NCBI GenBank assembly: GCA_963777955.1
Contig: CAVZSQ010000019.1
Location: forward strand, 64,001 to 128,000
Direction of reading: 5' to 3'
DNA length: 64,000 nucleotides
From: Calditrichia bacterium
GTDB lineage: Bacteria; Calditrichota; Calditrichia; JAJRVZ01
Shown: in pieces, positions 1 to 64,000 of the stretch
How the letters are laid out: every line of letters begins with the position of its first letter
How positions within the stretch are numbered: position 1 is the stretch's first letter
Position numbers and translations under genes: made by a program
Notes under the pieces: model-generated
The model's database searches: none
What the model was told of the DNA's origin: nothing
The model's input: only the letters and a program-made list of their open reading frames with translations

Positions 1-363
1 AAGTACTTTGGGAGCGAGCAGAATCCTTTTGAACATATTGGAATTCTGCAGTTTCACGGTCAGAGCCTGCCCCAGCCAGAAATGATAATCTGCCACTTTA
101 TCGTTATTTGCTACAGCTTTTTCACAGCATTCAACAGCATTTTCATAGGCACCTAACTGCAGATGACAACGACCCAAATAATTATAAGCTGCATCATCTT
201 TTTCATTTATTTTTACTTTTTCTTTAAAAAATTCCTTGGCCTGTTCATATTTTTTTTCATTAAACAATTGAATACCCGGATCCAATTTATCACCGGCAAA
301 TAATCGACTGTAACTTACGATACTGACAAATAATAGCATGTTTATAAATTGTACCGATTTCAT
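1..363 (-). CDS. Secreted TPR-repeat protein, runs off the window start (3'-partial)
   Basis: Manual translation from ATG at 363: MKSVQFINMLLFVSIVSYSRLFAGDKLDPGIQLFNEKKYEQAKEFF...AYNYLGRCHLQLGAYENAVECCEKAV...YHFWLGQAL. Signal peptide followed by TPR-pattern helices. Absent from the ORF track because there is no stop in the window. Confidence 0.8.
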   Translation of the reverse strand, partial: MKSVQFINMLLFVSIVSYSRLFAGDKLDPGIQLFNEKKYEQAKEFFKEKVKINEKDDAAYNYLGRCHLQLGAYENAVECCEKAVANNDKVADYHFWLGQALTVKLQNSNMFKRILLAPKVL

Positions 364-427
364 ATAATTACTCACTTTTTTATTTAATCACGAATGTGAC
401 TCAATAATCTGTAAAATAATCTTCAGA

Positions 428-814
428 TCAGGATCTCTCACGATCTTTGTCCAGCAGCCATTTTTCGGCAGCAGCTACCGTTGAGAAAACCCTTACCGGC
501 AAGGCGCGGTTGACCGCAACAGTTTCAGCGAAATGCATCAAATCACCCTTAGCGTTTATATCGACATAGGCGATAGCCTCCAGTTTGCCTATAGTCTCCT
601 CGCTGGCTTCTGTTGCGATCTTAAAAACATCCAGCGTCTCCAGGCGGGATCCTTCCAGCCGCTCTTCAATCAAGACCCTGGAACATTTATGCACGATACA
701 TTCGTGCAGCACCTCCTGCAGATATCTAACGACATTCTCCCTGCTGTTTTGACCGGTAACGATAGCGTGCAGATAATCAGGTTTCTGCTTGATCTTCAGT
801 TTATAGGTCATCAT
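428..814 (-). CDS. Hypothetical protein, SpoIIAA/STAS-SEC14-like fold
   Basis: ~128 aa. The pattern 'RVLIEE...IAYV...FAETVAVNRALPVRVFSTVAAAEKWL' is typical of STAS/SEC14-like small proteins. Confidence 0.6.
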   Translation of the reverse strand: MMTYKLKIKQKPDYLHAIVTGQNSRENVVRYLQEVLHECIVHKCSRVLIEERLEGSRLETLDVFKIATEASEETIGKLEAIAYVDINAKGDLMHFAETVAVNRALPVRVFSTVAAAEKWLLDKDRERS

Positions 815-977
815 CAATCCCTTCTACGGGCAGGATTTGGGAATATTAACTGACCAAGATTAACTTCATAACTCAAGTGAATGAAAAAAACCGGCGGATT
901 TTTGCCACGCAACTGCCATAGCCGCGGGAAAGTGCAGAACAAAAATGTTTTTCCAATGAGTCCCGGGTGATATCATA

Positions 978-1491
978 TTAATAATTATGGCCGATGACAA
1001 CTATGGCTGTCATGATCATGGTCATAAATCCTACATAAAATAAACCCATTCTCATGCGGTCGATTTTATCCCGTTTTTCTATTCTAACATTATCATATTT
1101 GGGTAAAGATGAAATTGAAGCTTTATTTATCGCCTCATTCAACCTTATAAAATCAGCAGTACATCTAAAACTGGTACCAAATCCACCCGGTCGTTTTATA
1201 CCCCTGATATTGATTATATCCGCACCCATGGTGCAGGCTTCCGTCCTTAAAAACTGCATAACGGCTTTTTCGCTATAAAGTGCACTGAATCGGGTATCGC
1301 CCAGGTCAAGCGTTCCGAGAACCACACCGATAGCCGGATCAATTCGAATATTTTCTTTTATTATCAGCGTACAATCCGGCACCTTGATCAATTCCGGTTT
1401 TTCATAACCGTTCCGTGATATAATAGGTGAACAGGCGATATTTATAACTGCCATGACAGGCTAAAAGGACAAGCACCTTAGCATTAAGCAT
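978..1491 (-). CDS. Putative lipoprotein with C-terminal TM helix; one frameshift near 1458
   Basis: ORF 978-1454 plus an upstream ATG at 1491. Removing one base gives MLNAKVLVLLAVMAVINIAC, a lipobox-like signal peptide. The 'EACTMGADIINI' segment resembles small YbjQ-like lipoproteins. Confidence 0.55.
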
Positions 1492-1522
1492 AAGTATCCT
1501 TCTTGAACATTAGTCTATTAAT

Positions 1523-2239
1523 TCAACGCTGGTTTAATATATCATTAGACGAAGCAAGCACCACAAGCACAGCGAGTATTCCGATTATCGCACCAGAGGT
1601 AAAATGTGATTTTCGTTTTGATTTTATTTCATTGCTATAACCATAGGTATAATATTTTTGATCCATTACGCTTAATTCTTTGAGATAGGGCTCAGGGACG
1701 CTTACCTTGGTACTGCCTATAATCGCGTGTCCGATACCCCACCCGATCATACCGGTTCCGAATCCGACCAGAATACCGCAGGCGAATAAACCTGACCCGC
1801 CATAATCTTCATTCGCTTTTGCCTGACCTTCCAAATAATAATCGGTTTTATATTTGTTGAATTGGTCAGTAAATTTATTTAAGGCTTTTTCGTTTAACAA
1901 AGATTCAACGTCGTGCCGTTTAAGATTTACATTGACCAGCACGTCGCCAATTACCAACTGTACCTGATTGTATTTTTGAATTACTTCCAGGGCACATGAT
2001 TCCTGTCTCACAACCACAACCTTTGCTAAACCATAAATAAAAGATGAGTCGGCTGATTGCTTCTGCAGGAAGTACAGATCTCCGAGGTTTACACCGTTCA
2101 ACTCTCCCCTATCAGCCGCAAGGACGTTATCCAGGATCTGCGTAAGTGACATCAACCCCTCCGGCTGAGCGCCGCAGACTCCAGAAAATATCATTAAACA
2201 ATGACTTACGATCAATATCACCGATATACTTCTGCGCAT
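1523..2239 (-). CDS. Hypothetical exported/membrane protein with Gly-rich C-terminal TM hairpin
   Basis: ORF 1523-2281. Likely start MRRSIS at 2239 after AGGAG. Signal peptide present; the C-terminal domain resembles the protein at 23101-23487. Confidence 0.65.
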   Translation of the reverse strand: MRRSISVILIVSHCLMIFSGVCGAQPEGLMSLTQILDNVLAADRGELNGVNLGDLYFLQKQSADSSFIYGLAKVVVVRQESCALEVIQKYNQVQLVIGDVLVNVNLKRHDVESLLNEKALNKFTDQFNKYKTDYYLEGQAKANEDYGGSGLFACGILVGFGTGMIGWGIGHAIIGSTKVSVPEPYLKELSVMDQKYYTYGYSNEIKSKRKSHFTSGAIIGILAVLVVLASSNDILNQR

Positions 2240-2477
2240 TATCTGCTCCTGGTTAGTCTGGACATTTTTATTACCATTCAATGGAATCTTGAAGCGTGAA
2301 TTAGAATTCCGATATTTAAAATATAATCAAGGCTTCGTCCGGATTCAATTAAAATCTGATATCGCTCCACGACCGGAAGCAACCTGGCTATGACGCAGAT
2401 TCAGTTTGCCAGGCACCCGAGTATCTTAATGGATACGTTGTTTATTTCATCGTTATAATAAATCAAAAAAAATATCT

Positions 2478-2497
2478 TGTTTCTATTAATAGAAACA
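2478..2497. promoter_or_regulatory. Perfect 20-bp palindrome, candidate TrpR operator overlapping the trpR-trpB2 promoter
   Basis: TGTTTCTATTAATAGAAACA equals its own reverse complement. It overlaps TTGTTT(2477-2482)-17 bp-TATATT(2500-2505) and ends 17 bp before the trpR ATG. Confidence 0.7.
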
Positions 2498-2514
2498 GAT
2501 ATATTCTAAAGCGT

Positions 2515-2792
2515 ATGATCTCAACTAAAAATATAAAGGAAATATCGATGATCCTGGCCAGAGATCAGAGATGCCGGTCTGATCGAAGAGTTTTTTAAGG
2601 AAATCATGACCAAATCTGAATTAAAAAACCTGGCGTCGCAGATGGGATATTGTAAAATTGCTGGTCCGGGGAACCACCCAGCGAAAAATCGCCAGTGATC
2701 TGCATTTGAGTTTATGCAATATCACCCGGGGTTCGAAAGAATTACATAAAAAAAATTCGGCAATAAAAAAAATAATTCAATTAACTACATAA
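2515..2792 (+). CDS. trpR: Trp repressor family (TrpR/YerC-YecD) regulator; two +1 frameshifts
   Basis: Not in the ORF track. Rejoined reading: MISTKNIKEISMILA..IRDAGLIEEFFKEIMTKSELKNLAS.WDIVKLLVRGTTQRKIASDLHLSLCNITRGSKELHKKNSAIKKIIQLTT*. This has the TrpR signature 'T..E...L..RW....L..G..QR.IA..L..S...ITRGS'. Confidence 0.85.
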
Positions 2793-2818
2793 AAAAGAAT
2801 TTGTATAACTAGGAGAAA

Positions 2819-4195
2819 ATGATGCAGGTAAAAGTTCTGTTGGACGAAAAAGAAATTCCGAGACAGTGGTATAATCTGGCCGCTGATTTCAAACATCCCA
2901 TGCAGCCACCGCTGGGACCGAACGGTAAACCCATTTCGCCGGATATGCTGGCCCCTGTTTTTCCCATGAATCTGATCGAGCAGGAAGTCAGCCAGAAAAG
3001 ATGGATCGATATCCCCGAGGAAATTCTTGAAATATTGTACCGCTGGCGCCCTTCCCCCTTGCACCGGGCCGTCTACCTGGAAAAAGCACTGGGTACACCT
3101 GCAAAAATATATTATAAAAACGAAAGCCTTTCCCCGCCGGGAAGTCATAAGCCGAATACGGCCGTGGCCCAGGCCTGGTACAATAAACAATTCGGCATTA
3201 AAAAAATGACCACCGAAACCGGTGCGGGTCAATGGGGCAGCGCCCTGGCCTTTGCCTGTTCCCTGCTGGGACTGGAATGCAAAGTATACATGGTCCGGAT
3301 CAGTTTTGACCAGAAACCGTTCAGAAAAATGATGATGCAAGTCTGGGGCGCCACCTGTATCGCCAGTCCGAGCGACACCACCCAGGCCGGACGCAATATT
3401 CTGAAAAAGATGCCGGATACGCCGGGCAGTCTGGGCATCGCCATCAGCGAAGCCATCGAGGCGGCGGTTACCGATCCCAAAGGGGAAACCCGCTACTCGC
3501 TGGGCAGTGTGCTCAATCACGTGCTGCTGCATCAGACCATCATCGGCCTGGAAGCAAAAAAACAGTTGGCCAAGGCTGGTGAAAAAAAGGTTGACGTGGT
3601 CATCGGCTGTGCCGGCGGCGGCAGTAATTTTGCCGGACTGGCTTTCCCGTTTGTCAACGATAAAATCAACGGTGCAAAAATAGACATCATCCCGGTAGAA
3701 CCAACATCCTGCCCGACTATGACCCGTGCGCCTTTTGTTTATGACCATGGCGATACCGCCAAGATGACACCGCTGCTGCCAATGCATTCGCTGGGACATG
3801 ATTTCATTCCCCCCCCCATTCATGCCGGCGGTCTGCGTTATCACGGTATCGCTCCGCTGATCAGCCATGCCATCAATGAGGGACTGATAACTCCCCAGGC
3901 CATCGATCAACTGGAGTGCTACGAATCTGCCGTGACCTTCGCGAAGACCGAAGGGATCATTCCGGCTCCCGAGACCAGCCATGCCATCGCCGTAGCTATC
4001 CGCGAAGCGAAAAAGGCCAAAGAAGAAGGAAAAGAGAAGGTGATCCTGTTTAATTTCAGCGGACATGGTTTGATGGATCTAACCGGATATGAAAAATATT
4101 TTAGCAATCAGTTAACGAATTACGCGCTGCCGGAAGCCGAAATGAAGAAGTCACTCAAGGCTTTGGAAGGTTTACCATTACCCCAAAAGGCCTAG
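2819..4195 (+). CDS. trpB2: Tryptophan synthase beta chain-like PLP enzyme (TrpB2 type)
   Basis: [11 protein letters not shown] lysine, [49 protein letters not shown]. TrpB2-type N-terminus, and no trpA nearby. Confidence 0.95.
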
Positions 4196-4256
4196 ACTAC
4201 CTTGCTAATATATATAGAAGCTGACAGCGCTACGTTTATATTAAGATTTGAGTATT

Positions 4257-4520
4257 ATGGAACAAAAATTTGATACCCGGCAGGGCTATTGCAGGAAGTT
4301 AGGACACCATCTGGCCTTTAAATATTGTCGTGAAGAACATAATGGCTGGCCCTGCCTTAAAATCCGTGATTGCTGGTTTGACGGGATTGATATCGATAAA
4401 TTTCTACAACAGAATTATCAGCAGGACGAAATTGATCACCTGCACAACAGCCCGCAACCAAAGATCGGAACTATTATTGAACTGATCCAGCAAGCCCGGA
4501 AAAATATAGATTACTTATGA
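4257..4520 (+). CDS. Small Cys-rich hypothetical protein
   Basis: CRKLGH...YCREE...PC..IRDCW motif, potentially metal-binding. Confidence 0.65.
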   Translation: MEQKFDTRQGYCRKLGHHLAFKYCREEHNGWPCLKIRDCWFDGIDIDKFLQQNYQQDEIDHLHNSPQPKIGTIIELIQQARKNIDYL

Positions 4521-4587
4521 GCTAAATCTGACAGTGAAGATTTAGTTCAGGGCATTTTCTGGTTTTCCAGATCAATAGGTGTAGACA

Positions 4588-4615
4588 ACCGGTCAGGTGT
4601 TACCATCTGACCGGT
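4588..4615. terminator. Stem-loop between convergent genes, probable intrinsic terminator
   Basis: ACCGGTCAG-GTG-TTAC-CAT-CTGACCGGT followed by ATAATTTTGTT. Confidence 0.6.
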
Positions 4616-4655
4616 ATAATTTTGTTATATTTGTTTCGGCAAATACCATCTAGTA

Positions 4656-6128
4656 CTACTTTAACAAAACCATTTTTAAAGATTCTTTAAAATTATTTGC
4701 CTTAAGTGCACAAATATATATCCCGCTGGAAACCCTGGTTCCTCTAAAATCTGTTCCTGACCACTGGATAGATTTAAATCCGGGTGCTTGTTTCGTATTG
4801 ACCAGGGTATTGACCAGCCTGCCCGCTGTATCATATATACTCAGATTAACATCCGTTGCTTTATTCAACACATAAGATATTGTAGTAACCGGATTAAAGG
4901 GATTGGGATAGTTCTGGAATAATCGAAAATCTGCAATCTGATAATTCTGATCGTCCGGCAGTGACGTGATTAATCCGTTGGCATCTGTTTTTACCAGATA
5001 GATATCGGGCCTTGATCCGGCCCCAAAACTATGAGTATATCCTGTTAAAACAAAACCACCATCGTCGGTTAGTTCCATATCATCAGCCATTTCCTGATTT
5101 GTACCTCCATAAGTTCTGGTCCACAAGGTATCACCGTCGCCATCGGTCTTCACCAGGTAAAAATCAAAAAAGCCGGCACCATAGGTATCTGTATATCCGG
5201 AAAGAGCATATCCACCATCTGCTGTTGTTTGGATTGTAAAAGCTCTTTCATCGGCAGTTCCACCATAAGTTTTCATCCACAATGAATCACCCTGTTCATC
5301 CGTTTTCATCAACAGAAAGTCCGACGCACCCGCGCCAAAACTGCTGGTATATCCCCCTATTATGTAGCCGCCTTCCGGCAGCTCTTGAACAGAAAAAGCA
5401 ATTTCATAACTGGCCCAGTTATATCTTTTTGTCCAGAGTGTATCGCCGGTACTATCCGTTTTTACCAGATACATATACCCTGTTCCATCGCCATAAGTAT
5501 AGTCATCTCCATATCCGGCCATAATATAACCGCTGTCGGCCGTTTGCTGAACCGATTGAGCACGTAAATCTACCCTGGCAGTGCAACCGTAATTTTTACT
5601 CCAGCTCAGCTCGCCGTTCGCAGTTGTTTTAGCCAGGTAGTAACAGGCATAATAATCCTCATCGGCATACCCGCAGATGATATAGCCGCCGTCGAAGGTT
5701 GGCTTAATATCCTCGACATACTCCGCTTCGTCACCACCGATTTTTTTAGTCCACAGGGTATCGCCCTGGTTATCTATTTTCACCAGGTAGATAGCCGATC
5801 TTGCCGGTCCGGTACTGATCACCGCACCACCGGCCAGAAGATATCCATCACCGGTTTCCAGGATATTGTTGGCCCATTGTGACCAGGTGCTGCCGAAAGT
5901 CTTTGTCCAGGCAGTATCACCCAGCTCATCTGTTTTGACTAAATAAATATGCATTGAACCGCCGTCGCCAATCCGGCTATATCCGGCGACCAGATAACCC
6001 TGATCTTGCGTTTGGATCACCGCGTTTGGTTCTTCGGTCTCGACAGTACCGTATGTTTTTTCAAAATTAACCTGAGCCATTACATTCATTACTGAAAGCA
6101 TGATGATCATAATGCCAGAGATTTTCAT
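4656..6128 (-). CDS. Secreted beta-propeller repeat protein with C-terminal sorting (T9SS-type/FlgD-like) domain
   Basis: Signal peptide, seven repeats of 'T.DGGY...GY......YLVKTD..GDTLW.KTYG', and a C-terminal 'LFQNYPNPFNP...KMVLLK'. Confidence 0.85.
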   Translation of the reverse strand: MKISGIMIIMLSVMNVMAQVNFEKTYGTVETEEPNAVIQTQDQGYLVAGYSRIGDGGSMHIYLVKTDELGDTAWTKTFGSTWSQWANNILETGDGYLLAGGAVISTGPARSAIYLVKIDNQGDTLWTKKIGGDEAEYVEDIKPTFDGGYIICGYADEDYYACYYLAKTTANGELSWSKNYGCTARVDLRAQSVQQTADSGYIMAGYGDDYTYGDGTGYMYLVKTDSTGDTLWTKRYNWASYEIAFSVQELPEGGYIIGGYTSSFGAGASDFLLMKTDEQGDSLWMKTYGGTADERAFTIQTTADGGYALSGYTDTYGAGFFDFYLVKTDGDGDTLWTRTYGGTNQEMADDMELTDDGGFVLTGYTHSFGAGSRPDIYLVKTDANGLITSLPDDQNYQIADFRLFQNYPNPFNPVTTISYVLNKATDVNLSIYDTAGRLVNTLVNTKQAPGFKSIQWSGTDFRGTRVSSGIYICALKANNFKESLKMVLLK

Positions 6129-6507
6129 GAGCTTTTCTCCCTTTTAAATTTCAGATGTGCATGAATCTTTTCAGACCAAGACAGATTATCCGATAATAAA
6201 GTATGATTGGCTTAATTTAAAAAATCAAATATATTTAATTTGTATTTGCCGTCACAAGTCATATTATTTTCAAATCTTCTTTACAAAATTCATCACTATC
6301 ACATTCAGAGCAAAGATGATTTGGATCCCGCAGGTCATTCTGCACAGGAATCAGCGGACTGATCCTCATTATTATACTCAAATGGGATTAATATTTAACA
6401 ATTTTGTGTTTATATAATCTATTTATAACAATATTATATACGTTTAATTTTTATTATGTAGGATATGTTATTTAAACCTGAATTACCTTAAAACACAGGT
6501 CACATTG

Positions 6508-8823
6508 ATGTTTAAGCCCATCACCAATCCCTATATTGTCGGGAATCCGATTAAAACAAAAAAAATGTTTTACGGCCGCGAGGACGACTTCGAATTCATC
6601 CGTAAAAAACTGGAAAGTGGCAAAAAAAGTTACATCATCGTACTCTCCGGTGAACGGCGCAGCGGTAAAACCTCGATCCTCTTTCAGATTCTTAATGGCC
6701 AGTTAGGAGACAATTTCATCCCGATCCTGATCGACATGCAGACTATGGCCGGACTAAAAAATGAGGTTGAGTTTTTCGAAAAGTTTGCCCAGGAAACCAT
6801 ACGTTACCTGGACGACCGGTTTGATCTGCATAAATACAACTTTCATTCCGAGCAGGAGAGCCCCTACAAGGTTTTTTCCCGATTGCTTAATGACATGCAT
6901 ACAAACTACCCCTACAAAAATAAACTATTCCTGATCGACGAGTATGAACTGATCGAAATGAAAAGCAGCGAAGGTAGTTTAAGTCCAAGTTTTGTACCAT
7001 TTTTATCCGGGATTCTGGAGAGTGAACGCCGGATCTCGTTTATCTTTACCGGATCAAAAACATTGTCCGAGCGGGATACCACTTACTGGCAAAATTTATT
7101 CGGCAAATCCCTGTTTCGTAATGTCAGTTTTCTATCACAACAGGACACTATTCGATTGATCACCCAACCTGTGGATGGTCAAATCACCTTTTCTGATAAA
7201 GTGCTGGAATCAATATATCGTCTTACCTCAGGCCAGCCTTTCTACACCCAAATCGTAGGTCAGCACATTGTCGATTTTGCAAATGAACATCAAAAAACAC
7301 ATATCAGCACCGCTGAGCTGGACCATATCGTTAATGACATTCTGGAAAATCCCCTGCCGCAGATGATCTATTTCTGGAATAATCTTCCGGAAAGTCAGAA
7401 ACTGCTGCTCTCTCTGCTGGCAGAATTATTAGAGGATGAAAATTCTTATCTGACTGCTTCGGAGGTTGATAAAAAATCCCGTAAAAAGAAATTTGGCGTC
7501 AATCTGGACATCCAGCTGATCAATACCATTCTGGAAACATTGTACCACCATAAATATGTAGCCAAATCTGATAACAGTTATTCTTTCCAGATAGATTTGA
7601 TGCGTCAGTGGATCAAGCGGGATCACTCAATCTGGCGTGTATTGAAGGAAGTGAACATCGAATCCATCATCAGGTCAGAACGTATTGCTTCACCCTCCAT
7701 GGATATTAATCAGGCAGCTCCGGCACCAGGTATAAAGAAACGCTGGACCTGGTCAATCGCTGCTGCAGTGATCATTGTTTCGGTAGTCACAGTATGGTTA
7801 TTGTTCGACCGGACAGACGGTTCTTCTATTCAGAATCAACCTCCGGCAACCAATCCGGCCGGGATCTTGTCCGGGAACGGAAATAAATCAGACCTGGATA
7901 AACCAGTACCGGTAAAAGAAGTGATCCAGGATGAGAAAACCAACGAAAAATCAAGACCGACCATCCCAAACTCATCTGAAAAAAACAGGTCGAGACCTTC
8001 AACAGTGAAACAAAATCTGACCAAAGTGACACAACCGACCACAAACGACCTGGCACTGGACAAACTGGAATCCGTCCGGATGCTGATGCTGCAAAAAAAA
8101 GTTGAATCTGAAAATAGCGGAGCAGCTGCTCTGGCTGCCGGCACATATACTAAAGGACTTGCTGCCGAAACAGAAGCTACAAATTTCGCTGCGCGTGATG
8201 ATTATGAGAGTGCCCTGGAAAAATACCGGCAGGCTCAGGATATTTTCGCTCAGGCAGCACTGGAAAGTAAATCGGCGCTGCAACAGGAAAAAACACAAAT
8301 TACCGGTTTGATTCAACAAATTGATAAAATTCAATCCGAGCTTAAGCAGCAGCACCGTTCCCTGTCTGAATACCGCAGTGCTGAATCGTTAAGAAACAAG
8401 GGAACTGAACAATCCGCACAGGGTGACTTTACGCTGGCCCATAAAAGTTACAGCGAAGCTCTCAGCTTATATAAAGAAACCATCCATATACGAGCGGAGG
8501 ACAACCAGAAGATCCAGACTGCTGTTCAGGGGTATGCCCGCGCCCTGGAATCTAAAAACATTGCCGGTTCCAATTATATCATCAGCAGTTACAAAAAAGA
8601 ATTGGAAAGTGAATGGAAACCATTTTTTAATGTAGCTCAGGACATAAAAATTACTCTGAGTACTCACGAGATTGAATTCAGCAATACCACGGCAAGTTTG
8701 CTTGCCGATGCATTGTTACAGTACCGCGGCGCCGGTGGTTCAGGAAATAAAAATGTCTGGAAATTCGAGTTGGTTAAAACAGGATCAGACTGGATTATCT
8801 CAAAAATAAGTGAAGCTAATTAA
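6508..8823 (+). CDS. STAND-like P-loop ATPase + TM helix + periplasmic helical/TPR-like region + NTF2/SnoaL-like C-terminal domain
   Basis: NPYIVGNPI...FYGRE, Walker A GERRSGKTS, Walker B LFLIDEYE, 'TSGQPFYTQ' GxP motif and winged helix. TM 'WTWSIAAAVIIVSVVTVWLLF', a P/T/S-rich linker, and a C-terminal 'YARALESKNI...WKFELVKTGSDWIISKI'. Confidence 0.85.
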   Translation: MFKPITNPYIVGNPIKTKKMFYGREDDFEFIRKKLESGKKSYIIVLSGERRSGKTSILFQILNGQLGDNFIPILIDMQTMAGLKNEVEFFEKFAQETIRYLDDRFDLHKYNFHSEQESPYKVFSRLLNDMHTNYPYKNKLFLIDEYELIEMKSSEGSLSPSFVPFLSGILESERRISFIFTGSKTLSERDTTYWQNLFGKSLFRNVSFLSQQDTIRLITQPVDGQITFSDKVLESIYRLTSGQPFYTQIVGQHIVDFANEHQKTHISTAELDHIVNDILENPLPQMIYFWNNLPESQKLLLSLLAELLEDENSYLTASEVDKKSRKKKFGVNLDIQLINTILETLYHHKYVAKSDNSYSFQIDLMRQWIKRDHSIWRVLKEVNIESIIRSERIASPSMDINQAAPAPGIKKRWTWSIAAAVIIVSVVTVWLLFDRTDGSSIQNQPPATNPAGILSGNGNKSDLDKPVPVKEVIQDEKTNEKSRPTIPNSSEKNRSRPSTVKQNLTKVTQPTTNDLALDKLESVRMLMLQKKVESENSGAAALAAGTYTKGLAAETEATNFAARDDYESALEKYRQAQDIFAQAALESKSALQQEKTQITGLIQQIDKIQSELKQQHRSLSEYRSAESLRNKGTEQSAQGDFTLAHKSYSEALSLYKETIHIRAEDNQKIQTAVQGYARALESKNIAGSNYIISSYKKELESEWKPFFNVAQDIKITLSTHEIEFSNTTASLLADALLQYRGAGGSGNKNVWKFELVKTGSDWIISKISEAN

Positions 8824-8842
8824 TATCTATTAAGGGGGTTTT

Positions 8843-10144
8843 ATGTTTCAGCGGATTTTTTTAGGGTGTTTTATTATTTTACTGCTGGCCACTGATAGTA
8901 ATGGTCAGACCTTGCAACAACAAATAAATAATATGTTCGGCGAAGTATTGGCTCTAAACCTTAGTCCCGGACAGCATGGAGAACATTTCCTGCCGGTCAA
9001 AGTGGCCAGCAGTCAGGCATTAATAAACTCTTTAAATACATTTATCGGCACGAGCGTAGCATCTTTTCCACTAAGTTCATCCACGGCCGGTGTCACCTTT
9101 GATTTCGGTACCGGGAAACCTGTTCAAACTTCCACCAGTTTTGGTCCTATTTTTGCTGAACGTGCTCAGACTATCGGTGGTAAACGGATTAGTATGGGAC
9201 TGAATTTTACCTACATTGTTTTCAGCAGAATCCGTGGTATTTCTCTCGAAGATCTACGGCTCACTTTTACTCATCAGGATGTGGGTCTGCCGGGCCTGGG
9301 TGACAGTCCCAATGAATTTGACACAATGGATTTTTATATGCGCATGGATATTGCAGCAGCTGTTATGGCTGTGTATTTTACTTATGGAATAACCGACCGC
9401 CTTGATGTCGGCCTGGCCGTTCCGTTCACCAATATCCAGCTGAAGACCTCCCCTTTCGCGCAAATTAACAGTTTCACCTGGGTGAGTAATGACAGTGCCA
9501 ACCACTATTTCGGCGGGACCCAGACCGAACCGATCCTCACCAAATATCCGACTCCAATCAATGATGATGCCACAGGTATTGGAGATATTGCTATCCGGGC
9601 AAAATACAATTTTATCAGAGAGCGGTCCGTTGATTTTGCCGCTATGCTGGAGTACCGGATGGATACGGGAGACGCCGCAAATTTTTTAGGTGCAGGATTT
9701 TCAGCATTACGTGCTTCGGTAATAGGATCAAAAATTTCGGGTGATTTTGCACCCCACCTGAATCTTTCCTACTTGAAAAAATTTACCGATTTGGATCGTG
9801 ATGAATTTGAATTTATTGCCGGCTATGACCAGAAAATCTCCGGATGGCTGACACTGGCGATCGATGTTGTGGGACGATTTGACCTTGGCGATCCGATTGA
9901 GGGTATGCAATTCCCCACCAGTGTGGACATTAAACGGACAGTGGGCAGTACGGAATATGTCAATACTGTTTCGTTGACCAATCTGCCGAATTATGATCAT
10001 GATAATACGATCGATGCTGCCTTCGGTTTCAAGTTGAAATTAAAAGAGGCTCTGCTGGTCATGAGTAACATATTTGTACCCTTGAATCATACCGGCTTAA
10101 GAGCAGATATTATTCCGACGATGGGCCTGGAATTCAGTTTTTAA
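8843..10144 (+). CDS. Outer-membrane beta-barrel protein (MetA-pathway/'transporter'-like)
   Basis: Signal peptide, 'FGPIFAERAQTIG', 'YGITDRLDVGLAVPF', 'ATGIGDIAIRAKY', and a C-terminal BAM-type signal 'GLEFSF'. Confidence 0.8.
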   Translation: MFQRIFLGCFIILLLATDSNGQTLQQQINNMFGEVLALNLSPGQHGEHFLPVKVASSQALINSLNTFIGTSVASFPLSSSTAGVTFDFGTGKPVQTSTSFGPIFAERAQTIGGKRISMGLNFTYIVFSRIRGISLEDLRLTFTHQDVGLPGLGDSPNEFDTMDFYMRMDIAAAVMAVYFTYGITDRLDVGLAVPFTNIQLKTSPFAQINSFTWVSNDSANHYFGGTQTEPILTKYPTPINDDATGIGDIAIRAKYNFIRERSVDFAAMLEYRMDTGDAANFLGAGFSALRASVIGSKISGDFAPHLNLSYLKKFTDLDRDEFEFIAGYDQKISGWLTLAIDVVGRFDLGDPIEGMQFPTSVDIKRTVGSTEYVNTVSLTNLPNYDHDNTIDAAFGFKLKLKEALLVMSNIFVPLNHTGLRADIIPTMGLEFSF

Positions 10145-10212
10145 CACGATAATCGAAGAAAATATGAGGCTGAAACTTAGGCCTGCTGAAAATTAAATAA
10201 AAGATATAGGCG

Positions 10213-12855
10213 ATGATCGGAACCACAATAGCACACTATAAGATTTTAACTAAACTTGGTCAGGGTGGAATGGGACATGTATATCTGGCCGAGGATCTGC
10301 AGCTTGGACGGCGTGTTGCCATCAAGTTACTGGCACCGGAATTTGCTCTGGATCCTGGTATTAAGGAGAGATTCAAGCAGGAGGCCCAGGCCGTGGCAGC
10401 GCTCAGTCATGCCAATATCGTTACGATCTATGAATTTGGAGATTTTAATAATAATCCATACATCGTGATGGAATATATAGATGGAAAGTCCCTGCGTGAA
10501 AAACTGGCAAAAACAAAACTTCCCTGGCCGGAGGCTATCACCATAATCCGGCAGATCTGTGAAGGATTGAATAAATCTCATCGTACCGGCATCATCCACC
10601 GTGATTTAAAACCGGAGAATATTCTGTTTGACTCAGACGGAGGAGTAAAGATATTGGATTTTGGTCTGGCCAAATTCCGGAATCATCAGAACATCACCCA
10701 GAAATCCATGCGTCTGGGCACGATCAATTACATGTCTCCGGAACAATTACGGGGCAAGGAGATAGATGTACAATCCGATATTTTCAGTCTGGGCGTGATT
10801 TTGTATGAAATGCTCTGCGGTCAACTGCCCTTCACTGCTGAGTATGAGGCGTCCTTGATCTATGCCATTCTCCATGAGCAGCCCCGGCCAATAAAAGAGT
10901 ATGCTCCCGGCCTGCCGCCGGCCCTGCAGAAAATTATCGAGATGGCGCTGGCCAAGGATAAAACATCACGGTACAGATCGGTTAACGAATTATCCCTGGA
11001 TCTGGCTGCAATCCAGGACCACCCAGGCAGCGCTAAACCTGAATCTGAAATAGGTGATCCGGGCAGTGTTGAACAACTGCTGGAACATCGCCAGCAGATA
11101 GATAAACTGATCGAGTCAAAATATAAAAAATCGATAGTCATCCTGATCAGCGATATCGTCGGATCCACCGAGTTTTTCGAACAACGGGGCGATATTGAAG
11201 GCCGGGCAATGGTCAGCCGGCATCACCGGCAAATGTTCCCTTTGATTCAGAATTATCAGGGAGAGATAATCAAAACTATGGGCGACAGTATTATGGCATC
11301 TTTTCATGATGTGGCAGCTGCCACCCGCTGCGCCTGCGAAATGCAAATCAAACTGGCTGCCGAGAACAAAAAACTTCCTCCTGATGACCGGATTAAAATC
11401 AGGATTGCCTTACATTATGGTATGGCTGTAATTGAAGAGGGTGATGTTTACGGCGATGCGGTAAATGTGGCAGCGCGAATCGAAAAACTGACGGACGGTG
11501 ACCAGATTATGATCTCACAGTCCCTGGTGGATGCCCTGGGGCATGATACGGATCAGACGGTGGTACATGCCGGGAACGCCAGTGTAAAAGGCAAAACCGA
11601 AAAAATCGCCTTGTACAGACTGCGCTGGTTCGATGAAGAAATAATAAAACCTATCACCGAGCATGACAGTCAATTGAAAGATCTGCCCACACCGCCGGCA
11701 CTGACCGTGAGTTTCGGGGCAAATATAACCGCCCCTTACAGGATGAAGATTCCCCCGCAGACCAGCGGGGAAACTCTGGACCGGCAATTGCAAAATCCCT
11801 ATATGAATCGCGTTATGATTCAGGACAGCGCAGAATTTTATGGCCGCCGCACTGAAATTGAAAAGATCTACTCACGTATCGGGTCTTCCCGACCGCAATC
11901 CATATCACTGGTGGGTGAACGACGTATCGGCAAATCTTCCCTGCTCAATTTCATTTACCAGCCGTTCAACCGTAGCAAGTACCTGAAAAATCCGGACGAG
12001 TATATTTTTATCTTTATCGATTTTCAGGAACGCCGCGGCATCGGCATCAAAGAATTTTTTACTATTATATTCCAGGCTCTCCTGGATGCTTTCGACGGCA
12101 ACCTGGAACTGAATCTCGAACCGGATTATGAAGGCTTTAAAAAGGTAATCTCAACCTTCGACGAACAGAAACTTAAATTAATCATGTTGTTTGATGAATT
12201 CGAGCTGGTCACAAAAAACGAAAACTTTGATACCGAATTCTATTCTTTCTGCCGTTCGATTGCCAACAATTATAACGTAGCCTATCTCGTTTCTTCCGGC
12301 CGCAATCTGCAGACATTGTGTCACAGCAAACAAATATCGGATTCTCCGTTTTTTAATATTTTTTCCAATATAACCCTGGGTCAATTTACTGTGGACGAAG
12401 CAAAAAACCTGATTTGTAAGCCAGCCGAGAAATTAAACTATTCATTGAGTTCATATGTTGATTTTGTACTGGATCTTGCCGGATTTTATCCATTTTTCAT
12501 TCAAATGGCCTGTGCCGCCCTCTATGAACATATAAAAAAGGGAGAGCAGCACAGCAAATCCTTTCTGGAAAAAGTAAAAGATGATTTCCTTGATGAAGCC
12601 AAGGTTCATTTTCAGCAGATTTGGGCCACTGCTGATGATGAGCAGCGCGAAGTTTTTCTGAACCTGAGTCTGGGCAAAAAAATTCAGCCTGAACAGGAAT
12701 ATCTGCTCAAGATTCTGGAGAAAGAAGGATATTTAAAACCGGGTAAAAAACGTCCTGAAATATTTTCTTCTCTGTTTAAAAACTTCATCCTGAACAGATT
12801 CGGAACTGGACGAAAATCTTCCTCCCGGATCTGGTCTTTCATAAAAAGTGCCTGA
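10213..12855 (+). CDS. Ser/Thr protein kinase - class III adenylate cyclase - STAND-like ATPase fusion (cytoplasmic)
   Basis: Kinase motifs GQGGMG, VAIK, HRDLKPEN, DFG, YMSPE. Cyclase motifs ISDIVGST, IKTMGDS, GDVYGDAVNVAARIE. ATPase motifs NPY...FYGRR, GERRIGKSS, LFDEFE, AGFYPFFIQ. No TM segment. Confidence 0.9.
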   Translation: MIGTTIAHYKILTKLGQGGMGHVYLAEDLQLGRRVAIKLLAPEFALDPGIKERFKQEAQAVAALSHANIVTIYEFGDFNNNPYIVMEYIDGKSLREKLAKTKLPWPEAITIIRQICEGLNKSHRTGIIHRDLKPENILFDSDGGVKILDFGLAKFRNHQNITQKSMRLGTINYMSPEQLRGKEIDVQSDIFSLGVILYEMLCGQLPFTAEYEASLIYAILHEQPRPIKEYAPGLPPALQKIIEMALAKDKTSRYRSVNELSLDLAAIQDHPGSAKPESEIGDPGSVEQLLEHRQQIDKLIESKYKKSIVILISDIVGSTEFFEQRGDIEGRAMVSRHHRQMFPLIQNYQGEIIKTMGDSIMASFHDVAAATRCACEMQIKLAAENKKLPPDDRIKIRIALHYGMAVIEEGDVYGDAVNVAARIEKLTDGDQIMISQSLVDALGHDTDQTVVHAGNASVKGKTEKIALYRLRWFDEEIIKPITEHDSQLKDLPTPPALTVSFGANITAPYRMKIPPQTSGETLDRQLQNPYMNRVMIQDSAEFYGRRTEIEKIYSRIGSSRPQSISLVGERRIGKSSLLNFIYQPFNRSKYLKNPDEYIFIFIDFQERRGIGIKEFFTIIFQALLDAFDGNLELNLEPDYEGFKKVISTFDEQKLKLIMLFDEFELVTKNENFDTEFYSFCRSIANNYNVAYLVSSGRNLQTLCHSKQISDSPFFNIFSNITLGQFTVDEAKNLICKPAEKLNYSLSSYVDFVLDLAGFYPFFIQMACAALYEHIKKGEQHSKSFLEKVKDDFLDEAKVHFQQIWATADDEQREVFLNLSLGKKIQPEQEYLLKILEKEGYLKPGKKRPEIFSSLFKNFILNRFGTGRKSSSRIWSFIKSA

Positions 12856-12858
12856 TGC

Positions 12859-14127
12859 TTATCGTTTAGCTCTGATTATCCAATCTTCCACATCATTTCT
12901 TTCACGGGGAATTTGTTCGGACAGAACGCGGTAACCGGAGCCGGTAACCAGAACATCATCTTCGATCCTCACGCCGAATTTTTTATCGGGAAAATAGATA
13001 CCAGGTTCGACTGTTACTACCATACCCGGTTTCAATTTCATACCATAGTCGGCAACATCATGTACATCCAGACCAAGATGGTGACAGGTACCGTGGATCA
13101 GGGCATCGATATATCCGGCTTCACGAATTACAGTTCGTACCCTGTCCTCGACGTCCTTGGTAGTTATACCCGGCTTGATAATTCCAGTTGCAGATTTCAG
13201 GGCCTGCAGCACAACATCGTAGATATGGGCTTGTTCCGGATTAAATTTTCCATCGACAGGGAAAGTGCGGGTGATGTCGGCGGCATAATGCTCCCATTCT
13301 GCTCCGACATCGACAAGCAGCAGCTGGCCTGGTTCCACTGAACGGTCGCGCTTCTGATAGTGCAGAATGGTCGATTCTGCTCCGGTACCTATGATCGGAT
13401 CGAAGGACATGTGCTGCGCTCCCTGGCGCTTGAACGAGTTTTCCAGAATTCCGTCCAACTGATATTCCTTCACTCCGGGACGGACCCCGGCCAGCATATC
13501 TGTTATACCGAGGTAGGTTATCTGTACGGCCTTTTCGATGGCAGAAATCTCGGCCGCAGACTTGACCATACGCATAGTTTCAATCTGCTGCGATGAATTT
13601 TTGAGGTATGTCCCGGGTACACGAACCATTATTTTTTGATAAAGATCCAGATCGGGTGGTAGATACCCTGCAGGACCAACCAGTGACGAAATGAGCTGCA
13701 GGATGGATGTATGTTTCAGATTTGCGATTAAAACTTCATCGAGTTCACCCGTGCGCATAATATCTTCAAATCCAAGTGCTTTTCTAAGTGAATCACTTAA
13801 AGACGGACGGCGACCTATCCAGCGCTCAAGTTCAATATCACGGGGAGGCAGGAATAAAACCTGGCGGATCTGCTCCTGCGGGGCCAGCAGCAGTATAGCT
13901 CCCCGTTCATCCACACCCGTCAGGTACCAGAAATTCCCATCCGCCCGGTAACCGGTCTCAGTCTCAATTCCCTGCGAGTAGAGCACGGCGATCCCCTCCC
14001 CCAGCGATTTCAACAGAGCTTCGCGGCGTTCGATATAAGTTTTAGGGAATTGAATGTTCTTTTCTTCTTTTTCCTGGGCCAGGACAAAGGCAGGAAGTAT
14101 TAATAAAACCATGAATATTCGCATCAT
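12859..14127 (-). CDS. pepP: Exported Xaa-Pro aminopeptidase (M24B)
   Basis: AMP_N region 'NFWYLTGVDE', metal ligands DVGAE..YAADITRT, HHLGLDVHD, TVEPGIY, GVRIEDDV, and an N-terminal signal peptide. Confidence 0.9.
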   Translation of the reverse strand: MMRIFMVLLILPAFVLAQEKEEKNIQFPKTYIERREALLKSLGEGIAVLYSQGIETETGYRADGNFWYLTGVDERGAILLLAPQEQIRQVLFLPPRDIELERWIGRRPSLSDSLRKALGFEDIMRTGELDEVLIANLKHTSILQLISSLVGPAGYLPPDLDLYQKIMVRVPGTYLKNSSQQIETMRMVKSAAEISAIEKAVQITYLGITDMLAGVRPGVKEYQLDGILENSFKRQGAQHMSFDPIIGTGAESTILHYQKRDRSVEPGQLLLVDVGAEWEHYAADITRTFPVDGKFNPEQAHIYDVVLQALKSATGIIKPGITTKDVEDRVRTVIREAGYIDALIHGTCHHLGLDVHDVADYGMKLKPGMVVTVEPGIYFPDKKFGVRIEDDVLVTGSGYRVLSEQIPRERNDVEDWIIRAKR

Positions 14128-14217
14128 AATTCCTCCACTAGGCACCTAAAGACTGAACCAGGCAGCAGCAGGCATCGATCTTATTCATCAATAGAATTTC
14201 ACCTGGACCAGATAGCT

Positions 14218-15261
14218 CTAATATAAATCCGAAAGGGGCAAATATGCGATTACTCTTTTCAGATAATCGACAAAATACAAATTGGAATTATAAATACGCA
14301 TACCTTCGGGCTCCGCAGTCGGCATAAGTTTAGTATCCAATAAACTACCGTTGTTTAAATCATAAAGATACAGATTCGTATGATAATCATGACTCAGAAA
14401 ATAATCATCATCGATCGTTAGAAAATATGACTCACCTGAGTATGGATTGGAAGATAGCAATTGACCATCATAAGAAAATTTTGACAGGTAATTTCCCGAT
14501 AATGAATGAAATAAAACATAGAGATCACCATTATGACATTCTAATCCGGCAATCCTGGAATAATTTAGCCCGCTTAAATCAATTTCTAAATCGGTAGTGT
14601 CCAAGGTCAAATTATATCTGTATATCCATTGTCTGCCGAAATCCCAAAACACGAAGATTGAATCATAAGCAATATAATCACCACTTGAGTATCCAACCAA
14701 CTCGGTAGATAGATCAGATTTCAGATCATATTTATATAATCCCAGAGATCCGAGCGGATGATAAAATAGTATATCCTGAGTAATACAAAAATCCTGGAAG
14801 TCAGTTTGATTACCAGAAATTTCGTCTGCTCTTTTAAATAACCTTACCGAATGGTAAGGATAATTAAGCATAAAGGTTGAGGAATCGACTTCAATCACTG
14901 AACTATCGGTTAAAAAATACTCCAATTTGAAAAAATAATATATTAAACTTTCATCTATTTTTTCCTTGAATATAAAATTTGGATAAAAAATATCCCCGCT
15001 CTCATGGTAGACAGGATTTAGTGAATCCACGATAACTTCAATATTATCTTCAATAGAACTCAGCCTTATTTTTAAAACAGACTTCTTGTTTAAAATGATT
15101 GAATCCTTGCTTTCAATGTACAGGCTATCATAATTCACCTGAGTGATGGCAAAATTATTCCAGGCGGGTGAGCTCGGTATACTCATGGTGGGATTTGAAT
15201 TCTTTGAACATGAAATAAGCAAAACCAGGAAAAGAAAATTTAAAATCGATATTACTTTCAT
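14218..15261 (-). CDS. AT-rich lipoprotein with beta-propeller-like C-terminal half
   Basis: Lipobox LISC and ~40-aa repeats with 'LYKYDL', 'IYRYNL', 'LYLYDL'. Confidence 0.7.
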   Translation of the reverse strand: MKVISILNFLFLVLLISCSKNSNPTMSIPSSPAWNNFAITQVNYDSLYIESKDSIILNKKSVLKIRLSSIEDNIEVIVDSLNPVYHESGDIFYPNFIFKEKIDESLIYYFFKLEYFLTDSSVIEVDSSTFMLNYPYHSVRLFKRADEISGNQTDFQDFCITQDILFYHPLGSLGLYKYDLKSDLSTELVGYSSGDYIAYDSIFVFWDFGRQWIYRYNLTLDTTDLEIDLSGLNYSRIAGLECHNGDLYVLFHSLSGNYLSKFSYDGQLLSSNPYSGESYFLTIDDDYFLSHDYHTNLYLYDLNNGSLLDTKLMPTAEPEGMRIYNSNLYFVDYLKRVIAYLPLSDLY

Positions 15262-15602
15262 GATCTATCCTCCTCTGCAGGGAAGGTCGAACTAAAATAA
15301 CACTCTCATTTTGACTTGAAAAAGGGACTGGATTCCCTGATCATTCATTTAAACCAGGAATATATTGATTATATTTAAATCTCAACTTGATTCGTGGTAC
15401 AACATACAATCGTTCCATGTATGGAAGAGGAATAAACCGGTATAACGTCCGGCATCAATCCAGAATACTATTGCAGAAGATAAACTGTCAACCTGATTAA
15501 TATAATCACAGGATAACCGATGTCCAATAAAAAATCACTTATATTTTTCTACCTTTTTATTGCTTTTCTCTTGTAAAGATATATATTTAAATTAAAAGCA
15601 AT

Positions 15603-17981
15603 ATGTGTAAACGAATCATTTTCCTGATATACCTGCTGTTTTTGTCTGCCGGCTGTGTACGGCCAGTCGGAGTTGATTTTTGATGACACTCAACTGGCCA
15701 CCATACAGATCTTCATCGATCCGGATTCACTGGCTCTTATTTATGCACCGGGCAATGAAGAAAATGACCATGAATACCCGGCCCGTTTTATCTTCCGGAA
15801 TGCTGCCGTGCATGATTCGGTTGAAAATATCGGTTTCCGCCTGAGAGGAAATACATCACGCTATGCAGCCAAGAAATCATTTAAAGTTTCGTTTAATACT
15901 TTTGAGCGCGGACGTAAATTTTACCGACTGGAAAAACTGAATCTGAACGGAGAACATAACGATCCCTCCGTGATCCGCGCTAAATTGTGCTGGGATCTGT
16001 TTAAAACCATGCAAGTTCCCTCGTCCCGCGCCTTCCACACCAGGTTTATATTAACGGCGATTATTATGGTCTGTATATTGCAGTCGAACATGTCGATGAA
16101 AACTTCGTCAGGGAAAATTTCGCAGATGACAGCGGGAATCTCTATAAATGCCTGTGGCCGGCGGACCTGACCTATCTTGGCACCACACCGAATGTTTACA
16201 AATTGATGAACGGCAACAGGCGCGTATATGACCTGATTACCAATGAGGCAAGCGGACGATTATACCGATCTGGAGAGCCCTGATCTATCTCCTGCAATTC
16301 AGTTCAACCGAGGATTTTCCGGAATTGATTCAGCAATATTTCAATGTCGATCTGTTCCTGCGCGCCCTGGCAGTTGATGTCGCTGTCAGCAGCTGGGACA
16401 ACTACTGGTTCTTAAAAAATAATTACTATCTGTATCACAATCCCGCCAGCGGCCAGTTTGAATTCATACCGTATGACTACGATAATACCTTCGGCATCTG
16501 GTGGGACGGAATTCTAGCGGGAGTTGACTGGGGAAACAGGTATATTTACAGCTGGGGACATCCCACCGAAGACCGGCCATTAGTGGAAAGAATCATGGCG
16601 GTAGCCTGATTTTAAAAACCGCTTCAGTTATTACCTGAAACACCTGCTGGACCATGGTTTTAATCCCGATACACTTTTTCCCAGGATAGATGCCATTCAT
16701 GATATGATATTATCGGCTGCCCATGACGATCCGTACCGGCCGCTGGACTATGGTTTTACCGTAGATGATTTTCACAAATCCTATGATCAGGCCCTGGGCG
16801 CCCATGTCACCTATGGTTTAAAGCCGTACGTAACAACCAGAAGAAATTCCGCTCTGTCGCAATTGATACTTAAGAATATGGCTCCCGTCCTATCAGACCT
16901 GGAACATTTTCCCATGACACCGCAGACCAGTGATCCTATTTCGTTTAAAGTAACTATTCTGGATGACCATTACGTCCAGGCTGTACAACTATTCTGTTAT
17001 ATCGATAATTCCTGGCAACTCATCGATCTGCTTGATGATGGAATCCATGACGATGGACAGGCCGGAGATAATATTTACGGCAACATTTTACCGGCATTGA
17101 ATCAATCTACAAGTATTTCCTATTATATATCTGCCCGGGATGACTCAAATGCGGTCTCAACCTTACCGGCCGGTGCTCCGCAAAATGTCAACGAAATCAA
17201 AATCGGTTATGCGCAGGTAGCACTTTATATAAATGAATTCCTGACCAGTAATATTACAGATAGTGTCGATGAATCCGGCGATCATGAAGACTGGATCGAA
17301 ATTTATAACGGCGGTTCAGGCAATATTTCCCTGAACGGTTTGTACCTGAGCGACAACTTCAATAATCCTGCCAAATGGGCTTTGCCTGATACAGTTCTTT
17401 TACCGGGAGAATTTTTATTAGTCTGGGCCGATGAAGAAGGGAGCGAAGGAAGTCTACACGCCAATTTCAAACTGGACAAAGACGGGGAAAGGATTGGTAT
17501 ATTCAACAGCGACTTCGCCGGCCGGGCGCCGATAGATACCCTTTCTTTCAATCTGCAAACCGCGGATGTGTCCTACGGCCGTTCTACCGATGGCAGCGTC
17601 CCCTGGGAATTTTTCAATAATACCACTCCCGGTCAATCAAACACCACAACCGGGATTAACCCTGCTGTGCAGAATTTAGTTAATCATTATTTTGTGCTGC
17701 AGCAAAATTATCCCAATCCGTTCAATCCTTCCACCACGATTCGCATTGAGATATTTGTGCCAGGGAGCCTGCGGATAAATATCTGCGATCTTAACGGAAA
17801 AACCGTCAAACAATTGCAACAATTCTATGGTTCACCGGGATATTACGAATGGATCTGGGATGGTCATAATAATGAAGGTAAACAGGTCGCTTCGGGTTTG
17901 TATTTTTTAAACGCGGTGCTGCGAGCAGGTAATCAAACGATCAGCACCTGCCCAGTTATGAAGATCGTACTATTAAGGTAA
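15603..17981 (+). CDS. CotH kinase-family protein + lamin-tail domain + C-terminal sorting domain; at least 4 frameshifts
   Basis: Joined ORFs 15655-16170, 16325-16609 and 16704-17981. CotH motifs 'RLRGNTSR..KKSFK', 'KLNLN', 'WDNY...NNYYLY', 'IPYDYDNTFG'; LTD 'INEFL...DWIEIYN...LYLSD'; 'QNYPNPFNP'. Signal peptide from ATG 15603. Confidence 0.85.
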
Positions 17982-18127
17982 CTTTTGTTACAAATCGAAG
18001 TACTTCAATCCCTTTAATTTACTTTATAAGAACAGACTTTCAGATAAGTAGAATATTTTTCCTACCTTTTGTTTTGCTTTTGAAGTGTAAAGATTTAAAT
18101 TTCGATCCTGTAACATGGAATCAAAAG

Positions 18128-18623
18128 ATGAATAATAAAATCCGAGTCGTCCCTTCCTGGGATCAATACTTTATCGGCCTGGTGGACGAGATCGCCAAGC
18201 GGGCTACCTGTGACCGCGGCCAGAGCGGCTGCATCATCGTCAAGGATAAACGTATTTTATGCAGCGGGTATGTCGGTTCTCTGCCCGGTTTTCCCCACTG
18301 TGACGAAACCGGGCACCTGCTGAAAAAAGTTATCGATGATGACGGTACAGTCCGGCAGCACTGCATGCGTACCATCCACGCCGAACAGAATGCCATCTGC
18401 CAGGCTGCCCGTTATGGTATTTCGCTGGAAGGAACCACCCTCTATTGTTCGATGGAACCATGCCGGGTTTGTACCATGCTGATCATCAGTTGCGGTATAA
18501 AAAAAGTTGTGGCCAAAAAGAAATACCATGCCGGACAGGAAAGCCGCGAATTATTACAACAGGCCGGGATTGAATTGGTGGTGTTATTGGACGAAACGTG
18601 AAAATTACGATAATCAATCATAA
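18128..18623 (+). CDS. dCMP deaminase family protein; likely +1 frameshift in the last codons
   Basis: 'WDQYF...RATCDR', 'HAEQNAI', 'PCRVC' zinc motifs. Removing one base at ~18599 gives ...DETENYDNQS*. Confidence 0.9.
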
Positions 18624-18635
18624 ACCGGGACATAT

Positions 18636-19199
18636 ATGCAAAAATTTTCGTTTACCCCGTTAACACCGCAAACCTGGGACGATTTCGAAGACCTGTTCGG
18701 CAAGCGCGGAGCCTGCGGCGGTTGCTGGTGTATGTACTGGCGCTTAAAGCGGTCCGACTTTAATCAAAAAAAAGGCAGCGGCACCCGGAAACTGATGCAC
18801 AATCTGGTTAACAAAGGACATAGTCCCGGTATTATCGCTTACCAGGGGAAAATAGCGGTGGGCTGGTGTGCCGTGGCACCACGGGCAGAATACCTTGTCC
18901 TGGGAAACTCCAAAATTCTCAGCCCCGTTGATACGAAACCGGTCTGGTCTATCGTCTGTTTTTTTATACGCAAAGAATACCGGAACCAGGGGGTCAGTAT
19001 TGCTCTGCTCAATGCTGCCGTGAATTTTGCCCGGAAGCAAGGCGGAAAAATTGTGGAAGGTTATCCGGTTGAGCCCAAAAATAATACCATGCCGGCAGTA
19101 TTTGCTTATACCGGTCTGGCTTCCGCTTTCCGCCAGGCCGGTTTCACTGAAGTCGCACGCCGTTCCGAAACCAGGCCGATCATGCGCTATACTATATAG
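18636..19199 (+). CDS. GNAT family N-acetyltransferase
   Basis: 'GACGGCWCMYWR', 'VGWCAVAPR', 'CFFIRKEYRNQGVSIALL', 'VEGYP', 'FRQAGF'. Confidence 0.9.
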   Translation: MQKFSFTPLTPQTWDDFEDLFGKRGACGGCWCMYWRLKRSDFNQKKGSGTRKLMHNLVNKGHSPGIIAYQGKIAVGWCAVAPRAEYLVLGNSKILSPVDTKPVWSIVCFFIRKEYRNQGVSIALLNAAVNFARKQGGKIVEGYPVEPKNNTMPAVFAYTGLASAFRQAGFTEVARRSETRPIMRYTI

Positions 19200-19274
19200 A
19201 ATATATTTTTTGAAATAGAATTTTATTTAGTAAATTGCTTTAATTGTTATATAATAAAATTTAACCCGACGCAT

Positions 19275-19405
19275 TCCGACATGGGGAAGTCCGTGAGAAT
19301 CGGACACAGTCGCGCTACGGTATTGAGCAGCCGTTGAGGTGAGCTCTAAGTCCGAGTACCATGATAATCGTCACTCTGTTTTTGTCGCGTCAACGAAGGG
19401 AGTGT
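19275..19405 (+). ncRNA. Cobalamin riboswitch (compact class-II/AdoCbl-variant-like)
   Basis: CATGG-GGAA-GTCCG-TGAGAAT-CGGAC (P4 with T-loop)-ACAGTCGCGCTACGGTA (P5)-GAGC...GCTC (short P6)-TAAGTCCGAGTA-CCATG (B12 box closing P3). A downstream hairpin CACTCT...AGGGAGTG covers the RBS. It lies directly 5' of a TonB-dependent receptor. Confidence 0.85.
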
Positions 19406-19408
19406 ATT

Positions 19409-21596
19409 ATGACAAAGAATTTTTGCTCGCCTAAAAACTTCATCCTGATCCCGATCTTCATACTGACCAGTCTTACTGCTCTTGCAGCACAGGAAAAAGG
19501 CAGTATATCCGGTACAATACATGATCAAAAGAGCGGTAAACCTGTAGAAAATGTATCCATTTACCTGCAGCCTGTTTCGTATGGCGTTGAGACCGGTATG
19601 GATGGACGTTACAATCTCTCCGGTATTCCGGCCGGAACTTACCGGATTGTGATCAGCCGCATTGGCTACCAGTCCATCACCGGCCAGATGATCACTATCC
19701 ATGACGGTGATACAATTGAACTCAACTTTGATTTACAGCCAAAAATATTATCAGACATCGGGGGAATAGTCATTACCGCCACCCGCAGTCCATCCTTAAG
19801 CAACACCATTCCGGCATCAGTGGATCTGCTGGACCGGGTGAAACTCGAGCATCAAAATCCACAGAATCTGGCTGAAGTGCTGAATAATATTCCCGGACTT
19901 GCAAATTAAAGATTACGGAGGACTGGGCGGTATTAAATCCGTCTCCCTGCGTGGATCTAATGCCGAACAGGTCCTGGTCCTTCTGGATGGGCAACGGCTT
20001 AACAATCCCCAGAACGGCCAGGTCGATTTCAGCACACTATCTGCTGCCGGTCTGGACCGGATTGAGATAGTCCATGGCGGTAATTCCGCTTTGTACGGTG
20101 CCGATGCCGTCGGTGGTGTGATCAATCTGATTACACGCCAAGACAGTGAAAAACCCGGAATGAGTGGATCATTCAGTACTATGCTGGGTTCGTTTAATTC
20201 CCGGTCGAATGAAGGTTTACTGCAATATCAACGCAATAAATTTTATGCAGCGCTTACCTATCATGATTTACACAGTAGCGGTGATTATAGTTATGCGGAT
20301 CTGAGCGGGCAGCAGCAAAAGCGGGATAATAATGATCTATTTTCACAGGATCTGTTTGCCCGCATTAAATTCGATTTCGGGAACCTGTGGTACCAGCAAA
20401 AATTAAACCTCTCCTATAAATTTTACTATACAGAACGAGGCAGTCCCGGTCCACTCTCATTTCCCAGCCAGACCTCCAGATTGTATAATCGGACCGATCA
20501 GATCAATGCCCTGTATTCCCGCAAAATTTTCAATCCATTGACCGAATTGCAATTACAGGGGTATGCCCACTTTGGCTGGAACCGTTACAGCAGCGATGAT
20601 TACTCGCTGCCTGACGAGAATAGATCCCATAACGGCAGCTATGGTCTGGAAGCGCAAATAAAAACTATTCCATCTGCTGCCCAGCAGAGGATATTCGGCC
20701 TGGGCACACGATACGACTGGCTGACCGGCAGTGATTTTTTGACAGATCACCGGCGGATTTTATACTATCTTTTTATTCAGGATGAGATAGAATACAGTTT
20801 TAAGCGGCCGTCAGCAATTAAATCTGTACTGATAATACCGGCATTACGATTCGATTCTTACTCGGACTTCGGATCGCATTTCTCTCCTAAAATCGGCACT
20901 GTTTTTAATTTCGGAACAACCTGGAATATTGCTATCAAAGGAAACGCCGGATTTATATACCGTGCTCCGATTTTTAACGAACTATACTGGCCGGAAGACG
21001 ACTGGTCAAAAGGTAATCCGGAACTTAAACCGGAAAGTGGTTATGATTGGGATATGGGCTTACGGTTACGTCCATCATTACCGGTAGAATCGGTTTTGGA
21101 TATAACCTATTTTCAGATCCGCATGAATGACCTGATCGCCTGGCAATTCCAGGATCAAAAGTATGCGCCGCAGAATATCGACCGGACCCTTTCCAGAGGC
21201 ATTGAACTTAACACCGAATTGCAGCCGGTCAAAGATGTCATTGCTGTCAATTATAATTATACCTACCTGTCGGCAATAAACATGAAAACAGACAAAACAC
21301 TGAATTACCGTCCCCGTCATACCGGTAATGTATCACTGCTCTTTTCCTGGGGCGGCGCTAAATTAGAATTACAATCTCAATCGGTAAGTCACAGGTATAC
21401 GGATGCGGCAAATACTCAAAAATTAGATCCCTATACTATATATAATATTATTTTTTCGGCGCATCGTATTATGGGACCTGTTGAGCCTAAGTTATCCCTG
21501 CAGATTAATAATCTTCAAGACAGGCAATACCAGATTATTCAGGATTACCCTCTGCCCGGGCGGGAAGTGCGGGTGAATTTGGGAGTGGCGTTTTAA
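19409..21596 (+). CDS. btuB: TonB-dependent receptor, probable vitamin B12 importer; +1 frameshift at ~19900
   Basis: N-terminal carboxypeptidase-regulatory-like domain, plug 'SLRGSNAEQVLVLLDG...RIEIVHGGNSALYGADAVGGVINLIT', 'GNPELKPE', C-terminal 'YPLPGREVRVNLGVAF'. The riboswitch supports B12 as substrate. Confidence 0.85.
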
Positions 21597-21615
21597 AGTG
21601 GTTGAGCATACACTA

Positions 21616-22673
21616 TCAGCGGATTTCTCTCCTTCTTAATTCTTTTACAGCACTGATCATAGCCAGATATGTATCCGGTGGTACGTAGTCGGGAATCGAA
21701 TTTCCGGAACCCAGTCCGAATCCTTTTGATTTCAACCGGTATTCCCTGCCCTTTTCCAGAACTAGTTTATAAACCGTATCGGTATCATACAGGCACAGGT
21801 CATTCATATCGATTCCGCCAAAAAGTCCGATACAGCCGTTATACAATTCAATCCATTTATCGAACGGGGCAATGATGTCTTCATTAGAATGTTTTGCGTC
21901 GATGCCCAGAGCGATCAGATCATCCATCACGCTGAAGATATTGCCACAACTGTGCAGCAGGAATTTCTTGCCGGCTTTATGGACCAGGTCAATGATGCGC
22001 TTGTATTGGGGGAATACATGCCGACGGTAAGTTGCCGGCGACAGCAGTGTGGATACTTTGTAACCCAGATCGTCACCCATGCGGAAGAAAACGAATATAT
22101 CCTGATAACGTTCAATTACCCACTCCACAACTCTTCATAAAGGTCGCCGATACGCCGATACAGATCGGTAAATAATTGCGGATCTTCAAATTGCATGAGG
22201 CACAGGGATTCAAAACCGACCAGATCTTCGCTGGCTTCAAAGATTCCATAACCGCAGCCACCATAAGCTTTCATACCCGCCGGTAAAGCAGTGCGGATGG
22301 CCTCAAAATGGGGAGCATGTGTCTGGCGGAATATTGCCGGGATATCTTTGAACGGATATTTCTCAAAATCTTCGCGTGATTGTATTGGCCCTTTGCCGCC
22401 CCTGATCGCACCATGTCCCGGAAAACAATCGCAGACCGAAGCTTCATAGGCAAAAGCATCATAGGTCATGCTGCGCCAGAAATTGATAATTTTAGCATAA
22501 TAATCGCGGTAATCTGCTTCAGTCGTTCCGCTGAGGTCAAAAGATTGGTTGGTAATTTTAGACATCACCTGCGGATCGATACTATGTTCATATAAAGGCA
22601 GTCGCGGAGGTTTATTATTGTACAAAACCTTTAGGATGTTAGAATAATCGGGAATGAATTCAGAATTTATCAT
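21616..22673 (-). CDS. Uroporphyrinogen decarboxylase/MtaA-CmuA superfamily protein; frameshift at ~22125
   Basis: ORFs 22116-22736 and 21616-22128 join at LYEELW/EWVIE. Motifs 'GDDLGYK..TLLSP', 'LLHSCGN', 'FGGIDM', 'LGSGNSIPDYVP'. Confidence 0.85.
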
Positions 22674-23100
22674 TATAAAGTTACCGATAAAAAAATAGTA
22701 CAGTATGGCCTGCTGTTCTATAAATACTAAAATCAAAAAAATATTTGTACCTTTTATCTAATTGCATTATTTTCTGACTGTGCATGACGAATTCTTGTTA
22801 TTTGCACGACAGACGATCAATTAATATCTTGTGGTCATTTTTTTAGTTAAAATATATATCTCTGTACAATAATTATTGGTGTTACTGTTTTGATCAATAA
22901 TCTGCGGAATAGTAGTAAAGATCTATTCCCGGGTAAGAGTGAATATAATTTTACATATTTGTGCAAACCCTGAATACTATGCATAATAAATATAATAAAA
23001 TTTAAGTATAAAATATTTTTTAAAATATCATTACAGTATAATAGCCGACCACTCTTGAAATTTTATTTTTGTGAATCTTAACCGTATGGAGGAACGGAAA

Positions 23101-23487
23101 ATGTATCGAAACAGTTACAGTATTAAAGCAATCTCGCTTTTATTAATCATTATTCTGGTATCGATGCCAATGGTGCTGATTGCTCAGGATCAGGCTGAAA
23201 CTTTTAGCCAGGGTAAAATGGATGGTGAACGTGACACCAGAGGTAATGCGGTCTGGATTCTGGCTGGTATCGGATGTGGTATATTCGGTGTAGGTGCAGC
23301 CTACTTTATTAAACCCAGCGTTCCGGCTCAGGTACTGGTAGGGAAGTCTTCGGATTATGTACTGGGCTATACCGAAGGCTATCAGAATAAAGCGCGCAAT
23401 AAAAATGCGGGATATGCATGCGCCGGCTGGGCACTCTTCGTGGCTGTTTATCTCGCCGCCGGTGGATTTAATACCAGTTCCAACTAA
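23101..23487 (+). CDS. Small exported/membrane protein with Gly-rich TM hairpin
   Basis: GGAGG RBS, signal peptide, and two hydrophobic helices flanking 'PSVP..VL...S.DYVLGYTEGY'. Confidence 0.75.
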   Translation: MYRNSYSIKAISLLLIIILVSMPMVLIAQDQAETFSQGKMDGERDTRGNAVWILAGIGCGIFGVGAAYFIKPSVPAQVLVGKSSDYVLGYTEGYQNKARNKNAGYACAGWALFVAVYLAAGGFNTSSN

Positions 23488-23650
23488 CTCGAATGAGCCG
23501 AGGTACATTATTAAGAGAGCATAAGCGCATTGAATATTGGACTGTTTTGCGGGAGGTGTTGCTTACTTACTTTATTCTATTACGGCAGATTCAACTTCAC
23601 CGCTAAAATTATGATAATTGGTGCAGTTTAAAGCAGGATGAGAAAATAAA

Positions 23651-24349
23651 ATGAGAGTTTCCACTTTGTGTAAAAACTTTTTACGCTGGTTTTATATGAT
23701 AAATCTGATTAATTCGATTATCGTTTTGCCCTGCTGTACGGCTCAGGTGAAACAATCTGGTAGTAACCTATCCTCTCACTCGCCAATATATTTTGGAGCT
23801 AAAATTGGTACGGCAATTGCGGACGGCGATATTCAAAATACCTGGAAAACTGTATTCGGTGGTTCGGCCCTGGCTGGTTACCAATTGAGTCTAAAACTGG
23901 CCTTTGAAGGTGAATTTAATATATACCCGCTTCTACCGAAATCGGATAATAATAAAATTATTGATCCAGGGTCAGGCGCTGAAATAGAACTGTATGAATT
24001 CGGCAGTTACTTCGGTCTGTTGATGTCATTAAAATATTCACTTTATCCTGTCGCGGTTCACGATATCTCTCCTTTTATTTCCGGCGGTGCAGGTTTTGAA
24101 TTTATCAGATGGGATCTCACCGACGAAGTCAGAGGCATGACCGATATGGCCAGTAGTGACGGAATTTACGCCACGGCATTTACCGCATCGATAGGTGCAG
24201 ATATCCAGGTGCAGGAGAACCTCTTCACTTTTGTAAATTTTCGTTACGTTTATCATCTCTGGTCGGATGAGTTGATTGAATCAAAGCATAAAATCAATTT
24301 CAATGGCAATGTATTTATTTTAACCTTTGGCGGAGCATTTTATTTATAA
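23651..24349 (+). CDS. Outer-membrane beta-barrel (OmpA/OmpW-like, 8-stranded)
   Basis: Alternating beta-strand pattern, 'SPFISGGAGF', C-terminal 'FGGAFYL'. Confidence 0.75.
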   Translation: MRVSTLCKNFLRWFYMINLINSIIVLPCCTAQVKQSGSNLSSHSPIYFGAKIGTAIADGDIQNTWKTVFGGSALAGYQLSLKLAFEGEFNIYPLLPKSDNNKIIDPGSGAEIELYEFGSYFGLLMSLKYSLYPVAVHDISPFISGGAGFEFIRWDLTDEVRGMTDMASSDGIYATAFTASIGADIQVQENLFTFVNFRYVYHLWSDELIESKHKINFNGNVFILTFGGAFYL

Positions 24350-24381
24350 GCGTCAGCAATCTGATTTTTAGCAGTCAATTT

Positions 24382-25077
24382 ATGCGCCTAGCCATACTTA
24401 TTACAATAATAGCCCTATCATTTTCTAACGTTCAGAGCCAGGTCTATAAAACACTCGAAGTGGAATTTACCCGAATTTTCAAGGATAATAAATCAGAGAA
24501 TGTCGTCAAGGGCTATCTTTATTATGATGGATTTAAATACATTTCGATTACCACAGAGCCACTCAAACAATGGATGATATTCAATAATAATGAACTTCTG
24601 ATTTATTATCCTGATGAAAAAAAGGCAATAAATATCAAAAGTGAATATCCGGTCAACTTACCCTTTTTTCAGACGTTTATCGGTTTAAATGATGATAACT
24701 TCGGATTGGCCAAACTGGGTTACACCATCAGCAAGAATGAAATGCAAGGAGATAGTTTATTCGTGCACTGGCAACCGCCGCAAAATGCTCAAAAAGTTCT
24801 GGGCGAGTTTATTTTGATCTTAAAAAGTAACCGCATCGTACGTATTGATTCAAAATCCCCCCGGGGAAATCTTATAGGTCAAACCTGTTACGGAAATTAT
24901 CTGAAGCATGGTAAGCGGTCTTTTCCCTTGGAAATCAAATCAATCCTTTATGCAGATGACAACATTACCACCGAATCAATTATCTATAATAATCCGGTTT
25001 TCGATGTTGTACTGCCTGCGGAGATTTCACAGTTCACTCTACCTGCCGGCACCGCTGTAAAGGAAGTGGAATGGTAA
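24382..25077 (+). CDS. LolA-like periplasmic carrier protein
   Basis: Signal peptide; 'VEFTR...KGYLYY...TEPLKQWMIFNNNELLIYYPDEKKA' and C-terminal 'FTLPAGTAVKE' follow the LolA pattern. Confidence 0.7.
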   Translation: MRLAILITIIALSFSNVQSQVYKTLEVEFTRIFKDNKSENVVKGYLYYDGFKYISITTEPLKQWMIFNNNELLIYYPDEKKAINIKSEYPVNLPFFQTFIGLNDDNFGLAKLGYTISKNEMQGDSLFVHWQPPQNAQKVLGEFILILKSNRIVRIDSKSPRGNLIGQTCYGNYLKHGKRSFPLEIKSILYADDNITTESIIYNNPVFDVVLPAEISQFTLPAGTAVKEVEW

Positions 25078-25526
25078 TTGGTTCGTTTTATAAAAAATAT
25101 TCGCTAGCCGCCATTTTCGTTTTTGTACTGTGCTCGAACTCTTTTGCCCAGAACAAGGAAGATCTTCATTTCATTATAACTCATAATTTACTGACCAGGT
25201 CTGCTGTGCAAGAATCCCATTCTCAGGCGACAATGCAGACATCCGAAATAAAAATATTCTGCCTGGGGATGATTCGCATATATCAACTTTTTGTTTCATC
25301 GCAACAGAACAATCAATCCATCTGCACTTTTATACCAAGTTGCTCCCATTTCGGTTATCAAGCGATCAGTGAATATGGCACCTTCTGGGGTATTCTGATG
25401 ACTGCTGACCGGCTGCAGCGATGTCATGGCTTCCCGGTAAAGTATTATACTTTAAATCCGCTGACGGGAAAATTCCAAGATCCCATTTATCCTTACCATA
25501 TAAACAGGTCTTCAAGTTGCGAGTGA
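25071..25526 (+). CDS. YidD-like (membrane protein insertion efficiency factor/'Haemolytic' domain) protein with N-terminal signal peptide
   Basis: 'IRIYQLFVS...CTFIPSCSHFGYQAISEYGTFWGILMTADRLQRCHG' is the YidD three-Cys signature. Confidence 0.85.
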   Translation: MVIGSFYKKYSLAAIFVFVLCSNSFAQNKEDLHFIITHNLLTRSAVQESHSQATMQTSEIKIFCLGMIRIYQLFVSSQQNNQSICTFIPSCSHFGYQAISEYGTFWGILMTADRLQRCHGFPVKYYTLNPLTGKFQDPIYPYHINRSSSCE

Positions 25527-26407
25527 ATCTAAAATTTTCCAAGGCCATTATTCTGTCAATATTACTTGGTAATATATTTTCACTTTATGCCCAGGAAAAC
25601 TACTATACGGCACAGAATATTTACCGCTTTGCTGAATATTTATATGCCGAGGGTGATTACTTGCGTGCTGCCGGCGAATATCAACGCTATATGTTTTTCT
25701 CGGATATACCAGCAAAGGATAGTATTCTGTTCAAAATCGGTTTGTGTTATGAATTATCGAATGAGCCCGGGATAGCCAGAACCCATTTTCAAAATTTAAT
25801 CTCTACATGTGCTGGCAGTGCACTTTCGGATTCCACCTATTATCACATTGCCCTTACCTATTTTCAGTCACGCGAGTATGACCAGTCTATTGACTACATC
25901 ACCCGACACATGTCATTTATTTCATCTTTACCCGGTCGTCAGCACATGGGATTTTTAACCGGAATTAATTATCTTTATAAAAAAAAGTGGCAAAGCGCTT
26001 ACGATTACTTTTCCGTGATGCCGGCCGATTCAGTCTGCTATCTTGATACTAGCCTGTTATCACTATTGCGGGAATACTCCAAACAGGGCATCCAACTTTC
26101 CAGAAAAAGCAGAACTGCTGCAGGACTATTTTCAGCGATTATTCCCGGAACCGGGAAAATATACAGTAGGCATTTATATGACGGACTTTATTCCTTCTGT
26201 CTAATCGGTTTAGTCACCTGGCAGGCTTATGCTGGATTTCACAAGGATGGAACTCAGTCGGTGAAAGGTTGGTTTTATGGCACGGTTGGAACCATCTTTT
26301 ATCTGGGGAACATATATGGATCAATTGTTTCAGTTAAATTGTACAATGATACACTGGAAAACGATTTAATAAATCGTATTGATTTAAATTTGATTTGGAG
26401 ATATTGA
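25523..26407 (+). CDS. TPR-repeat protein with C-terminal TM2-like membrane region
   Basis: GTG start overlaps the previous TGA. Signal peptide, TPRs 'FAEYLYAEGDYLRAAGEYQRY', then 'KSRTAAGLFSAIIPGTGKIY' and TM helices. Confidence 0.8.
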   Translation: MNLKFSKAIILSILLGNIFSLYAQENYYTAQNIYRFAEYLYAEGDYLRAAGEYQRYMFFSDIPAKDSILFKIGLCYELSNEPGIARTHFQNLISTCAGSALSDSTYYHIALTYFQSREYDQSIDYITRHMSFISSLPGRQHMGFLTGINYLYKKKWQSAYDYFSVMPADSVCYLDTSLLSLLREYSKQGIQLSRKSRTAAGLFSAIIPGTGKIYSRHLYDGLYSFCLIGLVTWQAYAGFHKDGTQSVKGWFYGTVGTIFYLGNIYGSIVSVKLYNDTLENDLINRIDLNLIWRY

Positions 26408-26468
26408 TACTCACCGTATCCGGATTTCCTGACCAACAACTACTTTATATTAAATAAAACTGAAATCC

Positions 26469-27341
26469 ATGCATATCCTTAAAACCAAATTCAGCAGAAT
26501 ACTGCAGATAACTATCCTCTCCTGTTTCCCGGTTTTACAGGCCCAGGATTTATGTTTAATGACAGCCGATAAGTTTTATGAAAATCACTATTATGAGCAG
26601 GCCATAACTGAATATGAGCGATTTCTTTTTTTCAATCCCGGGGATGAACAGGCCGGAATTATTTATTATAAAATCAGCCTGGCTTTACGGAATCAGGAAC
26701 TGTGGCCGGCAGCCCTGAAGGCAATGGATAAATCTATCTTCAATACAATTCAAGACAGTATCAAAGACGACAGGACCATCGCCAAAGCCGTTATTTATAT
26801 GGTGCAATCAGATTTCAGCTCGGCTGAATTCGAGTTGTTGCGTATTGCCCATTTTTCTGACTATACCATATTAAGACAAAAAGCCTTCTATTTTCTGGGA
26901 ATATGTTATGTTTACACAGCCAGGTGGGAAAATGCCTCTGCTGCGTTCAATAATTGCTATGCGTCTTCCCCTTACATCAAATCAAAAATAAATTCTTTGC
27001 TGCAACCTATTCATAATTTAAATTATAAATCGCCGGTTTTGGCTAAATGGTTGTCAACTTTTATGCCCGGGACCGGACAAATCTACGCCGGAGATATGCG
27101 GAACGGCTTGAATGCACTGTTATTGAATTCTGTAACCGGCTATCTATTAATTTCTTCTTTATTGGAAAAACAATATCTTGATGCGCTGTTAATAAATATT
27201 ACCATCTTTGAGCGTTATTATCGCGGTAACCGTTTTAATGCCGAACATCTGGCACAAGCACATAATGACCGGATTAATAGAAATTATGCTAAGAATCTAT
27301 TAGATCAGCTAAGTAAGAAAGAAGTATTTCCAGGTTATTGA
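26469..27341 (+). CDS. Second TPR-repeat protein with TM2-like C-terminus (paralog of the previous gene)
   Basis: 'YEQAITEYERFLFF' TPRs and 'KSPVLAKWLSTFMPGTGQIYAG'. Confidence 0.8.
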   Translation: MHILKTKFSRILQITILSCFPVLQAQDLCLMTADKFYENHYYEQAITEYERFLFFNPGDEQAGIIYYKISLALRNQELWPAALKAMDKSIFNTIQDSIKDDRTIAKAVIYMVQSDFSSAEFELLRIAHFSDYTILRQKAFYFLGICYVYTARWENASAAFNNCYASSPYIKSKINSLLQPIHNLNYKSPVLAKWLSTFMPGTGQIYAGDMRNGLNALLLNSVTGYLLISSLLEKQYLDALLINITIFERYYRGNRFNAEHLAQAHNDRINRNYAKNLLDQLSKKEVFPGY

Positions 27342-27661
27342 GTACTTAAGTAATATTGAAAAGAAATAAATCGCAGCGGTTTTATTGAGAAATAAATAAT
27401 CCTGGTTGTCTATCCGGCGGGACTTACCCCGGTGCTGCAATTCGCTTTTAATTTAAGTAAAATTCCTAATCACAGCTGGGCTTTTAGCCTGGTCTGGTCA
27501 GACCATTAGCAATACCGGGCCGTGGAGAACAAATAAAAAGCTTGAAAGCAGTCAATTTATTTTACATATTGTTTGAGTAGAAAGTCGATCCTCTATTAAC
27601 GATACAGACGTAGGTAATATTCGGGTACAGATTAGGATCAAAATGAGAGAGCAGGATTATA

Positions 27662-28158
27662 ATGAGGATCTTAATCTCCGTCATATTGATAGTTATATTA
27701 ACCGGCTGCAACAATTCGACCGAGAGCGATGATTACCTTGCTGAGGGAAAAGCACGGTTAAAATTGATATTCGTTATTTTAGCGGATCAGCCGAAGTATC
27801 CAGCAAGACACTCAACGAACATCGTTACGAAATGATTAAGTTAGAGTTACCTGACAGCATCAGCATTGAAATTCTGGCTGACGACTTTCAGACAGGAAAG
27901 TTTGAATGGATTAATCGAGGCCCCGGCCCCGCAGGTGGTCCCCCCATAATTTTCATGCTGAAGTATAATTTTTTTGGCGGCACTTTATATAACCCGGTTT
28001 CCGGAGTTTTGCGTATTCAAGAAAATAATACAGTTCAGATAAGCGGAACCTTTAGTCTGAAAGTGCATGACGCCGCCGCAAGCAGTTTTAATTCCGGAAC
28101 TTTTAAAAATATTGAAGGCAAATTCAGAGCCCTGGGAGCGGAATTGCTTGCCCATTAA
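27662..28158 (+). CDS. Hypothetical lipoprotein; frameshift at ~27750
   Basis: ATG 27662 gives MRILISVILIVILTGCNN (lipobox LTGC) and joins the frame of ORF 27832-28158 near the GGGAAAAG run. Confidence 0.65.
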
Positions 28159-28225
28159 CCTTGCAATATTATTAACATAACAGTATCTGGATGTAAAACA
28201 AACCAAAATATAGAAAACTGGCTTT

Positions 28226-28639
28226 ATGAAAGTACAATTAATATTATTTCTCTTCCTGATCTTACTATCCATCTGTTCACCCGGTTGTAATATTACCTCA
28301 CCGCCGATCACTGAGCACAAGATTATCGGCAGCTGGACATGGCTGGAGTCATGCTGTGGTTTCGGCGGAGATCTGCGCACACCGGAAAATACCGGACATA
28401 ATATTGAGGTAAGATTCACTGCATCATACAATTATTACCAGTATGATAATCGCATTTTAGAAAGGGATACCTATTATAGTATTTCAGAAAAAATAATCTG
28501 GGGTGACGCAGTTGATAAAGTACTAAAGATTGACAATGATGACGAGATGATTATTCAGTTTAACTCGGCAGACACATTGCTTTTGACAGATACCTGTATC
28601 GATTGTTACCGGCATAAATATGTACGCATTAAAATGTGA
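28226..28639 (+). CDS. Lipocalin-like lipoprotein
   Basis: Signal ending SPGC, 'IIGSWTWLES..GFGG', 'DTLLL.D.CIDCY...YVR'. Confidence 0.7.
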   Translation: MKVQLILFLFLILLSICSPGCNITSPPITEHKIIGSWTWLESCCGFGGDLRTPENTGHNIEVRFTASYNYYQYDNRILERDTYYSISEKIIWGDAVDKVLKIDNDDEMIIQFNSADTLLLTDTCIDCYRHKYVRIKM

Positions 28640-28688
28640 GCTGATACCAATAGTTCGATCATTTCGATATAAATACAAAGCGGATAAG

Positions 28689-29228
28689 ATGAAGAATATT
28701 TTACATTTTATAATTGTACTTTTTCTCTTTAATCTATCGTGCAACGGATTACTGGAATCAGTCACCTCTCCCCCATTCATCCCAGCCCTACAATCCGATT
28801 CAAGCACCTTCTATTATAATTCATTTGAGGCCGATTCAGTTTTGACCGGCTGGAATGGATTATCAGTATATGATCTGTACGATGATGCCCCATTGAATGG
28901 AGGATCAAAATCAGTTTATATTTCCGGCGGTTGCCTGTATCCTCATGCCTGGTATATTTTCAGTCCCCCCGGCCGGGATATCGGTGTCTTTATAGAATTT
29001 TTTGGCAAAAATCTCGAGATTGGCGGTACTGTTGAATTGGCTGTCGGTTCGGGTTACGCCGGTGATGCACTGGAAATCGTGGTGATGGATTCCACCTGGC
29101 ATTATTATGATTCGGATACTACATTGCTGTGGCCTGCAGACAGCACCTTGACTTTGATGCTGAATTCAGGGGGATATGAACCGAGTGCCATGTTAATTGA
29201 TTGCCTCAAATTAGTTGAAATCGATTAA
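28689..29228 (+). CDS. Hypothetical lipoprotein (beta-sandwich-like)
   Basis: Start MKNILHF with lipobox NLSC, within ORF 28620-29228. Confidence 0.7.
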   Translation: MKNILHFIIVLFLFNLSCNGLLESVTSPPFIPALQSDSSTFYYNSFEADSVLTGWNGLSVYDLYDDAPLNGGSKSVYISGGCLYPHAWYIFSPPGRDIGVFIEFFGKNLEIGGTVELAVGSGYAGDALEIVVMDSTWHYYDSDTTLLWPADSTLTLMLNSGGYEPSAMLIDCLKLVEID

Positions 29229-29414
29229 TTCAGATTATACTGGTTTCTGAATGAAGTGCAAATAAAAGACAACCCGGCATTAAATATAGCTGCGGTGAAG
29301 ATCGAATTATTCAGCAGGTACTCTACGTGGCACTTGGATGGAACTTAATTATTAAGTAATATAATTTACAATTCATCCATTGTAATAATTCACTCAATTT
29401 TCTGGGAAAAAGGT

Positions 29415-31271
29415 ATGATCAAGCATTTACTATGTACATCTGTGTTTTTTATATTCATCCTGATATCATGCGATGACATGACCTATGTGCCCGAAAAGGA
29501 AAATGTGGTTGATATTGAAAAACCGGATTACACGGATGTGAATATCGACTTTTCACAGTCAGCCGACACCCTGGTTTTGTGGGGTGAAACAGTATTACAT
29601 TACGATATAAATCCCGGAAATAAAACACTTGATCGCTTGGATATTTATATTGATGATCAAAAAGATCAATCGACGACAGATTTAAAAGATGCTACCCTTA
29701 ATACCCTGTCGTATACAAATGGCCTGCATACACTTCGCTTCGAGGCATACGTACACTCTGGAAATAACAGCCTGGTTGATAAATTAGGGTTAGAGACAGC
29801 ATTATTTTCCTATAACGTACCAGTCAGAATAGACAATGCAGTTCCGGTGCCAATTACTATAAGTAATTTTGAAACCTCCAACGGAATGTTAAAAATAACA
29901 TGGCCCAAATATGACCATATTAACTTTCAAGAGTATCAGGTCTATATTAATGGTTCCAAAGAATGGATTATAGACTCATCACAAACAAATTATTTCTATG
30001 ATTCAAAATTCAACGGCATCAATACTTACTACCAGATTAATATTAAAGCTGGTGGTAAAACTATTCAGGGTATATCCGTAGCCTATAGTGATTATATACA
30101 TTTAGTCAGTTTAAATCTTGACGAACAGAAAAGAATGGTTTTCGAGTGGGAGAAATTTAAATATGATCATAATTTTATCTCTTATAAAATAGTAAAAGGA
30201 GAGAGTACCGTTATTGCGGAAATTCCAGATGTCAAAACAACTACATATGTGGCTAGTGAAGTACCTTTTGGAGATGAAATTCAATATCACATTGAAATCT
30301 ACATAAATAATTATGAGGGCAGTCTATATAAAACCAACAGTTTGAAAATCTACATTGGTGAGAAAACACTAATAGATCTTCGTTCTATTTTCTTTGATCA
30401 GCAAACAAATTCTTATTTGTGCAATACCGGTGGTAGGATAGTACGTTATGATGATAAATTTAGCACAATTTTATCTGAATCTGATCTCACGGATGGACTA
30501 GGGGGAATTTATTTTTCTCATAATCGCTTGTTCGGTACAAGTGTGACTAAAATTATCGAACTTGATCCGGTCACCTTAGATTCTTTAACCACTCTCAGAA
30601 CCGAAGAATTTGGTACAGAATTTCCAATAATTCCCGGCCAGATTGCATACATTCCTGATAATAAATTACTCTTCTATGCATTTAAATTTTACTCAGCTTC
30701 ATTATATTCAGATAAAACTTACCTTGTAGATCTCATCAATAAACAGATTCTTGACAGTGCATACTATGTACACCAAATAAACTACATTTGGGTCTCAGGC
30801 AGGATGATCGAAGAATATACAGATGCATATTCGATTAAAGATCTCTCCACAGACGGGAATTATGTACTGCTTTATTATCAATCGATTTCTAACATTAATT
30901 TTCTTTATGATATATCCGACGACTCATTCCGGCAAGTGTGCGAAATATCTCATCATGAAGTCTGCTTTTATAATCCAGCAAATTGTTTCATTGAAGCAAC
31001 AGACGGTAAAATTATATTACGGAATAATACTGATGGATCTGTAAATAAGGAAATATTTCTGGGATTTTCAAATCTTTATAATCCGGTTATCGATCCAGTT
31101 ACCAATTATTTGGGTGGCATAGATCCTGATTCTTCTTATTATACAATCATCGATATCCCCTCCTCACAGATAATTAAAAGAATAAAAATCGACAATATCT
31201 ATCTTAATCTATGTTTATTAAATTCCACACTTTTCAGTCAATCTGGCTTTTACATGCCTATTGAGTGGTAG
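29415..31271 (+). CDS. AT-rich lipoprotein with Ig/Fn3-like domains and beta-propeller
   Basis: Lipobox LISC, 'NGLHTLRFEAY', two Fn3-like units ('LKITWPKY...FQEYQVY' and 'FEWEKF...FISYKI'). Confidence 0.75.
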   Translation: MIKHLLCTSVFFIFILISCDDMTYVPEKENVVDIEKPDYTDVNIDFSQSADTLVLWGETVLHYDINPGNKTLDRLDIYIDDQKDQSTTDLKDATLNTLSYTNGLHTLRFEAYVHSGNNSLVDKLGLETALFSYNVPVRIDNAVPVPITISNFETSNGMLKITWPKYDHINFQEYQVYINGSKEWIIDSSQTNYFYDSKFNGINTYYQINIKAGGKTIQGISVAYSDYIHLVSLNLDEQKRMVFEWEKFKYDHNFISYKIVKGESTVIAEIPDVKTTTYVASEVPFGDEIQYHIEIYINNYEGSLYKTNSLKIYIGEKTLIDLRSIFFDQQTNSYLCNTGGRIVRYDDKFSTILSESDLTDGLGGIYFSHNRLFGTSVTKIIELDPVTLDSLTTLRTEEFGTEFPIIPGQIAYIPDNKLLFYAFKFYSASLYSDKTYLVDLINKQILDSAYYVHQINYIWVSGRMIEEYTDAYSIKDLSTDGNYVLLYYQSISNINFLYDISDDSFRQVCEISHHEVCFYNPANCFIEATDGKIILRNNTDGSVNKEIFLGFSNLYNPVIDPVTNYLGGIDPDSSYYTIIDIPSSQIIKRIKIDNIYLNLCLLNSTLFSQSGFYMPIEW

Positions 31272-31277
31272 GGAAAT

Positions 31278-32013
31278 ATGAAAAAATATATCAGGCTAAG
31301 TCTAGTACTGTTACTGGTAAATTATTCAGAGCTCCCTCGCTCAAGGTATATCTTTCCGTTTTCAAACGGGATACAATATGCAGAATATGGAGCAGTTAAA
31401 AAAAATGCAAAAGGGATTGGCCGAGTCCATACGCGAAGAAACTGGCATCCCGGTTGAAGTGGTAAACGACTTCCCATCTTTCTATAATTTTCAGGTACAA
31501 TTCCTGGTAACTACGCCTGAATTATTCAGCACAGGGCTTTATTTCGATTTTTATTCAACCGGCGGCAGAATACACTATGAAGATTACTCCGGTCAATATG
31601 GCTTTGACCAAACTATAACCCAGATGACAATAGGGGGGATAATTGAAAAAAACTTTTTCAGGTTTGCACAAGTACATTTCATTTCTGTCATTTTAAAAGG
31701 TTTTGTATCAAGAAATGACTTAAAGAATAAAAATTACCTTTTAATTGATAATTCTATCAGTAAACAAATTTATAAATTTAACGCTCTCTCTGTGGGTATG
31801 CAACCTGCCCTTGGTTATGCTTATAAATTTTATTTTCTTTCTATTGGATTGGAATTAGGATATAAAGTGGATTTCTCAGGATTATTTCATTTGGCTGGTG
31901 ACGAGAATGCATATTTAGTTTATAATAATCAGCCAATTCATCCACAATGGGATGGTTTGAATATCAGTTTAACGCTCGGCTTAGGATTATTTTCCAATTC
32001 GTCTGACAAATAA
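31278..32013 (+). CDS. Outer-membrane beta-barrel protein; +1 frameshift at ~31335
   Basis: ATG 31278 starts a signal peptide (MKKYIRLSLVLLLV) that joins ORF 31378-32013. Motifs 'STGGRIHYEDYSG' and 'WDGLNISLTLGL'. Confidence 0.7.
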
Positions 32014-32067
32014 GATGTCATATAAAAGAAATTGGCTGGAATGTCATACAAGTATATGGGTAACTAA

Positions 32068-32715
32068 TTGAAGTTTAAATCGATTTTAGTACTGCTATTT
32101 TTACCTGCATTATTGAGCGCCCAGGGGAAATATATAAAGAGCGAGAACAATGGAGTATGTTTAAGCGGGGGTTACGTTAAAGATGATTTCTCCGGTGCAT
32201 TTAATTTAAAATTGGGATATTCATTTCATGGATTTACCGACATCGGTCTGGCTTATTCCAGAATATCTTTAGACGATGCCAGTAGTCTGGTTGGCAACTT
32301 CTATGGTTTGAATTTAAATCTTCATTTGTTTAAGCAGCGCCCGGCATTACCTATTTCATTTTTAGTATCGACTTCCTATAGTCTGGGAGGATATTCAAGT
32401 GAATTTTTAGAACATAATAACCCAGAAATTCAAGCCTCTGCTTTTAGTTTTGGTGGAACGATCTATGGTGTGTTGAGTCAGGGACATCAGATCGAAATAA
32501 TGCCAGAATTAGGTCTTGGTTATACCATGGCATCTGCCCAGATCGTAAACAGTAATGCGTCCGTAGATAAGTCGGCTGCCAGTATGTATATGAGTATTTC
32601 ATTGATTTTTTTTGAAAGTGACCGAAACCTTTTTGTGGTTACCCCTGGCATTACGGGTGCTGAAGGGAATATAGCATATTGGATTGAAGTAAATATAGTA
32701 CGAATTCTAGATTGA
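32068..32715 (+). CDS. Probable outer-membrane beta-barrel protein
   Basis: Signal peptide and amphipathic strands ('LGYSFHGFTDIGLAYS'). Confidence 0.65.
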   Translation: MKFKSILVLLFLPALLSAQGKYIKSENNGVCLSGGYVKDDFSGAFNLKLGYSFHGFTDIGLAYSRISLDDASSLVGNFYGLNLNLHLFKQRPALPISFLVSTSYSLGGYSSEFLEHNNPEIQASAFSFGGTIYGVLSQGHQIEIMPELGLGYTMASAQIVNSNASVDKSAASMYMSISLIFFESDRNLFVVTPGITGAEGNIAYWIEVNIVRILD

Positions 32716-32805
32716 TGAAGATAATTAATTATTAATCCATATTACTTGTCTTCTGCTTCGTGTTAATTTCTGTTCATCACTTTAATACCCTGCAATTCAA
32801 AATCA

Positions 32806-32847
32806 GCTGAACGCAGCATAAGTAAATTTACCTCTGCTGCGTCCAGC
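32806..32847. terminator. Stem-loop between convergent genes
   Basis: GCTGAACGCAGCA...GTAAATTTAC...TGCTGCGTCCAGC inverted repeat, 12 bp from the giant gene's stop. Confidence 0.55.
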
Positions 32848-32859
32848 GATTCTTCTTCC

Positions 32860-35800
32860 CTACTTATTCAACAACATCTTGTGCACACCGTGAAAATCAC
32901 CGGCAGTAATTCTGTAAAAATACGTGCCGCTGGCTAAATCCGCAGCATTGAACTGGTAAACATGCGCTCCGGCCTCCTGCTGTTCATTCACCAGCGTGCG
33001 AACTAACTGACCGAGTACATTATATACATCCAGTTTAACACGCGCGTTTTTAGGCAGATCATATTTTATAAAGGTAACCGGATTGAAGGGATTGGGATAA
33101 TTATTATAAATCTGAAATTTTTTCGGTACATAATCCTGGCTGAGCGGATTCTCTTCTATTCCCACCACCCCGGTTGAGTCGTATTCATCTGCACCTATGT
33201 CCGGATAAGTTGCATTCCTTAATTCACCGTCAATATCATAAAGCACCAGGGCCAGAGGAGTAGCGGAGCTGTCTACCAAGGCCGAAATTGCATGCAGGTC
33301 GGTTGCTGATTTATATCCTGGGTTTGTGGATATCGAATGCGCATCCATGCCACTGGCAGTTCTGAAATCTGCCAGGGTAGCCTGGTTGCTATTCCAGTAG
33401 CCTACGGTAGAACCATAAACAAAAAGATCATTATAATCACTGCTATTTATTGCCCCAGGCGAATAGGCATAATAGGAATATCCTGTACCTTTATTGACCA
33501 GCAGGTTGTTAACCACATTAATTCCGGAACCGGCATATATATATAGAGCAGACGCCTGGTTATAAGCTGCTGGTTACATTTACACTGTTGTAATACACAT
33601 CCTGGTTGGTATCGTTGTACAGGTACAAGCCCTGATTACTGCCCGTCCCCGTGGTGATGAAATTATTGGCGACCAGGCCGCGGGCCGTGCCGATTCCTGT
33701 GCCCCCCGTGCAACTGTACAGGTATATCCCGTAACTGGATCCGCTGACCCGGTTGGACGTTACCTCCAGAGCATCACTGCAACTCTGCAGATAAAATCCA
33801 TAGGACGGCGAGTTATTCACCACATTGTTCCTTACTTTCAAATCCTTCTCATACAGCAAATAAGCACCATAGGAATACTGGTTGTCAAACTGGTTACCCT
33901 CAATCAGCGTGCCGCTGTTTGGCTCACTGCCGCTCGCACCGCTCTGGCTTATTCCGTATGAACCGTAACTGAACAGGTTGCCCTGCAAACGACGCGATGA
34001 ACTGAGCGCGTTAGAAGCATAATACAATGTTGCATTGCCGCTGCTGCTGCTGGGACCGCTAAGTTTACAATCCACCAGGTAAAAATCCTGTACCCCGCCG
34101 GTCAGGTATAAACACGTACTGTAGGTGGCATTGTTGGCCGTATTCCCGGCAAAACCCAGTCATTTAAACGCACAAAATCCGCACCCTCTAAATATAAAAC
34201 ATAATTGTCCGAACTGCCCCCGGCCGTGTAATACAGCGTCACGTTATCGCGGTTGCCCGATTCCGAACGAAAAATAACCGGACGGTTGGCCGCGCTGCCC
34301 GGCACCGTGTATAATACCTCATGAACATTATATGTCCCGTTGCGGATCTCCAGTGATACCGAGTCCGAAATCCCCTTCAGCAACAGATCGTCAATGGCCT
34401 CACCAACCGTGGCATAATCCGGACTGCTGCCGCCCACCGTGTAGGTGCCGGCCAGCGGTGTGGTCGTCCCTACTGCCGGCGTGAATTCATCCGCACCGAT
34501 ATCCGGCGTGCTGGCATGCCGCGTCTCGCCGTCCAGATCCGTCGTTACCGAACCCACCGCATTACCTTTGCCGTTCAGCCAGGCACCTAATGTATGCAAA
34601 TCACTCTCAGACGTGAAATTCGGATATACCGATACCGAATGCGCTTCCATTCCGCTGGCCGTACGGTAGGACGCCAGATCATACTGGTTCACATTATTCC
34701 AGTTGCCCACATAATTCCCGTTGGAAAACAGATTGTTATAATCGCTGACGCTCAGCGCCGACGGTGAATAGATATACAGCGCATAGCCATAACCGCTGTG
34801 CATCAGATTATTGTTCCGCACATTATTGGTACCGCCGGCATAAAAATACATCGCCGAACTGCTGGTGGAGTTGGATTGAATGTGGATACTGTTGTAATAC
34901 ACATCCTGGTTGGTATCGTTGTACAGGTACAAACCCTGATTACTGCCCGTACCCGTGGTGATGAAATTATTGGCGACCAGGCCGCGGGCCGTGCCGATTC
35001 CCGTGCCACCCGTGCAACTGTACAGATATATTCCGTAATTGGATGCACTGACCCGGTTGGACGTTACCTCCAGAGCATCACTGCAACTCTGCAGGTATAA
35101 TCCATAGGACGGCGAGTTATTCACCACATTGTTCCTTACTTTCAAATCCTTCTCATACAGCAAATAAGCACCATAGGAATACTGGTTGTCAAACTGGTTG
35201 CCCTCAATCAGCGTGCCGCTGTTTGGCTCACTGCCGCTCGCACCGCTCTGGCTTATTCCGTATGAACCGTAACTGAACAGGTTGCCCTGCAAACGACGCG
35301 ATGAACTGAGCGCGTTAGAAGCATAATACAATGTTGCATTGCCGCTGCTGCTGCTGGGACCGCTAAGTTTACAATCCACCAGGTAAAAATCCTGTACCCC
35401 GCCGGTCAGGTATAAACACGTACTGTAGGTGGCATTGTTGGCCGTATTCCCGGCAAAACCCAGGTCATTTAAACGCACAAAATCCGCACCCTCTAAATAT
35501 AAAACATAATTGTCCGAACTGCCCCCGGCCGTGTAATACAGCGTCACGTTATCGCGGTTGCCCGATTCCGAACGAAAAATAACCGGACGGTTGGCCGCGC
35601 TGCCCGGCACCGTGTATAATACCTCATGAACATTATATGTCCCGTTGCGGATCTCCAGTGATACCGAGTCCGAAACCCCCTTCAACAACAGATCGTCAAT
35701 GGCCTCACCAACCGTGGCATAATCCGGACTGCTGCCGCCCACCGTGTAGGTGCCGGCCAGCGGTGTGGTCGTCCCTACTGCCGGCGTGAATTCATCCGCA

Positions 35801-38427
35801 CCGATATCCGGCGTGCTGGCATGCCGCGTCTCGCCGTCCAGATCCGTCGTTACCGAACCCAGCGCATTACCTTTGCCGTTCAGCCAGGCACCTAATGTAT
35901 GCAAATCACTCTCAGACGTGAAATTCGGATATACCGATACAGAATTCGCTTCCATTCCGCTGGCCGTACGGTAGGACGCCAGATCATACTGGTTCACATT
36001 ATTCCAGTTGCCCACATAATTCCCGTTGGAAAACAGATTGTTATAATCGCTGACGCTCAGCGCCGACGGTGAATAGATATACAGCGCATAGCCATAACCG
36101 CTGTGCAGCAGATTATTGTTCCGCACATTATTGGTACCGCCGGCATAAAAATACATCGCCGAACTGCTGGTGGAGTTGGATTGAATGTGGATACTGTTGT
36201 AATACACATCCTGGTTGGTATCGTTGTACAGGTACAACCCCTGATTACTGCCCGTACCCGTGGTGATGAAATTATTGGCGACCAGGCCGCGGGCCGTGCC
36301 GATTCCTGTGCCCCCCGTGCAACTGTACAGATATATTCCGTAATTGGATCCACTGACCCGGTTGGCCGTTACCTCCAGAGCATCACTGCAACTCTGCAGA
36401 TAAAATCCATAGGACGGCGAGTTATTCACCACATTGTTCCTTACTTTCAAATCCTTCTCATACAGCAAATAAGCACCATAGGAATACTGGTTGTCAAACT
36501 GGTTACCCTCAATCAGCGTGCCGCTGTTTGGCTCACTGCCGCTCGCACCGCTCTGGCTTATTCCGTATGAACCGTAACTGAACAGGTTGCCCTGCAAACG
36601 ACGCGATGAACTGAGCGCGTTAGAAGCATAATACAATGTTGCATTGCCGCTGCTGCTGCTGGGACCGCTAAGTTTACAATCCACCAGGTAAAAATCCTGT
36701 ACCCCGCCGGTCAGGTATAAACACGTACTGTAGGTGGCATTGTTGGCCGTATTCCCGGCAAAACCCAGGTCCTTTAAACGCACAAAATCCGCACCCTCTA
36801 AATATAAAACATAATTGTCCGAACTGCCCCCGGCCGTGTAATACAGCGTCACGTTATCGCGGTTGCCCGATTCCGAACGAAAAATAACCGGACGGTTGGC
36901 CGCGCTGCCCGGCACCGTGTATAATACCTCATGAACATTATATGTCCCGTTGCGGATCTCCAGTGATACCGAGTCCGAAACCCCCTTCAACAACAGATCG
37001 TCAATGGCCTCACCAACCGTGGCATAATCCGGACTGCTGCCGCCCACCGTGTAGGTGCCGGCCAGCGGTGTGGTCGTCCCTACTGCCGGCGTGAATTCAT
37101 CCGCACCGATATCCGGCGTGCTGGCATGCCGCGTCTCGCCGTCCAGATCCGTCGTTACCGAACCCAGCGCATTACCTTTGCCGTTCAGCCAGGCACCTAA
37201 TGTATGCAAATCACTCTCAGACGTGAAATTCGGATACACCGATACAGAATTCGCTTCCATTCCGCTGGCCGTACGGTAGGACGCCAGATCATACTGGTTC
37301 ACATTATTCCAGTTGCCCACATAATTCCCGTTGGAAAACAGATTGTTATAATCGCTGACGCTCAGCGCCGACGGTGAATAGATATACAGCGCATAGCCAT
37401 AACCGCTGTGCAGCAGATTATTGTTCCGCACATTATTGGTACCGCCGGCATAAAAATACATCGCCGAACTGCTGGTGGAGTTGGATTGAATGTGGATACT
37501 GTTGTAATACACATCCTGGTTGGTATCGTTGTACAGGTACAAGCCCTGATTACTGCCCGTACCCGTGGTGATGAAATTGTTGGCGATCAGGCCGCGGGCC
37601 GTGCCGATCCCCGTGCCCCCCGTGCAACTGTACAGGTATATTCCGTAACTGGATGCGCTGACCCGGTTGGACGTAATTTTCAATTCGTCATTACAATAAT
37701 AGAGATACATACCATAGCCGGGGGAGCCTGTTATTACATTTTGATTAATTACAGGCGAATCCTGGTAACTGAGGTAGATACTGTACGTACCTTGATTATT
37801 AAATGTACAATTTTGAACCTGGTTTGCATTGCTGAGACTGGTGGTATTGAGCCCCCCCAGATAAATTCCATAGTAACCGCTGTTCAGGGTAGAGTTCTGG
37901 ACTACAATATTATTTACTACGGTATTATATGAATAGACCAGGCTATGATTCGCACCGTTGGTTCCGCCGCCGTTCAAAACCGAATTGGTTATATTGATGT
38001 GCTGGCTGGAATTGGCCAGGTCAAAAACTATGCCGTAGGAAGTACCCAGAGCTGCCAGAGTGAGATTATTAAAATTAATATACGAAGCCCCATTTAACCG
38101 GACGACATAATTTGCCGGTGAAGTACTGGCCGAATAGGACAAGGTTACATTTGCCGCATTACCGGATTGAGCCTGGAAGGTAATGTTATTTGCTGCGCCG
38201 GCACCGCTGATCGCCGGAATTTCGATCTGTTCATTATAACTGCCTGTGATTACATTGAATGTAACTGCGCCGCTTACTCCTTGCGAGGACAAAGCACTGA
38301 CCGCGGCGGTGAAAGACGCATAACTCCCGCCGGAACCAATAGTATAGGCTCCGGATAACTGGGCCAGGGAACTACCAGACTGAAACATGATAAATACGGA
38401 AAGAAGTAACAGAAATAATCGATACAT
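32860..38427 (-). CDS. ~1855-aa secreted parallel beta-helix repeat protein with C-terminal sorting domain; compensating frameshifts at ~34159 and ~33565
   Basis: ORFs 34102-38427, 33560-34075 and 32860-33516 join into 5568 bp. Signal peptide, 'YGIYL' beta-helix repeats, 'D.DGE.R...PDIGADE' module ends, and 'NNYPNPFNP...KMLLNK'. Confidence 0.9.
33586..37675. repeat. Intragenic tandem repeat, 1305-bp (435-codon) unit, ~3.1 copies, near-identical
   Basis: Shadow ORFs recur at 34445, 35750 and 37055 and at 34764, 36069 and 37374, each offset by exactly 1305. Direct comparison shows only scattered substitutions. Confidence 0.97.
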
Positions 38428-38826
38428 TTTTTCCCCCTTTTAATACAATTGTTGAATTTTGTAAATTGTTGTTAATATTTGTGCAAACGAATTAGCCAAA
38501 AAAATATTCCCATCAACTTGACATTTGCCAGGTAAAGATTAATAATCAGAAAGAAAATCATCCGTGTGCAGTTAATCAGTTCACTGTTTTACAAGAATTG
38601 GATCATTGAAAATGAATTAATTAAAATACTTGCAAACAGAGTAATTAATTAGCAGATTAATAAAGTAGTATAAGTCCTTCCTTATTGCTTAAATAGAGTT
38701 ACAATCTTTCGATTTTGAAGTGCCGAACGAATATGCAGGAAAGTAAAAATCACTATCCTCGTCAGAAAGAAATTCAGTTCAATCAGGAAATGAAATAAAA
38801 TACAGATAATATTAAAATTCAGGAGG

Positions 38827-39547
38827 ATGTTTATGAAAAGGATTTATCTAATCGCTGTTCTTAGTATCCTGCTTATTTTCTTCTCATGCCAGGATAAAAA
38901 AGACCAGACCGCGCAAACCAAACCTGCTGAAGAAACCATCACTGCCAATATTCAGGTAAATGCCGTTTGCGTCTGGGATAAAGGTTCCCTGCGTGAAACA
39001 CCGGGTAGTGACGGCAAATGGCTGGGCTCGATGTCCTTAGCCGAAAAATTAATCTATACTGGTAACAGTAAAATTGACTCTTCGGGTAAACGACCCGTCA
39101 CTTTTTATCAGGTGAAATTGTCTGATGGAAAACCCGGCTGGGCTTCGGAATACACCGTTGAAATTAACGCCAGTCCGGCAATCGTAACGGAACGAACATA
39201 CCTGTACAAACGTCCTGATTTTTTGACCAAGTCCGACCTGGAGTTAGTACCGCTGGATTTTGTGGCCGCCAAGGCAGGAGAAAGACAACTGGGTGGAAGT
39301 TGTAGGAGCTGAAAAGAAAAAGAGCGGCTGGGTAAGCAAAAATTCACTATTGTTCTCTGAATTAAATATTGCCGTAGGGGTCCTGGGCCAGAAAGCCCTG
39401 AGCCAGCCCGACAGCAGTAAACGTATGGCTGAAATTAAGGCAATTATTGATAATCCGGCCTTTGGCAGTTCCATCTTTATAAATTATTTGAAAAATGAAT
39501 TGCCGGCCTACCAGGATAGTTCCCTGTATGATTCCGCAGGAGATTAA
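38827..39547 (+). CDS. Lipoprotein with two SH3-like domains; +1 frameshift at ~39273
   Basis: Lipobox FFSC, 'SLRETPG..GKW...FYQVKLSDGKPGWASE', and 'NWVEV...KSGWV' in the second frame. Confidence 0.75.
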
Positions 39548-39560
39548 ACAGAATACGGTT

Positions 39561-40307
39561 ATGAAGAAAATTCAAAATGAGAATAAGAAAATTCCCGGAC
39601 AGGAATCAAAATATACTGTTCTGATCACAGGTGCCAATCGTGGTCTCGGATTGGCCATGACCGCGGCCCTTCTTTTACAAGGACATCGGGTGGTGGCTAT
39701 CATCAGACACAACAATGACACGCTGCAGAATTTACTGGATAAACACAGCGACGCTTTATCTGTTTTCAATGCTGATGTGACCGATGAGGCAGCGGTTAAA
39801 AATGCAATAGCCGCAATATCAGATCGGATTAAGCACATCGATATTCTTATTAACAATGCCGCGGTCCATCTTGATCCGGAGCGACTGCTACTTGAACAGG
39901 TAGATTTCTCGGTATATTCCCGAACTTTTCTGGTAAATGCGATCTCTCCTCTCATAGTCATCAAATATGCCCTGCCGCTGGTTCGCCGGGGACAGAAAAA
40001 ATTGATTGTAAATGTTTCTTCTGAAGCAGGTTCCATTAGCCAGGCCTGGCGCAAAAGCGAATACGCTTATTGCATGTCCAAGAGCGCACTCAATATGGCC
40101 AGCCAGATCCTGCAAAATGATCTGCAGCGGGAGGGTATTAAAGTACTAGCGCTACACCCAGGCTGGTTCAGTTCGGATATGGGCGGGAAGGAAGCACCTA
40201 TTACTCCGGCCGCAGCTGCGGAACAGGTAGTATCCCTGTTATTGAAATCATTTGATCTTAAAGGCCCCATCTATTACGGACCTGCCGGCGAGGTACTGCC
40301 CTGGTGA
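39561..40307 (+). CDS. Short-chain dehydrogenase/reductase (C-factor/CsgA-like)
   Basis: ITGANRGLG, LINNAA, SSEAGS, YCMSK, LHPGW. Confidence 0.92.
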   Translation: MKKIQNENKKIPGQESKYTVLITGANRGLGLAMTAALLLQGHRVVAIIRHNNDTLQNLLDKHSDALSVFNADVTDEAAVKNAIAAISDRIKHIDILINNAAVHLDPERLLLEQVDFSVYSRTFLVNAISPLIVIKYALPLVRRGQKKLIVNVSSEAGSISQAWRKSEYAYCMSKSALNMASQILQNDLQREGIKVLALHPGWFSSDMGGKEAPITPAAAAEQVVSLLLKSFDLKGPIYYGPAGEVLPW

Positions 40308-40356
40308 AATAATTTTGCCAGTGTCGGTGAGGAGTCTATAACTTTATGGATAAAAT

Positions 40357-41042
40357 ATGCACTACCACATGTTAAAGAATTCTGTACGATATCAGGCGAT
40401 ATATATAACCGCAAAAGTGAAATATATTCTGAAAACCGCCCTTTACATTTTTTCGATATCCATTTTACTCACATCATGTGCTCACAATTTTTACAATTTT
40501 GGCATATACGAATCGAATTTCGGCGACAGTTATCTTTCTGATGGTTTAACCTTTGCATATAAATACCACATTTTAAATGAAACATCCAATCCGAGTTATG
40601 CCACTAAAGAAGCGAGCAGTCCGATTAAATTACTGGCCGTGAAGATAACCAACCGGACTGCCCGGACGATCCGGATTAGTGACGATATTATATTTCTTAA
40701 AAATAATCAGATAATTCAACCCAGCACATCGGATTTATTTTTAAAGAATGTGGAACAAAATTCACCGATCTATATTTTATACCTGGCCCTGACTCCCCTT
40801 AAATTAACTCATGCTACCCATACTTCCATTCAGTCTTATCCGATCGGTTTAATTCTTGGACCCGCACTCGCCTTTGGCAATATATTTACCGCGTCCAATG
40901 CGAATTCAAAATTACTAAATACTATAAATCAATACGATGTACTTTCCAGATGGATATTCAGAGTGGTGAAACCATCGCCGGCCTGTTATGTATTCCATCT
41001 TACGACTATGGTCCTGTTACTATACAGCTGAGGGAAGATTGA
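40357..41042 (+). CDS. Hypothetical lipoprotein; probable frameshift at ~40950, start uncertain
   Basis: Lipobox LTSC. The alternative frame gives a more protein-like ending, DIQSGETIAGLLCIPSYDYGPVTIQLRED*. Confidence 0.6.
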
Positions 41043-41118
41043 TTTTTCGATGTAGCCAGATAAAATTCAATCTTCAGCCAGATTTCAGGCAGCAAACTGT
41101 CCTTTAGAAATATTAGCC

Positions 41119-41377
41119 ATGTGTTAAAGTATTATCGCAGGTAATTATAGAGACGTCCTTTAAGAAATCACCCGACAGTCCGGAAAATGAAAGACTGACC
41201 CTGGAACAATATTATCAGAACATTTCGCTGGACGAAGTTGAATATCTTCACTTTGTTCCAGGTTTAAATCCGCCCACGGTTTATTTCAGGATAATCTTCG
41301 AAGGCGGCGAAGCAAAATTCGAACGTGACATCGACGACTGGAACTTCATCGAATCAAAACTAACCTGGATTGAATAG
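41119..41377 (+). CDS. Small hypothetical protein (~85 aa), missing from the ORF track
   Basis: Open frame VKVLSQVIIETSFKKSPDSPENERLTLEQYYQNISLDEVEYLHFVPGLNPPTVYFRIIFEGGEAKFERDIDDWNFIESKLTWIE*. The ATG at 41119 is one base out of frame. Confidence 0.5.
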
Positions 41378-41509
41378 ACAGCCTGTCCCGACCTGCCTGA
41401 AATATCTTTTCATTTTACTTGCTTGCAAATCCGATATTGCATAGGATATAATTATTATAATTTTTTGACCATTTTTGGATAGGTCGAATTAGCAAAAAGG
41501 ATATTTAGA

Positions 41510-42475
41510 ATGTATACACTGATCATAAGTATTTTTATTGTCCTGATCACCTCCTTCTTCTGTTCTATGACCGAAGCAATATTGTTAAGTTTAAATCCCC
41601 TGACGATCAATAAACTTAAAAAGAGGCAACCTCATGCTGCCGAAGCCTGGACGCGCATGAAAAGCAATATCGGCCGGCCGATCGCCGCCATTTTAATACT
41701 GAATACAATTGCCAATACCGGCGGGGCCTCGGTTGCCGGCGGTGCTTTCACCGAAATTTTCGGTAAAAATTCGCTATGGATTTTTTCCCTTTCGATCACC
41801 CTGACTATTTTACTGGGTACTGAAATTCTGCCGAAAATTATCGGCGTCACTTTCCGCGACAGGCTGGCCCCCCTGGTGGCTAAACCCCTGGAAACGATCA
41901 CCGGGATCTTGCGACCGATAATTTATATAATAGAAACCATGTTTCGGCGGCTCAGCCGCGATCGCGAAAGCGAACAAATAACCACTGCCGATATCATTAC
42001 CCTGGCTTCGATGGCCCGGCTGGGCAGGGTGATCGGTCTGGAACAGGAAAACATCATCATCAATGCCATACGTTTAAATCATACCACGGTCGACCGGGTG
42101 ATGATCCCCGCGGACAAGGTCAATTTTCTCCACCGCCACGATAATATTGACACTATCCTGGACCAGGCCATGAAAACCAGCCGCACCCGCTATCCTATAA
42201 CCTCAACCGATAAAAATTCAGATATCGATCACTTCATCAATATCAAAGGTTTATTACCGCTGATCAAGGGAGATTTAGCCAAACCGGAACTACTGCACCG
42301 GCCCCTGCTGAATGTCTTTGCCAATGATACCTTGTTAAGCGCCTTGCGAACCATGCTGGCCAACCGCCAGCACATGCTGGCCGTGGTTGGGAAAAACCGT
42401 AAATCTGTAGGAATCATAACCCTGGAGGATATCACCGCCGAATTGTTGGGTGCGGATATTGAAGAATTTAAATAG
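41510..42475 (+). CDS. CNNM (DUF21) + CBS domain protein (CorC/hemolysin-like)
   Basis: 'SFFCSMTEAILLS', 'ILILNTIANT', 'GTEILPKIIG', 'RTRYP', 'GIITLEDI'. Confidence 0.9.
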   Translation: MYTLIISIFIVLITSFFCSMTEAILLSLNPLTINKLKKRQPHAAEAWTRMKSNIGRPIAAILILNTIANTGGASVAGGAFTEIFGKNSLWIFSLSITLTILLGTEILPKIIGVTFRDRLAPLVAKPLETITGILRPIIYIIETMFRRLSRDRESEQITTADIITLASMARLGRVIGLEQENIIINAIRLNHTTVDRVMIPADKVNFLHRHDNIDTILDQAMKTSRTRYPITSTDKNSDIDHFINIKGLLPLIKGDLAKPELLHRPLLNVFANDTLLSALRTMLANRQHMLAVVGKNRKSVGIITLEDITAELLGADIEEFK

Positions 42476-42479
42476 AATT

Positions 42480-43695
42480 CTAAAACGATGCTGTTATGAT
42501 GGCCCGGGCGGCGAAATCATCCGGATCAGGATCCAAATTCTTAATCTGTTGATCCATATAACTTAACTTAAACAGGATATTCCTGCTGATTTTGTAACCA
42601 ATTGCCACACTGTAGCGCGTGACATTGTGATCCCATGGATTCATAAGTACTACCGGGCTGGCGGGCGGATGGCCGAATTTTTCGAAATTTAAAATATCAT
42701 AACTGACCGCCAGATAACTGCCGGTAATAAAAGGTGGCTCATATTTAAGATCAAGATAAGCACCATAGTTTTTCAATTCAAATTCGGCCAGATTTCCGGA
42801 TGATTCCAGCACATACTGCAGCTGAGTATAGGCAGGTACATTCCAGATGGAATAAGCAATTTCGCCGGATAATTCGAAATACGAATAGCCAATGACCAGG
42901 TCGGTACCAAATATCTTTTGATTAAACCTCTCCAGATTACTCCAACCTTGATTGTAAAGACTTTTCTGCATGAAACTACCGTATCCTGCTGAAATGCCCT
43001 GCTGCCAGAAGATCAGCGGTTGAAAACTGAACCTGCCGACCAGTCCAAAATTAGCCAGATTGGTATATTCGGCAGGCGAAGCCAAAGCCCCGTTGGTCAT
43101 TGCTATATCCAGGTTCATGATGTCCGGAATCAGGGACAGGCTGATCATACCGCCTGTACTATATCCTCCTAAATAAACCGTTGTTATACCCACATCGTCC
43201 GTACCATAGACACCCGTATTCCCTGCCAGGGGCCACAGACCGTGGGTTTCGGAAATGTTGATAAAATATCCGTACAGCAGAGGTGCCTGGCCAAAAAGAT
43301 TATCTGCAGCCAGTTGCCGGCGCGGATAAAGCCCGAACGGCATCATAAACCTGCCAATACTGAACGAGAAAGGTGAATTTGCAGCGGACCAATTAAGGAA
43401 GGCCAGGCTCAACCGCGTTTTGCCCAGCAGGCCGCTACCCCAGGTGTCCCATTGCAGACGGGCATTAAAGGAAAATTGCTGATCAATCTGTGCGAAAGCG
43501 AATATATTAAACTGAGCAATGGCCAAGTGCGCATTGCGAAAATCAGCAGCTAATTCATTGCCGACAAAACGTGAATCACGGCCTCCCTGAGCCACTTCGA
43601 AATCAACACTTCCGTTCCAGAGCAGTCTGAGCTTGCGTTACACCGGAAATTACCAGCATCATCATTACGGCCGAAATTATTATTTTAATTTTCAC
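42480..43695 (-). CDS. Outer-membrane beta-barrel/porin-like protein; +1 frameshift at ~43626
   Basis: GTG at 43695, overlapping the cyclase end, gives the signal peptide MKIKIIISAVMMMLVISGVTQAQ. It joins ORF 42480-43595, with 'IGRFMMPFG' and C-terminal 'IITASF'. Confidence 0.8.
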
Positions 43696-45382
43696 AGAAC
43701 ACCTCGACAACTTGAATTTTATCGGTAAATCCTTTAAAAGACATACTCTGCATATTGCAGATCTTATATTCTTTGTTTACCGTCTGCAATACCTGCTGTG
43801 GAATTAAAATTTGCCCGGGCCCTGCCGAGGCGCATAGACGCGCCCCCAGATTGACCGCTGATCCGATGACGGTATAATCCATTCTCTCTTTGGCGCCCAT
43901 GTTACCCAGAATCATGGATCCATAATTAATACCAATGCCGATTTGAATGGATTCGGTACTCTTTTCTTTATCCCGGAGCATTAGTCTTTGAATGGCCACG
44001 GCGCATTCCAATGCATTTTCCACAGAATTATTTCCGCCAAATAAAGCGACCATTTCATCACCGACAAATTTATCGACCGATCCTCCGTAAAGCGCAACTG
44101 TCTCTGCCTGCAAACCAAGGTAAGTATTCAACATTGATATGACTTCCTCCGGTGAACGATTTTCACTGTAGGAAGTGAATCCACGGATATCGGAGAATAA
44201 AACTGTAAGATTTCTTCTATCCCCGCCCAGAGCCACCTCGGAATTTGAAACATTTTTTATCATATCGATTGTATGGGAGCCGACATAGCGCATCAGGTGC
44301 AGGCGTTCACGCAAACCTACGATCATTTCATTGAAGGTCTGGGTCAATAATCCGATCTCATCCCTGGTACTTGCTTTTAAATTTACCTGCAGATCTCCCT
44401 GTTTGATCTTATTCATAGATTCCACCAGTTTCAGAATGGGACGGGAGAATGTTCTCCCTAACAGCAAAGCCAATATGATAGTCACCAATACTCCCACTCC
44501 CGCGGTACGCAGGATATTTGTCCGCACGGTATCCAGAATACGCAATTCGACGGCCTTGGGCACGGTTGCCAGATAAAATGCGGGCTCCCCTTTACCCAGC
44601 GGACTGATGAAAGCGTATGTATCCTGGCCGTTAAATTCCATGGTAAAGGCTGGACTCGACTCCTGACTATTCACCACGGCATCAACCAGCGGTTGTTTCT
44701 CCCTGACGAAATCCTGAAAAACCAGCCGCTGTGAAATATCCAGGGTATCGGTCAGCGTGGTGCCGATAATCCAGTCCTTATAAAACAAAGTTATATCAAC
44801 CTTCGACTCCCCTTTCAATTGCTCAGCTTCGTATTTAGTGATCATGGTTCCGAGCGAGATTGTACCGATCAGACGATCACTATAGTAGAGCGGAATCGTG
44901 GCCACCTGGAACAGATTACCATCCATTGCCCATAGTTCACCCCAGGTTGTCTCAACATCCGGTTCAATTCCACTCAAGGCCCGGGCGATGCTAGGGCGAA
45001 AAGACAGATCCTCTCCAGATTTATCCGGTTCACCAAACCGGGCCAGAACATGACCTTTCTTATCGGTAACGATAAATAGATCTACATTGGCAAAACCGGA
45101 AAATTCCTGGACACTGAAATACACAGTACCGGGATCCTGTAATTCGACATTAGCTTTGAAAGTCGAATTTTCACCGATCAGATAACTTGATTCTACCAAA
45201 CGATCATAGATAAGACTCTGCTGCCGGGAGAAAAAGGTCTTGGTTTTATTAAAATCTTCAATGACCTTTTGTTCTATTTGTATGGAAAAAGTCCTGTTAA
45301 TGACCAGTAAAACCCCTAAAACTATTACGGCCGTCAATCCGGCCAACAGGATGAATAATTTGGTTCGAATATTGATTCGCAT
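43685..45382 (-). CDS. Membrane-bound class III adenylate cyclase with periplasmic Cache-like domain and HAMP
   Basis: Two TM helices, HAMP 'RDEIGLLTQTFNEM', cyclase motifs 'FSDIRGFT', 'DKFVGDE', 'MDYTVIGSAVNLGARLC'. Confidence 0.92.
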   Translation of the reverse strand: MRINIRTKLFILLAGLTAVIVLGVLLVINRTFSIQIEQKVIEDFNKTKTFFSRQQSLIYDRLVESSYLIGENSTFKANVELQDPGTVYFSVQEFSGFANVDLFIVTDKKGHVLARFGEPDKSGEDLSFRPSIARALSGIEPDVETTWGELWAMDGNLFQVATIPLYYSDRLIGTISLGTMITKYEAEQLKGESKVDITLFYKDWIIGTTLTDTLDISQRLVFQDFVREKQPLVDAVVNSQESSPAFTMEFNGQDTYAFISPLGKGEPAFYLATVPKAVELRILDTVRTNILRTAGVGVLVTIILALLLGRTFSRPILKLVESMNKIKQGDLQVNLKASTRDEIGLLTQTFNEMIVGLRERLHLMRYVGSHTIDMIKNVSNSEVALGGDRRNLTVLFSDIRGFTSYSENRSPEEVISMLNTYLGLQAETVALYGGSVDKFVGDEMVALFGGNNSVENALECAVAIQRLMLRDKEKSTESIQIGIGINYGSMILGNMGAKERMDYTVIGSAVNLGARLCASAGPGQILIPQQVLQTVNKEYKICNMQSMSFKGFTDKIQVVEVFCEN

Positions 45383-45385
45383 ATT

Positions 45386-46087
45386 TTACCTGCTCAGTAT
45401 AAAATCTTTCAGTGTGGTTTCTCCCGTCTTAATAATTACCACCTCGCTAATTTCCTGAAAATCGGGGTGGTAAACTCTGATGGTGTAAGTGCCGGCCGGT
45501 AAATTTCCCAGTTTGTACTCACCATTCGGTTCAACCCGGGTAAAATAGGGTGTATCCAGCGATAGAATTACAGCATTCATCTGCGCATGGATATCGCAGA
45601 ATATTTTAATTTCACCCAGTTTGGTTACCTTCTGACTTACCACGACATTAGTCGCCCGGCGTCCAATGTTGAAAGTCGCCCCCCGGGTGATACTGAAGAC
45701 ATTATGAAAAAATTTATCCTTGTTGATAAATTGAATCACCGTTCCGGGGGTCACCGGCACGACTCGGGGAATAAAAGATGCATCTTTTTGCAGGATTTTA
45801 ACATCCGCTAACGGTTCTAGCGCCGGTTTGAAATTCCGGGGATAGGCACTTATAATGACATCAATAAAATCTGATTTCAGAATTTCGCTGCTGCCGGTAA
45901 TTGTTTTAGTGCTGATCCTACGGTTACGGTACAGGTTTCCCCTGAACATGCGGATTTCTTTCTGCACTGCCGGCATACTAATCGTTCCGGATATTTCACC
46001 ATTCTGCGCTGCAGCCTTACCACCGATTATTAATAAACATATAAAAATGAAGTGTAAAATTGAATTCTTCTGCTTTTTATTTACCAT
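45386..46087 (-). CDS. Periplasmic cupredoxin (plastocyanin-like) domain inserted in a carboxypeptidase-regulatory-like beta-sandwich
   Basis: 'QKDASFIPRV..VTPGTVIQFIN.D...HNVFS' and 'IFCDIHAQM' provide His/Cys/His/Met ligands; C-terminal 'GNLPAGTYTIRVYHP'. Confidence 0.85.
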   Translation of the reverse strand: MVNKKQKNSILHFIFICLLIIGGKAAAQNGEISGTISMPAVQKEIRMFRGNLYRNRRISTKTITGSSEILKSDFIDVIISAYPRNFKPALEPLADVKILQKDASFIPRVVPVTPGTVIQFINKDKFFHNVFSITRGATFNIGRRATNVVVSQKVTKLGEIKIFCDIHAQMNAVILSLDTPYFTRVEPNGEYKLGNLPAGTYTIRVYHPDFQEISEVVIIKTGETTLKDFILSR

Positions 46088-46477
46088 ATTTTCCAGATCC
46101 TTTATTATCCAATTTTTCAGCAAGAATTCCACTGCTTCCAGGTGCATAACTTTCAAATTTCTCAAATTCCCAGATTTTACGATTCTCTCTTATCAGGATG
46201 GAAATAAATTAGTTCCTACATCACCACTATAAAGACAAAACTGTCTTAATATATTTCCGGTTGGGCAAATAATTTTTAAATTTAAACATACAGCTCATGA
46301 CCAGTCCGGAACGATGAGCAGAGAAAAAAAAATGAATTTCGCCTTGAAAATGAATCATATATTTATCATATTTTAGATAAGAAAAGCATTTTCTTCCCAA
46401 CCTTTACGAGACGTAGAATATCTTTAATGTGTACAATTGCCTGAAAGAGAGTGTTACTTAACATTTAAAGGGGAGGT

Positions 46478-48640
46478 ATGCTAATGCTTTATCATGACAT
46501 CAAATTGGATGATTTCGAATTTTTTTATCTGGTCGAATTGACCCGGCAGAAAATAAAACCGTTAAGCCGCTGGGAAAAACCACTGGCTAAAGAAACACAA
46601 CGCTGGCTGCAGCGTCAGGGCCTTTACGTGGCAAGCATTCCCCGTAAGACCTTATCCGGAAAGCGGATCGTCGAAACCGTATTCAGTACTTCTCAACGCT
46701 ATACCGATTTCTATCAGCACAAATTTCACAATGAACTCATCAATAAAAATCCGCAATTTCAATCCCTGGAAGGATTTTTATTCGGTTATCCATCCTGTTG
46801 TGTACAACAGTATATCCGCCGGCCTTACCTGTCGAATAACTTGAGCCATAAACGGCAAGCGGTACTGTTTCACTGGGCCTGTCCGGATTGCCGGGTGACA
46901 CCTGAATTGATTCCCTATTATCAGCCGATTCATGACCGCATCAGCGAATGGCATCGGCACACCTTCCCGCTGAAAAAACCTGATTTTATCCACCATAGAA
47001 TATTTCAAAAGGCGGCTGCCACGTTATTACTAACAACCGGCTTATTATCGGCTCAAACCGGCATTGACAGCACCCATTATATTCCGCTGGCCGGGCCGGA
47101 GGACCACAATGGACTTTATTACGCCGAGGAAGTCTATCTGGGTACTGATCTGCAGAGTTACAGTCTCGATAAATGCCAGGCCTATGCCAGATTTTTTAAA
47201 TCAATCATCGATACATTACTTTCCATTTCATTGCCGGCAGATACACTGCCCACTGATCGAACCTATAAAATAGATCACTATCTCAGAGGACTGGTTCAAT
47301 GTCCAAAATGTGGCCAGGATGTAAATATGGGTTATGTTTCCCTGATAAATCCTTTGCGCAACCTGCAACTGGATATTCCTTACCTGGGCATGCACTTCAT
47401 GGAATATGGATTCTTTACTTATGACACGATCGATGCTGCCCAGCGCGTGGATATCGATACATTGAAGAAAATATTGTACCCCTATGATCCCAAACACATG
47501 CTGCCGTTTAAAGGTGACAGCGACGGCGACGGATTAAGCGATGCCGAGGAGGACAGTCTGTGGCTGGATGGAAGCGTCGCCGCCGGCATTGCGGATATGG
47601 ACGGCGATGGTGTAATCGATGGTGCGCAAATTGCAGAAGAACTTACCCGCTTATTTCCAAAATTAAAACAGGAAACTGATCTTCTCCACAGTCATATTGA
47701 ATTTATGCCGGTGTGGGGATTGGAAAATTGCCAGGTCTGCGGTGAGATTCATAACATGGGACATATCAAAATAAGCAATCCCGAGAATAACCGGAGTTGC
47801 GAAATACCTTTTTTAAGCCTGCATGCCCTGGCTCACGGCAGTTTTGCCTATAACGGAACCGTACACCAGGATCAGCGCAGCGATGCCGTTGAACTGTACC
47901 GGGTGATGAAAACCCATGCCGTGATCATCAGCGCAGACAAGGACAACGATGGCTTGAAGGATGTTGAAGAAGAGTATTTTGGTTTTGATGCCGGCCAGGC
48001 CGATTCAGATCAGGACGGCATAGCCGACGGCATGGAATTGGCATTGGTGCTGGCCGACAGCATTAAAGCGCTGCCCAGCGAACCCCGCACCACAGCACCA
48101 TATATAGAGTATGTGGACATGGACGGGTTACAACTTTGTTCGGTATGCGGGGAGAGGATCCCCATGGGAGTAATGAGAATATTCAATCCCCTGATCAATA
48201 CGATTGAACCTTTCGAAATCAGCTATTATGCTTTTCATTTTATCTTGAAAGGAAGTTTTGCCTGTGAAGGGGCTTCAAACAAAAGGACCGATCCGGTAAA
48301 ATTAGCCCAGTACCTGGATTATCCCACCGGTATGGATTCCGATAAAACTCAAACCGTACCGGGTAATTTTGAGTTGCAGCAGAATTATCCCAATCCTTTC
48401 AATCCCGAAACAGTCATTGCTTATAATTTGACCAGCCAGACCGACGTAACGCTGAGAGTCTATGATCTCCGCGGGAAAGAAGTAAAAACGCTGGTCAAGG
48501 GAATACAGGGACCTGGAGTTAATTCGGTGATTTGGAACGGCACTGATAACTATAATCAGTCCGTTAGTTCGGGAATCTATATTTATCAATTATCAGCAGG
48601 CCATCAACAGCAAAGCCGGAAAATGTTGTTTTTAAGATGA
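46478..48640 (+). CDS. Secreted multidomain protein: DUF483-like Cys-rich N-terminal domain, internal signal-like segment, three CxxC...H repeats with DxDxDG motifs, C-terminal sorting domain
   Basis: GGGAGG RBS; 'EGFLFGYPSCCV...HWACPDC'; 'KAAATLLLTTGLLSAQ'; CPKCG, CQVCG and CSVCG repeats; 'QNYPNPFNP...KMLFLR'. Confidence 0.8.
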   Translation: MLMLYHDIKLDDFEFFYLVELTRQKIKPLSRWEKPLAKETQRWLQRQGLYVASIPRKTLSGKRIVETVFSTSQRYTDFYQHKFHNELINKNPQFQSLEGFLFGYPSCCVQQYIRRPYLSNNLSHKRQAVLFHWACPDCRVTPELIPYYQPIHDRISEWHRHTFPLKKPDFIHHRIFQKAAATLLLTTGLLSAQTGIDSTHYIPLAGPEDHNGLYYAEEVYLGTDLQSYSLDKCQAYARFFKSIIDTLLSISLPADTLPTDRTYKIDHYLRGLVQCPKCGQDVNMGYVSLINPLRNLQLDIPYLGMHFMEYGFFTYDTIDAAQRVDIDTLKKILYPYDPKHMLPFKGDSDGDGLSDAEEDSLWLDGSVAAGIADMDGDGVIDGAQIAEELTRLFPKLKQETDLLHSHIEFMPVWGLENCQVCGEIHNMGHIKISNPENNRSCEIPFLSLHALAHGSFAYNGTVHQDQRSDAVELYRVMKTHAVIISADKDNDGLKDVEEEYFGFDAGQADSDQDGIADGMELALVLADSIKALPSEPRTTAPYIEYVDMDGLQLCSVCGERIPMGVMRIFNPLINTIEPFEISYYAFHFILKGSFACEGASNKRTDPVKLAQYLDYPTGMDSDKTQTVPGNFELQQNYPNPFNPETVIAYNLTSQTDVTLRVYDLRGKEVKTLVKGIQGPGVNSVIWNGTDNYNQSVSSGIYIYQLSAGHQQQSRKMLFLR

Positions 48641-48645
48641 CAGCT

Positions 48646-49800
48646 CTATAGTTTTGAGACCCCGCGGACAATATCACAAACATAAGTATCGATTCGTTTT
48701 GACGTCTTACGGTTATACTGTTCCTGAATTTTTTTAATAAAAGAGTCTACTCTCTTATTTTGTACCAGGTTGATGGTACAACCGCCGAATCCGGCACCCA
48801 TCATGCGTGCCCCCATTACGCCCGGCAGTCTGGAGGCCAGTTCGACCAGTACATCCAGTTCAGGACAACTTACTTCGTAGTCATCCCGCAAACCGGCATG
48901 GGATTCAAACATACGCTGTCCGAAACTTTTAATATCTCCCGTTTCCAGATCAGCGCAACCCTGCAGTACTCTGAAATTTTCACCGATGACATAGGCACAG
49001 CGTTTATAAACAATCCCGGGCAAACCACGGTTATTTTCATCCAGAAAATTCATACTGACATCACGAAGATTTTGAATGCTGCTATCTATCTTGCGTAGAT
49101 GGCGAACTCCCTGTTCGCATTGCCTGCGGCGCAGATTATACTGGGAAGAAGCCAAAGCCCGGTGCACATGGGTGTCGCAGAGGACCACTTTAGTCTGATC
49201 GGCCGGGAAAGGAAATTCCACATAAGAGAGATAACGGCAATCGATGCGGAAAACTTTGGCTGCTTTGCCAAGTACATTGATGAATTGATCCATAATACCG
49301 CATTTGACACCTACGAACTCATGTTCGGTAGCCTGGCCAATCCGCACAAGTTCAACTTTTTCCACGTCAAGTTCATACAATTCATTCAGGGCAAATCCGA
49401 TTGCTCCCTCCAGGGCAGCCGAAGACGACAGGCCGGAACCGATCGGTATATTCCCGCCGAAAACACAATCAAAACCGGAAATCTTTTTTCCCCGCTTGAT
49501 CAGTTGTGCGGCAACTCCCAGCAAATAATTCGGCCAGCCTTTGGACGAGCGGCGCAGGTTGCGCAAATCACCTTTAAAACTTTGCCGCAGATCATAGGCA
49601 TAGATCCGGCATAAACTATCCCGGCGTCTGGCAATAGCCATTACGATCTCGCGATTGATCGCTCCCGGCAGTACAAACCCGTCATTGTAATCTGTATGTT
49701 CCCCGATAAGATTAATCCGCCCCGGAGAGCGGACCAATAAAGGAGCGGCTGCAAACTGATTTTTAAATTCGTTCCTGATCTGAGCGGCAAAAGGATGCAT
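48646..49800 (-). CDS. galK: Galactokinase
   Basis: SPGRINLIGEHTDYNDG, PIGSGLSSSAA, CGIMDQ, GARMMGAGFGG. Confidence 0.97.
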   Translation of the reverse strand: MHPFAAQIRNEFKNQFAAAPLLVRSPGRINLIGEHTDYNDGFVLPGAINREIVMAIARRRDSLCRIYAYDLRQSFKGDLRNLRRSSKGWPNYLLGVAAQLIKRGKKISGFDCVFGGNIPIGSGLSSSAALEGAIGFALNELYELDVEKVELVRIGQATEHEFVGVKCGIMDQFINVLGKAAKVFRIDCRYLSYVEFPFPADQTKVVLCDTHVHRALASSQYNLRRRQCEQGVRHLRKIDSSIQNLRDVSMNFLDENNRGLPGIVYKRCAYVIGENFRVLQGCADLETGDIKSFGQRMFESHAGLRDDYEVSCPELDVLVELASRLPGVMGARMMGAGFGGCTINLVQNKRVDSFIKKIQEQYNRKTSKRIDTYVCDIVRGVSKL

Positions 49801-49814
49801 GGACGGTCCTATTT

Positions 49815-50036
49815 TCAGGAGATTGTTCGTTTCCTACTGCTGAGAAAAAAGATTACACCTACCACCAGCATGATCAAGCCCCACCACAGGGATGTATGCA
49901 GCTCGGCTAATACCGTGATACGGGCGGGAGGAGAGATCATATCCACAACACCGGCGATCAGCACCAATCCACCCATGGTGATTAAAACGAGTCCCACAAA
50001 ATACCAGATCGATTTCATCTCTTTTTGACCGGACAT
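49815..50036 (-). CDS. Small two-TM membrane protein adjacent to the SSS transporter
   Basis: GGGAGG RBS, 73 aa, 'SIWYFVGLVL...LHTSLWWGLIMLVVG'. Confidence 0.75.
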   Translation of the reverse strand: MSGQKEMKSIWYFVGLVLITMGGLVLIAGVVDMISPPARITVLAELHTSLWWGLIMLVVGVIFFLSSRKRTIS

Positions 50037-50051
50037 GGCACACCTCCCTTT

Positions 50052-51716
50052 CTACCAGAAATATATATTTAATAAAATAAAAATAATCAGTGAGACAACC
50101 GCATAAAATCCGGGCTTCTTGATAAATGAAAGCGTTCGCTCTTCCGACAGTTTATCGGTTAAATCGATTACCAGATCTTTTAATTCAGCGTCTGGTTTGC
50201 GTTTGGTGTGCAAACTGATCATGATGGTCGCGGCGAAGCAAATCAGCCAGGCCCACCAGGCCCGCCAGAAGTTTGCTGCCATATCGCTGCTGGTGGTTGA
50301 CAGGGTGATCAGATTCATAGTGATCCATTCATACTTCACGGCAAAAAACAGGACCACTGAAGAGCCCATACCGGCCAGCAATCCCCAGAAGGCACCGGCG
50401 GGTGTAATCCAGCGTACAAACATACCCAGGATCATGGTAGCGAACAACGGTGCATTCACCCAGGAAAAAATGGCCTGCATATAATCCATAATACTGGGAA
50501 AACTTTTAGCCCAATAAGCAGTGACGATACTTAATAAAACCCCTACTATCGTTGCTACACGACCCATCCAGACCAAATGTTCATCGGTAGCGTTTTTATT
50601 CAAAACAGATTTATAAATATCATAGGTCCATACCGTATTAAAGGCACTGATGTTACCGGCCTGACCGGCCATAAATCCGGCCAGTAATGCGGTGACACCC
50701 AGTCCGATCAGCCCGCTGGGATAATAACGTGCGATTAACAGGGGTAAGGCTGAATCGTAGTTAATCCGCCCTTCTTCCTGCAGCAAGGCATAATTAGCCT
50801 GAGGATCCGTGGAAAGACCGAGGGCAATCAGACCACCAATGATCACGATAAAAGGCATGGCCATTTTGAAGAATGAGGCAATTATGGGGGTCATACGCGC
50901 TGCCCGCAGATCTTTAGCTGAGAAGGCCCGCTGGACCACCAGAAAATCGGTTGTCCAGTAACCGAAAGATAATACAAAACCCAGCCCCAAAGCGATGCCG
51001 GCCCAGGTAATAAGCATGCCGTTTTCGGAAGGATCTATCGAGGTAGACCACAGTGCTGAAAACGATTCGGGAACCCGGCTGAATATTTCATTCAGACTCC
51101 CGATCTCGATAATACCGAAAATGGAAACCAGGAATAAACCAAACCAGATCAGAAAGAACTGGATGATTTCGGTAAATATAGCCGACATCAATCCGCTCAA
51201 AGTGACATAGATGGCCACGGTCGCTGCCGAAGCCAACATGCAGACATTCCAATCCCAGCCTAAAAATGTACGCATCACCAGGGCCATGGCATACAGGTTT
51301 ATGCCGGATACCAGCAAGGTCATGATCGCAAAAGCAAAAGCATTGAGTACCCGTGTTTTCTCGTCGAAGCGCAATTTAAGATATCCGGGAATGGATTTGA
51401 TTTTGCTGCTGTAGTAAAACGGCATCATATAGATGGCCAGGAACAACATGGCCGGAACGGCTCCGATCCAGTAAAAATGGGCCACGTACATGCCATACTT
51501 GAAAGTATTGCCGGTCATACCCAGTAATTCCAGGGCACCCAGGTTGGCTGAAAGAAAAGCCAGACCGGCCACCCAGGAACTGTTCTTTCTTCCGGCCAGG
51601 AAAAAATCATCACCGCTGGTGGTAAAACGTCTTAAATAAAAACCAATACCCAATACAAAGGCAAAGTACACTGCAATGATAATCCAGTCGATAAATCCCA
51701 AACTAATCATCTGCAT
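50052..51716 (-). CDS. Sodium:solute symporter (SSS/SLC5), probable sugar transporter
   Basis: 'DFFLAGR', 'SANLGALE', 'YLKLRF', 'WTTDFLVVQRAFSA', with ~14 TM helices. Confidence 0.93.
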   Translation of the reverse strand: MQMISLGFIDWIIIAVYFAFVLGIGFYLRRFTTSGDDFFLAGRKNSSWVAGLAFLSANLGALELLGMTGNTFKYGMYVAHFYWIGAVPAMLFLAIYMMPFYYSSKIKSIPGYLKLRFDEKTRVLNAFAFAIMTLLVSGINLYAMALVMRTFLGWDWNVCMLASAATVAIYVTLSGLMSAIFTEIIQFFLIWFGLFLVSIFGIIEIGSLNEIFSRVPESFSALWSTSIDPSENGMLITWAGIALGLGFVLSFGYWTTDFLVVQRAFSAKDLRAARMTPIIASFFKMAMPFIVIIGGLIALGLSTDPQANYALLQEEGRINYDSALPLLIARYYPSGLIGLGVTALLAGFMAGQAGNISAFNTVWTYDIYKSVLNKNATDEHLVWMGRVATIVGVLLSIVTAYWAKSFPSIMDYMQAIFSWVNAPLFATMILGMFVRWITPAGAFWGLLAGMGSSVVLFFAVKYEWITMNLITLSTTSSDMAANFWRAWWAWLICFAATIMISLHTKRKPDAELKDLVIDLTDKLSEERTLSFIKKPGFYAVVSLIIFILLNIYFW

Positions 51717-51854
51717 AAAGACCTTCTCCTCCCCTGGTATGCGTATCAGCACCAGAACATTATAATTTATGATATTTATTTACCTGAACCTATCCCTACC
51801 TGCCTGTTTAAATTCCAGCTGCTGTGCTTAATACTTCCGCTAGATCATTTTTTG

Positions 51855-53396
51855 TCAGAATGGGTGCTTTCCGATGAAGCGCGCAGTTTGGGAATAGGTT
51901 TCCTTTAAAATTCCATACATCTGCCGGTATAACGAATAAGCGTCGCGGTAAATCGCGACATTTTTCTTGACCGGTAGGGTACGGCTTTCAATCTGTATAG
52001 TACTGGAGCACGCTGCAGCAACGTTTTTATAACATCGTGTCCCCACAGCGGCTAACAGGGCAGCTCCAAAGGGAGCACCTTCGGTTACCGACAGGGTCAG
52101 CAATTCCCGGTTAAAAATATCGGCAATGATCTGCCGCCACAGTACGCTGCGGGCACCTCCGCCGATAGTGCGTATCTCTCTGACCGGTGTACCGAGATCC
52201 TTGATCAACTGCAGGCAGTCCATCAAACTGAAGGCCACACCTTCCAGTACCGCCCGGGCAAAATGATCTTTGCCATGCCGTACAGTTATGCCATAAAAAA
52301 TACCACGGGCATTCGGATCAGGGTAGGGAGTACGTTCGCCGGTTAAATATGGTAAAAATATCAACCCTTCGGCCCCGGCAGGAACACCTGCCGCGCCCTC
52401 GGTAATGATCTCATATACATCCCTGTTTTCCCGGGCAGCCTGTTCTTTCTCCACACCGGCAAATGTATCGCGGTACCAGCGAAAAGAACCACCGGCGGAA
52501 AGTGTTACGCCCATTAAATGCCAGTTCCCGGGCACCGCATGACAAAAAGCGTGCAATCGTCCCTGTGGTTCAATGGTTAAACGATTGGTATGGGCAAATA
52601 CTACTCCTGAAGTTCCCAGGCAGACCGAAATTACACCGGCCTGAACCGTCCCGCTGCCCACGGCTCCGGCAGCCTGGTCGCCTGCTCCGGCTACGACAGG
52701 TGTACCGGCAACCAGTCCGGTATCCGCAGCCGATGCCGGCGTCACCTGGCCGATAATTTCCGCCGATTCGGTTACTTCCGGCAACCACTCCAGCGGAATT
52801 CCCAGCGCTGTGGTGATCTTTTCGGACCAGCGGCGCTGACCAACATCCAGCAACGAGGTACCTGCAGCATCCGAGACATCACTATTCAGGACTCCGGTTA
52901 AACGGTACTTGATATAATCCTTGGGCAACAGAATATGTTTGATCTGCTTGAATATTTTTGGTTCATTATCATGCACCCATTGAATTTTGGGCGCAGTAAA
53001 ACCTGGCAATACCGGATTGCCGGTTATGGACATCAGTTTTTTAAAACCAATTTTCCTGGTAATCGCGGCACATTGAGCCGAGGTGCGCTGATCATTCCAC
53101 ATGATGCAGGGACGCAGCACATTGCCCTCTTTGTCCAGGATCACCAATCCATGCATCTGGCCGGTCAGACCAATCCCTTTTATATCACCGGCCGGTACAG
53201 CACTTTTCGAAACAACGGCACGAAAAGCTTCGCAGGAAGCCCGCCACCAGTCCTGGGGATTCTGTTCGGTCCACAGGGGTTTGGGGGTAAACATCGGATA
53301 TTCGGAAGTATGTGTGGACAGTATTTTTCCCTGTTCATTAATCAGGATTGCTTTACTGCCGGTTGTACCGACATCCAGACCGATAAAGTACTGCAT
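51855..53396 (-). CDS. xylB: Xylulokinase (FGGY family)
   Basis: GLDVGTTGSK, GLTGQMHG, WNDQR, LLPKDY, GDQAAGAVG, LGTSGV, FLPYLTGERTP. Confidence 0.93.
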   Translation of the reverse strand: MQYFIGLDVGTTGSKAILINEQGKILSTHTSEYPMFTPKPLWTEQNPQDWWRASCEAFRAVVSKSAVPAGDIKGIGLTGQMHGLVILDKEGNVLRPCIMWNDQRTSAQCAAITRKIGFKKLMSITGNPVLPGFTAPKIQWVHDNEPKIFKQIKHILLPKDYIKYRLTGVLNSDVSDAAGTSLLDVGQRRWSEKITTALGIPLEWLPEVTESAEIIGQVTPASAADTGLVAGTPVVAGAGDQAAGAVGSGTVQAGVISVCLGTSGVVFAHTNRLTIEPQGRLHAFCHAVPGNWHLMGVTLSAGGSFRWYRDTFAGVEKEQAARENRDVYEIITEGAAGVPAGAEGLIFLPYLTGERTPYPDPNARGIFYGITVRHGKDHFARAVLEGVAFSLMDCLQLIKDLGTPVREIRTIGGGARSVLWRQIIADIFNRELLTLSVTEGAPFGAALLAAVGTRCYKNVAAACSSTIQIESRTLPVKKNVAIYRDAYSLYRQMYGILKETYSQTARFIGKHPF

Positions 53397-53492
53397 AATA
53401 GCTCCGTCACCTTTTGTTAGTACATATCTGAATAAACAGTATTTAGCTCAATAATTGTCCGGTGGGTAAAAATATAAAAGCCATCAATACGA

Positions 53493-53506
53493 TGCAATCG
53501 ATTTGT
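53493..53506. promoter_or_regulatory. Candidate LacI-family operator upstream of xylB
   Basis: TGCAATCGATTTGT matches TGnAAnCGnTTnCA except the last two bases, ~100 bp upstream of the xylB start. Confidence 0.4.
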
Positions 53507-53518
53507 AATGATTGGAAA

Positions 53519-55095
53519 TTATATCATGAAAATGGAATCACAGAAGTTCTTTGATATTTCAGCAAATTGAGTCCGCAGCAGTTTAAGCGCACCCGGCAGA
53601 GCGGCCATAATATCACCGGCCACTAATCCATCTTCACCTGCCGAGCCAGCCGCCAGATCACCGGCCAGTCCGTGTGCAAAAACACCCATACGCAGCGCAT
53701 TTTCTGCTGAGAATCCCAATCCATACATGGCGGCAATAACGCCGGTCAGCACATCCCCGCTTCCGGCTGTAGCCATCCCGGCATTCCCGCTCAGATTGAT
53801 ATATACCCTGCCATCCGGAAAACCGATCAGGGAATGGGCTCCTTTCAAAACGATGACCGATTTCAATTCCCGTCCAGTTTTTTGAAGAATCTCTATCCGT
53901 TTGCTTTGCAGATCTTCCGGGTTTGTTTTGGCTAGACGGCACATTTCACCCGGGTGCGGGGTCAGAATTGTCGGAGCCTTTCTTCCTTTCAACACGGACA
54001 GATCTTCGGCCACTGCCGTAAGGCCGTCTCCGTCAATTACAATAGGCTTGCGGATAGCCGGCACTAAATCACGCACCAGTCGTTGTGTTTCCGGGTGTAA
54101 AGACAATCCCGGTCCGATTACCACCAGGTCGACTTGCCTGGAGTAGTCCAGCAGGAACTTTTTATTGTCCAGTGCAATACTCCCCTCAGCAGTCCCCTTT
54201 TGCGGCAGAAAAACAATTTCTCTGCCCTTTTTACCGATAGCCGGAATCACTTTTTCAGGAGTCGCCAGGAAAGAGAGACCACCGCCGCTTTTCAAAAAGG
54301 ACTGAGCGGCGAAGTATGGTGCGCCAAGATAACTTGCCGATCCGGCAATGAATAGTACTTTACCGCAGGCCCCTTTATGGGTGTCGCCTTTACGCGGCGG
54401 CAGTGCAAGCGGATTATTGGTTTCTACCCTTATGTCCTGACGGTTATACAATTCCGGCGGGAATGAAATATGGCTGCAATACAATTTCCCGCCATGGGCA
54501 TAACCGGGATACAGCAAATTCCCGGTCTTGGGCAGGCCGAAAGTTACGGTCATATTTGCCTGTACCGCAGCACCCAGTACCTGCCCGCTATCACCGTCGA
54601 TTCCGGAAGGGATATCCAGGCTAAGCACTGCTTTGCCGCTGGCATTGATTTTGTCAATAACTGTTTTGTAAACACCATCTATCCGGCGGGCCAGACCGGT
54701 ACCAAACAGGGCATCGACAACAATATCAGACTTGTCTGATCAAATTAGCTACGGTTTTTATCTTGTCATATTGGTAAATAGTAATTGGTAATTGTTGGAT
54801 GATATTATAATTTATTTTTGCCGGACCAGTAAATTTAGCAGGATCACCGAGGATTACAATCTGAACATCAAATTGCCGGGAATGTAATTTACGGGCCAGC
54901 ACCAGACCATCACCGCCATTATTGCCCGCACCGCAGCAGATCAGAATTTTTTTATTTTGCAGAGTCAAATTCCTGTCGCATAGCGAAAAAGGCAGCATCA
55001 CCGGCATTTTCCATCAGCAGTTCTGCCGTAATTCCATACTTGTTGCAAGCCTGTTGATCCATTTCCCGCATCTGCTGGACGTTGCTTATCTTCAT
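53519..55095 (-). CDS. nnr: Bifunctional NAD(P)HX epimerase/dehydratase; two or more frameshifts
   Basis: ATG 55095 gives [13 protein letters not shown]...LLMENAG. Further motifs '[10 protein letters not shown]', 'DALFGTG', 'SLDIPSG', 'HKG', 'IGPGL', 'LTPHPGEM', '[10 protein letters not shown]'. Confidence 0.92.
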
Positions 55096-55117
55096 GATAT
55101 CATCCCTAATGTTAAAT

Positions 55118-55711
55118 TTACTGTACGGTAAATCCGGCCGGAACTTTAAATTTATCCGGGGAGATTGTTACGTTCTCCTCAACCTTGACGGCGCGTTGAA
55201 TTGACTGTACACTGCTCGATTTCGTATCCTGGTATAATAAAATCTTATTCCAACCGCCGTACTTGGTTATGGTTCCCTCTCCGTCATTGTATTCAAACAC
55301 CTCGCAATTCTTACCGGCTACGGTCAGCGCTGCTAATTTTTTATATTTACCCGCTTGGCGGTCTGCTTCCGTACCAAACTCGGTCCACTCCACCCGCAAC
55401 TCGGTTCCGCGGGAGGCGGTTCCCTGTTTGAATGCTTTTTTTTGTTTATGCTTCAGCAGATATAAATCCTTGCCGTCACTCAGATAACTTTCCTCCAACT
55501 TCACTCCGGAATATGTATCTTTGCACTCTTTCATGCCGTATTCATCAAAATAAACAATGGTCTTTTGCTTGATCTCCATATCTCCCATTTTCATGATCAA
55601 ATCAAACGTAATGATACCGGTTTTAATATCATATTTTTTCACAGGAGTCTGGGCGGTAAATAAGAATGCCAATACGATGACAGCAAACAATACCGAACAT
55701 ATTCTTTTCAT
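55118..55711 (-). CDS. Exported hypothetical protein (DUF4412-like)
   Basis: Signal peptide, 'YFDEYGMKE', 'TVAGKNCEVF', C-terminal 'KFKVPAG'. Confidence 0.7.
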   Translation of the reverse strand: MKRICSVLFAVIVLAFLFTAQTPVKKYDIKTGIITFDLIMKMGDMEIKQKTIVYFDEYGMKECKDTYSGVKLEESYLSDGKDLYLLKHKQKKAFKQGTASRGTELRVEWTEFGTEADRQAGKYKKLAALTVAGKNCEVFEYNDGEGTITKYGGWNKILLYQDTKSSSVQSIQRAVKVEENVTISPDKFKVPAGFTVQ

Positions 55712-55834
55712 TTTTGTCTTCCTCCTAATTTAAGCTGACTTAAATGATATTTTATTTACAGATAAATGATCCAGGTTATGTGCAAGTACAGACTTATTTG
55801 ATTGCCCTCAGATCTCATCACGAATATAATAAAT

Positions 55835-56248
55835 CTACAAGATGTATGGTATTTGAAAAACACAGAAATAGGCGAAGACTAAAAACGCAATTATCAGTCC
55901 GACTGCAAAGATCCAGTGTGGTTTTAGAATCTGTCGCGCTTCTTCGTTGAATAATTTCGGCATGACCACATAAAGCCTGATCATCCCCTCGCCGGTGCAA
56001 ACTGTATAACGCGCCCCGCTCATACCGATCCAGTATTTTAGGAATATGCCGATGAATACGGCCCAGATGATGGGGTTGCCCAGAATAGCACCGGTACGGG
56101 TGGCCAGGATCACTTCGCCTGAACCGATATATTCGGCACACCAGATAAAAGCAGGACCGACTAACGCAAGAATAGCCAGGCCTTTGGGCGGATATGCTAC
56201 ATCCAAATATTTACTCTTATGCCTGGTAATAAATATTCTCCCGATCAA
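55835..56248 (-). pseudogene. Nramp/MntH-like transporter remnant with large in-frame internal deletion
   Basis: The N-terminal motif 'GPAFIW.AEYIGSGE.ILATR.GA..G...WA.......KY......RYT..TGEG' is fused directly to a single C-terminal TM. It is only 137 aa, whereas the family exceeds 400 aa. Confidence 0.75.
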
Positions 56249-58447
56249 TTACATTGAATTAACGCATCAATTAAGAAGAAAGCCATATCTTTTCCTCCTC
56301 TTAACTGAAGATTCTCTATAAGCAAACGTCCGTTTTTAATCTCGATTTCTTTCGAATCAGTCCATTCACCTGTCCAGGTATCGAATCGCTGCAGCAGATA
56401 TATCCCATCGGCGACAGCAGTGATCAACAGTTTTGCCTTATCCAGTGATTTTGTACTTTTATTACACATCCAGATATAAAACATTTTCCCGCCTGATTGG
56501 AGCCCAAGTGCTTCCACTCCGGGATTGTTACTTGAAACAGTCATTTCCTCCAGGGTATTCGCATTATATTTATCCATTAAGGCAATAAAATCGGCCAGTG
56601 GATTTAAAATGATAAAAATGCCTTTGTTCGAAATGCCACTGCCACCACCAGGTCATGGGCAGAATCGGCGTCGGCGAAAAAAATCCGCGCCACATGCCCA
56701 GGTGAAACTCGCCTTCATATAATTCAGCCGGATGGTCCTTGCCCGGACCCTTCCAACCTAAGGCAAACTCACCGACTACATCCGGTTTTTTGAACCTGCC
56801 GGTATATTCCAGGATACTTTGCTGCATATTATCAGTAGGACCGTAATTGTGATGCTGGGTGATATCCAGGTTCTTTATATCCCATAATCCCGGTATTTCC
56901 TGCCAGACCACACTGGTCGAGACGAGATGCTTATACGGATCGATCCGTTTCAGATAGTCGGCCATTTCCTGGTGCCAGCTGACTATATCCTGTTCCGGTA
57001 CCCCCTGCCCGGTTATAACGTTGTCGATTTCGTTCCAGAATTCCCATACCGCCAGGTTAGTGGAATATCCCCATCTGGCCACCATATACCTGAGCCGGTT
57101 TTTATACATCCTTCTGGCTTCGGGATTGGTAAAAAAATCGTGCGGAGTTTCACACGGTCCGCCATTAACCAAATTATAAGGATTCCTGCGCCAATTATCG
57201 TTAGAGCCCCAGCCGTCCAATGTTGGTTTGAAGACACCATGATAATCGAGTGTCAGCATCATATATACTTTTTTTTCCTGGCACAGCATTAACAGGGAAT
57301 CCAGTTGATCTGCCGTTTTTTGGTAGTATCTGCCCAGACCCGGAGCATCGAGTACATCCATCGGGCGATCATAACCGATCAAAATACCGGCCAGATGTGC
57401 TGCAACCGGTTGTGACCAGTTGAATTCAATTTTGATAAAATTGGTCCCGGCCGGCAATTCGCCTAAAGATGCAACGAAGATACGATGCCAGTCTTCATAG
57501 GTCTCCCAGGTCTGACTGAATTCCATATTGGTTACTAGACTATATTCTTGATTATCCTCCGAGTAATAACATTTAATATCATTTTCAGCAATTGAAGTCC
57601 GATAATACAGTTTCAGTTTAAAATTTTTAATTTCCTTTACGTTATAGATAATCGATTCAGCCGAGTTGGATGGAATAATAATCCTGTCCAGGTCGTCTTC
57701 GCTAAATTCTGTTTTACCCGAAGACAGAGTCAATCCCTCAGAATGTGAAAATGTTTTATCCCAATTCTGATAATCATCCATAAACTGGTGATAGGTCACG
57801 ACTTTTGTCCATTCCAGAGGAAGATTCCACGGACACATCCAGACCCTGAAAAAGTTCCCTCCGTTTGCCGCCAGTTCATCAAGAAAGGTTTTATAGGAAT
57901 AAAATTTTTCGTCACCCCACCTGGGTTCATATTCCCAGCAAAGGTTTAATCCCAGACCGCGGAAAGGTTTGCCCGAATCGAATAAAAAGGTGTAATTAGA
58001 GTTGGGATTCAGTCTTAAAAATCCATTGCGCTTTGACTCCGTCACATCCAACTGGTATGTCTTTGATTTTACTGTGTCCGACTCATCATCATGCTTGCTT
58101 ATCGTTTGAATATAATATAGATGTTGACCCGACTGCAGCGGAGTGTACCTGGCTTCCCAATGTGAATTTCCAAGCAGATCATCTTTATAATAAATAGGGA
58201 GTACCAAATTTTTATTATCCGGTTGCGTGATTATTGCATCCACCTGAATTTCTTGAGCGTTATAAGGATTAGTAAAAGGACTCTCCAGTTGTATGTCTAT
58301 AAAAAGTGTAGCAAACTTTTCTATGGTCTGAGCAGATGCGACAACTGATATGGCAGGTTTGAATATCTTACAAGCAGGTGTTACAAATATTAATACAGTT
58401 AATATTATTCTTAGAAATTTTGTGAGAATCTTATTCCATCTGGACAT
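56245..58447 (-). CDS. DUF5060-domain clan GH-A glycoside hydrolase (GH5-like) lipoprotein; frameshift at ~56600
   Basis: 'FTNPYN...WEARYTP' (DUF5060-like), 'LRYMVARWGYS...WEFWNEID' acid/base, 'VVGEF' nucleophile. The C-terminal beta domain is in ORF 56245-56577. Confidence 0.8.
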
Positions 58448-58482
58448 AACAATTTCCTTGTAAATTGATAGCACAGGCATGG

Positions 58483-58689
58483 TCAGTGTACGATAAATTT
58501 TTGAAATATGATTTCGCCTTTGCTGGCAGCAATTTCGCTTCCCGCTTCAATGCTGGAAAGAAACCATTCTGGTTGCAGTGCCCCCTCACTGAGGGTATAA
58601 TCAAAATAATCTTTAAGGTTCAACTCACCTTGTTGTGGCATTTTGTCAGGCAAAAACGCGATGAAAATCCATTTGTTTAGTGCTATCAT
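58483..58689 (-). pseudogene. C-terminal fragment of a GH12-like glycoside hydrolase
   Basis: 'LNLKDYFDY...G....WFLSSIEAGSEI...G......F.V' resembles the GH12 C-terminal strands carrying the acid/base Glu. No N-terminal part lies upstream. Confidence 0.6.
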
Positions 58690-58720
58690 TTTATACTTTT
58701 TGAGAATCTATCCGCTAAAT

Positions 58721-58790
58721 CAATCATACTATAGTTATGTGATTTTAACCAGATTAATTTTTTGCTGTAAAAAAAACTTTCTTATGACTT
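58721..58790. repeat. Degenerate direct repeat, copy 1 (promoter-like on the minus strand)
   Basis: Core TGATTTTAACCAGATTAATTT (58740-58760) matches 60000-60020 at 20 of 21 positions; offset 1260 bp. Confidence 0.7.
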
Positions 58791-58973
58791 AAGACCAATA
58801 TGAGTTACCTAAATCTCAGGTCCGAACCGGAGTTATAATCATGATAAATCCGGTGAACAATGCACAGTACGTAAAAATATTCAACAAGTCAGAAATTTAT
58901 ACACGATTTTTAAATATATATGGATAGATCAACTATCTGGTTCATACTCACTTAAGCGTAGCGTCATAATAAC

Positions 58974-59785
58974 TTACTGATACTTTTGAAATCTTAATGA
59001 ACTCAATATCAGAGACTGCTTCCCCTTTTTATTGAAATTATCATTGAAGGTTGCAAAAAGCCGTGGGATAGCAATAATTCCCTGTAATTCTGAAGCGATA
59101 ACGAACAATAATCCCCCTGCTGCTATCCTACCTCCCATTTTTGTTGGTAGTATTAGTGTATCCTGAACCTGAATGCCTTCAGGACAATAGTTTAAATACA
59201 GATCTCCAATATAATTTGCTGCATTTTCTTTTATGGTAAGTTTTAATTTTGGAAGATCTACGACATAATCACTGTTTCCGTCCTTATCGATAAAAGTAAC
59301 TGCCTTTACTTGATATGTTCCAGGCGGGACACAAAATCCGAATTGTTCATCAGCTTTTAACAGGATTCTAGATGGCTTAACTTCGGGTTGGTTTTCTGGT
59401 TCTAATATCATTTGAATATTCAGAACTCTATAGAATTTTTTAGGAATTTTGCCATAAATGAGTTGCTTGTTTGAATCAATCACAGACTACAAGTTCTTTA
59501 AAAGGATAATATTTTTCTTCAGGATCAAAGAAGGCGCCTTCTGCTCTGGGATCGAAGGTAACACCATTTTCATCTTGTGCCTTGATTTTGCCATAGAAAA
59601 CATGCGGTGCTTTTTCGCTTCCTGTAATAATTGCCGGCGCTCCCCGATTCCATTGTGGATAAAAATAGTAATAACCTTCCACACTGCTATTACAGTCTGG
59701 TTCCTTGGCCAGAGTATGCAGGCTTGTACAGACTGCAGATCCAAGAAATGATTAAGAAAATAAACAATAAGGGTAAGTATCTCAT
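58974..59785 (-). CDS. AT-rich hypothetical lipoprotein; about two frameshifts
   Basis: GGGAGG RBS and ATG at 59785 (MRYLPLLFIFLIISWIC...). Joins ORFs 59476-59682 and 58974-59483. Confidence 0.6.
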
Positions 59786-59980
59786 AATTTATCCTCCCAT
59801 ATCTATTTTATAAGTGATACATGACCAGGTACCTGCCCTGACTTACACAATCTGCGGCTGAGACCAATCGATATCATATGATGCCCATTAATATTACGGT
59901 GTTCCGTACTATTTAATGATTGTATATATTACCAGCTAGGGATTATTATTTTACACTTTATGAGATACTAACTGCCTCAT

Positions 59981-60050
59981 CCAATATACCAGTATTATTT
60001 GATTTTAATCAGATTAATTTATTCGCGCCATAAAAAACATGCTCTGACCT
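59981..60050. repeat. Degenerate direct repeat, copy 2
   Basis: TGATTTTAATCAGATTAATTT with similar flanks (caat.atac... and ...aaaaaac...tgac.t). Confidence 0.7.
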
Positions 60051-60140
60051 GGCAACAGCAATTCCGGTCATAGGTTTTGTGAGTTACAGTCAACCGATTA
60101 AGTCTTTTAGTTAGTTTAGGCACCTATTGCTGATCCTGGT

Positions 60141-61031
60141 TCAATCCGAGTAAGGTAGATTGATATACAATTTACCCAGATCATTCAGATCTCCCGGACC
60201 GGCATTAAACAAATTGGTGTACCTATCCTCCGCCCCGCGTCCGATAAACCAGGCGTAGCGGAAAACATCGTCCCGGCTTTCACAGATAGAAACCATTTGC
60301 TGCATCTGCTGTGCCTGCTTTTCATAAGAATTGATCTGGGCATTCCAATTGGCCATCTCGGTGATCCAGATTTGCTTGCCGTATTTTTGCAGCCGGTCCA
60401 GTTGCGACTCCAGCCCATAGTCATACCAATGAAAAGCAAGGTAATCTATCCGGGGATCTCTTCCGCCATTGGCAGTGCGGTAGGCCTCATAAAATGCGTC
60501 AAGCCAGACTACCGGATCCGAATAGTTCGCCATGGTACCCCAGGTCATCGCCGGTCCGACCAGACTAACCGTTCGCTTTTGTGCAGCCAGATCGTTTATT
60601 ACCGTCTCGTATTTGATCCAATCCGCGGCAGCCTGGACCGGGGTGCGGTCAGCCTGATCGGTCAGATTGGGTTCATTCAGCACCAGCAGGTATTCAATTT
60701 CGGGATGGGCCAGGATAAAATTTTTCACTTTGATCATATCAGTTTCGCTGGTATTGCCGCCCCATAACATGGGAATAAATTCCATCTGATACCTGCTATA
60801 ATAGTCTGCTGCAGCACTGGTTTCAAAATACCAGTTGTACCACCAGCTGACTCCGGTTTTAAGCGAATCCAGATCGGCCGGCAGGGTCAGGTTGTAAGCC
60901 AGACCCCTTTTGAAACTTTTTTCAATCCGGTCGGGGGGATAATCATTTTGATCCGGTTCTGAACCATTATTGCAGGAGTAAAACGAAAAATACAGAATTG
61001 AAATTGCTGATAAAATGTACTGATTAACCAT
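60141..61031 (-). CDS. GH128 (Glyco_hydro_cc) family lipoprotein, probable beta-1,3-glucanase
   Basis: 'KRGLAY', 'VSWWYNW', 'EFIPMLWG', 'LNEPN', 'AFHWY', 'IWITE', 'VFRYAWF'; lipobox FYSC. Confidence 0.9.
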   Translation of the reverse strand: MVNQYILSAISILYFSFYSCNNGSEPDQNDYPPDRIEKSFKRGLAYNLTLPADLDSLKTGVSWWYNWYFETSAAADYYSRYQMEFIPMLWGGNTSETDMIKVKNFILAHPEIEYLLVLNEPNLTDQADRTPVQAAADWIKYETVINDLAAQKRTVSLVGPAMTWGTMANYSDPVVWLDAFYEAYRTANGGRDPRIDYLAFHWYDYGLESQLDRLQKYGKQIWITEMANWNAQINSYEKQAQQMQQMVSICESRDDVFRYAWFIGRGAEDRYTNLFNAGPGDLNDLGKLYINLPYSD

Positions 61032-61083
61032 CTAGCCCTCAGCTATTTCCCATCTCCCAACCCTCTTGACACTTTTTTTCTAA

Positions 61084-62137
61084 TCAGAACATCCAATACA
61101 TTTGCGAGAGTTCATATGTTGGTACTATATATGTATTCTCAGATCCTATTAACTCCTGTTCTGAAAGATCATCCAGGCTTAGTTTGAAAATACCCATTCT
61201 AGGAGACGTATTCAAAGCATAGATTATAAAATTACCATCAAGTGTTATACACGGATGGTATATATTACTTACCCTGCTAAGCTTATAATTACTATAATGT
61301 AAGTCGGATAGATTGAGGATAGTAATATATGTGGACCATCGACTAAAGATAATCTTCTTACCATCCGGTGAGAATTCCGGGTTTTCTATAACGTAAGATT
61401 GAGAAAGTGAATCCTGGTTAATATCGAAGATGATTTTGGTTTCTGAACCGGTAAAATTTGTCAGATACAGACTTATGCGGGCGACCATAAGTTTGATATG
61501 CGACCTGCTGGTAATTTCTATCCATCGCATACTGGGCTACCATATCTATGCTATCAGGGGATATCCTGGTTAAATTTTCTCCTGATGGTGAAATTGAATA
61601 TAATATCCATTCAGATAAAAAAAATATTTTATCGGCCGAGGCATACTGTGGATCACTAATAGCCGCATCGTGAATAACACTCAGTCCGCTGCCATCTGAA
61701 TTGATCACAGCCAGCCCTTGTGGAAAAGGTGCCATGTCATTTAATTTGCCCAGGGCGATAGCGATTGACCGGCCATCCGGAGAAATTGAAGTCTTATTGA
61801 TATAATTGGTTTTACTCTTCCATACTGTATTAACCGAATTATCCAGAAAGTTGCAAATTTTAAGACTGGCAGAATCATAATTATTGAAGGAGTATAAAAA
61901 GTGCGTTCCACCCGGAAACCACTCCAGAGACCTACAATATCCCTTCTCCGAATATGGAATCATATCTATGGATTTATTTAGGCTCGACATACCAATCCTG
62001 AATACATCAGGCTCATCCTGGTTAAAAGTCCAATAGCAGAAAAGTTCCGTTTTCTGCGAGAAATCGGGTACTCCCGTCATATAGTCACAGTTCCAGAGTG
62101 TAAAAGTCAAAAGCAATAATGTGCATAAAACTTTCAT
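61084..62137 (-). CDS. TolB-like/PD40 beta-propeller lipoprotein; frameshift at ~61480
   Basis: 'WFPGG', 'ISPDGRSIA', 'INSDGSG', 'FSPDGKKIIFS' spread across ORFs 61418-62137 and 61084-61530. Confidence 0.75.
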
Positions 62138-62385
62138 ACAATCCCCATGCTAATTATTGCTATAGAATATATCATTATTATATACATAATTATACAGAAT
62201 ATCCTATGCAATAATACAAGATTTTGTGATTAAAAGGTAACCGTTTTATTTTTTATATTGACCTTGCGTCTTTGTGCGTCGGATCTATGACCTTTTCCCT
62301 TTACCCTTTTCTCTAAACATATTAACTTATAATGGTAATTTGATTTACAGCTAGTTGCGCCAAGAATCAATAAATTGGAGAAGAT

Positions 62386-62772
62386 ATGCCGGACAAGCTT
62401 ACAGCCTTTCGTAGTTATCGCGCAAAAATGAATAAGCGTATCGCCGGAATTGAGCACCTGGGCATCAAACGTTTTTTTAACCTGGATACGATGGCTTATA
62501 AAAAAGGTGCACTTGACTCCCGGACTAAAGAGTTGCTCGGACTGGTTGCTTCCTGCGTCCTGCGCTGCAATGATTGTATTGATTACCATCTGATTCAATG
62601 TGTCGAGGCCGGCTGGAAGGATGAAGAACTGTACGATGCGCTGAATGTGGCTTTGATTGTCAGCGGAAGTATTTTCATTCCGCATCTGCGCCATGCCGTG
62701 GAAACGATAGACGAGTTAAGAAAAAGAAAGAAAAAAATAATTACACGGAGTTCCACGGAGAGAAAAATTTAG
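62386..62772 (+). CDS. Carboxymuconolactone decarboxylase/AhpD family protein
   Basis: 'GALDSRTKELLGLVASCVLRCNDCIDYH' (AhpD CxxC-H). Confidence 0.92.
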   Translation: MPDKLTAFRSYRAKMNKRIAGIEHLGIKRFFNLDTMAYKKGALDSRTKELLGLVASCVLRCNDCIDYHLIQCVEAGWKDEELYDALNVALIVSGSIFIPHLRHAVETIDELRKRKKKIITRSSTERKI

Positions 62773-62783
62773 GGCTAAGTAAT

Positions 62784-62890
62784 TTGTACTTTGGAATATG
62801 GTTATTGGTAATTGGAATTTGGAATTTGTTTAATTGTAATTTGTAATTAGTAATTGGTAACTTGATTTTGGAATTTGGAACTTGGAATTT
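62784..62890. repeat. Degenerate heptamer tandem array (TTGGAAT/TTGTAAT/TTGGTAA), ~15 units
   Basis: ttgtact-ttggaat-atggtta-ttggtaa-ttggaat-ttggaat-...-tggaact-tggaatt. Almost free of C on the + strand. Confidence 0.85.
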
Positions 62891-62944
62891 TTAATATAAT
62901 CTAATGATGAGAATACAAAATATATATTATTCCTGGAGGTTTTT

Positions 62945-64000
62945 ATGTTATTCCGTTTCCCATTCATTATACTGTTTTTTATGGTGGCATTAATGACGGC
63001 ATTTGCTAACGCACAGAGTCCGGAGTGGATGAACGGTTCTCAGTCAAAACTCGAGCAGGAACTTGTTTCCAAATACGGAGAGACTCAACACGAGCGGATC
63101 AGCAGTGGATTGAAACAGGTCAAAGATTTCTGGCGCAGCCAGGATGGTGATGCCGCGGTTTTCGAAGAGTTTATCCGTACCAATTTTGCCGGCGATCAGG
63201 CCACCCTCGATGCCATGTTCGTCCGTTTCGAAAATCTGCTGGAACAACTTTATGGACACATGAATGAAATCGGCCTGGAATTCCGCCGGCAAACCGATCT
63301 TGATCTGGGTACCGTTTATCCTTTTGACGAAATCTTCGCCGCCTATTCTCCGGATGCCCACATCACCGACTGATTTTTTTGCCAATAAACTGGCCTTCAT
63401 TGTTTTGTTGAACTTTCCGCTGACTACTCTGGAAGAACGGTTGAGCAAGGGAGCACAATGGTCACGTCGTCAGTGGGCAGAGGTGCGGCTGGCCCAGAGA
63501 TTTTCCAAGCGTATTCCGGCGGAAGTCAATCAGGCCGTGGCCGCCGCCACCGCCGTCGCCGACCAGTATATCGCGGATTACAATATCTATATGCATCATC
63601 TTATCGACGCAAAAGGTAACCGTCTTTTCCCGCCCAAAATGCGCCTGCTCTCGCACTGGAACCTGCGCGATGAACTGAAAGCAGACTATGGCGATCAAAC
63701 CAACGGCCTGGCCAAGCAAAAAATGATCGTCCAGGTCATGGAACGGATTGTGACCCAGACGATTCCGGCGGTCGTGGTCAATAATCCCAACATCGATTGG
63801 AATCCTTTTTCCAACGAAGTAAAAGCAACAACTGTGCAGGATGTTGAGGATAAAGGCAGGGCATCGCTCAAAGTCACGGCTGATCCTGAACCCGATACAC
63901 GTTATGCCACACTGCTGCAGACTTTTCTTGGAGCCAGGCAAGTCGATCCCTACTCCCCTACTGCCCCGACCCTGATTGCCCGCAGATTCGATGAAAACCG
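62945..64000 (+). CDS. Conserved exported hypothetical protein; +1 frameshift at ~63371; runs off the window end
   Basis: GGAGG RBS and signal peptide. After removing one base the frame continues DDFFANKLAFIVLLNFPLTTLEERL...LLSHWNLRDELKADY and stays open to 64000. Confidence 0.8.

Follow-up and report, generated by a model that had tools for sequence, protein, structure and literature searches.

Three adjacent genes in the window (the whole 64,000-nucleotide stretch of Calditrichia bacterium DNA that was analysed) probably form one trans-envelope signalling cassette, in which a pair of ATPases would relay a signal to a kinase and a cyclase; we put the probability of this reading at about 0.6. 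The preliminary description had seen in the same genes a 'split' receptor kinase reconnected by paired STAND-like ATPases, and as a whole it is partly supported by the analyses presented here; its core withstood all computational tests, two of the three refuting outcomes that it had named among them.

Layout of the cassette and domains of its products

ORF calls placed the three co-oriented genes on the + strand at 6505-8823, 8843-10144 and 10213-12855, with intergenic gaps of 19 and 68 bp, confirming the close spacing first described. Gene 1 had been started at 6508, where an in-frame ATG is present, but the ORF opens one codon earlier, at TTG 6505, giving a product of 772 aa. The domain make-up proposed for the three products (ATPase-TM-stalk-NTF2, barrel and kinase-cyclase-ATPase) was borne out by Pfam, AF2, Foldseek and hydropathy, resulting in the following features:

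6505..8823, + strand: gene 1, membrane-anchored receptor ATPase (ORF, translation, Pfam AAA_14/ATPase_2, 704 homologs of the ATPase module)
6505..7689, + strand: gene 1 cytoplasmic ATPase module, residues 1-395 (BLASTP to the gene 3 ATPase, invariant columns, predicted interface)
7744..7806, + strand: gene 1 single transmembrane helix, residues 414-434, preceded by KKR (hydropathy scan, sequence)
8047..8421, + strand: gene 1 periplasmic helical stalk, residues 515-639 (long helices in AF2, pLDDT 96; weak TPR/MIT matches)
8422..8820, + strand: gene 1 C-terminal NTF2-like domain, about residues 640-772 (Foldseek, iterated HMM)
8843..10144, + strand: gene 2, FapF/COG4313-like outer-membrane beta-barrel (AF2, Foldseek, invariant columns)
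10213..12855, + strand: gene 3, soluble kinase-cyclase-nSTAND2 effector (ORF, Pfam, hydropathy)
10237..10974, + strand: gene 3 Hanks-type Ser/Thr kinase domain, residues 9-254 (Pkinase, 193.5 bits)
11116..11616, + strand: gene 3 class III nucleotide cyclase domain, residues 302-468 (Guanylate_cyc, 76.6 bits, cut-off 21.9)
11788..12852, + strand: gene 3 nSTAND2 ATPase module, residues ~526-880 (PF20702, 876 homologs, invariant columns, predicted interface)

Comparison of related loci showed that the flanks are conserved solely within the genus, and we therefore bounded the cassette by gene 1 and gene 3; in the window, housekeeping genes flank it. An 86-aa ORF upstream of gene 1 (6157-6417) was rejected as a gene, since Pfam gave no hit and tblastn found it in none of 12 related loci, the same genus included. 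A scan of positions 6000-13200, uninformative for this phylum, returned 24 promoter-like sites (15.0±3.5 in shuffles) and 9 terminator-like sites (6.7±2.6 in shuffles), with none of either kind in the two intergenic gaps. A search of sequencing data sets for positions 6400-12900 listed no RNA set, and the best DNA set contained a fraction of 0.12 of the words of this region. None of the three proteins matched an NCBIfam family at its cut-off, and that of gene 2 had no match at all in this collection.

The gene 1 product is ordered as ATPase, one membrane helix, helical stalk and NTF2-like domain. Its ATPase module carries the motifs NPYIVGNP, GERRSGKT (Walker A), IDEYE (Walker B) and NPLPQMIYFW (residues 282-291), probably ends in a winged helix, and has Walker residues (G49, R51-K55 and D145-E146) that were invariant among 50 gene-1-type sequences. 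AAA_14 was the sole ATPase model of Pfam to exceed its cut-off (36 bits against 27), while ATPase_2 reached 30.8 bits against a cut-off of 33.2, AAA_22 and nSTAND3 likewise fell under theirs, and the nSTAND2 model (PF20702) gave no hit. A single hydrophobic segment was found at residues 414-434 (Kyte-Doolittle 19-residue maximum of 2.43), for which the positive-inside rule would predict an N-in, C-out orientation. On the periplasmic side, residues 550-660 gave weak TPR hits below the Pfam cut-off, and AF2 modelled residues 515-772 with a pLDDT of 96.4. The top Foldseek hits of this model in the PDB were all NTF2-like (4l8o, E 3.4e-4; 7sjy; 7o21; 5d9r; 3hx8), and the modelled C-terminal domain, whose conserved core is the last ~105 residues, shows the alpha+beta cone fold of the NTF2-like superfamily; the Pfam NTF2/SnoaL families did not match gene 1.

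Gene 2 encodes a product of 433 aa with a signal-peptide-like N-terminus and a C-terminus ending in EFSF. The Phenol_MetA_deg model (PF13557) scored 18.4 bits, under its cut-off of 22 (20.1 bits for the homolog at locus L011), and the barrel fold predicted by AF2 (pLDDT 80.7, with residues 78-102 below 50) resembled the FapF/COG4313/Phenol_MetA_deg channels. The best Foldseek matches were FapF (5o65_B, E 2.2e-13), the COG4313 channel (4rl8_C, E 3.6e-10) and then FadL, with a TM-score to FapF of 0.65-0.70 normalised on the target. Within the barrel family, conservation peaks at residues ~76-112, which AF2 placed with low confidence. Neither gene 1 nor gene 2 matched Plug, TonB_dep_Rec or FecR in Pfam.

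The 880 aa product of gene 3 matched Pkinase (193.5 bits), Guanylate_cyc (76.6 bits) and nSTAND2 (159.5 bits), and no hydrophobic window in it reached 1.6, as expected of a soluble protein. The motifs VAIK, HRDLKPEN, DFG and SPE are visible in the Hanks-type kinase domain and correspond to the catalytic Lys, HRD, DFG and APE-like elements; in the cyclase domain, residues picked out by eye are candidates for the metal-binding Asp and the Asn/Arg residues. Kinase and cyclase activity, as well as the cyclase substrate, are putative assignments read from these motifs. The match to PF20702 covers residues 559-812 at a cut-off of 24 bits and was recovered in the genome search too. This ATPase bears GERRIGKSS (Walker A), LFDEFE (Walker B) and SPFFNIF (residues 711-717), its Walker residues G568, G573-S576 and D661-E662 were invariant among 49 gene-3-type sequences, and Pfam found no sensor repeats C-terminal to it.

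Partners of the barrel and of the receptor ATPase in other genomes

Gene 2 had 217 relatives in genome contigs, and the barrel survey kept 79 loci, drawn from four phyla. The 3' end of a partner gene abutted the barrel in 56 of them, the partner being a Hanks-type kinase in 48 loci and an ATPase in 8. An iterated HMM detected the same NTF2-like domain (~105 aa) as in gene 1 at the extreme C-terminus of 55 of these 56 partners, 40 of which had already been caught by single-sequence phmmer; one kinase-type example, at locus L020, reads Pkinase-PEGA-TPR-NTF2 over 772 aa. That the gene 2 channel is a conserved partner of the periplasmic NTF2-like domain of gene 1 is well supported. The preliminary description had placed such barrels beside intact kinase-TM-NTF2 genes in Acidobacteria-like genomes; the arrangement itself was found in 48 of the 79 loci kept, in Gemmatimonadota, Calditrichota, Zixibacteria and Bacteroidota, but no Acidobacteria were among the 79.

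Genes for nSTAND2 proteins were present in 6 of the 8 ATPase-type barrel loci versus 0 of the other 71. The two exceptions lie on contigs that stop 50 and 109 bp past the barrel, hence all three genes co-occur in 6 of 6 ATPase-type loci with downstream DNA, an outcome on which the preliminary description had made its reading depend. Locus L096 likewise pairs an ATPase-type barrel locus with nSTAND2, as do 9 of 9 NTF2-type metagenome loci with DNA past the barrel (L105, L108-110, L112, L115, L116, L131 and L145), some of which are possibly duplicate assemblies. In 4 of the 6 genome loci, a stand-alone third nSTAND2 gene, missing in this genus, lies between barrel and effector; these proteins keep GK[ST] and have DD in Walker B, and the one of locus L010 is encoded at 9568-10635. 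Since most relatives have this third protein, direct contact between the products of genes 1 and 3 may not be ancestral.

Information could also run from the inside out, the state of the ATPase (in the commoner form, of the kinase) being sent outward through the stalk and the NTF2-like domain so as to gate a FapF-like channel, with gene 3 regulating gene 1. FapF, COG4313 and FadL, to which the barrel is closest in structure, are indeed plugged, gated channels, and the failure of AF2 to place residues ~76-112 firmly is expected of a segment that requires a partner. We nevertheless consider such control quite unlikely: other members of the receptor-ATPase family have classical ligand-sensing ectodomains without a barrel, the kinase, cyclase and PP2C domains fused to nSTAND2 are typical outputs, and in the window the barrel comes without substrate or secretion genes.

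Inward signalling, which we prefer, fits the wider family of the two ATPases. Searches returned 704 homologs of the gene 1 ATPase module and 876 of the gene 3 nSTAND2 module. Judged by these relatives, the gene 1 ATPase forms the cytoplasmic part of receptors in a large family with varied sensors: the 30 sensor parts scanned comprised Reg_prop propellers (12), PEGA (9), FGE-sulfatase (4), TPR only (3) and two in which Pfam recognised nothing. The effector domains fused to nSTAND2 were kinase, cyclase and PP2C. Among 86 Calditrichota genomes, the gene-1-type ATPase occurred in 12, over 7 of 8 families, and nSTAND2 exceeded its cut-off in 13, namely those 12 and G067 at 24.3 bits; nSTAND2 was accordingly present in 12 of 12 genomes with the gene-1-type ATPase versus 1 of 74 (the marginal one) without it, counts that overstate independence as the genomes are related.

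In metagenomes, an nSTAND2 gene lay beside the gene-1-type ATPase in 41 of 79 loci, co-oriented with it in all 41, while the other 38, many of them on short contigs, showed none. When at least 5 kb was available on both sides, nSTAND2 was found in 11 of 16 loci, the remaining five (L113, L128-130 and L133) having the gene-1-type ATPase and no nSTAND2 nearby. In the proteins P0109 and P0117, a single chain holds both nSTAND2 and the gene-1-type ATPase, and locus L098 encodes a soluble gene-1-type ATPase, with neither TM, NTF2 domain nor barrel, directly before a kinase-kinase-cyclase-nSTAND2 gene. The genomic tie between the gene 1 ATPase family and nSTAND2-effector proteins such as gene 3 is well supported.

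Kinship and predicted docking of the two ATPases

The two ATPases were described from the start as paralogs, and BLASTP agreed (23 % identity over 326 residues, E 4e-9), with the motifs listed at that time lying within the alignment. Both have the general STAND signature of family-conserved Walker A GxxxxGK[ST] and Walker B hhhhD[DE]. Modelled as a heterodimer of the protein chains alone, residues 1-395 of gene 1 and 520-880 of gene 3 gave an ipSAE of 0.63 (0.63, 0.68 and 0.62 in the individual runs), compared with 0.00 for the best of three controls. Of solved complexes, 116 of 157 attain this mark, as do 2 of 215 mismatched pairs; these counts apply only roughly here because own alignments were used. 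The partners had a pLDDT of 81-82 and the runs agreed in at least 95 % of contacts.

By hand count, 11 of 36 residues at the predicted interface of gene 1 were family-invariant, compared with 52 of 395 overall, including R51, R52, D77, Q79, E146 and NPLPQ. For gene 3 the corresponding figures were 14 of 41 and 49 of 361, with R681, A684, N685, Q700 and the SPFFNIF motif among the invariant residues. The prediction supports docking of the gene 1 ATPase on the gene 3 nSTAND2, as the hetero-interaction put forward in the preliminary description would require; as the two chains are paralogs, part of the score may reflect general knowledge of AAA+/STAND ring interfaces.

These results bear on whether the genes are merely co-located, gene 1 acting alone, for instance as a winged-helix membrane-tethered regulator, and gene 3 as an independent soluble sensor like PknK. 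Kinase-STAND and cyclase-STAND fusions such as PknK and the mycobacterial cyclase-STAND proteins do exist as self-contained proteins, and gene 3 holds every domain for autonomous oligomerisation. Separate action is nonetheless highly improbable in our view, given the strict genome-level co-occurrence (12/12 versus 1/74), the common orientation of 41/41 adjacent pairs, the single-chain fusions, the retention of the pair where the sensor is lost (L098), the predicted docking (0.63 versus 0.00) and the missing sensor repeats after the gene 3 ATPase.

Proposed relay, related systems and origin

For joint action of the three genes, we infer the signal flow, binding and enzyme activation as follows. 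An event at the barrel, perhaps delivery of a ligand through the channel or a rearrangement of its conserved N-terminal segment, would be read by the NTF2-like domain of gene 1. In response, the membrane-tethered ATPase would change its nucleotide or oligomeric state and then dock on the paralogous nSTAND2 of gene 3, in the head-to-tail fashion of AAA+/STAND rings and much like a sensor/helper NLR pair. Clustering of gene 3 would juxtapose kinase domains for trans-autophosphorylation and pair the class III cyclase domains into the dimers needed for catalysis, the outputs being protein phosphorylation and cAMP.

More tentatively, with chances we rate slightly below even, the cassette may represent an unrecognised general class of transmembrane signalling in bacteria, in which a receptor STAND-like ATPase acts on a paralogous nSTAND2 by hetero-oligomerisation and thereby on interchangeable output enzymes (kinase, cyclase, PP2C phosphatase and possibly others). 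It would be a membrane-bound counterpart of sensor/helper NLR pairs, here relaying across both membranes through the outer-membrane channel and the NTF2-like domain. In such pairs (NAIP-NLRC4, paired plant NLRs), which in animals and plants are cytosolic immune receptors, a sensing STAND nucleates oligomerisation of an output-bearing STAND paralog. The cassette would likewise combine a sensor STAND with a paralogous output STAND in a predicted hetero-oligomer; unlike those pairs, it would sense the periplasm through a single-pass membrane protein and act through a kinase and a cyclase.

Other known systems share single parts with the cassette. The Hanks-type receptor kinases of 48/79 barrel loci have the identical TM-stalk-NTF2 and barrel sensor module, whereas here the kinase resides on a separate soluble protein and the cytoplasmic part of the receptor is an ATPase. 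In FecA-FecR-FecI, an outer-membrane barrel signals to the periplasmic C-terminal domain of a single-pass inner-membrane protein; the layout of barrel, periplasmic C-terminus of a single-pass protein and cytoplasmic output is alike, but our barrel is not TonB-dependent, sigma/anti-sigma parts are absent and the transmitter is an ATPase pair. An NTF2-like extracytoplasmic sensor is also found in the anti-sigma factor RsgI9, the 7sjy fold hit. Like its best structural matches, FapF and COG4313 (Pput2725), the barrel has an N-terminal extension; unlike FapF, it comes with no fap genes, and its conserved partner is an NTF2-ended receptor rather than an amyloid secretion operon. Kinase- or cyclase-STAND fusions are represented by mycobacterial PknK and Rv0386-type proteins, and the TOMM kinase/cyclase fusion TIGR03903 unites kinase, cyclase and STAND-type ATPase as gene 3 does. 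Residues 32-448 of gene 3 matched TIGR03903 with 159 bits, far under the equivalog cut-off of 705.75, and its ATPase is nSTAND2 instead of AAA_16 plus TPR, with no C-terminal sensor repeats; sensing appears to be left to gene 1.

A close published case is a mobile, patchily distributed nSTAND2 operon of two adjacent STAND genes, predicted to form a toroidal hetero-multimer and interpreted as a proteobacterial conflict system (Kaur, Iyer, Burroughs, Aravind, eLife 2021, PMC8195603). The present cassette resembles it in having two adjacent STAND-type NTPase genes of the same branch. The published pair is soluble, with one module showing eroded NTP motifs together with GT4 or HEPN effectors and TPRs, whereas here the Walker motifs are kept in both ATPases with no eroded module, and one of the two makes up the cytoplasmic side of a membrane receptor that has its sensors in the periplasm. 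Kinase, cyclase or PP2C serve as effectors, and the gene 1 ATPase falls short of the Pfam nSTAND2 model.

This kinship raises the question of an anti-phage function, a counter-invader STAND/NLR-like cassette whose envelope module would detect phage adsorption or injection, with the kinase and cyclase as defence effectors. Kinases and class III-like cyclases serve in this capacity in some known defence systems. The patchy distribution (12 of 86 Calditrichota genomes over 7 of 8 families, in differing genomic contexts), a CHAT domain in some relatives (P0243) and restriction-modification genes beside or inside two of five non-NTF2 loci scanned (L158 and L171) are consistent with defence, as is the first description of the nSTAND2 family in a predicted mobile two-gene counter-invader operon (PMC8195603). 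PADLOC, run on the three proteins and a stand-alone nSTAND2, matched gene 3 with kinase models (PD-T4-6, mad6) through the generic kinase domain only, found nothing system-specific in gene 1, gene 2 or the ATPase modules, and allowed no defence system to be assigned. Moreover, the effectors seen (kinase, cyclase and PP2C) are not nucleases, TIR or pore-formers, the sensors (Reg_prop/Y_Y_Y, PEGA, FGE-sulfatase and, weakly, dCache_3) are typical of two-component and Hanks-kinase receptors, in 48 loci the barrel and NTF2 module belongs to ordinary receptor kinases, the flanking genes in the window are housekeeping ones, and the NTP motifs are intact in both ATPases, unlike the published pair (PMC8195603). 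Taking both sides into account, we regard a defence role as unlikely and favour signalling.

No published description of this system was found in a full-text literature search, most subscription journals being outside its reach. Textbook accounts of transmembrane signalling in bacteria offer a short list, made up of two-component systems, chemoreceptors, Hanks kinases, anti-sigma factors and cyclic-nucleotide enzymes. If our reading is true, a further route would consist of sensor domain, membrane helix, STAND ATPase, paralogous ATPase and output enzyme; it would be common in uncultivated phyla (704 and 876 homologs) and would give prokaryotes a non-immune equivalent of paired NLRs. The barrel and NTF2 module, which also occurs with 48 receptor kinases from four phyla, is another unstudied element and a candidate sensing link from the outer to the inner membrane. 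Few constructs would suffice to test both ideas directly, since the predicted interface is made up of short invariant motifs.

As for the origin of the arrangement, the kinase tree (53 rows, unrooted, with weak deep branches and four long-branched rows) grouped 8 of 10 gene-3-type kinases in one clade (98/89), with the Calditrichia receptor kinases L020 and L022 elsewhere (100/99), beyond a 94/95 branch. A literal split of a receptor kinase, the history suggested by the preliminary description, was rejected as improbable, since gene-3-type kinases cluster apart from the barrel-linked receptor kinases of Calditrichia. This separate clustering, together with the wide occurrence of the ATPase pair with other sensors and even without any, favours capture of a sensor module: it is more likely, from the sequences compared, that an existing receptor-ATPase and nSTAND2-effector system, predating the capture, acquired the TM-stalk-NTF2 and barrel module that otherwise serves Hanks-type receptor kinases.

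Anatomy and borders of the cassette

The cassette consists of three co-oriented genes separated by gaps of 19 and 68 bp:

6505-8823, + strand: gene 1, an ORF of 772 aa
8843-10144, + strand: gene 2, an ORF of 433 aa
10213-12855, + strand: gene 3, an ORF of 880 aa

Gene 1 begins with TTG-ATG, and the ATG at 6508 was the start chosen in the preliminary description. Its N-terminal P-loop module matched AAA_14 of Pfam above the cut-off (36 bits), and the matches to ATPase_2, AAA_22 and nSTAND3 all fell below it. A single hydrophobic helix (residues 414-434), with KKR just before it, is followed by a linker of low complexity and then by a C-terminal region modelled by AF2 as long helices and then an alpha+beta domain (pLDDT 96.4), which Foldseek grouped with NTF2-like proteins (bile-acid dehydratases, the RsgI9 NTF2 sensor, Bd1075 and ARC6). 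Gene 2 presented a signal-peptide-like N-terminus, a C-terminal end ...EFSF and a sole, sub-threshold Pfam match to Phenol_MetA_deg; its AF2 model (pLDDT 80.7) was nearest to FapF and the COG4313 channel, then to FadL. Gene 3 contained the Pfam domains Pkinase, Guanylate_cyc and nSTAND2, and no membrane segment was found in it. The ATPase modules of genes 1 and 3 aligned with 23% identity across 326 residues (E 4e-9). Taken together, ORFs, Pfam, AF2/Foldseek and the ATPase alignment bear out the three-gene anatomy initially proposed, the NTF2-like call included, with a putative winged helix in gene 1.

In the host genome (4.24 Mb, 27 contigs, 91.8% complete; the window lies on contig 19), the cassette is flanked by genes for a PLP enzyme, T9SS-tailed proteins and an M24 aminopeptidase. 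As these flanking genes were common only to the same-genus genome, and a genome of another family has the cassette between gcvP and an amidohydrolase gene, the unit runs from gene 1 to gene 3. Elsewhere in the window, long ORFs on the two strands overlap at 2777-4195; only the + strand ORF (2819-4195) has a family match, to PALP, and the − strand one is therefore probably spurious. At 15655-17981, a 171-aa ORF aligns with CotH at its beginning alone (positions 2-72 of the 322 in the profile). Two further ORFs come after it, one of 94 aa and one of 425 aa, the latter bearing a lamin-tail domain and a T9SS sorting tail, and frame shifts may have broken a single CotH-LTD surface protein into these three.

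The barrel and the NTF2-like domain

The gene 2 barrel was present in 6 of 41 related genomes. A scan with a single genome for each species yielded 249 pattern matches and 217 confirmed relatives; the 79 loci retained belong mostly to Gemmatimonadota and otherwise to Calditrichota, Zixibacteria and Bacteroidota. A partner gene has its 3' end at most 700 bp from the barrel in 56 of these loci, the partners being 38 convergent kinases, 10 co-oriented upstream kinases and 8 co-oriented upstream gene-1-type ATPases; among the remaining 23, 10 had a flank shorter than 1.5 kb, and 10 of the other 13 had a more distant kinase hit. A single-sequence search with the final 132 residues of gene 1 showed 40 of the 56 partners to end in this domain, and an iterated HMM showed the same for 55, the exception (L014) carrying it in another frame. 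Comparison of these sequences shows that the barrel and the NTF2-like domain belong together. The preliminary description had the barrel often beside intact kinase-TM-NTF2 genes in Acidobacteria-like genomes; the 48 kinase partners agree with this in substance, but the phyla are different ones.

One such example scanned in full (L011/L020) encoded Pkinase, two PEGA, TPR and the NTF2-like domain (772 aa), followed by the barrel. In L011 (genome G016), an FHA gene and a GAF-SpoIIE (PP2C) phosphatase gene (6579-8645 and 12717-13130) flank this receptor-kinase form of the barrel module, and together with it they are a complete phospho-signalling set.

Pairing of gene-1-type ATPases with nSTAND2 effectors

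nSTAND2 was found in six of the eight ATPase-type barrel loci, the other two contigs stopping 50 and 109 bp past the barrel, and in 0 of the 71 other barrel loci. Both ATPases were also found in L096 and in nine NTF2-type metagenome loci; the three genes do co-occur in other genomes, as required by the preliminary description. Among 86 Calditrichota genomes, which are kin and hence give a pattern and not a statistic, the gene-1-type ATPase occurred in 12, in single copy (E at most 1e-20), and nSTAND2 scored above the cut-off in 13, namely those 12 and one marginal case (24.3 bits). Locus comparison thus shows the gene-1-type ATPase and the nSTAND2 effector as belonging together, and we regard independent function of the co-located genes as very improbable.

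Most relatives, four of the six genome loci among them, carried an extra stand-alone nSTAND2 gene between the barrel and the effector (~355 aa; L010 9568-10635; also L016, L017, L018, L026, L105, L108-110, L112 and L116). Its product is 35% identical to the gene 3 module, with Walker A kept and DD, not DE, at Walker B. The gene was absent from the window and from its congener, which suggests that a three-ATPase assembly was reduced to two here. Frame breaks split the gene 1 homolog before the NTF2 domain in L014, of the same genus (5678-6791), and two barrels and one stand-alone nSTAND2 in L026 (10016-11292), L018 (6860-8137) and L096 (639-1674); the breaks reflect either gene decay or faulty MAG assembly.

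The gene 1 module had 704 homologs (E at most 1e-3); among the best 120 of these, copies 42-53% identical over ~95% of the module are joined to other extracytoplasmic domains across a membrane segment. A metagenome survey with a distant receptor-ATPase (a gene-1-type module joined to a sensor domain) as query gave 319 matches, 260 relatives and 79 loci. An nSTAND2 gene was present, always co-oriented, in 41 of the 79, in 33 of the 68 without an NTF2 domain and, where each flank reached 5 kb or more, in 11 of 16 (absent from L113, L128-130 and L133). Thirty non-ATPase parts from metagenome loci comprised Reg_prop/Y_Y_Y propellers (12), PEGA (9), FGE-sulfatase (4), TPR only (3) and no Pfam match (2); L160 and L173 were PEGA-type loci with cyclase effectors. 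The gene 3 nSTAND2 had 876 homologs, fused to kinase-cyclase, kinase alone, cyclase alone, SpoIIE/PP2C, CHAT or an RND/SecDF-like region. Moreover, P0109 and P0117 joined nSTAND2 and a gene-1-type module in a single chain, and in L098, which has neither barrel nor NTF2 domain, a soluble gene-1-type ATPase lies immediately upstream of a kinase-kinase-cyclase-nSTAND2 gene. Judging from this distribution, the ATPase pair is wider, and probably older, than the barrel-NTF2 sensor.

An unexpected STAND effector was seen in P0178 and P0180 (~1450 aa), where nSTAND2 of the gene 3 subfamily is fused to an RND/SecDF-type transporter region (PF00873, PF02355). Barrels of other families also adjoin receptor-ATPase genes, a TonB-dependent receptor after an FGE-sulfatase-type one (L152 12173-14347) and a FadL/TodX-like barrel upstream of a TPR-type one (L161 5276-6415), so barrel pairing may recur beyond the gene 1-3 variant.

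In L171, genes for EcoRV endonuclease and D12 methyltransferase (9332-11076) separate a propeller-type receptor-ATPase gene from its nSTAND2-kinase gene, and a Uma2 gene lies upstream. The R-M genes adjoining two of five scanned non-NTF2 loci, this EcoRV pair among them, the patchy distribution and the introduction of the nSTAND2 family in a predicted conflict operon (PMC8195603) would fit a role of the cassette in defence. However, PADLOC gave no specific match, the sensors and effectors are ordinary signalling types, and the sensor module is common to 48 receptor kinases, and we consider such a role unlikely.

To evaluate docking of the two ATPases, complexes of gene 1 residues 1-395 and gene 3 residues 520-880 were predicted with alignments of ~50 relatives per chain. 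The score was 0.63 (runs 0.63, 0.68 and 0.62) as compared with 0.00 for the best of three controls, although part of it may reflect likeness to known ring interfaces, since the two chains are paralogous and share a fold that oligomerises. The score mark is reached by 116 of 157 solved complexes and 2 of 215 mismatched pairs, counts that apply only roughly here because custom alignments were used. Partner pLDDT was 81-82, and contacts agreed between runs by at least 95%. The predicted interface coincides with the signature motifs of each family, NPYIVGNP, P-loop R51-R52, D77/Q79, E146 and NPLPQMIY in gene 1 and R555/R560, Q562-S563, R681, A684-N685, Q700 and SPFFNIF in gene 3. By hand count, invariant columns made up 11 of 36 interface residues in gene 1 (52 of 395 overall) and 14 of 41 in gene 3 (49 of 361 overall). 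As a model, the prediction supports the putative binding between the two modules that was originally proposed.

Origin and proposed mechanism

In a tree of 53 kinase domains (unrooted, with weak deep forks and four long-branched rows), 8 of the 10 gene-3-type kinases formed one clade (98/89), while L020 and L022, the barrel-linked receptor kinases from Calditrichia, were placed elsewhere (100/99), across a 94/95 branch, beside further kinases from the genome to which the window belongs. Nothing in the tree points to the gene 3 kinase having been cut from a barrel-linked receptor kinase, and given this separate clustering the idea of a 'split' receptor kinase as the origin was not retained. The tree and the wide spread of the ATPase pair favour capture of the TM-stalk-NTF2 and barrel module by a receptor-ATPase system.

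The closest published system is the nSTAND2 two-gene one (PMC8195603), which is soluble, has GT4 or HEPN effectors and contains one STAND that is inactive; two features that define it were looked for in the cassette and neither was found. Sensor/helper NLR pairs and FecA-FecR surface signalling follow a similar logic, but the cassette is a member of neither. A literature search of incomplete coverage returned no account of membrane receptors in which a STAND ATPase is the transmitter and is paired with kinase/cyclase nSTAND2 effectors, or of the barrel plus NTF2 module.

We infer that the NTF2 domain would read the barrel, perhaps via residues ~76-112, the most conserved stretch of the barrel and the part that AF2 cannot place. 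The membrane ATPase would then switch state and recruit gene 3, and proximity would turn on the kinase and the dimer-dependent cyclase; class III cyclases need dimers. Signalling in the opposite direction, with inside-out gating of the outer-membrane channel, seems quite unlikely to us. For signalling from the barrel to gene 3, the obvious candidates for the signal are a small-molecule cue or information on the state of the outer membrane, because the barrel's relatives form channels that pass hydrophobic molecules or polypeptides, and small hydrophobic ligands are often bound in NTF2 pockets.
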